64,000 nt of DNA from Oculina patagonica (lineage: Eukaryota). The notes below the pieces were generated by a model. That model had not been told where the DNA came from. It made no database searches and saw nothing but the letters and a program-made list of their open reading frames with translations. Of the stretch, positions 1 through 64,000 are shown one piece after another. Location of the stretch: positions 30,690,001-30,754,000 of the forward strand of contig NC_135758.1 in NCBI RefSeq assembly GCF_052425735.1, in the 5' to 3' direction. The position numbers and the translations under genes are program-made. The stretch's first letter is position 1. Every line of letters begins with the position of its first letter.

Positions 1-518
1 AGCAAATTTTACACAGAAATAGCTTTAAAAAGCAAGGCCTTTTCAAGACCGAGTGAGGCCAAGAAAATTTAGAATTACCAATACGCCATTTTGATAATTA
101 AGCATTTGAAGAAGACCTCTTTGCTCATGGTCTTTTCAGTGTAAAAGTTATACAAGGGTCTTAATGGGTCCTTGAAAAGCAAAGTTTCTGGTAATATGTA
201 CTGATTTTGTCTTCTGCAAGACTAGTGACTTATCAAGGACAAGATCTTAGCTGAAGTCAAAATCATGGTAATTGTAAAATTATTTTTGCTTCATGACATG
301 CATTTTGAAATGAAAATCAACTCCTGTAGAACAAACAAGGTCAGCTAGTGATAGGCACGTAGGCTTTTGTGACATCAGTAACTAGCCAAGGTCGAGATAA
401 GTGTTAAATGTAAGTGTCCAGTAATGCTTAAAATCGATCTTGATCTGATTCTAGCCATCATAAAAAATTTAAATAAAATTTGTAAATTATTATTTTTATA
501 TACATACAGCAGGGAGGG

Positions 519-1560
519 TTTAATAGACCGAGTTTTTATAAAGGAAATGTAATCAACAATATAAATTAAGTTGCAAGCAATAAAACCAAATCGTTTTTAT
601 TTTTGTAAGATTTAGGTTCGGATGTTAGTTACTTGACATGATCACGCCAGTAGGCATGCATTACGCGTGCAACTGGACGCGTGCGACTGGACGCGTGCAT
701 TTGGACGCGTGCAAGTGTTATCATTCACGAGCTCTATTTTATTAACCAATAGGAATAGAGACAATGGGTAGCTGAACATCAGTAAAAATATTTTAAGCTT
801 CATCGAAACCTTGTGTCTCCTATATTTCTTACAGTATTGCGCTACCAATTTTAGCTGGTAGTTTGTAAACAATCCTCAGGAGATCGATGTTGTGGCTGTG
901 AGTTTCAAGTTCATTATCTGTAAGTTGTGCCTATCAGTTCATAAAGCTTGGAGGGATTAAGAAATCAGAAGTGAGATATAGGATCGAAAGTATGCAGTAA
1001 GATCTCGTCCTTTCTGAGTAGATAGAAAACAGTGTGTGAGGAGAGAAATTACGTTGATTTAGATTGATTTTATTTATTCGCATTCGCTGATAAAGAATAG
1101 AAAATTCCAACATAGAAGTTATTGTTTTGGTTTTGAAATAGCAGGTTAATGTTCCAGTTCATTAACCGTAGCAAGCACCTGTTGTTTTGTTGAAGATCAT
1201 AACTGAAATTAGCGTTGAAGTGTAACGGAACCCGCACTAGCCTTTTGTATAACTGTTATCTACCTGCACTGCTTTGAAAGTGATTAATTTTGTAAAAGTG
1301 AAATTCCGTTATAGCCAATAGGCCTTTGTGAAACGTTTTGGATAATTCTTAATTAGATTATTTTATGACATTACCTAATGTGTTAACATTCCATTTTCCG
1401 CTTAAGTAGAACTGCACTTAATTCCTTGGGTTACTCCCCCGGTGGTGGGACGCCGGTTAGACGAACATCCCGTTATTTACTGCGGTGGTATTTTTTGGAT
1501 TAAACCTTATTTGGATTCAAGTCTGCCTGTTTAGTTGTCTTCGAATAAGATTCTGTAACA
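519..1560 (+). mobile_element. Possible degenerate 3' LTR of an upstream retrotransposon
   Basis: Purine tract AGGGAGGG at ~511-518 precedes it. It ends in ...CTGTAACA, with ATTAAA about 60 bp upstream, and contains a short tandem repeat. The start is not a canonical TG and no TSD is visible. Confidence 0.25.
664..714. repeat. 14-bp tandem repeat (~3.6 copies) containing four ACGCGT hexamers
   Basis: tacgcgtgcaactggacgcgtgcgactggacgcgtgcatttggacgcgtgca. Confidence 0.85.
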
Positions 1561-4147
1561 GATCCTGGCCTTCCCGCAGCTAGCGTGTGTTTCCCCCAGA
1601 GTTGAAGTGCTATAGAGACATTGCAGAAATAGTCTAGAGAGCCAAAAAAACTTATTATCACAAGTGTAATCCCATACATCGAGAAAAGCTTTTCGGTTCG
1701 AAACTGACACCTATTACTGGGCATTAATCATCAACTGTATTTTACGAAAGAAGTTTACTGTAACGAATTAATTTAGTGATGGAACGAATGCGTGCTTATA
1801 ACGAATAAGTTTTCGATTTGGCCCTGACCTATGAATTAACTCGATAATATAACCCGAATACTGACCATGAACAGTGATATGTAGTCCAAAGGAAACTTTT
1901 ACTGAGAAAATACAATTTTTTTCCGGTTGGGTATCAGGCTTCAAGGTTCAGCTTTTTTCTTGCCTGAAATAGCATAAAAAATACCTGCCTTACAGTGACG
2001 AACGTTTGTAAACTGGTTTACTCCCATACGCCAAACAAAACCAACTTAACCGGCTCCTGAAAATTGATCTTGCACTAACGTGTCATATAGTAATCTTAAA
2101 CAAAACAATACTAAATAAAGAGACTTAAAAGGCATGGCAGCGCAGCTCATTCTTTGAATGTGATCCTCACTTACCATCTCGCCTTCGCCTGTGTACGTCA
2201 TTTACTTCAGTAGGCGTTTCATGACTTAATGCACAATGTTTTGTACACAGGTATACGTATCAACTCTTTAAAGCCGGACTGGTCGATATTTCGCTCTTGT
2301 TTGCTTTTCAGTTTTGCAGCCAAAAAATCTCCTGCTTCAGGTTTGCGGTTGCAGTTTGACTTCCTCTATGAGTACAATACTGTGAATTTTAAAAAGGGAA
2401 GCTGGATTGAGAAGTTTTGTCATTCATTGTAATAACATACCTGAAACAAAAAGCTAACCTGTTAATATCCGATGGGCACTGTCTTTGCTCAGTTGGTAAA
2501 AGAACTCAGTATATAATTCAACTTAATTCGAAAATGAAATTGAATGCAGACCTCGACTTTCGGTGCTAATTAAAAATCTAATAAGTTGTATTTGGATGCG
2601 CCACCGACGGTAATTCCCAAAAGCAATCCCTCTTGAGAAAGACAAAGACAAAGACTGCAAAGTTTCGTTCTTTTAATTAACAACTGGATTTGTATTCATG
2701 ACGCTTTCCAATTTAAAATAACAACTGATTGGGACAGCAAATGTTTATTTTTTTGTTTATTTTTCACGCACATATCAGGTTTTATGATGTATTTCTAGCA
2801 AGGGGAGCCTGACGAAATTGGTTCGAAACACGCAAGATTCGTTTCCGTTTTCGAATTCCTCATCGTGAAACGTCGTATGAAAATAAGTAATAAATCTGCC
2901 TTTTACTCTTGGTTATCATGAAAACAAAATCTAGTATTGAGGCTTTCACTTTAAATTGCTGCTTTGTAATATATTACCACACCGTATCACCATATAAATT
3001 GGAAAATATTTCATATATTGATCCAAGGCTTTCTTTGTTTTATTTGATTCATCAATTCTCACTCGTCATGCAGAATTCTTTGCCCAAGTGAATCGATAAA
3101 AAAATAAATTGTTTTCTCCGTGTGATACACTTCTGAGGGTCTTCTGACTAACGCTGTAACTGTAAAATCGGTTGTGGCAACCCAGCGTCACAGAATTGAA
3201 GCTATAAGAACAACCTAATACACGCTCACTCTAATTTTGGTGTTGGGTTATCAACACAGCAAAACGCAAACATACATTTATTTTCATCTGCTTATTGTAT
3301 GAAATTGGTTTAAATTTCTTTGATAAGTTCCGGTTCAGGAAATTGGTATAGCTTGCTCGGTATGCATAAAACAAGAAAGGAGCAATTCAAGTTTATTTGA
3401 GAAACAAAGAGTCCAACTTCTGACCTGCCTTGACGTAGATTTTACCCATTTATGTTCAACCAGAAATGTTTATTTACATCTACGAGAATAAAATAATAAA
3501 GAAAATACACCAGCAACGGGATGAAAACATTGTCATTCTGTTGTCATAATTAATATTTTGCAAGGGAAGTTAGAGGCAGTATTTCTATATTTTACCTCTT
3601 ACTTCATTTGTATTTCAAAGCTTTATACGCAGTTGACTCACCGGTTCTTGTCTTTATGACAACTGTTTTTGTAAAATGAACCGTCATCTGAGGGTAATCC
3701 AGGTTTGTTTAGCTATTCGCTATAATCTCATTCACCATACAAAACTGCCATTAAACTGTTAAAGGAGAATAGGTCTGATCCGAGATCGGTCCTATTCCGC
3801 GTATACGCCAGTTAGTCATGTTCAAGATTAACTTTCAAAATTCAGGCTCATGTGCCAAGAAACGTCTTTCTGGCTGTAAAAACTGTAAACTATGCAAATT
3901 AAATATTTTCTAGCAAATGCTATGAGGTCTGTACGCATCAGTTTTTGACTCCGCAGGAAGTTGATATCAATACACTGAGATGGAAATAACAAATGATTAT
4001 TTGAAATTAGTTTAAGACTTGGTTGATATTTCCGTTTTACTTGAGTCTTGTTTTAAGATTGCCTTGTGTTTCTCCGCCTCTAAGTTGTGTTATTTTGTCT
4101 TGAATGTATAATAAGCTGAAACAACGAAATAATTTTTTTCATCGTCG

Positions 4148-5474
4148 TTTTTGAGTCTAATGCTTGCGTGCGCTTTGCGCATGCGCATTAGACTCTTTGT
4201 TATATGAAAAAAGCTGTTAGCAATCCCAAGGGAATGGTTCGGGATCGATAATCGTTCGCTTTAATGTAGAAAACAATGATCAGCTGCAAGAACGGACTCC
4301 GTACGGACACGCACGATTAGTTTCAATTAAAAACAGCCAATCAGCGACACGTGTTCCCACGCATAATTAAAAGTTCTTTCTCAAGTCACGATTATTCAAC
4401 ACTTGAACAGGACGAAATAATTTTCCAGTTAAGACATTTGTAAGCTTTTTGTGAAAATAAATCTTCGTTTTCAGTTCAGTTAAGCACTTGTGTTTTCGTC
4501 TTGCTTAAAAAGCAAGACGTCTTTGAGAAAAAATATTTCGACGGCGACTCGCGTTTATTTACACAATGCGACCAAATATTTATTTTGTTTTAAAAAATAG
4601 AAAACTTTACCTCGGTTTTTGTATTTAAGTCATTCGAATTTTGACCAATTTTTTCTTTACAGTGCAAACAAAAACCTTCAAAAATAAAAGATGTACATGG
4701 ATAAATGTAAATCAAGTTACGCGACTAAATCAAAATGCGTTTGTTTGGCCGCTTTGCAGTATTACACTGTCCCAGCATTTGCCATACACTGAAATCGAAT
4801 TTCATGCTTTTACGACTCTCAAAGATCTTAAGTTCTTCTTACAGCTAGAAAAATCATAAAATGGTTACATTGATATGGAAGTGATGATTCGCGAAATTTG
4901 TACATCATGATAAACAGTCTTCGCTCCTGTGTATGGTAGCTCGATAATAATTGCCTAGTTTCCAGCGTTCAAAAGGTCATCATTATATTGACGTGAGCAT
5001 TTACACCCGTTTTTAGGAAAATCTGTCACTAAGTGCTTACAGTACAATGGAGTAACAGTCACTATTTCAAGTGCTTTTATTGCAAAATCTGTTTCAAGAG
5101 TCATCATCAAAATGGTGAAAAATCTGAAAGAAAACGATGTGAAGTTCTTCAACCCTTGTTGTAATGAACATGCTTTTTGTAAATCGTCACGCAATCTTGT
5201 CCAAATGTTTAATCGTTTCTGCTTTTACGGACAATACGGAAGAAGTAACATCAACTCCTGTTCATACTTTAAATTTTGTGAAGCATATAACATTTATGAC
5301 TGTTTCGTTTTCATCCATAATCATCCACGATGCCCCTAGCTTGCTATAAGCATTTTAAATTAAACTCCCGAACACAAACCTCTAACCAATTTTAACCGGC
5401 TTACGAAAACCGCGCAATCTGTATCACTATGCCATACGGCATTAGACTCATGTCACCCTTGGTGACCTATTTTT
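4148..5474 (+). mobile_element. Non-autonomous Helentron-type element (HINE/DINE-1-like), copy 1
   Basis: 5' T-run, then subTIR GAGTCTAATGC (4153-4163) with a nearby inverted copy (4185-4195). 3' subTIR GCATTAGACTC (5439-5449), stem-loop GTCACC-CTT-GGTGAC (5452-5466), then CTA and a T-run. No TSD. A homologous copy with the same ends lies at 54154-55491. Confidence 0.8.
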
Positions 5475-6051
5475 GTTTATTGCCCAGCAACTTACGTACC
5501 ATCAATAGCCTTTTAATTCTTTAATGTAAGGTTGGAAAGTGGCTAAGTTTCGAACCTCTTTGAATTTTATTCACAAGTTCGTAACGATATATCAATTTTG
5601 TGTGCACTTAATTCGCTTAAAAATGCGTTTGATTTCAGTAAATTTCTCCGCTTAGGAAATTTTCCACTGTTCACATAAAAAACCATAAAAAAATTGTAAA
5701 AAAAATAACTGTAAAAAACTGAGTTATAAAAGCTGGGGTCCCAAGCGCTTGTATATCGGGCCAGCCTTAGTTTCGTATGCTATTTTTAAACTTGTTGTAA
5801 AATTTGAAATCCGAAAACTAAACATCGTTATTTAATTTTCCGGTATTGGTATGAGATCCTTAGCCGAAGTTTGCCAAACCGAAGATGCAACCGACAAAAC
5901 TGATGCAGCCTTCACTTGTTTTCTTTGGTTGTTAAGCCTTGACAAGTTGTAGAAAACTCTCTTTAAAGACTACACTATTACCGACCAAAACCGAGTAGCG
6001 AGGGCTTACATATTTATAGAGTTTATCCATATTTTCTTGTTAGCAATAGTA

Positions 6052-6447
6052 AAATAGCTATTTTAAAAACACGAAAGAACTTTTTAAAGACATGTTTCGT
6101 CATGACTCATGCCATCTTCAGTTTATTGAGAATTTGAAATCTTAAGGCGATATATATATACCCAAGCTACAAAATACAAAAATAGAAATATATATAAAGT
6201 AAAATTACAATAACAAAAGATAAACGGTAAAGCCGTTACAATGTGCATGGCAGGTACTGTCTGGTACTGTCTGGCACATCAATTACTCACGGTGTGAGCT
6301 TTAGACAGTTACTAATAGAACAAAAGATTACAATAAAAAGGTGTTGGCATGCTGCACTTGAGTGTTCAAGTCAGGTTTAAAACTATTGATGTAAAAAGCC
6401 TCACAAGGCTAAATGAGTTGTTTCGTGTTTTTAAAAATAGTTATTTA
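6052..6447 (-). mobile_element. Penelope-like element 3' remnant (GIY-YIG C-terminus plus pseudo-LTR)
   Basis: The minus strand encodes EAFYINSFKPDLNTQVQHANTFLL* (~6403-6328), matching the EAxxIxxxKPxLNxQ end of PLE GIY-YIG endonucleases. A hammerhead core lies downstream. The ends are inverted (TTTTAAAAACACGAAA at 6061 vs TTTCGTGTTTTTAAAA at 6421). Confidence 0.75.
6085..6125 (-). ncRNA. Minimal type I hammerhead ribozyme (Penelope-associated)
   Basis: Minus strand reads TAAA-CTGAAGA-TGGCATGAGTCATGAC-GAAA-CATGTC-TTTA: CUGANGA and GAAA cores, short stem II, palindromic ACATGT stem III and a GUC cleavage triplet. Confidence 0.7.
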
Positions 6448-7362
6448 TTGAGTACTTTTGAATTCTCCCAAATTTTCTCGTGTTTGCACCAGGCTATGTC
6501 GATACGTGCACCACTTTCTATATCTATTCCTTTTATAAAATAAAGCCAACAAAATAAAAGTAGTAGGTAATAACTGTGAGGGAAACGACCTCACAACCAA
6601 TCAGAGGGCGCGTTATGTGGTACAAATTTTATAATGAAATATTAAGTATCTGGGTTCCAACAGGTGATGCAAATATCCAATCAGCGGGCGCGTTATTTGG
6701 TAAAAATATTCAGAGCTATGAAGTCTCTGGTATCCGAACAGGAGACAGTTTATACAAACAAATAGTTACTGATTCTCTTACGAATTATCCCAGAACCACT
6801 TCATGTAAATTACTACCTTTAAATCTCAAATTAGCTGAGGGTAGATTCACATTTTATTATATTCATATAATACCAAAAAATGTTTGGCTAAGGGTACGTC
6901 AATTCACTTTACACAGTATTTTGGTGTGCTATTTTCAAAAGGAAATATTTCCTGTCCCCAACAGGGACAGAGAATATAACCTTATCGTTTATTCATATAC
7001 CGTATTGTATTTCTTACTCAAACTTCTCAAATCGAAACTAATGCAGCACAACACAAAAATAAAATTTTCCATTTTAAAAGAAATGAACAAAAAGAATCAA
7101 ATAATTTTTTTACTTGTATTTTAGGATTTCCTATCTTATTCAAAAATTTTATTTCTATATCTGTGCGTTTTCCTAAATTCCCACGGTATCAATTATCTGA
7201 AGTAATCCTGAATCACTAAAATATTTCGCACGGTTATTTAGCACCTTAATTGAACAGTTATTATAATTTTGAAATAGCTATGTTGGCAACCCCAACGCAT
7301 TTTCTGTTAACCGTAAAAAGAAATGCTTGAAGGGAAAGATAGAGAAAAGGGCTCTTCAAAAA

Positions 7363-7410
7363 CTCACATAAGCGTTACTCACATAAGAGTAACTCACATA
7401 AGAGTAACTT
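7363..7410. repeat. 15-bp tandem repeat x3 (ACTCACATAAGAGTA)
   Basis: Direct reading. Confidence 0.85.
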
Positions 7411-8846
7411 AAAAATATTTATAGAATTAGGACCGTTGTTTCTCTCCCCACAGTATCAAGCACTCAGAAGTTCAAGCTGGAATATTTTTTTGTTGCTTTG
7501 TTTCTTTCTTTTGTACCGCAACGTATCATTTGAAAAACCACTCCGTCGTTAGATTCTTTATAGATATACATTTGTGTCTTTTTCCTTTTTGAAGATAGTA
7601 GTTTTTGCCAAGCTGTTTTAAAGCTTTTAAGAGGGTCCTGCTCTTAGAATCGCCTGTACATATGCAAGATAAATAAAATCGATTTTCTCAAACTTTGTCA
7701 GGATAAAGACTTATACTTACTTGTTTCAAAAATGTATCTTTGAGATTGTTTCGATTTTTATTTTTTTCGTCGAGACGACTCTTCGGATTTGGCCGCTCGA
7801 AGCGCCAAATTCGGCTCTAAAATACCACTTTTTTCGAAGGCGAGCATAAAAAAATATGATCCGTAGCAGTAAAGGCTGGTACATAGTATTAAAATATCAT
7901 CTTTCAACAGTTATTTAACGCTCTCAGATCCGAATAAAATTTAAATCTGAATTTTTATCAAATTTTCAAAATTATACGCTTCGGCCATGTTGCATCACGC
8001 TTAAATTTAGGTCAACTTCGTGAGCCGAAAAGTCAATCTGGTACATGGATTAGGCTGTCAAAACTATTTTTCTGAATAAAGGTATCACTTCATCTTCGAT
8101 TTTATCCAAAAACTAGATTAGGTAAATAAAACGGAAAAAATCGAGAGCGGCTTGAAAACATGACACTTGAGCTAATTACTTGGCGGTTTGACCTTTCATG
8201 TTGCGATTGTTATCGCACGCATTGATCTAGAAAAGTTCGAATTTGGGTCTTATCCCCCGTCAAATAGTATTTTTAGTCTCCCAAATAGCCGAGAGAATTC
8301 ATTTATTATGTTTCAGAGTCAAAATCAAGCCTCAAATGAGAATCTTTAGCACAAGTTTATTTTGAATTACCTCGCCGTTTGGCGACATCGGACAATGCAC
8401 GCAACGAAAATATCAGTTTATAGATCACAACCGATAAAAATATTTCGTAAAACTCGAAGAATGGATAGTACACTAATTAAATAACATGTTTTCTTACCTC
8501 AACCGAGCGTATTTTGACGAGAAATTGTAGCACGGTTGCTGCCGTTGCTTGTACAAAGCGTTCGTTTGCAAGTTACATATTTTCTTATCACCCGGATGTG
8601 TGACAGCGGTTCGCTACTTCCTGGTATCAAATTTCCCGATATTGCGGTACACGTGTTTGTGGGAACAAATGATATTGCCCTTGGAAAACTGCTGTTGTTG
8701 TCTTGTTTTTAAAATTAACTTCCAACTGTGCTGTGCACACTTTGGGTTGCGAAATACCTAGCTGGAAAACTAGTAGAATTGTGCTTTAATTCACGATCAA
8801 TGGCTTCATGTGGTTTTGCCACACTTGTTGGAGGAGCGTGCGGATC

Positions 8847-9216
8847 CCCAGGGAGGTGGGGTACTCCGGGATCAAAGTGACGGGGATGATCGAATGGAGG
8901 CAAAACTCAGGACCCAAAAAAATCCCTAAGTCTCCCGACATTACCCAAAAAAAAATCCCTGGACCAAAAAAAAAACGAGCAAAAAAATCCCTAGTCAAAT
9001 TACCCCGTAAATTGCCAAGGCCGCGCCAAGGCACTTTAGTTTGATTTTAATACCCAAAAAAATCCCCTATTTAAATCAAGTCACCCAAAAAAATACCTGC
9101 CAAATTCTCCTACCCAAAAAAATCCCGGAATCGAAAATTTCGACCCCCAAAAAAATCCTTCGCACATCCCGCCCCGTCACTTGGATCCCGGAGTACCCCC
9201 CCCCCCCCCTCCTGGG
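8847..9216. mobile_element. MITE nested in the Sola3-like element (8-10 bp TSD, MULE/hAT-like)
   Basis: TIRs CCCAGG..GGGGTACTCCGGGATC.AAGTGACGGGG / CCCCGTCACTT.GATCCCGGAGTACCCC..CCTGGG. TSD (G)TGCGGATC(C) on both sides. Internal CCCAAAAAAATCCC repeats. Confidence 0.85.
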
Positions 9217-9348
9217 TGCGGATCCAGTGCCACTAATCCGGCTAATGTTAAATGTGTCGTTGTGGGAACCTACCGTGTTATTGGAGACTCTCTATTAGAT
9301 TGTGAGGCGAAACTCGTATTCTCTCGAGGAGGTTAGCAGCTTAGTATA

Positions 9349-9865
9349 CCGTATTTACTCGAATAAGCGCCGCGGCGCTTATTTAATTTTTCGCGCTTCA
9401 AGTGCGGCGCTTATTCGAGGGCGGCGCTTATTTGAGGGCGGCGCTTATTTAAAATTTGGACGCCACAAGGAATCTTATATTTTACAGTAATTGAAAATAG
9501 CGTCTTTTGATTGTCAGTATTCGTCTCTTGCTGAAAACAGAAGTGGTGCTAGCTGTCCTGGCAATGTTCGCGACCTTCACAACATATACAGAACTACCAG
9601 AGAACTACATATTGTAAAAATGTTGGATAGAAAACTTATGGGCAAGCGGAAAAACAAAAACATTAAACTGCAAAACATCGCTTTTGATGGAAAGAAATGT
9701 CCCAGTTTGTTTTAGAACTGATTTGTACTGCTGTTTTAGTTAAACGGAATCCCTCGAATAAGCGCCGCACCGGGGCTGCGGCGCTTATTCGGGGGCGGCG
9801 CTTATTAACTTTTTTGTCCCAATTGCGGCGCTTAATCGGGGGGGCGCTTATTCGAGTAAATACGG
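9349..9865. mobile_element. Tc1/mariner-pogo type MITE nested in the Sola3-like element
   Basis: TA TSD. TIR CCGTATTTACTCGAATAAGCGCC. Many internal GGCGCTTATT repeats. Confidence 0.85.
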
Positions 9866-10058
9866 TATGTTTTGTATTTTAAAATAATTGGTCAAATTGT
9901 TTGTGTGATCGTTGACTTTATTTGCGTATTCCAATTATGAACAGCTTAGTTTTAAAAAGAAGATGCATTTAATATCGGGCCTTGTCTAGTTAAGGTCGCT
10001 ATGCACAATCTGATTACAAAATCCCGGTACTGTATCACACATTCTGCATGATCGTCAC

Positions 10059-10089
<31 letters not shown>

Positions 10090-12901
10090 CAAAAAACAAA
10101 AAACAAAAAAACAATCAACCCTGTTCCCAAGGGAGGAAAAAGAGAGAGGCACTGGAAACGAGGCTGGTAAAAATTCAAAAAAATCTTTACGCATTTGGTG
10201 TTTTACAGTTGTCTTTACAGTAGCCTGCGAAGAACGGGGCTATGAAGTTTTTGAATGTGCATTTAGAAAACGAGCGTTTTCCAAATGCACACCCAAAAAC
10301 TACGTAGGTTACTATAAACTACGTTGTCTGGTTTGTCACGCTGGTCGTAGCGGGATCTCATTAACACTAAATTTCCCGCCTTTTTATCTCGTATCCAGAA
10401 ATGAAAGAAATTTTTTAAAACATCCTGCGAAGCGGGTCTGTTGGGAAGGGGTGTGACTTTGAATGGAAACTTCGGTTAAAAAGCTGTAGTATATCAATAT
10501 TTTCTCGCAGGGGTGTTTGATATCGACGAATCTCACCTTAAACTGACTATCGGCGGTATTTTTCTTACAGTTCCTGGTTAGGTATCTATTTGCCCAAGAT
10601 GCCAATTAATTTATTGAGGGCAAAGATAACACAATCGTGTCAGGTGGAAAGAAAAAAGGAAAACTAAACTAAGGATGATTATCATTATAAATATTATCCT
10701 GTGTCGCACCTTTTTAGAGTAAAGAATTGGGGACAAGAAAAGTGACCGAAAGCAAAGAGTTTTTTCATTGTTAAAGCAAAATTTCCACTATAACCAGAAG
10801 TACATGATCTAGAAGTCCACATCTCTGGTAATAGGACTTGTGCTATCGGATTTGCGTGTGTGCTATTTTTAGAACAGGCCTCGCGCGCGAAAATTACGTA
10901 GACGGCTTTTGGCGCGAACTGTCAGACGGTTATAAATTAAAATCAAAATTTAAGAGTAATACGACTGTCAAAACGCTAGAGTTAAATAATGGCCAATGAA
11001 AATAATGTGTTTTCAATTGTTGTATCGCTCGCTTTTCGAAAATATTCCCAAACAATTTTCAGTTAGCAGTTTTAATATCGAAATTCAGAAAACGAGTATT
11101 CCAAACGAGCTTCAAGTCGTGGTTATTTTTGTAGCTCAAGAAAATATTATTGTGTTGATTTAAAGACGTTCAGCAAAGCGAAACATACTTTCTTTAACCA
11201 AAAAATAAATATTTTATTCTACCAATGGTTTCGTTTTCTTTGGTTTTTATTCCCCCTTCGAGCGCGCATAATTTGCCTGTGTAATATTAAATTCAAGGAG
11301 TTTATCACTGTATTGAAACGGAAAGCAACTTTTTCCATCTCTGGTTATCATCGGATGTTTTTCCATCACAGATCTCATAAAATTAGATCGATGCTTCCCC
11401 TTTATTTCGGAGTATTTTTTGAATTTGTTTTTAGTTTTAATTTTTTTTTCTGAGTGAAATGTTTAATGGCAAGGTCACACGGCATTTAGATTATGTACTT
11501 CTGCTATAACTTGCTTTATAGCCTTTAAATTTAGCGTTTTTTTTTAGTCGTTTTTCTTTACACATTGTACAAAACCCGTCCCCCACCTCCCCAGTCTTCA
11601 AGGGGTGCTTGGGTACCCTGTGTCTGTGGTTAATATGTAACTTGATAACATTCGTCGACAGTTTATGGATTTGTAGAATGGACGCATTTACGTTACCACT
11701 TCTCGTCAAAATAGGCTCGATAAAGGTAGGAAAATGTGTAATTAATTTAGTTTACTATCTATTCTTCGATTTTTAAGGAAGATTTACCTCGGTGGTGATT
11801 TATAAACTGATATTTTCATTGCGTGCATTGTCGGACCTCGCCAAACCGCCAGATGTAATTTGCAGAATTTGTAACTCAAAATAAACGTGCTAAGAATGTT
11901 CATTTGAGGCTTATTTTTACTGTAAAATATAATAAATGATTTCGCTCGGTTATTTGGGAGACTAAAAATACTATTTGACGGGGAATAAGACCCAAAGTCG
12001 AACTTTCTAGATCAATCTGTGCGATAACAATCGCAACATGAAAGGTCAAAATGTCAAGTAATTAGCTCAAGTGTCAAGTTTTCAAGCCGCTCTCGATTTT
12101 TTCCGTTTTATTTACCCAGGCTAGTTTTTGGATAAAATCGAAGATGAAGTGATACCTTTATTCAGAGAAATAGTTTTGACAGCCTAATCCATGTACCAGA
12201 TTGACTTTTTGGCTCACGAATTTGACCTAAATTTAAGCGTGATGCAACATGGCCGAAGCGTATAATTTTGAAAATTTGATAAAAATTCAGATTTAAATTT
12301 TATTCGGATCTGAGAGCGTTAAATAACTGTTGAAAGATGATATTTTAATACTATGTACCAGCCTTTGCTGCTACGGATCATATTTTTTATACTCGCCTTC
12401 GAAAAAAGTAGTATTTTAGAGCCGAATTTGGCGCTTCGAGCGGCCAAATCCGAAGAGTCGTCTCGACGAAAAAAATAAAAATCGAAACAATCTCAGAGAT
12501 ACATTTTTGAAACAAGTTAGTAAAAGCCTTTATCCTGACAAAGTTTGAGAAAATCGATTTTATTTATCTTGCATATGTACAGGCGATCCTAAGAGCAGAA
12601 CCCTCTTAAGAGGAGATCTAAAAAGTTATATTTCTTCCTGTCTCCACTTCCGTTCATTTGCATAACAGAAAGCGCAATATATTCCCAAACAACTTAACTA
12701 CAAAAAAATAATCAATGAACAAGTTCCGTTTCACTTGTAGCAACGCCCGTGTACTGAAAGAGGCATGGTCAACATCTAGAGATATTAAAAGATCATGAAC
12801 ACCAAAGGCCCCAGACCACAATCACTGCCAAACCTCTCACAGTGAGTACTTGAACGCTATTTATCAGTTTTTGTGTTGGACAAAGTGATCCTGGCATCAA
12901 G

Positions 12902-14443
12902 ATGAACTCTAGCAATACACATCTAGCAGCAAACGCTTCAAGTCAAGTGGTCCAGGTGCTGTCTGAGTTTTTTTGCCCAGTTAAACCAATACATATTTGG
13001 GTTTTAAGCAACAGAACCGAGTTCAAGATTGCCGCCGCCATTACACTCATTATTTGCCCCGTTGCCATTCTTCTAAACAACTTACTAATCTTAGCAGTAA
13101 AACTGAGAAGAGAGTTAAAAGAACACAACTCGAACATTCTTTTGGCAAGCTTGGCTGTAGCAGATGTTCTGATGAGTGCTGTATCTATGCCGTTGGTGAT
13201 CTGTTTAGATGTGTTAATTCTTTTAAAACGGTTTTTGTTTCCGGGTATTTTTTGTCACATAGCTTTTGTAAATGATCTTACACTGTTTGTCGGAGGTTGC
13301 TCGTCTACGTATCATCTGGCTGTGATTGCTTGGGAGAGGTACGTGGCGATAACCAAGTCGACAGAATACAAACTCATCGTTACCAGAGGCCGCGTCAAAA
13401 AGTATGCTGGAATTGCGTGGCTTCTAACTGTGTTCACAGCAATTCCACCACGCATAATGAAAGTCGTTGGTGTCCAATACAAATACCTTGTGGTCGTCAA
13501 CCTAGTTTCCTCCTTACCTGGGGTCTTGTGTTTAATATTAGTCAGCTATTTCTACATACTGGTTTATCTTTGTGTGCGCAAAAGAGACATAAACTCCATA
13601 AGCGAAGTCCGTTCTCTCATCAAAGCCAAGCTCGCCACCAAAGTCGCCAAAACGACTGCCATACTGACAGCTGCCGTGTTAATTTCGTTCATTCCATCGT
13701 CAGTCTACGTGTTCTTCGGAGACGCATATCCCGCACTTCGTAGAAGTTCGTATTTCCGTTGGTCGATGATGATGGCTCACCTCAACTCTGTTATGAACCC
13801 TGTTCTTTATTGCTACAGAGACCGACGCTATAGAGACGCAATGCTAGAGATGTTAATGAAGAATCCTGCTATTGGAGTACAGAAAAACGTAAGACGAATC
13901 GAATCTGTCCAGTCAGTGGAAGATGTCCCGGAGAATAACCGCACACCAAGAACAAGAATTCGAAGCTGTGGCTCGATTACAAACCTAAGAGATGCTGATC
14001 ATCAGAGAACTCATGGGCAAATGAAGCGAGGAAGAAGTGAGTCAGCTCCATCATGTGCAACAAACAGAGCGGTATGTGTCGATAAAAATCAACCTAAGAT
14101 CAACACAACAAAACCAGGAATCAAAGTTAAAGGCGGTCTGAGAAGAAATGGAAGTCGAAGTCATTACAAATACAACAGCGATAAGCCTCTTATTTCAAGG
14201 ATCGGGGCATCACTTCAGCCTCGGGCCTCGGGCCTTCCACCTGAAGGTTCCCGGCGACATTACCGTGAAAATGTACAAACATACTCCTTGAATGAACGTG
14301 CGTTATTTGAGATGATCAGCAGCCAGTACAAATGTCAGCAGGAAGCAATAAGAAGAACGAAGACATCGCGATTGCTACAAACGTCGTCAATAAAACATAT
14401 AATGGCAGAACGTGAACTGACAGGTTTTACAACAAAGTTGTAA
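12902..14443 (+). CDS. Orphan class A GPCR, subfamily A copy 1 (513 aa, ends in TKL)
   Basis: Intronless ORF with N-terminal N-x-S/T sites, seven hydrophobic segments, LAVAD (TM2), WERY (E/DRY), FIP (TM6), NSVMNPVLY (NPxxY) and a long basic Ser-rich tail. Confidence 0.93.
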   Translation: MNSSNTHLAANASSQVVQVLSEFFCPVKPIHIWVLSNRTEFKIAAAITLIICPVAILLNNLLILAVKLRRELKEHNSNILLASLAVADVLMSAVSMPLVICLDVLILLKRFLFPGIFCHIAFVNDLTLFVGGCSSTYHLAVIAWERYVAITKSTEYKLIVTRGRVKKYAGIAWLLTVFTAIPPRIMKVVGVQYKYLVVVNLVSSLPGVLCLILVSYFYILVYLCVRKRDINSISEVRSLIKAKLATKVAKTTAILTAAVLISFIPSSVYVFFGDAYPALRRSSYFRWSMMMAHLNSVMNPVLYCYRDRRYRDAMLEMLMKNPAIGVQKNVRRIESVQSVEDVPENNRTPRTRIRSCGSITNLRDADHQRTHGQMKRGRSESAPSCATNRAVCVDKNQPKINTTKPGIKVKGGLRRNGSRSHYKYNSDKPLISRIGASLQPRASGLPPEGSRRHYRENVQTYSLNERALFEMISSQYKCQQEAIRRTKTSRLLQTSSIKHIMAERELTGFTTKL

Positions 14444-15015
14444 GGATTGCAAGGCCACGATAGACGTGAACATTCTGAAGGGTCAGGCAACTTTAACTAG
14501 TCTATCTTTAATAAATCACTGAGATCTTAAACCGCGGTTTTCCATCGACTTCAGACCTCAGTCACGTGTTGATTTGGTTTTGCGTTAAGGCGTTTGCTTT
14601 GAACAGTTATATCAATAAAATTAAAGTCAATAGTGACTTATTGTCTTACACTCGTTTTCCGGCGCTTGACTACAGCGGTTGCACTGACATTTTTGCTGCG
14701 ATTTCTGAGTGGTTCATTGTGATTTGCCAGTTGCGATTACTATGTTTTTGTTTTCAGGACAGTCATTGGAATACGGCTCTAAAACACCAAGTCTTGTTCG
14801 GTTGACTCATATTTAACCACTCTTCTCCTGTTTTTATGATACCAAAAGGATTCGTATTCTGCTTTATCTGTAAACACAATTTTCATACGGTATCACAGAG
14901 GAGAAATTAAAACATTAAAAATTGATCAGAGTGGAATATTGCGAGTAATAATCACGAGCCATATGAGACGCTTATGGATTTATTAAGTTAACTAGGTGTT
15001 CTCGCGAATATCTAA

Positions 15016-15755
15016 AGCTGTGTTTACAGTGGGTCGAAACATAATTAGTCTGATCACGAATGAAACATGTTTCGCTGTGAAAAGTGTTCACATCAGGAGT
15101 GCATTGCGCGAATCATGATTGAAACGTGATTATTCTGATCATGATTGAAAGTACCTCACGAGGTAGTTTCAATCATGATCAGACTATCAGACTAAACACG
15201 TTTCAAATGGCCTACATGCGGTGAGGAGGCGAGTGCCCAAAAGCTTCAAAATTGGACCTTACTTGAGCTTCTATGGGAACAAAGGTTTGTTTAAAATTTG
15301 GGCTAACGAAGAGATACAACTGGAATTGTCGGCAATGGGTAGAAAGCTGAATATTTGGCAGATTATCACCACGAATGTTTATGACGAAGGATACAAGCGC
15401 ACACTATTGCAATGCAAAAACAAACTTCGCAAAAATTATTCTTTTACCGAATATAGCGCAAATACTGACAATACTGTCTCCTTGCTAAACGCTTGAAAGC
15501 CCTGCTCCATCGAAGGGCTTGAAAATACACAGAAAGACAAAGATTTAATGGAAACTTTATTGTAATTTCGAGCTGCTCTTTTTTTCGATTAAAGTTTACA
15601 AGATTTATGCAAGAACCGTAAAACCGCGTAAATTACAAACCAGGCATGAAACGTGTTTGAAACTGACACCTAATGTGAACAATGCAATAACAAGCATGTT
15701 TAAGTGAAACATGTTCATTCCAAACATGTTTCGGGTTAAATGCCGAGTGTGAACA
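15016..15755 (+). mobile_element. Degenerate PIF/Harbinger-like insertion with a Myb/SANT (trihelix) remnant
   Basis: Absent from the paralogous site (~25615). Starts TAA|AGCTGTGTTTACA and ends GTGTGAACA. ORF 15221-15496 contains IWANEEIQ...IWQII...GYKRTLLQCKNKLR, typical of Myb/SANT-like domains. Confidence 0.6.
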
Positions 15756-16442
15756 CATTGCATCTGCCCCTAAGTGTCCAGAAGTGTCTTTCATTATATT
15801 TGCAAGCTGGCTCATAATGAAAGAAGAATTCTGATTAATTCCACTCAGTGGTCCAAATTTTATCGCTAAATAAAGATGGACAGCTCAGGAATTATTTCAA
15901 TTCCGCCGAATTACTTTCACAATACAGGAATGGAAACTGTTTCTTAGTAAGTAGAAAACTAGTTTTGTTATTTCTTCTCGACAATTAATTTGGTTCTACT
16001 TATTAGATACGATTAAATTATTAAATTGTGTTTTTTTTTATTCCCATTAGTACCGAACAAGCCTGTTCAATAACATCAATATAATTATAATAATAGACTA
16101 TGTAAACACAACTCCCAAGTAAGGACAAACTGACAAAATAGTAATTCACGTGATGCGATATTGGCGGGGAGGTCACTATCAGCCCAGAGTGCCCGTCCGA
16201 GGAAAATACCCGGATGGTCATAGTCCTTGATTTTTTTTAAACAAGCGGTCCTACAGACAAAGAAAAACACCAAATTCACCGCATTAAGTGTAATTCTTTT
16301 ACCGGTTTCTTTTTTCCGTTTGTTAAAAGTTTCGGCTTTTAAATCTTTCATCCACTGAACAGTAATAATTCAAGATGCTCGTTCTAGAATGGGCTCGCGG
16401 AAGAAAATTTAGTGGTGAACAATAAAAACGATAGAGTGTTTT

Positions 16443-16594
16443 TGTCTAGGAACTATCGGTCTGATTGTTGCCCCTTGGAAATTTGATGTTCTTAAAACAA
16501 GCATATTAGCCCTCAAAACTTCGCTTCTCGGGGTAATATTTGTCTTAAGAACATCAAATTTTCGCGGGGCAACTATCAGCCGATAGTTTCTAGC
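16443..16594. repeat. ~150-bp imperfect hairpin within an interspersed repeat
   Basis: AACTATCGG..GTTGCCCC..AAATTTGATGTTCTTAA pairs with TTAAGAACATCAAATTT..GGGGCAAC..CCGATAGTT. Confidence 0.7.
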
Positions 16595-17625
16595 CAGAAC
16601 CACTTAACTGTTTAAATAGAAAACAATGGGAGAACCAATCAATTAAAAGAAAATATCACAAGCTTGAGGTCTAGAAAAGCTGCTAATGGATGCCCAAGCC
16701 GTAAGGCGAGGGCATTCAGCTGCTGGTAGTAAAAAGGGAACGGAAAGATAGAGGCAATGGCTCTTAGCAGACCCGCATAGGCGTTTTACTCTTTCTAGCT
16801 GGTCTAACTTCATTCTTTCATTCTTCATTCTTTCATTTCATTCTTCATTCTTTCCACACTGTTACTCACACACAGAAGTCACCCTTAACTCTATCATAAA
16901 AAAAATCCCATTTAATCGAACGTAACGGAAAAAAAAAATGAAATTCTTTATTTGTCTCCCAGGCTTTCCTCCTCCAATTTAACTCGGTATCTATAGGCCA
17001 CAATTATCTGAGCTATTAATGTCTAACTGAAATGTTTTGCACGGTTACTGACTAGCACTGAAATTGAACAGTTCCCAACGCATTTTCTCTCAGTCGTAAA
17101 AAAAGGAACGCCTGGAGGGATAGACACAGATGATGGCTCTTCACAGACTCTTTTATATTACTCCTGCTTGTCTAATCCCATTGTTTCCTTCCACACTGTA
17201 TCACACACACAGAAATTAACTTAAATCTCGAATAACTTTTTTCCTTGTTCCGTTTCTTGTTTTATGCTACAAAGATATCATTAGAGAAACCGTTTCGGAA
17301 TTCGCTTCATTAGATATACATTTATGTGCCTCTTTCTTTTTGAAAGCGACAGATTTTGTCCAGGTTTATAAACAAGATATAAAAGGTACTATTTTTAATT
17401 TTCTCTATTCCCGCTTCCGTTCATTTGCATAACACAAAGTGCAGTAAATAAACAAGTTCAGCTTCACTCGTAGGAACGTCTGTGCTGGAAGAAGAATGGT
17501 GGATAACTAGAGATAGATGATCATGAACACCAAAGAAGACGATTCACACAGCTAGACCTCTCGCAGTGAGAACTTGAACGTTATTTATCAGTTCTTTTGC
17601 AGAACGTAGTGATCCTGGCATCAAG

Positions 17626-17953
17626 ATGAGCTCTAGCTGGCATCAAGATAAGCTCTAGCTATAAAGATTTAGCTGCGAACGCTTCAAGCCAGGTGGTCCA
17701 GGTGCTGTCTTATTTTTTTTGCCCAGTCAAACCAATACATATTTTGAATTTTAAGCGAACGAACCGCGTTCAAGGTAGCCGCCGCCATAACACTCATTAT
17801 TTGCCCCGTTGCCATTTCTCTAAACATTGTAATAATCTTAGCAGTAAAAATGAGAAGAGAGTTAAAAGGACAAAACTCGAACATTCTGTTAGCAAGCTTA
17901 GCTATAGCGGATGTTCAAATGGGCGCTGTCTCCATGCCGTTGGCTCTCTGTTC
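17626..17953 (+). pseudogene. GPCR subfamily A 5' fragment
   Basis: Homologous to the N-terminus through TM2 of 12902. Has a 22-bp tandem duplication at the start, frameshifts, and truncation after SMPLA. Confidence 0.85.
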
Positions 17954-18915
17954 CTTTTCGCACGAGCGAGATGAACATGAATATGCAAAAGAAAAACAAA
18001 GCGTGGAGCGAGGCAAAAAAATACATATAACAATGTAAAATATAAAAGCCAATGAAAGCACCAATAAAACTTGAATTCTTCGGCGTCTAGCATCCGTTAA
18101 AAGTTTCACCTTATTTCTTAATTTCCTACGACGGTTTGCCTCGAGAAAATAAGAAATAAGAAAGATAACTAGACACAGCTTTCGCCATTCAACCATGTTT
18201 ACATTTAGCGGATCAATAATAAGGGGTATCACGAACTACTTTTAATTCTGACATCATCCAAAGGCTAATCAGAGAACTAACTGTAATTAACTGCGTTGAT
18301 GTGACCGCAACGTCGACTGGAACCACTAACTACAGTTAAGTATGACGTCATGTAACTTGAGACTAACCAGAGGTAAACTGTAGTTACGGCGTAGATGCGA
18401 CCACGGCCAATGTCTCACGGAAATGTGTTTTGCACGGTTTCTGACTAGCGCTAGTAGTATGGGGCGTTACCGTAGGGCGCACTTAATATTCAAAATGGTG
18501 GCCGATCTCAACGAATATAAAATAATAGTAAAAAACGAGCTTGAAAATTTAAAAAGGAAACGCGTCATAGGGAAATGTAGGGGGATATGTAAGGCTAGAA
18601 AAAAAAAAGACAGATGCGAACAGGTGTAACAGGTTTGCGTTGTAACTCTCAACTATCATAAAATAAGTTTAAAAACGGCGTTCAATATCACCTGAAAAGA
18701 AAAAAGACATGGCGCGGGGCCAGGACGAAAAAAATATGGTTTTATTTTTAAAAATGGAGTGACGTCATACCGTTTGGCAAGAACTAAATACCGTCACAAA
18801 GTAAAACGTGTTTACCCGAACAAGTTTTGTCAGGTTTGGTTTAAAACCTTATAAGACATACAAACGCACACACGCACACACATACACTCAGTTCAGATAA
18901 CCAAAGCAGTGAAAG

Positions 18916-19518
18916 ATGGTTCCAAACAGTCAAGTCGATATCAGTTCGAAACCTCTGTTGACAGTGGATGAAGTGGAAAAAGTCAAGCGTCAAAAGGTGG
19001 ATGGTTTCATTAGCCATGTCTTTCAGTTGACGTTTGCTGCCATGTTTGACACGCTGATCAATGAAGAGAAGGTGAAGCATTGCAATGGATGCGCTATTCA
19101 ACACCCTAGTCAGAGACAACACTCCTGTCTCATGATGGAGAACGAAGAGGCCTGGATGTATTACCCGGCGATAACGTGCTGGAGAGAATTGGTGCAGAAA
19201 ACGGCCGAATGTGTGTGCAGTGCTCTTGGCATTAAGCTAGGAACTTCCTGGAAAGCCTACGTCACTGAATTGCCAAAGTTCCCTTGGACAAGTATTTATC
19301 TGACCGCCCTGGAGCTTTCCCAAGGCCAGGATCTCGAAAGTCGTATCTTGTATGCCCTTTTTTATGGTCCAAATGGATTGAAATCGAAGGATTATGACTG
19401 TGATGTAGAAATGGACCCACTTGAAGTGGAATGCCCCGAGAACATTGTCAGAAAAGAAGAGGAACCAATGGACCTTGACATTGTAATTAACCACATACAA
19501 AACAAGCTTTTTATATAG
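18916..19518 (+). CDS. Maverick terminal Cys/His protein, left-arm copy (200 aa, local indels)
   Basis: Inverted copy of 22265-22876 with CNGCAIQHPSQRQHSC. TATA-like TTATAAG at ~18849 and AATAAA at ~19522. Confidence 0.65.
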   Translation: MVPNSQVDISSKPLLTVDEVEKVKRQKVDGFISHVFQLTFAAMFDTLINEEKVKHCNGCAIQHPSQRQHSCLMMENEEAWMYYPAITCWRELVQKTAECVCSALGIKLGTSWKAYVTELPKFPWTSIYLTALELSQGQDLESRILYALFYGPNGLKSKDYDCDVEMDPLEVECPENIVRKEEEPMDLDIVINHIQNKLFI

Positions 19519-19626
19519 AACAATAAAATATACATTTGATTTTATTTTATCTGTGTCTTGTTTTAAAGGGTACGAAGTGTCAAACAGTTTTACAAACGTT
19601 TTTCATAACAACATCAACTAAACAAG

Positions 19627-19944
19627 TCATTGCAAGTCCTGCTTCTCCTCTCTCGTTCGGTATAATGCAGTTTTAAAATTGTCCTCTCGCGCTTGTATAA
19701 TTTCCTCGCTGAGTTTGAGATTTTCCTCTTTCAGAGCAGTGTTTTCTTTTTTCACTTTTTCCAACTGATGTCGCAATTCTTTGAGTCGCTGATTCCATTC
19801 ACTGTTTATATTCTCTTTATAGTCTTCCATCTTGCGCTCCACTTGCTCGGCTAATTCTTGGTGTTCTTGATGGTGTCTTTCTAAAAACTCCAATCTTCGT
19901 TTTCTAAGGCGTTCTTCCAAATTTCTTTCTTCCCTCCAGTGCAT
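19627..19944 (-). pseudogene. Maverick coiled-coil ORF, left-arm copy (5' part deleted)
   Basis: Inverted copy of 21791-22156 lacking ~35 bp around the start. Confidence 0.6.
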
Positions 19945-20101
19945 GACAATATTAGTACGACTGACACAGAATGATAGTTTAACCTCGTTTTATTACATAT
20001 TCAAATGATAAGTGATTGGTTACAGATTACATCATCAGTCAAACACACTATTACAAGGTCCTTCTGGAATGTCTATGCCTTGTTTCTTTCTCTCTTGTCG
20101 T

Positions 20102-20599
20102 TCATATTAATACAAAGTCTATATCTTCATCCTCTAGCCCTTTGACTTCATAAAAGAAAAAGCGGTGACTCCAACTAAGGTTGAGTATTTTGATGTAACT
20201 TTGGCGGTTTTCTTCAGAGTTGTCAAAGAGTCTCAAGATAAAGCCGTCATCAATATGGTCCTCGTAGACACCTCCCTTAAATGCTTGATCCTTTTCAACC
20301 AGGAAGTGGTAAATTTTTCGTACGTTTCTAAGGTCCACATTGTTGATGCCATCTGCCATGAACACGCTTAATTTTTTGTTGTACTCCATCCATTCTTGGG
20401 ACGTTACTGTAGCACTGTGGGGAAAGTGTAGGCGTAGAGTGCGGAAGAGGCTTCTGAGAAAAGCTGTAAAGAAGAGTCTGTAGCTTGTTGAAGACAGGAT
20501 CAGGCTCGTAGCTTCGTTCATTCTGTTCATGATGACACGCTGATGTGTAACTGACAACCTTGGCATGATCCTCGGGTTTTGTTTATAATCCAAGTCCAT
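20102..20599 (-). pseudogene. Maverick 188-aa ORF, left-arm copy (frameshifted C-terminus)
   Basis: Inverted copy of 21147-21713 truncated by small deletions near 20105. Confidence 0.6.
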
Positions 20600-20800
20600 A
20601 TTTGGTTTGCATGATCCTTTGAATAAGGGCTTCAGACCACGTTTTCTTTTTTCCTTTAACTTTAAGCGCGTTGATCATTTTTTTGTCTGCAGCCCACTTT
20701 TTCTTCTTGTTCCCTTTAGCATCCCTGTAAGCTATGTCGTGTTGCTTGCAGATTTCATCGAGTTCGTTGATTCCCTTGTCTCCTCGAGCCAGTCTTTTAT
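20583..20800 (-). pseudogene. PLA2 ORF, left-arm copy truncated at the fold-back point
   Basis: Retains NELDEICKQHDIAY but lacks the YCGP loop. Confidence 0.65.
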
Positions 20801-21163
20801 GCAAAAAAATATCTTATCGTTTCTCAAGCGGGTGGTGGTTTCGATTTTCACGGTTTTGTTCAACGCAAGTTTAAACCCCGAGAATGGCACTTTTGGAACC
20901 CCATGGATGGCAAATACAACTATTGTGGTCCATTTACAAAACTGGATAAAAGACTGGCTCGAGGAGACAAGGGAATCAACGAACTCGATGAAATCTGCAA
21001 GCAACACGACATAGCTTACAGGGATGCTAAAGGGAACAAGAAGAAAAAGTGGGCTGCCGACAAAAAAATGATCGACGCGCTTAAAGTTAAAGGAAAAAAG
21101 AAAACGTGGTCTGAAGCCCTAATTCAAAGGATCATGCAAACCAAATATGGACTTGGATTATAA
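20801..21163 (+). CDS. Parvovirus VP1u-type phospholipase A2 protein (adintovirus PLA2X-like), probably 5'-truncated
   Basis: The frame is open across the spacer: AKKYLIVSQAGGGFDFHG...EWHFWNPMDGKYNYCGPFTKLDKRL...INELDEICKQHDIAY...AD. This has the YxGP Ca-loop and the catalytic HDxxY..D. First ATG is at 20903. Confidence 0.85.
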   Translation, partial: AKKYLIVSQAGGGFDFHGFVQRKFKPREWHFWNPMDGKYNYCGPFTKLDKRLARGDKGINELDEICKQHDIAYRDAKGNKKKKWAADKKMIDALKVKGKKKTWSEALIQRIMQTKYGLGL

Positions 21164-21713
21164 ACAAAACCCGAGGATCATGCCAAGGTTGTCAGTTACA
21201 CATCAGCGTGTCATCATGAACAGAATGAACGAAGCTACGAGCCTGATCCTGTCTTCAACAAGCTACAGACTCTTCTTTACAGCTTTTCTCAGAAGCCTCT
21301 TCCTCACTCTACGCCTACACTTTCCCCACAGTGCTACAGTAACGTCCCAAGAATGGATGGAGTACAACAAAAAATTAAGCGTGTTCATGGCAGATGGCAT
21401 CAACAATGTGGACCTTAGAAACGTACGAAAAATTTACCACTTCCTGGTTGAAAAGGATCAAGCATTTAAGGGAGGTGTCTACGAGGACCATATTGATGAC
21501 GGCTTTATCTTGAGACTCTTTGACAACTCTGAAGAAAACCGCCAAAGTTACATCAAAATACTCAACCTTAGTTGGAGTCACCGCTTTTTCTTTTATGAAG
21601 TCAAAGGGCTAGAGGATGAAGATATAGACTTTGTATTAAGTATTGAACGACAAGAGAGAAAGAAACAAGGTATAGACATTCCAGAAGGACCTTGTAATAG
21701 TGTGTTTGACTGA
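21147..21713 (+). CDS. Maverick accessory protein, unknown function (188 aa)
   Basis: Intact ORF overlapping the PLA2 stop by 17 nt (virus-like packing). Confidence 0.65.
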   Translation: MDLDYKQNPRIMPRLSVTHQRVIMNRMNEATSLILSSTSYRLFFTAFLRSLFLTLRLHFPHSATVTSQEWMEYNKKLSVFMADGINNVDLRNVRKIYHFLVEKDQAFKGGVYEDHIDDGFILRLFDNSEENRQSYIKILNLSWSHRFFFYEVKGLEDEDIDFVLSIERQERKKQGIDIPEGPCNSVFD

Positions 21714-21790
21714 TGATGTAATCTGTAACCAATCACTTATCATTTGAATATGTAATAAAACGAGGTTAAGCTATCATTCTGTGTCAGTCT

Positions 21791-22156
21791 TTGATCATTT
21801 GTAAAATGACTAGTTGCGGAGAAAGTACTAATATTGTCATACACTGGAGGGAAGAAAGAAATTTGGAAGAACGCCTTAGAAAACGAAGATTGGAGTTTTT
21901 AGAAAGACACCATCAAGAATACCAAGAATTAGCCGAGCAAGTGGAGCGCAAGATGGAAGACTATAAAGAGAATATAAACAGTGAATGGAATCAGCGACTC
22001 AAAGAATTGCGACATCAGTTGGAAAAAGTGAAAAAAGAAAACACTGCTCTGAAAGAGGAAAATCTCAAACTCAGCGAGGAAATTATACAAGCGCGAGAGG
22101 ACAATTTTAAAACTGCATTATACCGAACGAGAGAGGAGAAGCAGGACTTGCAATGA
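21791..22156 (+). CDS. Maverick accessory coiled-coil / leucine-zipper-like protein (~116-121 aa)
   Basis: E/K/R-rich heptads (LKELRHQLEKVKKENTALKEENLKLSEEI). ATG at 21806. AATAAA at ~22237. Confidence 0.65.
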   Translation: MIICKMTSCGESTNIVIHWREERNLEERLRKRRLEFLERHHQEYQELAEQVERKMEDYKENINSEWNQRLKELRHQLEKVKKENTALKEENLKLSEEIIQAREDNFKTALYRTREEKQDLQ

Positions 22157-22264
22157 CTTGTTTAGTTGATGTTGTTATGAAAAACGTTTGTAAAACTGTT
22201 TGACACTTCGTACCCTTTAAAACAAGACACAGATAAAATAAAATCAAATGTATATTTTATTGTT

Positions 22265-22876
22265 CTATATAAAAAGCTTGTTTTGTATGTGGTTAATTAC
22301 AATGTCAAGGTCCATTGGTTCCTCTTCTTTTCTGACAATGTTCTCGGGGCATTCCACTTCAAGTGGGTCCATTTCTACATCACAATCATAATCCTTCGAT
22401 TTCAATCCATTTGGACCATAAAAAAGGGCATACAAGATACGACTTTCGAGATCCTGGCCTTGGGAAAGCTCCAGGGCGGTCAGATAAATACTTGTCCAAG
22501 GGAACTTTGGCAATTCAGTGACGTAGGCTTTCCAGGAAGTTCCTAGCTTAATGCCAAGAGCACTGCACACACATTCGGCCGTTTTCTGCACCACATTGAG
22601 GTCAATTCTCTCCAGCACGTTATCGCGGTAATACATCCAGGCCTCTTCGTTCTCCATCATGAGACAGGAGTGTTGTCTCTGACTAGGGTGTTGAATAGCG
22701 CATCCATTGCAATGCTTCACCTTCTCTTCATTGATCAGCGTGTCAAACATGGCAGCAAACGTCAACTGAAAGACATGGCTAATGAAACCATCCACCTTTT
22801 GACGCTTGACTTTTTCCACTTCATCCACTGTCAACAGAGGTTTCGAACTGATATCGACTTGACTGTTTGGAACCAT
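22265..22876 (-). CDS. Maverick terminal Cys/His (putative Zn-binding) protein, 203 aa
   Basis: CxxC-x3-HPSQRQHxC motif and an acidic C-terminus. Transcribed inward from the terminus, with TATA-like and AATAAA signals. Confidence 0.7.
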   Translation of the reverse strand: MVPNSQVDISSKPLLTVDEVEKVKRQKVDGFISHVFQLTFAAMFDTLINEEKVKHCNGCAIQHPSQRQHSCLMMENEEAWMYYRDNVLERIDLNVVQKTAECVCSALGIKLGTSWKAYVTELPKFPWTSIYLTALELSQGQDLESRILYALFYGPNGLKSKDYDCDVEMDPLEVECPENIVRKEEEPMDLDIVINHIQNKLFI

Positions 22877-23543
22877 CTTTCACTGCTTTGGTTATCTGAA
22901 CTGAGTGTATGTGTGTGCGTGTGTGCGTTTGTATGTCTTATAAGGTTTTAAACCAAACCTGACAAAACTTGTTCGGGTAAACACGTTTTACTTTGTGACG
23001 GTATTTAGTTCTTGCCAAACGGTATGACGTCACTCCATTTTTAAAAATAAAACCATATTTTTTTCGTCCTGGCCCCGCGCCATGTCTTTTTTCTTTTCAG
23101 GTGATATTGAACGCCGTTTTTAAACTTATTTTATGATAGTTGAGAGTTACAACGCAAACCTGTTACACCTGTTCGCATCCGTCTTTTTTTTCTATCCTTA
23201 CATATCCCCCTACATTGACGCGTTTCCTTTTTAAATTTTCAAGCTCGTTTTTTACTATTATTTTATATTCGTACGTTGAGATCGGCCACCATTTTGAATA
23301 TTAAGTGCGCCCTACGGTAACTCCCCATACTACTAGCGCTGAAACAGTTTCTAACGTATTTTCTCTCATTCGTTAAAAAAGAACGCGTGGAGGGATAGAC
23401 ACAGATGATGGCTCTTCACAAGACCCCTTTATGTTACTCGTGCTGGTCTAACACCATATACACGGCCAGACCTGTCGCAGTGAGAACTTGAACCGGCGTT
23501 ATTTATCATTTCTTGTGTTGAACGAAGTGATCCTGGAATCAAG

Positions 23544-25178
23544 ATGAGCTCTAACAATACAGATCGAGCTACGAACGCTTCAAGCCAGGTGGTCCAGGTG
23601 CTGTCTTATTTTTTTTGCCCAGTTAAACCAATACATATTTGGGGTTTTAACGAAAGAACCGCGTTCAAGATTAATGCCGCCATAACACTCATTATTTGCC
23701 CTGTCGCAATTTTTCTAAACATCTTAGTAATCTTAGTAGTGAAACTGAGAAGAAAGTTAAAAGAACACAACTCGAACATTCTGCTGGCGAGCTTAGCTGT
23801 AGCGGATGTTCTAATGGGCGCTGTCTCCATGCCGCTGGCTATCTGTTCGGATTTGTTTATTCTTCTCAAGCGGTATATGACTCCGGATATCTTTGGCAGA
23901 ATAGCTTTCGTAAATGATCTGACACTGTACGTCGGAGGTTGCTCGTCTACGTATCATCTAGCTGTGATTGCTTGGGAGAGGTACGTGGCGGTAACCAAGT
24001 GGACAAAGTACAAAGTCCTCGTCACCAGAGGCCGTGTCAAGAAGTATGCTGGAATTGCATGGCTTGCAACTGTGTTTTTAGTGATTCCATCACAAGTAAT
24101 GAAGCTCGCTGGTGTCCAGTACAAATACCTTGTGGTCATTAACATGGTTTCTTCTCTCCCTGGGGTTGTGTGCATAATACTAGTCGGCTATTTCTACCTA
24201 CGGGTTTACCTTTGTGTGCGCAGACGGAACATTAACTCGATAAGCGAAGTCCGTTCTCTCATCAAAGACAAGCTCGCCACCAAAGTCGCCAAAACGACTG
24301 CCATACTGACAGCTGCTGTGTTAATTTTCTTCATTCCATCGTCACTCTACGTGTTATTTGGAGACGCATATCCTGCACTTCGTAAAAGTTCGTTTTTCCG
24401 TTTGTCGATGATGATGGCTCACCTCAACTCTGTTATCAACCCTGTTCTTTATTGCTACAGGGACCGCCGCTATAGAAAAGCGATGCTAGAGATGTTAACG
24501 ATGAAGAAGACTACAGCCGGTGCAAAGAAAAACGTCAGACAAATTGGATCTGCCCAGTCAGTGGAAGATGTCTCGGAGAACAACCACATACGAAGATCAC
24601 GAATTCAAAGCTGCGGTTCGATTCCAAACCTGAGAGACACTGATCAGCGGAGGACTCATGGGCAAGTGAAGCGCGAAAGACGTACTTCAGCTCCATCGCG
24701 TGAAACAAACAGAATGATATGTGTCGATATACATCAACCTGAGATCATCACGACAAAACCAGGAATACAAGTTCAGAGCGGTCTGATAAGAAATGGAACC
24801 CTAAGTTATCATGAAGACACCAGCGATAAGCCTCGTGCTTCAATGATCCAGGCACCATTTCAGCCTCATTCCTCAAGCCTTCCACCTGACGGGTCCCGAC
24901 ACCATTACCGTGAAATGGTACGATCAAAGTCCTTGGATGAACGTCCATTATTTCAGATAATCGGCAGCCACTACAAATCACGGCAGGAAGCGATACGAAG
25001 ACCAAAGATAGTGTCATCCAAATTTAAAATCGGTGTGACACGAAAAGGAAGCCAAAGACATCTTAAAGGAAGCCTTGGTCACCTCGAAGACACCTGCGAT
25101 CAGCCTCAAGGCCTGAGTTTCCAGGCATTACTTCATCTTCAGTCCTCAAGCCTTCAACCTGAAGGTACCCGACATTAA
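23544..25178 (+). CDS. Orphan class A GPCR, subfamily A copy 2 (544 aa)
   Basis: 7TM with LAVAD, WERY, NPVLY. The tail ends at a small insertion (GACATTAATTATTACC). Confidence 0.92.
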   Translation: MSSNNTDRATNASSQVVQVLSYFFCPVKPIHIWGFNERTAFKINAAITLIICPVAIFLNILVILVVKLRRKLKEHNSNILLASLAVADVLMGAVSMPLAICSDLFILLKRYMTPDIFGRIAFVNDLTLYVGGCSSTYHLAVIAWERYVAVTKWTKYKVLVTRGRVKKYAGIAWLATVFLVIPSQVMKLAGVQYKYLVVINMVSSLPGVVCIILVGYFYLRVYLCVRRRNINSISEVRSLIKDKLATKVAKTTAILTAAVLIFFIPSSLYVLFGDAYPALRKSSFFRLSMMMAHLNSVINPVLYCYRDRRYRKAMLEMLTMKKTTAGAKKNVRQIGSAQSVEDVSENNHIRRSRIQSCGSIPNLRDTDQRRTHGQVKRERRTSAPSRETNRMICVDIHQPEIITTKPGIQVQSGLIRNGTLSYHEDTSDKPRASMIQAPFQPHSSSLPPDGSRHHYREMVRSKSLDERPLFQIIGSHYKSRQEAIRRPKIVSSKFKIGVTRKGSQRHLKGSLGHLEDTCDQPQGLSFQALLHLQSSSLQPEGTRH

Positions 25179-26690
25179 TTATTACCGTGAAATGATAAGA
25201 TCAAATTCGTTAGATGAACGTGCGTTATTTAAGATGATCAGCAGCCAGCAAAAATGTCAGCGGGAAGCAATACAAAGAACGAAGACATCGCTACGAACGT
25301 CGTCAAGAAAACAGATAATGGCAGAGCGTGAACTTGCAGGAAAAAACAACAAAGCTGTAACGATTGCCAAGCAAGGTTAGACGTGAACACCAAGTCTTGT
25401 TCGGTTGACTCATATTACTCACTATACTCCTTTTCTTAAGATAAGAAAACGATTCGTATTCTCATTACCTGTCAACACAATTTTCATTCGGTATCACACA
25501 GAAGAGATTAAAAATTGATCATTGAGTGGTTAGTTGCATTACATCGCGAATCTATGTAATCACGAACAGACGCTAATGGATTTATTAAGTTAACTAAATG
25601 GTCTCGCGAATATCTAAATCCATTGTATCTGCCCCTAAGTGTCAGAAGTGTCTTTCATTATATTTGCAAGCTGTTTCATAATAAAAAGAAGAATCCTGAT
25701 TGGTTCCCTGAGCAGTCCAAATTTTCCAGTACGAAATTACCGCTAAATAAAGATGGACAGCTCAGGAATTAGTTCCGCCGATTTTACTTTTATAATACAA
25801 TGCACGAATGAAAAATGTTTTTAGTTAGTGGAATTAAAGCTTGTTCTAGATTATGTCTGGTCGAAAATTTTGGTTCTAATAAAATCGCTACTTTCATGAC
25901 ACTTTGACCCGCTCATCTTTCGACATGCTATACAAACAAGACGGATCGACGTCCGCCAATCACAGCCCACTAGCATGACCTTCTGAACTTGTGGGCTCAC
26001 TTTCATCGAGAACGTACGTAGCGGATTTATGGTATGCACAAGCTCGTAAAATTCGTCTACTTCGAAACCAAAATAATTTCAAGAATCGCTTGGCATTTCT
26101 AAACAAACATCGAATACTCTTATCAGGTAAAATAAAGATATTCATCCATTCTTTCGTTTGCGTGAGTTTTTCTGTTTCAACATTTCTTACTTCCGGGCTG
26201 AGCCCCGGCTGAGCCAAAGTATCGAAAACATAGCGATTTTATGGTATACCGAAGTTCGGATGTTTCGTCAACTAGAAAACCAAAATAAGTTTTGGAATCG
26301 CTGTTACTCTCAAGAAGCTTGAAAGAACCTTTCAGTAGATATTCTGTGAAAATTTCGCTGTTGTCTGTAAACAAGATCATATTGTGACGAGAAGGCTTGG
26401 CTACCAAACCAAGCCTGGTTTCCAAGCTCACCAAGAAAGTGATCCCAAAAAAAATTTTGCGCTCGGAAGTCATGGCGATCTGAACTTTGTATCGAAGTTC
26501 GCAACTTGATTCGTAAACTTGCAACGTAATTGGCAACTTCGTTACCAAGTTTCCAAATTCCCAACAAACTTCGCAAAGCGGGCGGCCAGAGTAAGCTGAA
26601 ATCAACTGTAAAACAGATTGCGATACGAGTTTTTGAAATATTGTTGAGCGGAAGAGTTTTCAAAGTTAAACTTTTTTGCTTGTAACTTTA

Positions 26691-27263
26691 TTATTATTTT
26701 GCCCCTTTGCCATTTTTCTAAACATCTTAGTAAAACTGAGAAGAGACTGAGTTAAAAGAACATAGCAAGCTTGGCTGTAGCAGATGTTCTAATGGGCTCT
26801 GTCTCCATATGCCGTTGGCAATCTGTTCAGATGTGTTTATTCTTATCAAGAGGTATAAATTATGACACTGTTTGTCGGAGATTTCTTGTCTACGTATCAT
26901 TTAGCTGTGATTGCTTAGGAGAGGTACGTGACGATAACCAATGCAAGTCGACAGAATACAAAGTCATTGTTACCAGAGGCCGTGTCAAGAAGTATGCTGA
27001 AAGTGTGTGACTTCTATGTGTGTTCATATCAATTCCACCACGCATAATGAAACTCGCTGGTGTCCAGTACAAATACCTTGTGGTCATCAACATGGTTGCC
27101 ACTCTCCCTGGGGTTGTGTGCATAATACTAGTCGGCTATTTCTACCTACGGGTTTACATTTGTGTGCGCAAACGGAAGATTAACTCATTTAGCGAAGTCC
27201 GTTCTCTCATCAAAGCCAAGCTCGCCACCAAAGTCGCCAGCAGCTGCCGTGTTAATTTCGTTC
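26691..27263 (+). pseudogene. GPCR subfamily A internal fragment (TM1-TM6), multiple frameshifts and stops
   Basis: Residual AVADVLMG, STEYKVIVTRGRVKKYA, PPRIMKLAGVQYKYL, SEVRSLIKAKLATKVA. Confidence 0.88.
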
Positions 27264-27540
27264 GCAATATATAATTTCTGGGAAAGGGAGGTCCCCGTCG
27301 CAACCCCTTAAGCAGAGAATTTCTCACAGGCTGTGGTGTTGTTAATCACACTAACCAAAACTCATGCGGGATTGAACAAAATCTTCACTCGGAGAATTTC
27401 CCCCATTTGTGCCTCGAAATACTGCAGAAAAATTAACAAAACTTTGAATAGACAGCGTTAAATAACATTTATTTTCATATTTAATTTCGCAGATGCAGAA
27501 TTATTTCAATAACACCAACGTTGAAATACTGTTCATGATA

Positions 27541-27809
27541 GTAAATAATAAAGATGGTAAATTTTAAGCTCGGTGATAAATAGTGAAGAAATTATTCAAC
27601 ATGACACGAGCGTGGGACAAAGAAAAAATCTGAGTCCCCGACGGGAATCGAACCCATGGCCTCCTAGATACCGGTTGGGCGCTCTAACCAACTGTAGCTC
27701 AGTTGGTTAGAGCGCCCAACCGGTATCTGGGAGGCCATGGGTTCGATTCCCGTCGGGGACTCAGATTTTTTCTTTGTCCCACGCTCGTGTCATGTTGAAT
27801 AATTTCTTC
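27541..27809 (-). mobile_element. tRNA-derived SINE-like insert with head-to-head inverted duplication
   Basis: 13-bp direct repeats ACTGTTCATGATA (27528-27540, 27810-27822). 113-bp inverted arms (27582-27694 / 27700-27812, 1 mismatch). Pol III A box TAGCTCAGTTGG and B box GGTTCGATTCC. Confidence 0.8.
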
Positions 27810-27855
27810 ACTGTTCATGATATTTACAAATTGAGTTAAATATATAGTGGGCGAT

Positions 27856-29023
27856 TTATATACTATGGCGACGCTGCACAGGTTTTCTGATCGAGTTCCA
27901 GTTCAGCTTTTCGATATAGTTTTCAACCTCAGACAAAATATCATTATTATCATTGTTATTGTTCTTTACATTTGCTTGTTCCGTGGTTTGTCGATCTCCT
28001 TCGTGTCCATGTCCAGCTTTAAATCTGACCACAGCGTTGCGCGATCCAAACACTCGCATCTCAATTTCGTCGGCTTCAGCAACGTTTGCAGTTCTACAAG
28101 TTAATTCAATAAACGCTACGCGAAACTGTCTCATTCTGACCGAGTAGATAAGTGGATTTAGGAAAGAGTTCAATATTGCCATCCACACGGCTGTCAGGCA
28201 ACATGCATATAGTATTGCTAAAGACATGTTACCAAGATAGATTATTACTCTAACAACGCAAATAGGTATATAACAAAGAAAAAGAACTGAAATGATGATA
28301 GCTGTCAGTTGAAAGGTCTTTTTGTTTTTCAGAATTTTCTGCCTTGCCTCTTCTGTAACTTGCTGAGTTGAAATTTCCTTTTCGTGACGGCGAACCTTAC
28401 GGTAGACTGTGATTTGGCAAAAAACGATCATGGCAAAAGACAGGCCAATAAAAGTGTTATTGATGATAAAAAATACAGCCTTGTCAAAGAAAAGAGGAAC
28501 GTGCAAAACAAGGGAAAATAACCACGCCAGAGCAGATGCAATTAATAAACGAGCTTCGTTGACAAGGCCGGTATTGTACGCGAAAGTGTGCTTTATGGCT
28601 AGATATCTGTCCCCGCCTATTAAAGCCAGGTGGAGAAGGGAAGTATCACACAGAACACTCGTAAAAAACTGCGAGATATTTTGCAATGCACACGATCCAG
28701 TCGTTGTCTCGTCGAGAACGATGGTTATCAGTGACGCTGTAAACAGGGGTTGAACAATCACACCCACTAACAAATCGGTGGTGGCCAAACACCCGAGTAG
28801 TATGTTGGGCTTGTTGGCTCTCAGTCGGGGCTTCGTTTTCACAGCTATTATCACCATCGCGTTCAAGGCAGCGGTAACAGGAAATGTGACGATGTTGATC
28901 ACTGCGAGGAAGACTGAGAACGGCCTTTACTTCAGTGGCTGAAGGTGGCAGTGTGCCTCCCATTAAAGCGACGAATCCGCAATCTGGGGTTATCGTCTCG
29001 TGGTTTGGCTGGCTGGAGTTCAT
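27856..29023 (-). pseudogene. Orphan class A GPCR, subfamily B copy 1, +1 frameshift near 28915
   Basis: The N-terminus MNSSQPNHETITPDCG (29023) is out of frame with the 348-aa 7TM ORF (LATTD, GDRY, CYIP, NPLIY). There is one extra base relative to the intact paralogs. Confidence 0.85.
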
Positions 29024-30203
29024 CGCTTCTCCTTCTCGGTTGTTCTCTCGCTAAACTGTTTAATTCAGTGAACCTTTTCTCTCTCCTGTCTTGTCTCTTG
29101 TTCACCAATAAATCTTTTACCTCTGGTATTTTTTCGGTATTGTGTTTATGTTTCAATTGATCGCTTTCTGTATTCGCTCTTTAGTTGTATTTCACCGTTT
29201 TACATGATAATTCTGCTGAACACTTTGCTATTTGGACATGGAAGTAAGGTAATTTTATTTCGATAGATGCAATCCCTCTTTTTTTCAGTAAGAAAGAAAA
29301 AAGAAATAAGAGGGATAACTAGACACAGGTTTCGCCATCAAACTATGTTTACATTTAACGGATCGACAATAAGGGCTGCTTCAATGTGCCACGAGCTACT
29401 TTTAATTCTGACGTCATCCAAAGGCTAATCAGAACTAACTGTAGTTACCTGCGTTGGTGTGACCGCAACGTCGACTGGAACCACTTACTAATATGACTTC
29501 ATGTAATTTGAGACTAGCCAGAGGTAAACTGTAGTTACGGCGTAGATATGACCACGGCCAATGTCTCACTGAAATGTTTTGCACGGTTACTGACTAGCAC
29601 TGAAATTGAATAGTTCCCAACGTATTTTCTCTCAGTGGTAAAAATAGGAACGCCTGGAGGGATAGACACAGATGATGGCTCTTCACAGACTCTTTTATAT
29701 TACTCGTGCTGGTCTAACCTCTTTCCACACTGTATTACGTACACGGAAATCAATTTAAAGCTCGCATAATTTTTTCCCTTGCTTTGTTTCTTGTTTTATG
29801 CAGCAAACTTTAGAGAAACCGTTTCGCCATTCGATTCATTAGATATACATTTATGTATCTTTTTCTTTTTGAAGATAACAGATTTTGCCCAGGTTTATAA
29901 ACAAGATATAAAAGGTACTATTTTTAATTTTCTCTATTCCCGCTTCCGTTCATTTGCATAACACAAAGTGCAGAATATTCCCGAAAAACTTGTCTGCTGA
30001 ACATGTTCAATAAACAAGTTCGGCTTCACTCGTAGCAACGCCTCCGCTGGAAGAAGTATGGTGGACAACTAGAGATATTAGATGATCATGAACACCAAAA
30101 ACACCAAAGAAGATGACATTCAAGGCCAGACCTCTCACAATGAGAAAATGAAAGTAACTGATTTATCAGTTTTTGTGTTGAAAGTAGTGATCCTGGCATC
30201 AAG
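29024..30203. promoter_or_regulatory. Shared divergent intergenic region / putative bidirectional promoter of the GPCR B/A pair (also 35657-36854, 45284-46479, 61108-~62235)
   Basis: ~1.2 kb between divergent ATGs, with a full CRE TGACGTCA (29409-29416) and an octamer ATTTGCAT (~29953). Conserved in the other units. Confidence 0.5.
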
Positions 30204-31709
30204 ATGAACTCTAGCAATACAGATCTAGCTGCAAACGCTTCAAGCCATGTGGTCCAGGTGCTATCCGAGTTTTTTTGCCCAGTTGAACCAGTACATATTT
30301 GGGTATTAAGCGAAAGAACCGCGTTCAAGATTGCGGCCGCCATAACACTCATAATTTGCCCTGTTGCCATTCTTCTAAACATCTTAGTAATCTTAGCAAT
30401 AAAATTAAGAAGAGAGTTAAAAGAACACAACTCGAACATTCTGTTAGCAAGCTTAGCTATAGCGGATGTTCTTATAGACGCTGTCTCCATGCCGTTGGCA
30501 ATCTGTTTGGATGTGTTTATTCTCCTCAAGCGGTATATGACTCCGGGTATTTTATGCAGAATAGCTTTCGTAAATGCTCTGACACTGTATATCGGGGGTT
30601 GCTCGTCTACGTATCATCTAGCTGTGATTGCTTGGGAGAGGTACGTGGCGATAACCAAGTCGACAGAATACAAAGTCATCGTTACCAGAGGCCGTGTCAA
30701 GAAGTATGCTGAAAGTGCGTGGCTTCTATGTTTGTTCATAACAATTCCACCGCGTATAATGAAACTCGCTGGTGTCCAGTACAAATACCTTGTGGTCATC
30801 AACGTGGTTGCTTCTCTCCCTGGGGTTGGGTGCATAATACTAGTCGGCTATTTCTACTTACGGGTTTACCTTTGTGTGCGCAAACGGAAGATTAACTCAT
30901 TTAGCGAAGTCCGTTCTCTCATCAAAGCCAAGCTTGCCACGCAAGTCGCCAAAACGACTGCCATGCTGACAGCTGCCGTGTTAATTTCGTTTATTCCGTC
31001 GTCAGTCCTCGTGTTCTTCGGAGAGGCAAATCCCACACTTCGTAGAAGTTCGTATTTCCGTTGGTCGATGATGATGCTTCACCTCAACTCTGTTATCAAC
31101 CCTGTTCTTTATTGCTACAGGGACCGCCGTTATAGAAACGCGATGCTAGAGATGATAACGACGAAGAAGACTACAGCCGGCGCAAAGAAGATCTTCAGAC
31201 GAATAGGATCTGCCCAGTCAGTGGAAGATGTCCCGGAGATCAACCGCATACCAAGATTACGGATTCGAAGCTGCGGCTCGATTACAAACCTTGAAGACAC
31301 TGATCAGCGGAGGACTCATGGGGAAATGAAGCGAGGAAGACGTACGTCAGCTCCATCAGATAAAACAAACAGAATGATATGTGTCGATATTCATCAACCT
31401 AAGATGATCGCCAAACCAGTAATACGAGTTAAAAGCGACGTGATAAGAAAAAGAACCCGAAGTCATCACGAAGACGCCAGCGATAAGCCTCGTGCTTCAA
31501 AGATCCAGGCATCACTTCAGCCTCGCGCTTCGGGCCTTCCACCTGAAGGTTCCCGACACCATCACCGCAAAATGGGACAATCAAAGTCCTTGGATGAACG
31601 TACGTTATTTGAGATGATCGGTAGCCAGCACAAATCTTGTAAGGAAGCAATACAAAGACCAAAGACAGCGCCATCAGAGGAAAGAAACAAGAAAATGGCA
31701 GAACTTTAA
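30204..31709 (+). CDS. Orphan class A GPCR, subfamily A copy 3 (501 aa)
   Basis: 7TM motifs intact. The frame stays open after the TAA to 32213. Confidence 0.92.
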   Translation: MNSSNTDLAANASSHVVQVLSEFFCPVEPVHIWVLSERTAFKIAAAITLIICPVAILLNILVILAIKLRRELKEHNSNILLASLAIADVLIDAVSMPLAICLDVFILLKRYMTPGILCRIAFVNALTLYIGGCSSTYHLAVIAWERYVAITKSTEYKVIVTRGRVKKYAESAWLLCLFITIPPRIMKLAGVQYKYLVVINVVASLPGVGCIILVGYFYLRVYLCVRKRKINSFSEVRSLIKAKLATQVAKTTAMLTAAVLISFIPSSVLVFFGEANPTLRRSSYFRWSMMMLHLNSVINPVLYCYRDRRYRNAMLEMITTKKTTAGAKKIFRRIGSAQSVEDVPEINRIPRLRIRSCGSITNLEDTDQRRTHGEMKRGRRTSAPSDKTNRMICVDIHQPKMIAKPVIRVKSDVIRKRTRSHHEDASDKPRASKIQASLQPRASGLPPEGSRHHHRKMGQSKSLDERTLFEMIGSQHKSCKEAIQRPKTAPSEERNKKMAEL

Positions 31710-32537
31710 CTGACTGGTTTTACAAGAAAACCAGCAATCAAGGTTAAAAGCGGTGTGACTAGAAATGGAAGGAGCAGTCATGTTGAAGACACTAACGATC
31801 AACTTCGAGCCTTAAGATTCCATTCACCACTTCAACCTCAATCCTTAAGCCCTCAGCCTAAAGGACCTAAAGGTTCCCGGCACCATTACCGTGAAATGAT
31901 GAAATCAAAGTCCTTGGATGAGCGAGCGTTAGTCAGGAAGACTGGAAAGCATTTAAACCAGCCTCAAACCCTGAGTTTCCAGGAATTACTTCATCCTCAG
32001 CCCTCAAGCCTTCAACCTGAATGTTCCTGGCAACATTACCGTAAACTGACCAGATCAAAGTCCATGAATGAACATACGTTATTTGAGATGATTATCAGCC
32101 AGCAAAAATGCCAGCCAGAGGTGATACGAAGACCGAGGTCATCGCTGCAAACGTCAGCAAGAAATAACATAATGCAAAAACGTGAACTGACAGGTTTTAC
32201 AACGAGGTGTTAAGGATTGCCAGACAATGTTTGAAGTGAACATTCTAAAATGTCAGAATTATTTAACTATTTAATTTAACTGAACTCATGTAAAATGGTT
32301 TTCCATTGACATTTGACATCAGTCACGTGTTGTTTTGCTTTCGTGTTATCTCACGCTATTTTCCCTGCGCTTGACGCCAGCTGTAGAACTTTTTGCTTCG
32401 AGTTCTGATAGACTTACCGTTATCTGCGTTTGTTGTGATTGGCCAATTGTGATTACGTTGGTTTTATTTTTAGAATACTCATATGCATTGAAAAACCGCT
32501 CTGGAACACCAAGTCTTGTTCCCTTGCCTCATATTAA

Positions 32538-32943
32538 AGGAACACTGTCCCGGCTGAAATATTGTGTTTTCGTGATTATGGCCAGGAGCTTGCTTTAAGC
32601 TTCCTTTATTATCTTAAAATCAGAAGAAATCATCGCCGAAAATGTTAAAAAAAATCAATATAAACTAGACAGACAAAATAACGGCTAGAAAGGTCAAACT
32701 GTCACAAGAATGGCAAGTTTGATTTCTTGACATCCTGTCAATAAATCATTTAAACTTCATAAACTGTAAACCATTTCAATTCTTGCAATCCTGTACTTTA
32801 TCTCGAAACTACTGCTTCTATTTTACTCTATAGAATCTTTTTGTCCAACTAAGCTGCATATTTGGTGGCATTTGGCGATATAACGTGGAAATAAGCTGAT
32901 TGAAATTCTATTCCTGCAGGACAGTGTCTCTAATTATGTCCCT
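32538..32943. mobile_element. Kolobok-like MITE (also 42165-42570; partial copies at ~38885-39253 and ~48516-48884)
   Basis: TTAA TSD. Termini AGGAACACTGTCC ... GGACAGTGTC..CCCT. Absent from the paralogous site at ~14813. Confidence 0.7.
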
Positions 32944-34189
32944 TTAACTATTCTACACCTGTTTTTCGGATACTTGTAAATATCGGTAGCCTAGTTTGCC
33001 TAAGAGTCAGAAGTATCTCTGGTAAAAAATAAAAGGAGAATTCTGATTTGTTCCCTGAGCGATCCAAATTTTCCAGTACGGACCTACTGTATATGATAAT
33101 AGACAGCTCAGGAATTAGTCCCGCCAATTTACTTATATAACTGATACCACGAAAGAAAACTGTTTTCTAAGAAGAAAACTTAGTTTAGATATGTCTGGTC
33201 AACCATATTGGTAACGTATTTTTTCTTATTTCCCCATAAGAACCAAACATGCTTGTTAAATAACACGAATATAATTGACTACGTAAACCCAACGCCCAAG
33301 TCCAACCAGAAACAAGAACAATCATGCACGGTTCATATTTTCCATAAAACGAAAAAAAATCTCTTATTTGTGGATCTAATAACAGTCATTTTTCTACGAA
33401 ATCGTTACAAAGAAAAGTTAAGATTTTAAGGAAAGATATACCTGTTATCTTATGCATTTTTAACTGTGTTGATTGCAGTTACGATGAAACAATTCTAAAA
33501 GTTAACCAAGGGCAAAATAATAGAGGATTTGTTTTCGTATTTTAATTCGATCTGTTGATTCATTCCTTTCTCTCTGAATTGATTTTCTTTTCAGAGCGAC
33601 TGTTTTTGGCAAACAATGTTGCTGTTCGTCATTCGTAATCGAAGATAACCAAAGACATCTTGTTTGTTGATAAATTGCTACGGTGTGTCCGGAGGTGGCT
33701 GAAACAAACAATAGATCCGCAATGAGTACATATCAGAAGCACGATCGTGATCAGCGGCCTAAAAAAGGTATTGAAAATGAACTGAAACGGATAATGCGCG
33801 GTAAATCTTCACGGGAGTAAATAGTGGAAACGATAATAACACGCCCACGCTAAGGTTGTGTGTCTTTTTCCTTTTGAAGATAACAGATTTTGCCCAGGTT
33901 TTTAAACAAAATACATAAGGTAATATTATTCCCCGTCCCCGCTGCCGATCATTTGCATAACACAAAGTGCAGAATATTCTCGAACAACTTGACTGCTAAA
34001 AATGTTCAATAAACAAGTTCAGCTTTACTCGTAGGAACGCCTATACTGGAAGAAGTATGGTGGACATCAAATGACATCAGATGATCATGAACACGAAAGG
34101 AGACGGAAATCACGGTCAGACCTCTCATAGTGAGTAGTTGAACGTTATTTATCAGTTCTTGTGTTGAACGTCGTGATCCTCAAGATTCG

Positions 34190-34530
34190 GAATCCTAGCA
34201 ATACAGATCTGGCTGCGAAAGCTTCAAGCCAGGTGGTCCAGGTGCTGTCCGAGTTTTCTTGCCCAGTTAAACCAATACACATTTGGGTTTTAAGCGACAA
34301 GGCCGAGCTCAAGATTGCCGTCGCGATAACGCTCATTATTTGCCCCGTTGCCATTCTTCTAAACATCTTAGTAATCACAGCATTAAAACTGAGAAGCGAG
34401 TTTAAAGAACACAAATCAAACAACAGTCATTCGAACATCAAATCGAATGGGCGCTGTCTTCATGCCGTTGGCAATCTGTTCAGATGTGTTTATTCTTACC
34501 AAGCGGTTTATGACACTGTTTGTTGGAGCT
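34190..34530 (+). pseudogene. GPCR subfamily A 5' fragment abutting the 3' end of subfamily B
   Basis: N-terminus, TM1 and scrambled TM2-3 of subfamily A, ending ~2 bp from the B stop codon. No ATG in this copy. Confidence 0.85.
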
Positions 34531-34531
34531 A

Positions 34532-35656
34532 TTATATACTATGGCGACGCTGCAAAGGTTTTCTGATCGAGCTCCAGTTCAGCTTTTGGATATAATTTTC
34601 AAGCTCAGACAAAATCTCATTGTTATCATTGTTAGTGTTGTTTACATTTGCTTGTTCCTCGGTTTGACGATCCCCTTCGTGTCCTTGTCCAGCTTCGATT
34701 TCGTCGGCTTCAGCAACGTTTGCAGTTCTACAAGTTAATTCAATAAACGCTACGCGAAACTGTCTCATTCTGACCGAGTAGATAAGTGGATTTAGGAAAG
34801 AGTTCAATATTGCCACCCACACGGCTGTCAGGCAATATGCATACAGTATTGCTAAAGATATGTTACCAAGATAGATTATTACTCTAACAACGCAAATAGG
34901 TATATAACAAAGGAATAGAACTGAAATAATGATAGCTGTCAGTTGAAAGATCTTTTTGTTTTTCAGAAATTTCTGCCTTGCCTCTTCTGTAACTTGCTGA
35001 GTTGAAATTTGCTTTTCGTGTCGGCGAACCTCACGGTAGACTGTGATTTGGCAAAAAACGATCATGGCAAAAGAGAGTCCAATAAAGGTGTTATTGATGA
35101 TAAAAAATACAGCCTTGTCAAAGAAAAGAGGAATGTGCAAAACAAGGAAAAATATCCACGCCAGAGCAGAAGCAATTAGTAAACGAGCTTCGGTTACAAT
35201 TCCGGTATTGTACGCGAAAGTGTGCTTCATGGCTAGATATCTGTCCCCGCCTATTAAAGCCAGGTGAAGAAGGGAAGTATCACACAGAACACTCGTAAAA
35301 AACTGCGAGATATTTTGCAATGCACACGATCCCGTCGTTGTCTCGTCGAGAACGATGGTTATCAGTGACGCTGCAAACAGGGGTTGAACAATCCCAGCTA
35401 CTAACAAATCGGTGGTGGCCAAACACCCAAGTAGTATGTTGGGCTTGTTGGCTCTCAGTCGGGACTTCGTTTTCACAGCTATTATCACCATCGTGTTCAA
35501 GGCAGCGGTAACAGGAAATGTGACGATGTTGATCACTGCGAGGGCGATAAGAAAGACTTTCGCTTCAGTGGCTGAAGGAGGAAGTGTGCCTCCTATCAAA
35601 GCGACGAATCCGCAATCTGGGGTTATCCTCCCGTGGTTTGACTGGCTTGCGTTCAT
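34532..35656 (-). CDS. Orphan class A GPCR, subfamily B copy 2 (374 aa)
   Basis: 7TM; LATTD, GDRY, CYIP, NSFLNPLIY; ends RRHSI. Confidence 0.93.
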   Translation of the reverse strand: MNASQSNHGRITPDCGFVALIGGTLPPSATEAKVFLIALAVINIVTFPVTAALNTMVIIAVKTKSRLRANKPNILLGCLATTDLLVAGIVQPLFAASLITIVLDETTTGSCALQNISQFFTSVLCDTSLLHLALIGGDRYLAMKHTFAYNTGIVTEARLLIASALAWIFFLVLHIPLFFDKAVFFIINNTFIGLSFAMIVFCQITVYREVRRHEKQISTQQVTEEARQKFLKNKKIFQLTAIIISVLFLCYIPICVVRVIIYLGNISLAILYAYCLTAVWVAILNSFLNPLIYSVRMRQFRVAFIELTCRTANVAEADEIEAGQGHEGDRQTEEQANVNNTNNDNNEILSELENYIQKLNWSSIRKPLQRRHSI

Positions 35657-36854
35657 CGCTTCTCCTTCTCAGTTGTTTTCTCGCTAAACCGGTTGAATTC
35701 AATGAACCTTTTCTCTTTCCTGTCTTGTCTCTTGTTCCGCAATAAATCTTGTTTATCTGGTATTTTTCCGGTATTGTGTTTATGTTTCGCTTTCTGTATT
35801 CGCTCTTTAGTTGTATTCACCGTTTTTACATGATAATTCTGCTTAACACTTTGTTTTTTGGGCCAGGAAGTAAGGCAACTTTATTTCGATAGATGCAATC
35901 CCTTTTTAATTCCAGTAAGAAAGAAATAAGAGGGATAACTAGACATAGCTTTCGCCTTTCAACCATATTTACATTTAACGGATCAACAATAAGGGCTGCT
36001 TCAATGTGCACGAGCTACATTAATTATGACGTCATCCAAAGGCTAATCAGAACTAACTGTAGTTAACTGCGTTGGTGTGACTGCAACGTCGACTGGAACC
36101 ACTAACTAGTATGACTTAATGTAACTTGAGACTAACCAGAGGTAAACTGTCCTTACGGCGTAGATGTGACCACGGCCAATGTCCGGCTCACTGAAATGTT
36201 TTGCAAGGTTACTGACTAGCACTGAAATTGAACAGTTCTCAACGAATTTTCTCTCAGTCGTAAAAATAGGAACGCCTGGAGGGATAGACAGAGATGATGG
36301 CTCTTCACAGACTCTTTTATATTCCTCGTGCTAGTCTAACCCCATTGCTTCTTTCCACGCTGTATCACGCATAGAGAAATTAGTATAAATCTTGCATTGC
36401 TTTGTTTCATGTTTTATGCTGCAAACGTATCATTAGAGAAACCGTTTCGCCATTCGATTTATTAGATATGAGGAGCCCATGGGCTCCTGTTATATTAGAT
36501 ATACATTTATGTACCTTTTTCTTTTTGAAGATAACAGATTTTGCCCAGGTTTTTAAACAAGATACAAAAGGTACTATTTTTTCTCTGTCCCCGCCTCCGT
36601 TCATTTGCATAACACAAAGTGCAGAATATTCCCGAAAAACTTGTCTGCTGAACATGTTCAATAAACAAGTTCGGCTTCACTCGTAGCAACGCCTCCGCTG
36701 GAAGACGTATGGTGGACAACTAGAGATATTAGATGATCATGAACACCAAAAACACCAAAGAAGATGACATTCAAGGCCAGACCTCTCACAATGAGAAAAT
36801 GAAAGTAACTGATTTATCAGTTTTTGTGTTGAAAGTAGTGATCCTGGCATCAAG

Positions 36855-38153
36855 ATGAACCCTAGCAATACAGATCTGGCTACGAACGCTTCAAGCCATG
36901 TGGTCCAGGTGCTGTCTGAGTTTTTTTGCCCATTTGAACCAGTACATATTTGGGTATTAAGCGAAAGAACTGCGTTTAAGATTGCGGCTGCCATAACACT
37001 CATGATTTGCCCTGTTGCCATTTTTCTAAACATCTTAGTAATCTTAGCAATAAAATTGAACAGAGAGTTAAAAGAACACAACTCAAACATTTTGTTGGCA
37101 AGCTTAGCTGTAGCGGATGTTTTAATAGGCGCTGTCTCCATGCCGTTGGCAATCTGTTTAGATGTGTTTATTCTCCTCAAGAGGTATATGACTCCGGGTA
37201 TTTTATGCAGAATAGCTTTCGTAAATGCTCTGACACTGTATATCGGGGGTTGCTCGTCTACGTATCATCTAGCTGTGATTGCTTGGGAGAGGTACGTGGC
37301 GATAACCAAGTCGACAGAATACAAAGTCATCGTTACCAGAGGCCGTGTCAAGAAGTATGCTAAAAGTGCGTGGCTTCTATGTTTGTTCATAACAATTCCA
37401 CCGCGTATAATGAAACTCGCTGGTGTCCAGTACAAATACCTTGTGGTCATCAACATGGTTGCCACTCTCCCTGCAGTTGTGTGCATAATACTAGTCGGCT
37501 ATTTCTACCTACGGGTTTACCTTTGTGTGTGCAAACGGAACATAAACTCATTTAGCGAAGTCCGTTCTCTCATCAAAGCCAAGCTCACCACCAAAGTCGC
37601 CAAAACGACTGCCATGCTGACAGCTGCCGTGTTAATTTCGTTCATTCCGTCGTCAGTTTACGTGTTATTCGGAGAGGCAAATCCCGCACTTCGTAGAAGT
37701 TCGTATTTCCGATGGTCGATGATTATGGTTCACCTCAACTCTGTTATCAACCCTGTTCTTTATTGCTACAGGGACCGCCGCTATAGAAACGCGATGCTAG
37801 AGATGATAACGACGAAGAAAACTACAGCCGGCGCAAAGAAGATCGTCAGACGAATAGGATCTGCCCAGTCAGTGGAAGATGTCCCGGAGATTAACAGCAC
37901 ACCAAGATCACGGATTCGAAGCTGCGGCTCGATTACAAACCTTGAAGACACTCATCAGTGGAGGACTCATGGAGAAGTGAAGCGAGGAAGACGTACGTCA
38001 GCTCCATCAGATAAAACAAACAGAATGATATGTGTCGATATTCATCAACCCAAGATGATCGCAACCAAACCAGTAATACAAGTTAAAAGCGATGTAACAA
38101 GAAAAGGAACCCGAAGTCATCACGAAGACACCAGCGATAAGTCTCTTGCTTGA
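36855..38153 (+). CDS. Orphan class A GPCR, subfamily A copy 4 (432 aa, tail truncated by TCA>TGA)
   Basis: 7TM motifs intact. Confidence 0.9.
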   Translation: MNPSNTDLATNASSHVVQVLSEFFCPFEPVHIWVLSERTAFKIAAAITLMICPVAIFLNILVILAIKLNRELKEHNSNILLASLAVADVLIGAVSMPLAICLDVFILLKRYMTPGILCRIAFVNALTLYIGGCSSTYHLAVIAWERYVAITKSTEYKVIVTRGRVKKYAKSAWLLCLFITIPPRIMKLAGVQYKYLVVINMVATLPAVVCIILVGYFYLRVYLCVCKRNINSFSEVRSLIKAKLTTKVAKTTAMLTAAVLISFIPSSVYVLFGEANPALRRSSYFRWSMIMVHLNSVINPVLYCYRDRRYRNAMLEMITTKKTTAGAKKIVRRIGSAQSVEDVPEINSTPRSRIRSCGSITNLEDTHQWRTHGEVKRGRRTSAPSDKTNRMICVDIHQPKMIATKPVIQVKSDVTRKGTRSHHEDTSDKSLA

Positions 38154-39508
38154 AAGATCCAGGCGGGCCTTGAAGGTTCCCGACACCATTACCGCAAAAT
38201 GGGACGATCAAAGTCCTTGGATGAACGTGCGTTAGTTGAGATGATCGGTAGCCAGCACAATTCTTGGCAGGAAGCAATACGAAGACCAAAGACAGCGCCA
38301 TCAGAGGTAAGAAACAAGAAAATGGCAGAACTTTGACTGACTGGTTTTACAGCAATCAAGGTTAAAAGCGGCGTGACAAGAAATGGAAGGCGAAGTCATG
38401 TTGAGGATACCAACGATCAACTTCAAACCTCAAGATTCCATTCACCACTTCAACCTTAATCCTTAAACCCTCAACCTAAAGGACCTAAAGGTTCCCGGCA
38501 CCATTACCGTGAAATGATGAGATCAAAGTCCTTGGATGACCGAGCGTTAGTCAGGAAGACCGGAAAGCATTTAAATCTTCGACAGGAAGTGTTACGAAGA
38601 CCGAAGATAGTGCCATCCAAATTTTAACGCTGCGTAACACGAAAAGGAAGCCAAGGTTACCTCGAAGACACCAGCGACCAGCCTCAAACCCTAAGTTTCC
38701 AGGCATTACTTCATCCTCAGTCCTCAAGCCTTCAACCTGAATGTTCCTGGCAACATTACCGTAAACTGACCAGATCAAAGTCCATGGATGAACATACGTT
38801 ATTTGAGATGATTAGCAGCCAGCAAAAATGTCAGCAGGAGGCGATACGAAGACCGAGGTCATCGCTGCAAGCGTCAGCAAGAAATGGCCAGGAGCTTGCT
38901 TTAAGCTTCCTTTATTATCTTAAAATCAGAAGAAATCATCGCCAAAAATGTGTATAAACAAATAAATATAAACTAAACAGACAAAATAACGGCTAGAAAG
39001 GTTAAACTGTCACAAGAATGGCAATTTTTATTTCTTGACATCCTGTCAATAAATCATTCAAATTTCATAAACTAAACCATTTTAATTCTTGCAATCCTGT
39101 ACTTTATCTCGAAACTACTGCTTCTATTTTACTCTATAGAATCTCTTTGTCCAACTAAGCTGTATATTTGGTGGCATTTGGCGATATAACGTGGAAATAA
39201 GCTGGTTGAAATTTCGCTATTCCAGCAGGACAGTGTCCCTAATTGTGTCCCTTTAACCGTGACCATTCTACACCTGTTTTTCGGATACTTGTAAATATCG
39301 GAAGCCTAGTAAGTAACCATAAACAGACGCTAATGAATTTATAAAGCGGTATACCTAATGGTCTCGCAAATATATATATCCATTGTGTTTGGCTTAAGAG
39401 TCAGAAGTATCTCTGATCCATAATAAAAGGAGAATTCTGATTTGTTCCCTGAGCGGTCCAAATTTTCCAGTACGGACCTACTGTAAATGATAATGGACAG
39501 CTCAGGAA

Positions 39509-39716
39509 TAGGCCATTTCCGATATATTAAAATTCTAACTTGGCTCCGAGGCTTGGGGGAATATAACAAAAGATATCACGTTGAGGTTCAGGAATGAATA
39601 AATCATTTCTTTTGTTTTATTCCCCCAAGCCTCGAAGCGAAGTTAGAGTAAGAGTAAGAAAAGTAAGAAAACTTTATTTATCCACGGAATCACGTTCATC
39701 AGTTAATGGTCTTCCA
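39509..39716. mobile_element. Left part of a MITE plus LINE 3' tail, cut by the duplication junction
   Basis: Near-identical to 49142-49349. Confidence 0.8.
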
Positions 39717-39831
39717 TGAACACCAAAAACACCAAAGAAGATGACATTCAAGGCCAGACCTCTCACAATGAGAAAATGAAAGTAACTGATTTATCAGTTT
39801 TTGTATTGAAAGTAGTGATCCTGGCATCAAG

Positions 39832-41004
39832 ATGAGCCCTAGCAATACAGATCTAGCTGCGAACGCTTCAAGCCAGGTGGTCCAGGTGCTATCCGAGTTT
39901 TTTTGCCCAGTTGAACCAATACATATTTGGGTATTAAGCGAAAGAACCGCGTTCAAGATTGCGGCCGCCATAACACTCATAATTTGCCCTGTTGCCATTC
40001 TTCTAAACATCTTAGTAATCTTAGCAATAAAATTAAGAAGAGAGTTAAAAGAACACAACTCGAACATTCTGTTAGCAAGCTTAGCTATAGCGGATGTTCT
40101 TATAGACGCTGTCTCCATGCCGTTGGCAATCTGTTTAGATGTGTTTATTCTCCTCAAGAGGTATATGACTCCGGGTATTTTATGCAGAATAGCTTTCGTA
40201 AATGCTCTGACACTGTATATCGGGGGTTGCTCGTCTACGTATCATCTAGCTGTGATTGCTTGGGAGAGGTACGTGGCGATAACCAAGTCGACAGAATACA
40301 AAGTCATCGTTACCAGAGGCCGTGTCAAGAAGTATGCTAAAAGTGCGTGGCTTCTATGTTTGTTCATAACAATTCCACCGCGTATAATGAAACTCGCTGG
40401 TGTCCAGTACAAATACCTTGTGGTCATCAACGTGGTTGCTTCTCTCCCTGGGGTTGGGTGCATAATACTAGTCGGCTATTTCTACTTACGGGTTTACCTT
40501 TGTGTGCGCAAACGGAAGATTAACTCATTTAGCGAAGTCCGTTCTCTCATCAAAGCCAAGCTTGCCACGCAAGTCGCCAAAACGACTGCCATGCTGACAG
40601 CTGCCGTGTTAATTTCGTTTATTCCGTCGTCAGTCCTCGTGTTCTTCGGAGAGGCAAATCCCACACTTCGTAGAAGTTCGTATTTCCGTTGGTCGATGAT
40701 GATGCTTCACCTCAACTCTGTTATCAACCCTGTTCTTTATTGCTACAGGGACCGCTGTTATAGAAACGCGATGCTAGAGATGATAACGACGAAGAAGACT
40801 ACAGCCGGCGCAAAGAAGATCTTCAGACGAATAGGATCTGCCCAGTCAGTGGAAGATGTCCCGGAGATCAACCGCATACCAAGATTACGGATTCGAAGCT
40901 GCGGCTCGATTACAAACCTTGAAGACACTGATCAGCGGAGGACTCATGGGGAAATGAAGGAGGAAGACGTACGTCAGCTCCATCAGATAAAACAAACAGA
41001 ATGA
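39832..41004 (+). CDS. Orphan class A GPCR, subfamily A copy 5 (390 aa; 1-bp deletion at ~40959 in the tail)
   Basis: Duplicate of 30204. 7TM intact. The remainder of the tail continues in ORFs 41001-41336 and 41382-41840. Confidence 0.87.
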   Translation: MSPSNTDLAANASSQVVQVLSEFFCPVEPIHIWVLSERTAFKIAAAITLIICPVAILLNILVILAIKLRRELKEHNSNILLASLAIADVLIDAVSMPLAICLDVFILLKRYMTPGILCRIAFVNALTLYIGGCSSTYHLAVIAWERYVAITKSTEYKVIVTRGRVKKYAKSAWLLCLFITIPPRIMKLAGVQYKYLVVINVVASLPGVGCIILVGYFYLRVYLCVRKRKINSFSEVRSLIKAKLATQVAKTTAMLTAAVLISFIPSSVLVFFGEANPTLRRSSYFRWSMMMLHLNSVINPVLYCYRDRCYRNAMLEMITTKKTTAGAKKIFRRIGSAQSVEDVPEINRIPRLRIRSCGSITNLEDTDQRRTHGEMKEEDVRQLHQIKQTE

Positions 41005-43816
41005 TATGTGTCGATATTCATCAACCTAAGATGATCGCCAAACCAGTAATACGAGTTAAAAGCGACGTGATAAGAAAAAGAACCCGAAGTCATCACGAAG
41101 ACGCCAGCGATAAGCCTCGTGCTTCAAAGATCCAGGCATCACTTCAGCCTCGCGCTTCGGGCCTTCCACCTGAAGGTTCCCGACACCATCACCGCAAAAT
41201 GGGACAATCAAAGTCCTTGGATGAACGTACGTTATTTGAGATGATCGGTAGCCAGCACAAATCTTGTAAGGAAGCAATACAAAGACCAAAGACAGCGCCA
41301 TCAGAGGAAAGAAACAAGAAAATGGCAGAACTTTAACTGACTGGTTTTACAAGAAAACCAGCAATCAAGGTTAAAAGCGGTGTGACTAGAAATGGAAGGA
41401 GCAGTCATGTTGAAGACACTAACGATCAACTTCGAGCCTTAAGATTCCATTCACCACTTCAACCTCAATCCTTAAGCCCTCAACCTAAAGGACCTAAAGG
41501 TTCCCGGCACCATTACCGTGAAATGATGAAATCAAAGTCCTTGGATGAGCGAGCGTTAGTCAGGAAGACTGGAAAGCATTTAAACCAGCCTCAAACCCTG
41601 AGTTTCCAGGAATTACTTCATCCTCAGCCCTCAAGCCTTCAACCTGAATGTTCCTGGCAACATTACCGTAAACTGACCAGATCAAAGTCCATGAATGAAC
41701 ATACGTTATTTGAGATGATTATCAGCCAGCAAAAATGCCAGCCAGAGGTGATACGAAGACCGAGGTCATCGCTGCAAACGTCAGCAAGAAATAACATAAT
41801 GCAAAAACGTGAACTGACAGGTTTTACAACGAGGTGTTAAGGATTGCCAGGCAATGTTTGAAGTGAACATTCTAAAATGTCAGAATTATTTAACTATTTA
41901 ATTTAACTGAACTCATGTAGAATGGTTTTCCATTGACATTTGACATCAGTCACGTGTTGTTTTGCTTTCGTGTTATCTCACGCTATTTTCCCTGCGCTTG
42001 ACGTCAGCTGTAGAACTTTTTGCTTCGAGTTCTGATAGACTTACCGTTATCTGCGTTTGTTGTGATTGGCCAATTGTGATTACGTTGGTTTTATTTTCAG
42101 AATACTCATATGCATTGAAAAACCGCTCTGGAACACCAAGTCTTGTTCCCTTGCCTCATATTAAAGGAACACTGTCCCGGCTGAAATATTGTGTTTTCGT
42201 GATTATGGCCAGGAGCTTGCTTTAAGCTTCCTTTATTATCTTAAAATCAGAAGAAATCATCGCCGAAAATGTTAAAAAAAATCAATATAAACTAGACAGA
42301 CAAAATAACGGCTAGAAAGGTCAAACTGTCACAAGAATGGCAAGTTTGATTTCTTGACATCCTGTCAATAAATCATTTAAACTTCATAAACTGTAAACCA
42401 TTTCAATTCTTGCAATCCTGTACTTTATCTCGAAACTACTGCTTCTATTTTACTCTATAGAATCTTTTTGTCCAACTAAGCTGCATATTTGGTGGCATTT
42501 GGCGATATAACGTGGAAATAAGCTGATTGAAATTCTATTCCTGCAGGACAGTGTCTCTAATTATGTCCCTTTAACTATTCTACACCTGTTTTTCAGATAC
42601 TTGTAAATATCGGTAGCCTAGTTTGCCTAAGAGTCAGAAGTATCTCTGGTAAAAAATAAAAGGAGAATTCTGATTTGTTCCCTGAGCGATCCAAATTTTC
42701 CAGTACGGACCTACTGTATATGATAATAGACAGCTCAGGAATTAGTCCCGCCAATTTACTTATTTAACTGATACCACGAAAGAAAACTGTTTTCTAAGAA
42801 GAAAACTTAGTTTAGATATGTCTGGTCAACCATATTGGTAACGTTTTTTTTCTTATTTCCCCATAAGAACCAAACATGCTTGTTAAATAACACGAATATA
42901 ATTGACTACGTAAACCCAACGCCCAAGTCCAACCAGAAACAAGAACAATCATGCACGGTTCATATTTTCCATAAAACGAAAAAAAATCTCTTATTTGTGG
43001 ATCTAATAACAGTCATTTTTCTACGAAATCGTTACAAAGAAAAGTTAAGATTTTAAGGAAAGATATACCTGTTATCTTATGCATTTTTAACTGTGTTGAT
43101 TGCAGTTACGATGAAACAATTCTAAAAGTTAACCAAGGGCAAAATAATAGAGGATTTGTTTTCGTATTTTAATTCGATCTGTTGATTCATTCCTTTCTCT
43201 CTGAATTGATTTTCTTTTCAGAGCGACTGTTTTTGGCAAACAATGTTGCTGTTCGTCATTCGTAATCGAAGATAACCAAAGACATCTTGTTTGTTGATAA
43301 ATTGCTACGGTGTGTCCGGAGGTGGCTGAAACAAACAATAGATCCGCAATGAGTACATATTAGAAGCACGATCGTGATCAGCGGCCTAAAAAAGGTATTG
43401 AAAATGAACTGAAACGGATAATGCGCGGTAAGTCTTCACGGGAGTAAATAGTGGAAACGATAATAACACGCCCACGCTAAGGTTGTGTGTCTTTTTCCTT
43501 TTGAAGATAACAGATTTTGCCCAGGTTTTTAAACAAAATACATAAGGTACTATTATTCCCCGTCCCCGCTGCCGATCATTTGCATAACACAAAGTGCAGA
43601 ATATTCTCGAACAACTTGACTGCTAAAAATGTTCAATAAACAAGTTCAGCTTTACTCGTAGGAACGCCTATACTGGAAGAAGTATGGTGGACATCAAATG
43701 ACATCAGATGATCATGAACACGAAAGGAGACGGAAATCACGGTCAGACCTCTCATAGTGAGTAGTTGAACGTTATTTATCAGTTCTTGTGTTGAACGTCG
43801 TGATCCTCAAGATTCG

Positions 43817-44157
43817 GAATCCTAGCAATACAGATCTGGCTGCGAACGCTTCAAGCCAGGTGGTCCAGGTGCTGTCTGAGTTTTCTTGCCCAGTTAAACC
43901 AATACACATTTGGGTTTTAAGCGACAAGGCCGAGCTCAAGATTGCCGTCGGGATAACGCTCATTATTTGCCCCGTTGCCATTCTTCTAAACATCTTAGTA
44001 ATCACAGCATTAAAACTGAGAAGCGAGTTAAAAGAACACAAATCGAACAACAGTCATTCGAACATCAAATCGAATGGGCGCTGTCTTCATGCCGTTGGCA
44101 ATCTGTTCAGATGTGTTTATTCTTACCAAGCGGTTTATGACACTGTTTGTTGGAGCT
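43817..44157 (+). pseudogene. GPCR subfamily A 5' fragment
   Basis: Duplicate of 34190-34530. Confidence 0.85.
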
Positions 44158-44158
44158 A

Positions 44159-45283
44159 TTATATACTATGGCGACGCTGCAAAGGTTTTCTGATCGAGCT
44201 CCAGTTCAGCTTTTGGACATAATTTTCAAGCTCAGACAAAATCTCATTGTTATCATTGTTAGTGTTGTTTACATTTGCTTGTTCCTCGGTTTGACGATCC
44301 CCTTCGTGTCCTTGTCCAGCTTCGATTTCGTCGGCGTCAGCAACGTTTGCAGTTCTACAAGTTAATTCAATAAACGCTACGCGAAACTGTCTCATTCTGA
44401 CCGAGTAGATAAGTGGATTTAGGAAAGAGTTCAATATTGCCACCCACACGGCTGTCAGGCAACATGCATACAGTATTGCTAAAGATATGTTACCAAGATA
44501 GATTATTACTCTAACAACGCAAATAGGTATATAACAAAGGAATAGAACTGAAATAATGATAGCTGTCAGTTGAAAGATCTTTTTGTTTTTCAGAAATTTC
44601 TGCCTTGCCTCTTCTGTAACTTGCTGAGTTGAAATTTGCTTTTCGTGTCGGCGAACCTCACGGTAGACTGTGATTTGGCAAAAAACGATCATGGCAAAAG
44701 AGAGTCCAATAAAGGTGTTATTGATGATAAAAAATACAGCCTTGTCAAAGAAAAGAGGAATGTGCAAAACAAGGGAAAATATCCACGCCAGAGCAGAAGC
44801 AATTAGTAAACGAGCTTCGGTTACAATTCCGGTATTGTACGCGAAAGTGTGCTTCATGGCTAGATATCTGTCCCCGCCTATTAAAGCCAGGTGAAGAAGG
44901 GAAGTATCACACAGAACACTCGTAAAAAACTGCGAGATATTTTGCAATGCACACGATCCCGTCGTTGTCTCGTCGAGAACGATGGTTATCAGTGACGCTG
45001 CAAACAGGGGTTGAACAATCCCAGCTACTAACAAATCGGTGGTGGCCAAACACCCAAGTAGTATGTTGGGCTTGTTGGCTCTCAGTCGGGACTTCGTTTT
45101 CACAGCTATTATCACCATCGTGTTCAAGGCAGCGGTAACAGGAAATGTGACGATGTTGATCACTGCGAGGGCGATAAGAAAGACTTTCGCTTCAGTGGCT
45201 GAAGGAGGAAGTGTGCCTCCTATCAAAGCGACGAATCCGCGATCTGGGGTTATCCTCCCGTGGTTTGACTGGCTTGCGTTCAT
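44159..45283 (-). CDS. Orphan class A GPCR, subfamily B copy 3 (374 aa)
   Basis: Near-identical to 34532-35656. Confidence 0.93.
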   Translation of the reverse strand: MNASQSNHGRITPDRGFVALIGGTLPPSATEAKVFLIALAVINIVTFPVTAALNTMVIIAVKTKSRLRANKPNILLGCLATTDLLVAGIVQPLFAASLITIVLDETTTGSCALQNISQFFTSVLCDTSLLHLALIGGDRYLAMKHTFAYNTGIVTEARLLIASALAWIFSLVLHIPLFFDKAVFFIINNTFIGLSFAMIVFCQITVYREVRRHEKQISTQQVTEEARQKFLKNKKIFQLTAIIISVLFLCYIPICVVRVIIYLGNISLAILYACCLTAVWVAILNSFLNPLIYSVRMRQFRVAFIELTCRTANVADADEIEAGQGHEGDRQTEEQANVNNTNNDNNEILSELENYVQKLNWSSIRKPLQRRHSI

Positions 45284-46479
45284 CGCTTCTCCTTCTCAGT
45301 TGTTTTCTCGCTAAACCGGTTGAATTCAATGAACCTTTTCTCTTTCCTGTCTTGTCTCTTGTTCCGCAATAAATCTTGTTTATCTGGTATTTTTCCGGTA
45401 TTGTGTTTTTGTTTCGCTTTCTGTATTCGCTCTTTAGTTGTATTCACCGTTTTTACATGATAATTCTGCTTAACACTTTGTTTTTTGGGCCAGGAAGTAA
45501 GGCAACTTTATTTCGATAGATGCAATCCCTTTTTAATTCCAGTAAGAAAGAAATAAGAGGGATAACTAGACATAGCTTTCGCCTTTCAACCATATTTACA
45601 TTTAACGGATCAACAATAAGGGCTGCTTCAATGTGCACGAGCTACTTTAATTATGACGTCATCCAAAGGCTAATCAGAACTAACTGTAGTTAACTGCGTT
45701 GGTGTGACTGCAACGTCGACTGGAACCACTAACTAGTATGACTTAATGTAACTTGAGACTAACCAGAGGTAAACTGTCCTTACGGCGTAGATGTGACCAC
45801 GGCCAATGTCCGGCTCACTGAAATGTTTTGCAAGGTTACTGACTAGCACTGAAATTGAACAGTTCTCAACGAATTTTCTCTCAGTCGTAAAAATAGGAAC
45901 GCCTGGAGGGATAGACAGAGATGATGGCTCTTCACAGACTCTTTTATATTCCTCGTGCTAGTCTAACCCCATTGCTTCTTTCCACGCTGTATCACGCATA
46001 GAGAAATTAGTATAAATCTTGCATTGCTTTGTTTCATGTTTTATGCTGCAAACGTATCATTAGAGAAACCGTTTCGCCATTCGATTTATTAGATATGAGG
46101 AGCCCATGGGCTCCTGTTATATTAGATATACATTTATACCTTTTTCTTTTTGAAGATAACAGATTTTGCCCAGGTTTTTAAACAAGATACAAAAGGTACT
46201 ATTTTTTCTCTGTCCCCGCTTCCGTTCATTTGCATAACACAAAGTGCAGAATATTCCCGAAAAACTTGTCTGCTGAACATGTTCAATAAACAAGTTCGGC
46301 TTCACTCGTAGCAACGCCTCCGCTGGAAGAAGTATGGTGGACAACTAGAGATATTAGATGATCATGAACACCAAAAACACCAAAGAAGATGACATTCAAG
46401 GCCAGACCTCTCACAATGAGAAAATGAAAGTAACTGATTTATCAGTTTTTGTGTTGAAAGTAGTGATCCTGGCATCAAG

Positions 46480-47784
46480 ATGAACCCTAGCAATACAGAT
46501 CTGGCTGCGAACGCTTCAAGCCATGTGGTCCAGGTGCTGTCTGAGTTTTTTTGCCCAGTTGAACCAGTACATATTTGGGTATTAAGCGAAAGAACTGCGT
46601 TTAAGATTGCGGCTGCCATAACACTCATGATTTGCCCTGTTGCCATTCTTCTAAACATCTTAGTAATCTTAGCAATAAAATTGAACAGAGAGTTAAAAGA
46701 ACACAACTCAAACATTTTGTTGGCAAGCTTAGCTGTAGCGGATGTTTTAATAGGCGCTGTCTCCATGCCGTTGGCAATCTGTTTAGATGTGTTTATTCTC
46801 CTCAAGAGGTATATGACTCCGGGTATTTTATGCAGAATAGCTTTCGTAAATGCTCTGACACTGTATATCGGGGGTTGCTCGTCTACGTATCATCTAGCTG
46901 TGATTGCTTGGGAGAGGTACGTGGCGATAACCAAGTCGACAGAATACAAAGTCATCGTTACCAGAGGCCGTGTCAAGAAGTATGCTAAAAGTGCGTGGCT
47001 TCTATGTTTGTTCATAACAATTCCACCGCGTATAATGAAACTCGCTGGTGTCCAGTACAAATACCTTGTGGTCATCAACATGGTTGCCACTCTCCCTGCA
47101 GTTGTGTGCATAATACTAGTCGGCTATTTCTACCTACGGGTTTACCTTTGTGTGTGCAAACGGAACATAAACTCATTTAGCGAAGTCCGTTCTCTCATCA
47201 AAGCCAAGCTCACCACCAAAGTCGCCAAAACGACTGCCATGCTGACAGCTGCTGTGTTAATTTCGTTCATTCCGTCGTCAGTCTACGTGTTATTCGGAGA
47301 GGCAAATCCCGCACTTCGTAGAAGTTCGTATTTCCGTTGGTCGATGATTATGGTTCACCTCAACTCTGTTATCAACCCAGTTCTTTATTGCTACAGGGAC
47401 CGCCGCTATAGAAACGCGATGCTAGAGATGATAACGACGAAGAAAACTACAGCCGGCGCAAAGAAGATCGTCAGACGAATAGGATCTGCCCAGTCAGTGG
47501 AAGATGTCCCGGAGATCAACAGCACACCAAGATCACGGATTCGAAGCTGCGGCTCGATTACAAACCTTGAAGACACTCATCAGTGGAGGACTCATGGAGA
47601 AGTGAAGCGAGGAAGACGTACGTCAGCTCCATCAGATAAAACAAACAGAATGATATGCATATGTGTCGATATTCATCAACCCAAGATGATCGCAACCAAA
47701 CCAGTAATACAAGTTAAAAGCGATGTAACAAGAAAAGGAACCCGAAGTCATCACGAAGACACCAGCGATAAGTCTCTTGCTTGA
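46480..47784 (+). CDS. Orphan class A GPCR, subfamily A copy 6 (434 aa)
   Basis: Near-identical to 36855-38153, with a 6-bp duplication (ICIC). Confidence 0.9.
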   Translation: MNPSNTDLAANASSHVVQVLSEFFCPVEPVHIWVLSERTAFKIAAAITLMICPVAILLNILVILAIKLNRELKEHNSNILLASLAVADVLIGAVSMPLAICLDVFILLKRYMTPGILCRIAFVNALTLYIGGCSSTYHLAVIAWERYVAITKSTEYKVIVTRGRVKKYAKSAWLLCLFITIPPRIMKLAGVQYKYLVVINMVATLPAVVCIILVGYFYLRVYLCVCKRNINSFSEVRSLIKAKLTTKVAKTTAMLTAAVLISFIPSSVYVLFGEANPALRRSSYFRWSMIMVHLNSVINPVLYCYRDRRYRNAMLEMITTKKTTAGAKKIVRRIGSAQSVEDVPEINSTPRSRIRSCGSITNLEDTHQWRTHGEVKRGRRTSAPSDKTNRMICICVDIHQPKMIATKPVIQVKSDVTRKGTRSHHEDTSDKSLA

Positions 47785-49350
47785 AAGATCCAGGCGGGCC
47801 TTGAAGGTTCCCGACACCATTACCGCAAAATGGGACGATCAAAGTCCTTGGATGAACGTGCGTTAGTTGAGATGATCAGCAGCCAGCACAATTCTTGGCA
47901 GGAAGCAATACGAAGACCAAAGACAGCGCCATCAGAGGTAAGAAACAAGAAAATGGCAGAACTTTGACTGACTGGTTTTACAGCAATCAAGGTTAAAAGC
48001 GGCGTGACAAGAAATGGAAGGCGAAGTCATGTTGAGGATACCAACGATCAACTTCAAACCTCAAGATTCCATTCACCACTTCAACCTTAATCCTTAAGCC
48101 CTCAACCTAAAGGACCTAAAGGTTCCCGGCACCATTACCGTGAAATGATGAGATCAAAGTCCTTGGATGACCGAGCGTTAGTCAGGAAGACCGGAAAGCA
48201 TTTAAATCTTCGACAGGAAGTGTTACGAAGACCGAAGATAGTGCCATCCAAATTTTAACGCTGCGTAACACGAAAAGGAAGCCAAGGTTACCTCGAAGAC
48301 ACCAGCGACCAGCCTCAAACCCTAAGTTTCCAGGCATTACTTCATCCTCAGTCCTCAAGCCTTCAACCTGAATGTTCCTGGCAACATTACCGTAAACTGA
48401 CCAGATCAAAGTCCATGGATGAACATACGTTATTTGAGATGATTAGCAGCCAGCAAAAATGTCAGCAGGAGGCGATACGAAGACCGAGGTCATCGCTGCA
48501 AACGTGAGCAAGAAATGGCCAGGAGCTTGCTTTAAGCTTCCTTTATTATCTTAAAATCAGAAGAAATCATCGCCAAAAATGTGTATAAACAAATAAATAT
48601 AAACTAAACAGACAAAATAACGGCTAGAAAGGTTAAACTGTCACAAGAATGGCAATTTTTATTTCTTGACATCCTGTCAATAAATCATTCAAATTTCATA
48701 AACTAAAACCTTTTAATTCTTGCAATCCTGTACTTTATCTCGAAACTACTGCTTCTATTTTACTCTATAGAATCTCTTTGTCCAACTAAGCTGTATATTT
48801 GGTGGCATTTGGCGATATAACGTGGAAATAAGCTGGTTGAAATTTCGCTATTCCAGCAGGACAGTGTCCCTAATTGTGTCCCTTTAACCGTGACCATTCT
48901 ACACCTGTTTTTCGGATACTTGTAAATATCGGAAGCCTAGTAAGTAACCATAAACAGACGCTAATAAAATGTTAAAGCGGTATACCTAATGGTCTCGCAA
49001 ATATATATATATCCATTGTGTTTGGCTTAAGAGTCAGAAGTATCTCTGATCCATAATAAAAGGAGAATTCTGATTTGTTTCCTGAGCGGTCCAAATTTTC
49101 CAGTACGGACCTACTGTAAATGATAATGGACAGCTCAGGAATAGGCCATTTCCGATATATTAAAATTCTAACTTGGCTCCGAGGCTTGGGGGAATATAAC
49201 AAAAGATATCACGTTGAGGTTCAGGAATGAATAAATCATTTCTTTTGTTTTATTCCCCCAAGCCTCGAAGCCAAGTTAGAGTAAGAGTAAGAAAAGTAAG
49301 AAAACTTTATTTATCCACGGAATCACGTTCATCAGTTAATGGTCTTCCAG

Positions 49351-50450
49351 TGTAACGAGGGAAATTAGTATAATTCCGTGATTTCAGAGGAAGTCAGTTT
49401 TAAGCTCACTGTTTTGCTGTAGAGATTCGACCGGGAGTCTCGTTAAGAATAAGAAAGTAATCGTTAAACATTCGATCATGTAATTGTAGTCCAAAATTAC
49501 AAAAAGCTATATATGGACGTGACACAGTTGTTATAATATTTAGCCGCATTTACTCGTCTCACCGATATAATAGACAGTGTTTGTCACTGAGAAAATTACA
49601 CAAAAACCAACAGTAGTTCGACTAGTTCCTGCCCAAGTAGAAATTCATTCATCGTGCGTTTGGAAATTGTACACCTGTACATCTGCAGCTTTTGTTCATA
49701 ACCGCAGTTCATTTAGTAGGACAAACATTTCGGTACCTTATTCTTTTGAGTTTTCCGTTCATAATTAAAAGTTCCTGGTTTTATATTAGTTTCCACGGAA
49801 GTTCGCCAGCTGAACTTATTTTCCTTAATGAAGTTATATTGCTTTTCATTCAAGGGTTGCTCTTAGTTAGTTAGCTGAGCAAACCAATTCCAGAAATCTT
49901 AATAAGCTTTTCATTTTTAATTTCCTATGCTTGCTTTAGCTTAATTTAAGTTCGCTATTTCTAATTTCAAAGTTGTGATTTTTAATCTAAGTTCTCGTAT
50001 TTAATTTTGTAAGCTTCCTACTGTTGATATAAGTTCGCTCTTGTAATTGCAATCGTTTCCTTATTTATTGTACTCAATAGAAAGCTTTTGTTCAAATTGT
50101 AAACACCTTATTTGTAGCAACGATATATAAAGAGCTACGTTGTAAAAGTTTCTTTGATTACATCGAAGATTTACATCCTCGAGTAATAAACTACTGTTGG
50201 ACCCAAGTTCTGTCTCAGCCTTACGTCTGTAGTTCTGAAGTTCCTTGAAGTTAGATCGCCGTGTACTTTGAAGCTTGTTGACGAGGCTTCGTTTCCGCAG
50301 CAAGTGAGTGCTCTACCGAGCTAAGTTTCCCCATATTTCAGTGGTATTTGAGTCATATCTCAGCCAGATTTCAGCGTAGTTACAGCGCACTTTCCGTACA
50401 GTTCAAACGTCGGTTCAAACGCACAAAGCAAGGAAAATCTTATCGTCACA
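49351..50450 (+). repeat. 5' LTR
   Basis: TG...CA, apparently identical to 55601-56700. Confidence 0.95.
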
Positions 50451-50627
50451 GTAAGTGGAGAAGAGTGGTGCTTCTTGGAACTTCAAAGACGTTATCAAGG
50501 CAAGCAAGAGAGGAATAAAAGGAAGCCAACTGACGTTGTCGCAAACTGATGTAATCCCTTGAGCGTAGAAAAGAGGAAACGACCGCTCAAGTAACGTGAG
50601 TAAAATAATCAGAAAGAACAGAAATTG

Positions 50628-53600
50628 ATGAAGTCTGTTAAGAGAGTCTTAAAGAGAAGTTTTCATCCGAGATATAATTTAAGAAGTAGAAGGCTAGCCA
50701 GTCAAACCGTTAAAGCCAGTACGCCTAAAGTCGATACATCTGTTCAAGCCGATTTATCGGAAGAAGATATTTGTGAACTGCTCCACGAATTACCATTTTG
50801 TCCATATACTGGTCTAGTACCGCCACACCAAGCGCACATTGAAAGTTACATTGAATCACATACCGAAGAGTCGAGAAGAATTTCCACAGCATTCTCCTGT
50901 CCAGGTCCAGCCTATAGAACCAACGGAGAAGCAATAGATATCAGTGTTGACCAGAACGAAGGACCATCCATTGTTCAATCGAATTCACCTGTTCAGCATA
51001 TTTTCCGTAGCCCGCGTGAAGCAAGTGAGAGCAGTTCTTTGGAAGATTTTACGCCGATCGAGTCAAGGCAGTTGCAGAGTGGTCCACGCATCGCTTTAGA
51101 AGACGAAAAGATCAGCGAACTCAGCGAAAAAGAAGCAAACAAACCGAATCAACGCCAAGGAACAAGCTTCGCTGGCCAAACAAAACCGATAATTAATTCA
51201 CAAGCAAGTATTCACGACCAAGTGCGAACTCACATAAATTACAAAAAGCCAAACCATAACAAAAGAAGACATCGCAGGGAATCTACTTCCAGCAACGAAC
51301 CAGAAGAAAAAAACTCAAAAGATTACAAAACAGATAGTGAAAGGAAAGAGGATTCCGAAATGAGTGACGAGAGATTCAGTGAAACCGAACCAAACTTCGC
51401 CAAGAGAATCCAGAAACAAGGACCAACAGTAAATATGGATCCACATCTTATTCAAACATTGACAGAAGCTTTACAAAAAATTGGGCAGCAACAACAGACG
51501 TCAATAGTCGTTCCAGAATCTATAAAAATTCAACCATTTCGTGGTTTGGATGGAGATGACGTGGTAGAATGGTTCGAAGTTTTTGAGAATCGCTTGAAAC
51601 GACGAAGCATTGCCCTGGACAGCGAAAGCGCGCTAACAGAATTAGTGCTTCATTTAGCCGGACCAGCAAAAGATTTTTATAGTGATTTGACTGCCGAAGA
51701 GAAGGCGACGCTCGAGAACGTGAAACGAATAATGATAGAACATTACTCAAGCAAGGATCATGGCTATGGTCACCGGGAATACCTGTTGAATCGCCGCCAA
51801 TCGCCAAATGAAAGTCTTGATCACTACCTCATCGATATTTGCTCTAAATTTCGCCGCCTTGGTTTAACCAACAAAGAAAAGATGGCATATTTCTTACAAG
51901 GGCTACGTTCCGATATTCGCCAGCTCGTGTACATGAAAGAACCAAAAACATTTGCGGAAGCAGAAAAGGCCGCTCGATTTGCAGAATCCATCTCTCGCGG
52001 GCCTCATCCCATTACACCTGGTATCTCAACAGAACACGAGTTAATCACGAAACTACTGAACCAAAAGCCCACTAAAGACGAAAGCAGTGCTTCGGCCAGT
52101 CTTGATGCTCTAATTGATGGACTAACAGCGAAGACAGGGGAAGAACAGGTACAATCCCTTGTTAAGAAGCTTAACGGGTTAATAGATAAAGCCACAAGTC
52201 GCCCAATCAGTCAAAGCCAGGAAGCAAAAACCGTGAGTCTTGCTGCATATACGGAGCCTAGCAACAGAGAAACCCCAGATTTCATACGAGAAATTCGCCG
52301 AATTGATAGCAAATTGGAAGAACTTTGCCGTGAAATGGACGCCAGAATAGATGCTCTTATCGCAGCAGATCCATATGACAATTTCAGAGATGGAAACACA
52401 TCTCGCATAGCCGCGTTTTCTGAAACTACGAGAAATGGGGCACCAGAGTTTACTGAAGAAATTCGCCGTATGGAAAAAAGTTTCACCAACAAATTAGAAA
52501 GTCTGTACCGACGAGTAGACAACCGAATAAATAGCCTTGCCCACAGAAACCAAATCACTCGCCCCGAGCTAGCAGAAAACAGAGAACGCAGCCGACAGTC
52601 TAAACCCGTGTGTTACAAGTGTGGACGCGTGGGCCATATTCAGTACAACTGTTACTATTATCACCCAGACGACCAAGATCAAGAAGTGAGACATGAACAC
52701 CGCGCACATTATAGTCCAGCCGAAAATCATCAGTCGAGACCTCATAGCTCAGCACGTTTACTCGCACTAGATGCTCAGTACGCCCATCGCGTTCACGAAT
52801 ATCATAAGAAGGCAGAGAGTCCAGGACAAGAAGTGGAAACGTCCCGTCCGCCAGTACGCACCTGCAGTCTTAATTTTAAAGGAGGAAACTCATCAGATCA
52901 TGTAATAGCCGCCCTGCCTAAGAAAGAAAACACAAACAGCCAGGAAGCAGATGTGAATATCCCAAGTTCAAATCAGAAAGTGAAGCTGGCGGTAACCAAT
53001 CAGCGGCAAAGTCAAATTATGCCAAAGCAAGGACAGTCCTACAAGAGAAATCGCCGAGAAATGAAGTCATCAGTGCAGCAAAGCAATGTCTTTCTGTCAC
53101 GTAGAAGTGATGCCAAACTTACGTCCCCTGACCTGACTACCGTAGGCAAAATAGCAGGCCAAGCCGTTCAGTTACTTGTGGACACTGGAGCATGTGTATC
53201 AGCCATTGACAAACAGTTTTTCACAAAGATTTATGGTCAGTTTCCGCCTAAGATGAGTGACTGTTCCTTATCGTCAATTCAGGCAGTCGGTGGAGGCACA
53301 GTACAAGTGCTAGGGAAGATAACCGTCCCTTTACAGTTAAATGGTTGTGAGTATCCCTGCGACTTCTATGTTATGCAGAATCTTACCTGTGATGCCATCC
53401 TTGGTAGAGATTTTCTCCAAGCAAACAAAGCCTTGATTGACCTGGACAACAGCAGCATTACCTTCAAGAAAACCGGGCATGCTGGGAAACCCACCAGTGC
53501 AACTACATTGCGGCCAGTTATGAGAACTTGCCTTCCCCAGCAGCACAAGTTGAAAGAAAACAACACCGTAGCCACACATGTTGAGACGAGTATTGAGTCC

Positions 53601-54011
53601 AATTGCCAATTAATTCCTCAAAGCAGAAAGATCAAAGCACTGAGATTTCAGCAGCCACTCTTAGTTTTGATGCTCATTATACTGTACCTGCTCACAGCCT
53701 CATGCACGCCGCACACGATAGACAACGCCAAGCCTGTTATTCAGAACATGCCAAAGTTTTTCGTCCACAGAACCCCAGATGATAAAGTTGAAGATGGCCA
53801 AGCGAATCGCGAGGGAACTGCTCAAAGTTTAGTCCCAAAAGAAGAAAAAGGAGAGAGGATAAAAGTATTACAGTCACGTGATGCCCAGAAAACATTGAAG
53901 ACTGACTATTCGAGCCCGCCAACAGTACTCAGCGACTTAGAAGAAGATGCTACGAAAGATGTCTTTGATACTATGAGAGCACACCTTGGAATTGAAGAAT
54001 CATGTTATTGA
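50628..54011 (+). CDS. gag-pro: Gag-aspartic protease polyprotein with a C-terminal hydrophobic segment (~1127 aa)
   Basis: Retrotransposon capsid motifs (PFRGLDGDDVVEWF, LHLAGPAKDFY, RQSPNESLDHY, FLQGL), CCHC knuckle CYKCGRVGHIQYNC, and protease LVDTGA..ILGRDFL. Confidence 0.92.
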   Translation: MKSVKRVLKRSFHPRYNLRSRRLASQTVKASTPKVDTSVQADLSEEDICELLHELPFCPYTGLVPPHQAHIESYIESHTEESRRISTAFSCPGPAYRTNGEAIDISVDQNEGPSIVQSNSPVQHIFRSPREASESSSLEDFTPIESRQLQSGPRIALEDEKISELSEKEANKPNQRQGTSFAGQTKPIINSQASIHDQVRTHINYKKPNHNKRRHRRESTSSNEPEEKNSKDYKTDSERKEDSEMSDERFSETEPNFAKRIQKQGPTVNMDPHLIQTLTEALQKIGQQQQTSIVVPESIKIQPFRGLDGDDVVEWFEVFENRLKRRSIALDSESALTELVLHLAGPAKDFYSDLTAEEKATLENVKRIMIEHYSSKDHGYGHREYLLNRRQSPNESLDHYLIDICSKFRRLGLTNKEKMAYFLQGLRSDIRQLVYMKEPKTFAEAEKAARFAESISRGPHPITPGISTEHELITKLLNQKPTKDESSASASLDALIDGLTAKTGEEQVQSLVKKLNGLIDKATSRPISQSQEAKTVSLAAYTEPSNRETPDFIREIRRIDSKLEELCREMDARIDALIAADPYDNFRDGNTSRIAAFSETTRNGAPEFTEEIRRMEKSFTNKLESLYRRVDNRINSLAHRNQITRPELAENRERSRQSKPVCYKCGRVGHIQYNCYYYHPDDQDQEVRHEHRAHYSPAENHQSRPHSSARLLALDAQYAHRVHEYHKKAESPGQEVETSRPPVRTCSLNFKGGNSSDHVIAALPKKENTNSQEADVNIPSSNQKVKLAVTNQRQSQIMPKQGQSYKRNRREMKSSVQQSNVFLSRRSDAKLTSPDLTTVGKIAGQAVQLLVDTGACVSAIDKQFFTKIYGQFPPKMSDCSLSSIQAVGGGTVQVLGKITVPLQLNGCEYPCDFYVMQNLTCDAILGRDFLQANKALIDLDNSSITFKKTGHAGKPTSATTLRPVMRTCLPQQHKLKENNTVATHVETSIESNCQLIPQSRKIKALRFQQPLLVLMLIILYLLTASCTPHTIDNAKPVIQNMPKFFVHRTPDDKVEDGQANREGTAQSLVPKEEKGERIKVLQSRDAQKTLKTDYSSPPTVLSDLEEDATKDVFDTMRAHLGIEESCY

Positions 54012-54153
54012 GCCATACCGTTAAGTAACTTGAAGTCAAATGTTTACAAAAGTTATCAATTCTGTTATTGATCTAGCACCAAGTGAATAGTATTTAAGCC
54101 GGTAGAAACATAGTGTGAAGACGTCAGACTATTATTGAGATGTTCACAAATTG

Positions 54154-55491
54154 AAAAATAGGTCACCAAGGGTGACATGAGTCTAATGCTTTATGGCATA
54201 GTGATACAGATTGCGCGGGTTTCGTAAGCCGGTTAAAATTGTTAGAGGTATGTGTTGGGGAGTTTTTAAACTCCCGAACACATATAGCAAGCTAGGGGCA
54301 TCGTGGATGATTATGGATGAAAACGAACGGTAATAAATGTTATATGCTTCACAAAATTGAAAGTATATATGGACAGGAGTTGATGTTACTTCTTCAGTAT
54401 TGTCCGTATAAGCAGAAACGATTAAACATTTGGACAAGATTGCGTGACGATTTACAAAAATCATGTTCATTACAACAAGGGTTGAAGAACTTCACATCGT
54501 TTTCTTTCAGATTTTTCACCATTTTGATGATGACTCTTGAAACAGATTTTGCAATAAAAGCACTTGAAATAGTGACTGTTACTCCATTGTACTGTAAACA
54601 CTTAGTGACAGATTTTCCTAAAAACGGGTTTAAATGCTTTCGTCAATATAATGATGACCTTTTGAACGCTGGAAGGCAATTATTATTGAGCTAGGATACA
54701 CAGGAGCGAAGACTGTTTATCGTGATGTACAAATTTTGCGAATCATCACTTCCATATTACTGTAACCATTTTATGATTTTTCTAGCTGTAAGAAGAACTT
54801 GAGATCTCTGAGAGTCATAAAAGCATGAAATTCGATTTCAGTGTATGGCAATGACATGCAAAGACCCGGGACAGTGTAATACTGCAAAGCGGCAAAGCGG
54901 CCAAACAAACTCATTTTGATTTAGTCACGTAGCTTGATTTACATTTATCCATGTACATCTTTTTATTTTTGAAGGTTTTCGTTTGCACTGTGAAAGAAAA
55001 AAATTCGAATGACTTAAATACAAAATACGAGGTAAAGTTTTCTGTTTTCTCAAAATAAACATTTGGTCACATTGTGTAAATAAACGCGAATCGCCGTCGA
55101 AATATTTTTTTCTCAAAGACGTTTTGCTTTTTAAGCAAGACGAAAACACAAGTGCTTAAGTGACCTTTAAACGAAGTTTTATTTTCACAAAAAGCTTACA
55201 AATGCCTTAACTGGAAAATTATTTCGTCTTGTGCAAGTGTTGAATAATCGTGACTTGAAAAAGAACTTTTAATTATGCGTGGGAACACGTGTCGCTGATT
55301 GGCTGTTTTTAATTGAAACTAATCGTGCGTGTCCGTACGGAGTCCGATCTTGCAGCTGGTCATTGTTTTCTACATTACAGCGAACGATTATCGATCCCGA
55401 ACCATTCCCTTGGGATTGCTAACAGCTTTTTTCATACTACAAAGAGTCTAATGCGCATGCGCAAAGCGCACGCAAGCATTAGACTCAAAAA
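54154..55491 (-). mobile_element. Non-autonomous Helentron-type element (HINE), copy 2, inside the LTR element 3' UTR
   Basis: Reverse-complement homolog of 4148-5474, with the same subTIRs, hairpin and T-run boundaries. Confidence 0.8.
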
Positions 55492-55600
55492 GCAAGTTGA
55501 TTTTTGAGACCGTTTAAAACTCAAGTATTCCACCGCATGGTAGTTATGAGTTCTAATAACTTTTTCTCGACCGGGAGGTCTCGTTTTAAGGTGGAAGGAA

Positions 55601-56700
55601 TGTAACGAGGGAAATTAGTATAATTCCGTGATTTCAGAGGAAGTCAGTTTTAAGCTCACTGTTTTGCTGTAGAGATTCGACCGGGAGTCTCGTTAAGAAT
55701 AAGAAAGTAATCGTTAAACATTCGATCATGTAATTGTAGTCCAAAATTACAAAAAGCTATATATGGACGTGACACAGTTGTTATAATATTTAGCCGCATT
55801 TACTCGTCTCACCGATATAATAGACAGTGTTTGTCACTGAGAAAATTACACAAAAACCAACAGTAGTTCGACTAGTTCCTGCCCAAGTAGAAATTCATTC
55901 ATCGTGCGTTTGGAAATTGTACACCTGTACATCTGCAGCTTTTGTTCATAACCGCAGTTCATTTAGTAGGACAAACATTTCGGTACCTTATTCTTTTGAG
56001 TTTTCCGTTCATAATTAAAAGTTCCTGGTTTTATATTAGTTTCCACGGAAGTTCGCCAGCTGAACTTATTTTCCTTAATGAAGTTATATTGCTTTTCATT
56101 CAAGGGTTGCTCTTAGTTAGTTAGCTGAGCAAACCAATTCCAGAAATCTTAATAAGCTTTTCATTTTTAATTTCCTATGCTTGCTTTAGCTTAATTTAAG
56201 TTCGCTATTTCTAATTTCAAAGTTGTGATTTTTAATCTAAGTTCTCGTATTTAATTTTGTAAGCTTCCTACTGTTGATATAAGTTCGCTCTTGTAATTGC
56301 AATCGTTTCCTTATTTATTGTACTCAATAGAAAGCTTTTGTTCAAATTGTAAACACCTTATTTGTAGCAACGATATATAAAGAGCTACGTTGTAAAAGTT
56401 TCTTTGATTACATCGAAGATTTACATCCTCGAGTAATAAACTACTGTTGGACCCAAGTTCTGTCTCAGCCTTACGTCTGTAGTTCTGAAGTTCCTTGAAG
56501 TTAGATCGCCGTGTACTTTGAAGCTTGTTGACGAGGCTTCGTTTCCGCAGCAAGTGAGTGCTCTACCGAGCTAAGTTTCCCCATATTTCAGTGGTATTTG
56601 AGTCATATCTCAGCCAGATTTCAGCGTAGTTACAGCGCACTTTCCGTACAGTTCAAACGTCGGTTCAAACGCACAAAGCAAGGAAAATCTTATCGTCACA
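55601..56700 (+). repeat. 3' LTR
   Basis: TG...CA, preceded by the PPT. Confidence 0.95.
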
Positions 56701-56779
56701 CCAGAGATCCGTGCTCTAATATAATTACAAAATGGAATTTAAAATAAATAATGAGTTCAAATATGTGTAGATATATATA

Positions 56780-57821
56780 TGACTGGATTTTTGAAAACAT
56801 GGTCTCCGGTTGAAGCAAAACTTTTTCGCCTGTCGCCTGGCGATAGCCAGGGGTCAGGCCAGCCTGGCGCTTGAAAAAGCAGGGGGCTTGGTGTCTTGAA
56901 GGGTTTTGGCATGCAGCCCAGGCTTCAGGCTACAGGGTGGTACCATGCCAACCAGCAGGTCTCATAACCCAGGGGGGTGGGGTGGGTTCAAAAAGTGGAC
57001 ACTTGGACTAAAAAACTGATTTTTTGGTCTTTTTTGGTTTTCGTCAGCAGAACTGGCCTGGTTAGGCAACAAGGTTAGGTTGCGGCGGTGATCCAGCTGG
57101 GCAAAACTCAGGTGAGTGTGTTTGTTCGCCAGTGACTGCTTGACTTTGCTTGATTGACTGAAAATGCCTTTGATTTTCCTGGCAAAGTGCCAGTGAGAGG
57201 TTTGTGTTGCTGACACGGTTTTCAAAAATTCAGTCATAATTGTTGGCAGGGAATGCCTGCTTCCAGCTGGCTGTGACCTACCGTTAGCCAGGCTCGGGCA
57301 CCGGGCAAGTCAGCTGGGCAAACAGTGATTGTCAGTGCAATTCCAGGCATTACCTGCCAACATATGACTGGATTTTTGAAAACATGGTCTCCGGTTGAAG
57401 CAAAACTTTTTCGCCTGTCGCCTGGCGATAGCCAGGGGTCAGGCCAGCCTGGCGCTTGAAAAAGCAGGGGGCTTGGTGTCTTGAAGGGTTTTGGCATGCA
57501 GCCCAGGCTTCAGGCTACAGGGTGGTACCATGCCAACCAGCAGGTCTCATAACCCAGGGGGGTGGGGTGGGTTCAAAAAGTGGACACTTGGACTAAAAAA
57601 CTGATTTTTTGGTCTTTTTTGGTTTTCGTCAGCAGAACTGGCCTGGTTAGGCAACAAGGTTAGGTTGCGGCGGTGATCCAGCTGGGCAAAACTCAGGTGA
57701 GTGTGTTTGTTCGCCAGTGACTGCTTGACTTTGCTTGATTGACTGAAAATGCCTTTGATTTTCCTGGCAAAGTGCCAGTGAGAGGTTTGTGTTGCTGACA
57801 CGGTTTTCAAAAATTCAGTCA
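56780..57821. mobile_element. A-B-A composite element (457-bp direct repeats around a 128-bp core) inserted in a (TA)n tract
   Basis: A = 56780-57236 and 57365-57821, each with inverted ends TGACTG.ATTTTTGAAAAC. Core B has its own inverted ends TGTTGGCAGG.AATGCCTG. Confidence 0.8.
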
Positions 57822-59596
57822 TATATATATTAATATTTAACAATTCTTTTAAAACTATTTAGGTCTTTTGATTCTTTGATTTCCACAGGAAGTGCATTCC
57901 ATGCTACTACTCCGTTATAGGCGAGGCTCCTTTTAAGGAACTCAGTGTTGGGTTTTGGAACACATAGGTTTATATGGCAGCCTCTAGTTTCATAGTGATG
58001 AGTCTCTCTAACTGGAGTGAAGTTTCGTGCTAACGAGTGTGGTGCCAGATTATTGGCAATTTTGTACATAGTTGTTACTTTTTGTTGGTACCAGCGATCT
58101 TCTAGTGGCTGCCATCCTAGGTCCTTTCTTAGATCAGCAGATCTGACTTCATAGCCAGACCTAGTGATAATTCTGGCTGCGCGATTTTGTAGTTTTTGTA
58201 ATTTTGTCCGTAACCCTTTATCACATGTGTGCCAAGCAGGCGAGCAGTAATCAAAGTGAGGTTGTAATTGATTTATAGATTTGATTTAAAGAATCATTAG
58301 GGAGTATTTCACGGGTTCGCCTTAGAACACCTAAGCCCTTGCTAACTTTTTTACTAATATTAGAAACATTTTCCTTCCAAGTAAGGTTTTCATCTAAGGT
58401 GACACCCAGCGACACTGTTTTTTCAACTCGTTTTAGATTGGTATCTCCAATCTTTAGGTTAAGGTCTAAATTTGCGTGATTTAGCCTTTTTCTAGAGCCA
58501 ATTATCATATATTCAGTTTTTACCACATTAATACTGAGGCGATTTGCATCAAGCCAATTTAGAATATTAATATATCGGAATTGGCCTATTAGTTCCGCCA
58601 ATTTACTTATATAACTGATACCACGAAAAAAAAACTGTTTTGTAAGAAGAAAACTTAGTTTAGATAGGTCTGGTCAACCATTTTGGTATTTTTTTTTCTT
58701 ATTTCCCCATAAGGACCAAACGTGCTTGTTAAATAACACGAATATAATTGACTACGTAAACCCAACGCCCAAGTCCAACTAGAAACATGAACAATCATGC
58801 ACGGTTCATATTTTCCATATAACGAAAAAAACCTCTTATTCGTGGATCTAATAACAGTCATTTTTCTACAAAATCAATACAAAGAAAATTTAAGATTTTA
58901 AGGAAAGATATACCTGTTATTTAATGCTTTTTTTAACTGTATTGATTGCAGTAACGATGAAACAATTCTAAAAGTTAACGAAGGGCAAAATAATAGAGGT
59001 TCTGTCTTCGTATTTTAATTTGATCCGTTGATTCATTCTTTTCAGAGCGACTGTTTTTGGGAAACAATGTTTTTGTTCGTCCTTCGTATCGAAGATGACC
59101 AAAGACATCTAGTTTGTTGATATATTGCTACGGAGGTGGCTGAAACAAACAATAGGTCCGCAATGAGTACATATCAGAAGCACGATCGTGATCAGCGGAC
59201 TGATAATGCGCGGTAAATCTTCACGGGAGTAAATAGTGGAAACGATAATAACACGCCCACGCTAAGGTTGTGTGTCTTTTTCCTTTTGAAGATAACAGAT
59301 TTTGCTCAGGTTTTTAAACAAAATACATAAGGTACTATTATTCCCCGTCCCCGCTGCCGATCATTTGCATAACACAAAGTGCAGAATATTCTCGAACAAC
59401 TTGACTGCTAAAAATGTTCAATAAACAAATTCAGCTTTACTCGTAGGAACGCCTATACTGGAAGAAGTATGGTGGACATCAAATGACATCAGATGATCAT
59501 GAACACGAAAGGAGACGGAAATCACGGTCAGACCTCTCATAGTGAGTAGTTGAACGTTATTTATCAGTTCTTGTGTTGAACGTCGTGATCCTCAAG

Positions 59597-59939
59597 ATGA
59601 GCTCTAGCAATACAGATCTGGCTGCGAACGCTTCAAGCCAGATGGTCCAGGTGCTGTCTGAGTTTTCTTGCCCAGGTAAACCAATACACATTTGGGTTTT
59701 AAGCGACAAGGCCGAGCTCAAGATTGCCGTCGCGATAACGCTCATTATTTGCCCCGTTGCCATTCTTCTAAACATCTTAGTAATCACAGCATTAAAACTG
59801 AGAAGCGAGTTAAAAGAACACAAATCCAACAACAGTCATTCGAACATCAAATCGAATGGGCGTTGTCTTCATGCCGTTGGCAATCTGTTCAGATGTGTTT
59901 ATTCTTACCAAGCAGTTTATGACACTGTTTGTTGGAGCT
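59597..59939 (+). pseudogene. GPCR subfamily A 5' fragment (retains its ATG)
   Basis: Paralog of 34190-34530; MSSSNTDLAANASSQ... Confidence 0.85.
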
Positions 59940-59940
59940 A

Positions 59941-61107
59941 TTATATACTATGGCGACGCTGCAAAGGTTTTCTGATCGAGTTCCAGTTCAGCTTTTGGAT
60001 ATAATTTTCAAGCTCAGACACAATCTCATTGTTATCATTGTTAGTGTTGTTTACATTTGCTTGTTCCGCGGTTTGACGATCTCCTTCATGTCCTTGTCCA
60101 GCTTTAAATCTGTCCACAGCGTTGCGCGATCCAAACACTCGCACATCAATTTCGTCGGCTTCAGCAACGTTTGTAGTTCTACAAGTTAATTCAATAAACG
60201 CTACGCGAAACTGTCTCATTCTGACCGAGTAGATAAGTGGATTTAGGAAAGAGTTCAATATTGCCACCCACACGGCTGTTAGGCAACATGCATAAAGTAT
60301 TGCTAAAGATATGTTACCACGATAGATTATTACTCTAACAACGCCAATAGGTATATAACAAAGGAATAGAACTAAAATGATGATAGCTGTCAGTTGAAAG
60401 ATCTTTTTGTTTTTAAGAAATTTCTGCCTTGCCTCTTCTGTAACTTGCTGAATTGAAATGTGCTTTTCGTGTCGGCGAACCTCACGGTAGACTGTGATTT
60501 GGCAAAAAACGATCATGGCAAAAGAGAGTCCAATAAAGGTGTTATTGATGATAAAAAATACAGCCTTGTCAAAGAAAAGAGGAATGTGCAAAACAAGGGA
60601 AAATATCCACGCCAGAGCAGAAGCAATTAGTAAACGAGCTTCGGTTACAATTCCGGTATTGTACGCGAAAGTGTGCTTCATGGCTAGATATCTGTCCCCG
60701 CCTATTAAAGCCAGGTGGAGAAGGGAAGTATCACACAGAACACTCGTAAAAAACTGCGAGATATTTTGCAATGCACACGATCCCGTCGTTGTCTCGTCGA
60801 GAACGATGGTTATGAGTGACGCTGCAAACAGGGGTTGAACAATCACACCCACTAACAAATCGGTGGTGGCCAAACACTCAAGTAGTATGTTGGGCTTGTT
60901 GGCTCTCAGTCGGGACTTCGTTTTTACAGCTATTATCACCATCGCGTTCAAGGCAGCGGTAACAGGAAATGTGACGATGTTGATCATTGCGAGGGCGATA
61001 AGAAAGACTTTCGCTTCAGTGGCTGAAGGAGGAATTGTGCCTCCTATCAAAGCGACGAATCCGCAATCTGGGGTTATCGTCCCGTGGTTTGACTGGCTTG
61101 CGTTCAT
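59941..61107 (-). CDS. Orphan class A GPCR, subfamily B copy 4 (388 aa, full tail)
   Basis: 7TM motifs. Retains the 14-aa tail segment deleted in copies 2 and 3. Confidence 0.93.
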   Translation of the reverse strand: MNASQSNHGTITPDCGFVALIGGTIPPSATEAKVFLIALAMINIVTFPVTAALNAMVIIAVKTKSRLRANKPNILLECLATTDLLVGVIVQPLFAASLITIVLDETTTGSCALQNISQFFTSVLCDTSLLHLALIGGDRYLAMKHTFAYNTGIVTEARLLIASALAWIFSLVLHIPLFFDKAVFFIINNTFIGLSFAMIVFCQITVYREVRRHEKHISIQQVTEEARQKFLKNKKIFQLTAIIILVLFLCYIPIGVVRVIIYRGNISLAILYACCLTAVWVAILNSFLNPLIYSVRMRQFRVAFIELTCRTTNVAEADEIDVRVFGSRNAVDRFKAGQGHEGDRQTAEQANVNNTNNDNNEIVSELENYIQKLNWNSIRKPLQRRHSI

Positions 61108-62234
61108 CGCTTCTCCTTCTCAGTTGGTTTCTCGATAAACCGGTTGAATTCAGTGAACCTTTTCTCTTTCCTGTCTTGTCTCTTGTTCCGCAATAAATCT
61201 TGTTTATCTGGTATTTTTCCGGTATTGTGTTTATGTTTCGCTTTCTGTATTCGCTCTTTAGTTGTATTTCACCGTTTTTAGATGATAATTTTGCTTAACA
61301 CTTTTTTTTTTGGGCCAGGAAGTAAGGCAACTGTGTTTCGATAGATGCAATCCCTCTTTAATTCCAGTAAGAAAGAAATAAGAGGGATAACTAGACATAG
61401 CTTTCGCCTTTCAACCATATTTACATTTAACGGATCAAAAATAAGGGCTGCTTCAATGTGCACGAGCTACTTTAATTCTGACGTCATCTAAAGGCTAATC
61501 AGAACTAACTGTAGTTAACTGCGTTGGTGTGACCGCAACGACGGACTTCATGTAACTTGAGACTAACCAGAGGTAAACTGTAGTTACGGCGTAGATGTGA
61601 CCACGGCCAATGTCTCACTGAAATGTTTTGCACGGTTACTGACTAGCACTGAAATTGAATAGTTCCCAACGTATTTTCTCTCAGTGGTAAAAATACGAAC
61701 GCCTGGAGGGATAGACACAGATGATGGCTCTTCACAGACTCTTTTATATTACTCGTGCTGGTCTAACCCCATTGTTTCTGTCCACACTGTATCACGTACA
61801 CAGAAATCAATTTAAAGCTCGCATAATTTTTCCCTTGCTTTGTTTCTTGTTTTATGCAGCAAACTTTAGAGAAACCATTTCGCCATTCGATTATTAGATA
61901 TGGGGGGCATTAGATATACATTTATTTTCTTTTTTGAAGATAACAGATTTTGCCCAGGTTTTTAAACAAGATACAAAAGGTACTATTTTTTCTCTGTTCC
62001 CGCTTCCGATCATTTGCATAACACAAAGTGCAGAATATTCTCGAACAACTTGTCTGCTAAACATGTTCAATAAACAAGTTCAGCTTCACTTGTAGCAACG
62101 CCTCTGCTGGAAGAAGAATGGTCGACAAACTAGTGATTTTAGACGATCATGAACACCAAAGAGGACGATGTACACGGCCAGACCTCTCGCAGTGAGAACT
62201 TAAACATTACTTATCAGTTCTTTTAGAAGGTGGG

Positions 62235-64000
62235 TGAGCTCTAGCTATACAGATTTAGCTGCGAACGGTTCAAGCCAGGTGGTCCAGGTGCTGTCTTAGT
62301 TTTTTTTCCCAGTTTAACCAACTGTACATATTTAGGTTTAGAAAACGTAATCGCCATATTCTCTTTTAAAAGAGAAACTGTTCTAATGGGCACCGTCTCC
62401 ATGCCGTTGGCAATCTGTTCAGATGTGTTTATTATTCTCAAGCGATTTATGACTCCGGATATTTTTTGCAGAACAGCTTTCGTAAATGATCTGACACTGT
62501 ATATCGGAGGTTGCTCGTCTACGTATCATCTAGCTGTGATTGCTTGGGAGAGGTACGTGGCAATAACCAAATCGGCAGAATACAAAGACATCGTTACCAG
62601 AGGCCGTGTCAAGAAGTATGCTGGAATTGCGCGGCTTGTAACTGTGTTCATAGAGATTCCACCACGTATAATGAAACTCGCTGGTGTCCAATACAAATAC
62701 TTCGTGTTCGTCAATATAGTTTCCTCTTTCCCTGGGGTTGTCTCTGTTTCCTCGACCGAAGCGGTTAATAAGTTCACCAACGTATCAAAAGGACTCTCGG
62801 TTTATTGCTGTCTCATTTAGGGTTGTATCCGGTTTACAGCTGTGAGTCTTTCGAAACCTGTATCAATATTACAACGATAATTATATATAACAATTTGCTA
62901 AAGTCGAAGGATTACATATTTACTGTACATACCCGATGGCTCTTATTTAGGTCTTCTTCTTCGGGAGGAAACCGAAGGTGATCTCAATTGCTGTTCGCAC
63001 TAATTGCAATTGATTATCGATTGTAACGTAATTCTCTCGTTAATTAGTGATTGTAAAGTAATCGTCACAAATGAACATTTCGTTTCCAACGAAACAGTCT
63101 CCATAATGTTAGTCGGCTATTTCTGCCTACTGGTTTACCTTTGTGTGCGCAGACGGAACATTAACTCGATAAGCGAAGTCCGTTCTCTCACCAAAGCCAA
63201 GCTTACAACCAAAGTCGCCAAAACGACCGCCATACTGACACTGCCGCGTTAATTTCGTTTACCCCATCATCAGTCTACGTCTTCTTCGGAGAGGCATACC
63301 CTGCACTTCATAAAAGTTCGTATTTCCGTTGGTCGATGATGATGGCTCACATCAACTCTGTTATCAACCCTGTTCTTTATTGTTACAGGGACCGCCGCTA
63401 CAGAGACTCGATGCTAGAGATGTTAAAAATCAGGAAGACTACCGCTGGCGTAAAGAAAACTTTCAAACGAATTGAATCTGTTCAGTCAGTGGAAGATTTC
63501 CCGGTGAACAATCGCATACCAAGACCACGAATTCGAAGCTGTGACTCGATTGCAAACCTTAGACACTGATATGTTACCTACATCGCGTGAAACAATTAGA
63601 GTGATCTGTATCGATATACATCAACCTACGATCATAAAAACCAAACCGGGAATCACAGTTAAAAGTGGTCTGATAAGAAATGGTACCCAAAGTCTTCACG
63701 ATGAATCCCGTGATGAGCCCCATGCTTCTGAGATACAGGCATCACTTCAGTCTCAGTCCTCAAGCCTTCCACCTGAAGATTCCCGCGGAAACCGTTACCG
63801 TGAAATAGCAAGATCAAAGTCCTTGGATGAACGTGGGTTATTTGAGATCTGCAGCCAGTATCAATGTCGGCAAGAAGCGATACGAAGACCAAAGACATTC
63901 CCCTTAACGACAAGAAACAACGAAATGCCAGAACGTGAACTGACTGGTTTTACAAGAAAAACAGAAATCAAAGTTAAAAGCGGTGTGACAAGAAATGGAA
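62235..64000 (+). pseudogene. GPCR subfamily A pseudogene, runs off the window end
   Basis: Lost ATG and TM1, has frameshifts, and has a solo LTR in TM5. WERY and NPVLY are still recognisable. Confidence 0.88.
62745..63096. mobile_element. Solo LTR (352 bp; BEL/Pao- or Copia-type 5-bp TSD)
   Basis: TGTTTC...GAAACA termini. TSD GTCTC (62740-62744, 63097-63101). Interrupts GPCR coding sequence, which resumes after it. Confidence 0.85.

Follow-up and report, generated by a model that had tools for sequence, protein, structure and literature searches.

A palindromic, non-autonomous Maverick derivative, possibly formed by copy-back of one genome end

A 4,882-bp element at positions 18453 to 23334 of a 64,000-nucleotide window (the whole stretch of DNA that was analyzed) consists of the same end twice, in inverted orientation, around a short unpaired center that is colinear with one arm. 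Homology to full-length relatives classifies this insert as a non-autonomous Maverick/Polinton derivative, apparently made up of the last ~2.5 kb at the end that carries a PLA2 gene, joined to an inverted copy of that end's own first 2.35 kb. The best explanation, unproven and with a probability that we place near 0.55, is that a defective Maverick derivative was generated by replicative copy-back of the PLA2-side end and then integrated.

Insertion site and palindromic architecture

The limits of the element, which begins with AGTAGT and ends with ACTACT, were defined by its repeats, its junctions, and a set of empty sites. AGCGCT|AGTAGTATGGGG spans the left junction and CCCCATACTACT|AGCGCT the right one, placing the two 6-bp copies of AGCGCT at positions 18447 to 18452 and 23335 to 23340. 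Because AGCGCT is itself palindromic, taken alone it could merely extend the inverted repeat. This was ruled out by five empty paralogous units in the window (near 17.06k, 29.60k, 36.22k, 45.85k, and 61.65k), in all of which a lone AGCACT joins the two flanks directly; because these paralogues hold one copy, the element is a genuine insertion that duplicated 6 bp of its target. Junctions and paralogues thus agree with a preliminary description of this DNA, which had reported AGTAGT/ACTACT ends and a 6-bp duplication in host sequence that is continuous at paralogous sites. A receptor gene adjoins the 4.9-kb insertion.

A repeat search and self-BLAST paired positions 18453 to 20803 with 23334 to 20943 in inverted orientation. 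Read from the terminus inward, the left arm spans 2,351 nt (18453 to 20803, plus strand) and the right arm 2,392 nt (20943 to 23334, minus strand), the inverted arms together making up 97% of the element. Between them lies an unpaired spacer of 139 nt (20804 to 20942, plus strand), colinear both with the right arm and with three unfolded relatives (L007, L023, and L024). The two inverted arms of ~2.35 kb had been recognized previously, with a spacer given as 145 bp, slightly longer than the one measured here. In a global alignment the arms match at 2,327 positions and differ by 13 substitutions and, in addition, 8 indel events; identity in aligned columns is 99.44%, and the largest indels reach 35 nt. 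Seven of the 13 substitutions were derived on the left arm and four on the right, and divergence accumulated on both arms after the palindrome had formed. The identity profile showed no step near the termini. Chance pairing of the arms was ruled out by the near-perfect 2.35-kb inverted repeat and by the absence of the arm sequence elsewhere in the window.

The fold junction falls within PLA2 and shows no more than ~4 nt of microhomology. It represents a non-homologous point of the parent sequence, a signature that end-joining would leave just as a template switch would.

Genes in the arms and their Maverick relatives

Four open reading frames were found in each arm, as had been claimed. The first, ORF1, is open over 200 codons in the left arm (18916 to 19518, plus strand), where two indels relative to the right copy enclose a short out-of-frame stretch, and has 203 codons in the right arm (22265 to 22876, minus strand), the length seen in its homologues. 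With 210 homologues, 95% identity to P0001, and a position as the first gene inward of the terminus in L001, L009, L010, and L025, ORF1 belongs to an accessory gene family that is conserved near the termini of coral-type Mavericks. It had no match in Pfam or PHROG, and a 44-sequence profile had none among PDB sequences. An AlphaFold2 model was helical (mean pLDDT, 66), and Foldseek searches of this model against PDB and BFVD returned nothing at an E value of ≤0.001.

ORF2 encodes a predicted coiled-coil protein, broken by one deletion in the left arm (19627 to 19983, minus strand) and listed at 121 codons in the right (21791 to 22156, plus strand), with the first ATG as the sixth codon. It is 79% identical to its counterpart in L001 and 73% identical to that in L004; no Pfam family exceeded the threshold, only coiled-coil-type matches falling below it. 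ORF3 is broken by two one-base indels in the left arm (20038 to 20599, minus strand) and has 188 codons in the right (21147 to 21713, plus strand), equal in length and 97% identical to P0121. It overlaps the PLA2 stop by 17 nt. An exhaustive HMMER search of 1.84 billion proteins found four representatives homologous to ORF3 and a word index found five, and the only Pfam match was to DUF6508 at a sub-threshold score, marking ORF3 as a lineage-restricted orphan. A 19-nt motif, characteristic of the borders between modules in this Maverick lineage, occurs once in the window, between the 3' end of ORF3 and the start of ORF2 (21777 to 21795, minus strand).

The assignment of the fourth gene to PLA2 held up, the right copy (20801 to 21163, plus strand) matching the parvovirus-VP1-type domain PF08398 with an E value of 8e-15. 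Its frame is open for 120 codons, with the native start and approximately the first 23 of 143 codons missing. The left copy (20583 to 20804, minus strand) is 5'-truncated at the fold, lacking the calcium-loop region and retaining the HD motif. Both copies are thus without the 5' end of the 143-codon gene known from relatives, in keeping with the earlier claim that the fold cuts through PLA2.

The Maverick affiliation proposed in the preliminary description was borne out by a full-length relative of 21,014 bp from a coral-type assembly (L001:9669 to L006:11034), which shares its termini and all four ORFs with the insert. This element is present in two 100%-identical copies with different flanks, and the L001/L005 target duplication is CCTGTT. 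It encodes an open 1,328-codon pPolB (PF03175; E = 2.4e-30), an rve+chromo integrase (present in relatives L003, L006, and L025), an AAA_22 ATPase (E = 2.9e-06), a faint adenain-like match (E = 0.03), and candidate capsid-module proteins of 468 and 333 residues that matched nothing in Pfam. Identity to the insert is 91% over 46 nt at the terminus, 81% at the DNA level across ORF1 and ORF2, and 90% across ORF3 and PLA2; compared with L001, L004, L006, L009, and L010, the insert termini are 84 to 91% identical over 46 nt. Arm positions 1 to 46 and 315 to 1557 match the left end in L001, while positions 1540 to 2531 match the right end in L006. The expectation that terminal repeats of full elements are short and non-coding also proved correct in this relative, which has a repeat of ~156 aligned nt built from 38-nt tandem units. 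The insert has the 6-bp duplication, AG...CT inverted termini, and continuity with an autonomous element expected of a Maverick/Polinton. No homologues of pPolB, the integrase, the ATPase, or capsid-module genes were detected anywhere in the window, and because pPolB is missing there and present in the 21-kb relative, the window copy represents a non-autonomous derivative rather than an autonomous member. A parvovirus or densovirus origin, hinted at by the 4.9-kb size and the PLA2 gene, was ruled out, since both its termini and its ORFs place the insert with a pPolB/integrase element.

The three unfolded relatives, 97 to 98% identical to the window, run past the fold point into the full 143-codon PLA2 gene, then two ORFs of ~198 and 148 codons, and further on an ATPase, a protease-like gene, and the end of a putative capsid gene, all colinear with the full-length element. 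L023, for example, shares 97% identity with the window and keeps colinearity with L006 for 4.2 kb. Because these relatives are unfolded and both window copies of PLA2 lack 5' ends, the fold does not mark the natural edge of a repeat. Gene-bearing terminal repeats of at least 2.35 kb, which the preliminary description had said would reduce the insert to a simple internal deletion, are therefore not the native state of the lineage to which these 97 to 98% identical contigs belong.

The outer 1.5 kb of each arm, containing ORF1 and ORF2, matches the end opposite PLA2 and ORF3 in the closest full-length element, implying that the parent end differed from that of this element. That parent end was either recombinant or bore genes in a longer repeat of ~1.5 kb. 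Terminus-proximal content varies across the lineage (repeats only, ORF1, or ORF1 plus ORF2), and in L009 and L010, ORF1 adjoins ORF3, an order that makes a differing parent end plausible, short of proof. The earlier view of the palindrome as one viral end was correct in that an end is duplicated, and too simple in that the outer 1.5 kb matches the opposite end and module order varies.

A second two-armed, non-autonomous relative, of the kind that the preliminary description had suggested searching for, was found in another genome (L004:2273-10904) with its own duplication, AATTTC. Its 2.3-kb arms carry ORF3, PLA2, and ORF2. The 2-kb center is unrelated to any Maverick sequence compared, and L004 is therefore not a simple snap-back.

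Routes to a palindromic element

Under the copy-back explanation, a protein-primed, strand-displacing polymerase would have been copying a linear Maverick genome from the PLA2-side end. After ~2.53 kb it would have left the template, restarted 139 nt upstream of that point along its path, on the strand being displaced or newly made, and then copied back out to the terminus. Complementary synthesis would have produced a 4.9-kb duplex with the same valid terminus at both ends, which the integrase of an autonomous Maverick in the same nucleus could have inserted, creating the 6-bp duplication. The copy, encoding nothing needed for its own propagation, would later have decayed. All five ORF-disrupting indels fall in one arm, which counts against this explanation, as do the lack of relatives among IMG/VR viral contigs, the placement of ORF1 and ORF2 opposite PLA2 and ORF3 in the closest full-length element, and the unrelated center of L004. 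The recurrence of a two-armed architecture in L004 speaks for it.

Palindromic one-end derivatives are known from other protein-primed replicons. Esteban et al. reportedly described them in 1997 for phi29 in vitro, Daniell is said to have found them in 1976 in adenovirus incomplete particles, and Kikuchi et al. reportedly described them in 1985 for the yeast pGKL linear plasmids. Non-autonomous Polintons are also already known, and with both precedents in hand, the earlier suggestion of an unrecognized class was overstated. Snap-back or copy-back genomes are a recognized class of defective viral genomes (PMC13506859), and phi29 polymerase switches strands in vitro, according to work cited in PMC5910420.

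The palindrome could instead have formed in situ, by break repair inside a longer and perhaps full-length Maverick that had integrated first. A broken end would invade the opposite inverted terminal repeat, copy inward for ~2.35 kb, and then be end-joined to the other broken end, leaving an internal deletion with extended repeats and with the original termini and duplication kept. This route, which we consider a serious contender though on balance unlikely, gives the same product (a single 6-bp duplication, the two termini, and an inner junction that lacks homology beyond ~4 nt at most) and does not call for an aberrant molecule to be packaged or integrated; had the parent repeat held ORF1 and ORF2, 1.5 kb of inverted homology would have been available for invasion. 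Internally deleted DNA transposons usually come from abortive gap repair, which also favors repair in place. Against it, L004 is two-armed too, at another site and in another genome with its own duplication, pointing to an architecture that is recurrent or mobile. If the outermost left end were original and the rest copied, in-situ repair further predicts a near-terminal step in arm identity; none was seen, although identical parental repeats would mask such a step.

A parent with natural gene-bearing repeats of at least 2.4 kb, from which the window copy arose by simple internal deletion between the repeats, would fit the variable terminus-proximal content of the lineage and the gene-bearing 2.3-kb arms of L004. 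It is improbable, as both deletion end points would have had to hit PLA2 at mirror positions 139 nt apart, near-identical relatives have a single-copy PLA2 at the virion module end, and PLA2 and ORF3 lie at one end only in the full-length relative. Even less probable is an assembly or sequencing artefact, either a chimeric read folded back on itself or the collapse of a longer element: palindromic chimeric reads are known from some library types (PMC13265396), but here the host sequence continues correctly on either side of a perfect 6-bp duplication whose site five paralogues show empty, the arms have diverged by 13 substitutions, with derived states on each, and by indels as long as 35 nt, and collapse of an inverted repeat would not yield a 139-nt spacer that is asymmetric and joined without homology. 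A foldback-type cut-and-paste transposon with no relation to Mavericks beyond resemblance would likewise show long inverted arms and a short duplication, and is scarcely credible given a terminus and four ORFs in common with pPolB/rve integrase elements.

Comparison with known elements

The insert resembles Mavericks/Polintons in its 6-bp duplication, AGTAGT...ACTACT termini, and terminal inverted repeats, and its full-length relatives likewise carry pPolB, rve+chromo integrase, ATPase, and putative capsid-module genes. It differs in lacking these hallmark genes and in having gene-containing inverted repeats of 2.35 kb. Vertebrate Mavericks have an (AGT)2//(ACT)2 end motif and 6-bp duplications, and intact copies have repeats of 46 to 1,447 bp with a mean of 402 bp (PMC8097293), whereas the host here is apparently a cnidarian of scleractinian type. 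Alpha adintoviruses with PLA2X (PMC8502044) also place a parvovirus-VP1-type PLA2 gene beside the virion module of a pPolB/integrase element; unlike them, the insert lineage has the orphan ORF3 as a separate overlapping gene after PLA2, and because the PLA2 domain reaches residue 138 of 143, a pX-like C-terminal domain would seem to have no room.

Free-ended viral genomes would be expected of an alpha adintovirus, and no free viral contig of the insert lineage was found in IMG/VR. Searches of IMG/VR with the conserved terminal 19-mer (zero matches), the ORF1 profile, and PLA2 returned no relatives, a result whose strength is limited by cnidarian virome coverage. Eight matches to the 19-mer in JGI metagenomes were dismissed as isolated chance hits, none of them close to a Maverick protein. 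Ten window ORFs, two of them crossing the fold, had no exact counterpart in the protein collection, from which the window's own genome is absent. In the literature, we found no relevant description of a palindromic, foldback, or snap-back Maverick/Polinton.

The snap-back genomes of phi29 (mini-genomes), adenovirus, and pGKL share with the insert the inverted doubling of an end, two identical origins, and a short unpaired center. They are seen extrachromosomally, whereas the insert is chromosomal with a target duplication and a replicative origin that is our interpretation. We know of no direct observation of Maverick/Polinton replication or movement, and protein-primed replication of a linear intermediate has been deduced from gene content. 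The insert combines a clean integrase-type duplication with the same anatomy as the products of strand switching in protein-primed replicons. If its origin was replicative, it would be descriptive evidence that the lineage at some stage replicates as a free linear molecule, that the integrase accepts in trans any duplex with two correct termini, and that defective genomes enter the germ line. If it formed by repair in situ, it would be an ordinary internally rearranged transposon copy.

More tentatively, the window copy and L004 could be independent members of a recurrent, propagating group of cnidarian Maverick satellites, made by strand switching and copied and integrated by helpers through their two valid ends, a possibility that we consider doubtful. 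Such satellites would be the first chromosomal fossils of an extrachromosomal, linear, strand-displacing stage of Maverick replication. For genome surveys, the search image is two inverted copies of one Maverick end, folded within a gene and flanked by their own duplication. The insert described here keeps both termini around an inner junction with microhomology, and the length of its duplication fits an rve integrase.

Insertion site and gene content

Window positions 18453 to 23334 are a genuine insertion, 4882 bp long and bounded by a 6-bp target duplication. A repeat search and self-BLAST paired 18453 to 20803 with 23334 to 20943 in inverted orientation around an unpaired middle of 139 nt (20804 to 20942), which is the right arm carried on inward. 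The two inverted arms of ~2.35 kb named in the preliminary description were recovered (2351 and 2392 nt), but its 145-bp spacer was not. Global alignment of the arms gave 2327 matches, 13 substitutions, and 8 indel events, or 99.44% identity over aligned columns. The insert starts with AGTAGT, ends with ACTACT, and is flanked on each side by the hexamer AGCGCT. Because this hexamer is itself palindromic, the site was compared with its paralogues elsewhere in the gene cluster, and at five of these (~17.06k, 29.60k, 36.22k, 45.85k, and 61.65k) the flanks joined directly at a single AGCACT, bearing out the earlier proposal of an insertion with these ends and a 6-bp duplication. The right flank (region of 23341 to 23345) lacks 5 nt (AATTG) present after the target site in all five empty paralogues.

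An intronless open reading frame for a rhodopsin-type receptor (23544 to 25178; PF00001) has the insertion ~200 bp upstream of it and belongs to a cluster in which such genes occupy both strands. This cluster (12902 to 61107) contains at least nine ORFs matching PF00001, in two length classes, and is made of diverged repeat units of roughly 6 to 10 kb each. A tRNA gene (27688 to 27759; Rfam RF00005, 41.5 bits) sits amid the receptor genes, and a 1128-codon ORF at 50625 to 54011, with a retroviral-type aspartyl protease domain, is probably part of an LTR retrotransposon.

Each arm carries the same four ORFs, as first described. In order from the terminus inward, these are ORF1 (203 codons in the right-arm copy), ORF2 (~116 to 121 codons, coiled-coil-like), ORF3 (188 codons), and a parvovirus-VP1-type phospholipase A2 (PLA2; PF08398, E = 8e-15). 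The PLA2 gene is indeed cut by the fold: its 5′ end is missing in both arms, with the greater loss in the left arm, and the truncation points are the inner bounds of the arms. Right-arm copies of ORF1, ORF2, and ORF3 are open and have the lengths found in relatives. Of the left-arm copies, ORF1 carries two indels yet remains open, ORF2 has one deletion, and ORF3 has two one-base indels, so that all five indels within these genes disrupt left-arm copies; with so few events, this bias may be chance. The PLA2 domain extends to the end of its protein, and the gene overlaps ORF3 by 17 nt in a different frame, both in the insert (21147 to 21163) and in L007 (356 to 1337), an unfolded contig nearly identical to the insert. 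Adintovirus PLA2X proteins are reported with a pX-like tail, whose place ORF3 occupies here. No homologue of polymerase, integrase, ATPase, or capsid-module genes was found within the whole window, and the insert is therefore non-autonomous. Non-autonomous Polintons are known.

Maverick relatives and the composition of the arm

Among 210 ORF1 homologues, two matches carried source names, both from the coral Desmophyllum pertusum, and many of the rest trace to ENA assemblies, Tara coral metagenomes among them. Two loci, L001 (reached via an 83%-identical ORF1 homologue) and L006 (via ORF3), overlap on one 1.26-Mb contig and form a 21,014-bp element that starts with AGTAGT and ends with ACTACT, its terminus 91% identical to that of the insert over 46 nt. 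The element opens with ORF1, ORF2, a GRF zinc-finger gene, a protein-primed polymerase (open, 1328 codons; PF03175, E = 2.4e−30), and an rve-plus-chromo integrase; next come proteins of 333, 150, and 468 residues and one of 194 residues that faintly matches adenain, and an AAA ATPase, two more ORFs, PLA2, and ORF3 complete it. Over 11 kb, L005 matches this element at 100% identity yet has a different flank; this second copy is evidence that the lineage was recently active in the relative's genome. The full-length element on ctg20904 has CCTGTT as its left flank (L001, 9663 to 9668) and CCGGTC as its own right flank (L006, 11035 to 11040). CCTGTT instead borders, on the right, its identical copy on ctg20392 (L005, 11035 to 11040), a mismatch that reflects either an assembler swap between identical copies or recombination of the copies.

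Vertebrate Mavericks have AGTAGT/ACTACT end motifs, 6-bp duplications, and repeats of 46 to 1447 bp (PMC8097293), and Alpha adintoviruses carry PLA2 genes beside the virion module (PMC8502044). With the same end motif and duplication length as vertebrate Mavericks, a PLA2 gene, and termini and genes in common with the full-length element, the insert is, on sequence comparison, a Maverick/Polinton derivative. The Maverick origin originally suggested for it thus holds, with a relative that encodes both protein-primed polymerase and integrase.

ORF1 is again the first gene from the terminus in a more distant coral Maverick (L025); it lies near an integrase gene in L003, L011, and L025, and immediately upstream of it in L003 and L025. 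In D. pertusum (GCA_029204205.1, MU825914.1; L002, 10028 to 20580), each of four tandem ~2.78-kb units pairs an ORF1 homologue with a homologue of the integrase, some integrase copies aligning piecewise, in what appears to be a Maverick terminal segment amplified head to tail.

The preliminary description derived both arms from one viral end, a picture too simple for the full-length relative, in which the outer and inner parts of the arm match opposite ends. With 81% identity, arm positions 1 to 1557 (terminus, ORF1, and ORF2) align to the polymerase-side end, in L001; positions 1540 to 2531 (ORF3 and PLA2) align with 90% identity to the opposite end, in L006, oriented as they should be when read inward from that terminus. 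These matches overlap within a 19-nt motif (window 21777 to 21795) located directly after the ORF3 poly(A)-like signal and directly before the ORF2 start. The motif is conserved at every near-terminal gene-module border in this Maverick lineage: between ORF3 and the subterminal repeats in L005/L006 (10395 to 10413), between ORF1 and ORF3 in two Tara coral metagenome insertions (L009, 4545 to 4563; L010, 4570 to 4588), and at two places per arm in L004, a second two-armed element (2701 to 2719, 4239 to 4257, 6975 to 6993, and 10496 to 10514). Content between terminus and motif accordingly varies among repeats only, ORF1, or ORF1 plus ORF2. The Logan contig L023 terminates within the motif, which may be both a common regulatory element and a module-exchange hotspot. 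The simplest reading is that the PLA2-side end of a putative parent ran terminus-ORF1-ORF2-motif. Such an end could be a gene-bearing repeat that was longer, at ~1.5 kb, or the product of a previous exchange at the motif.

Origin of the palindrome

Judged from alignments with relatives, the fold is not a natural repeat boundary. The two ends of the full-length element align over only ~156 nt and are tandem arrays of a 38-nt unit, one with 2.9 copies and the other with 13.8; PLA2 and ORF3 lie at just one end. Three short-read contigs (L007, L023, and L024), 97 to 98% identical to the window, continue unfolded past the fold, with PLA2 complete at 143 codons. Ahead of this gene, L023 encodes ORFs of 198 and 148 codons, an ATPase, a protease-like gene, and the end of a capsid gene, colinear with the full-length element for 4.2 kb. 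Short ends, one-sided PLA2 and ORF3, and contigs that pass the fold all make it improbable that a natural repeat of at least 2.4 kb simply suffered an internal deletion. At the junction itself, the final base of the left arm abuts parent sequence 139 nt deeper, with at most ~4 nt shared.

Protein-primed replicons are known to give palindromic defective genomes, with specific palindromic products from phi29, adenovirus, and pGKL plasmids. The sequence directly establishes the anatomy, junction, termini, and duplication, and we infer a replicative origin followed by integration in trans as the best explanation, with a probability of roughly 0.55. During strand-displacing, protein-primed replication from the PLA2-side end, the polymerase would have switched strand, yielding a 4.9-kb duplex with two identical termini that a helper integrase would then have inserted into host DNA. 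Strand switching is documented for phi29 polymerase in work cited in PMC5910420, and snap-back genomes are a recognized class (PMC13506859). No account of a Maverick with palindromic or snap-back form turned up in a text search of the literature. The main rival, which is less likely but would leave the same sequence at this one locus, is that a longer copy integrated here, then broke and was mended with its opposite inverted end as template, end-joining completing the repair. An assembly artefact is very unlikely, given correct flanks, a target duplication, and derived substitutions on both arms (seven on the left and four on the right). That the insert is an unrelated foldback transposon is scarcely credible beside a Maverick relative with the same termini and genes.

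A second two-armed element

The assembly with the full-length relative also contains L004 (2273 to 10904), which ends in the family termini and is flanked by a duplication of its own, AATTTC. Its ~2.3-kb arms are 99.5 to 99.8% identical and carry ORF3, PLA2, and ORF2, and the element is without hallmark genes. This architecture indicates that two-armed derivatives of one end recur in this Maverick lineage. A simple snap-back was rejected for L004, whose 2.05-kb center had no match among the Maverick sequences compared and contains a DEAD-helicase fragment. Inside ORF3 of one L004 arm lies a nested insertion of ~2 kb (8112 to 10084), itself palindromic, with ~900-nt arms 94% identical around a 186-nt center; it looks like an unrelated foldback-type element.
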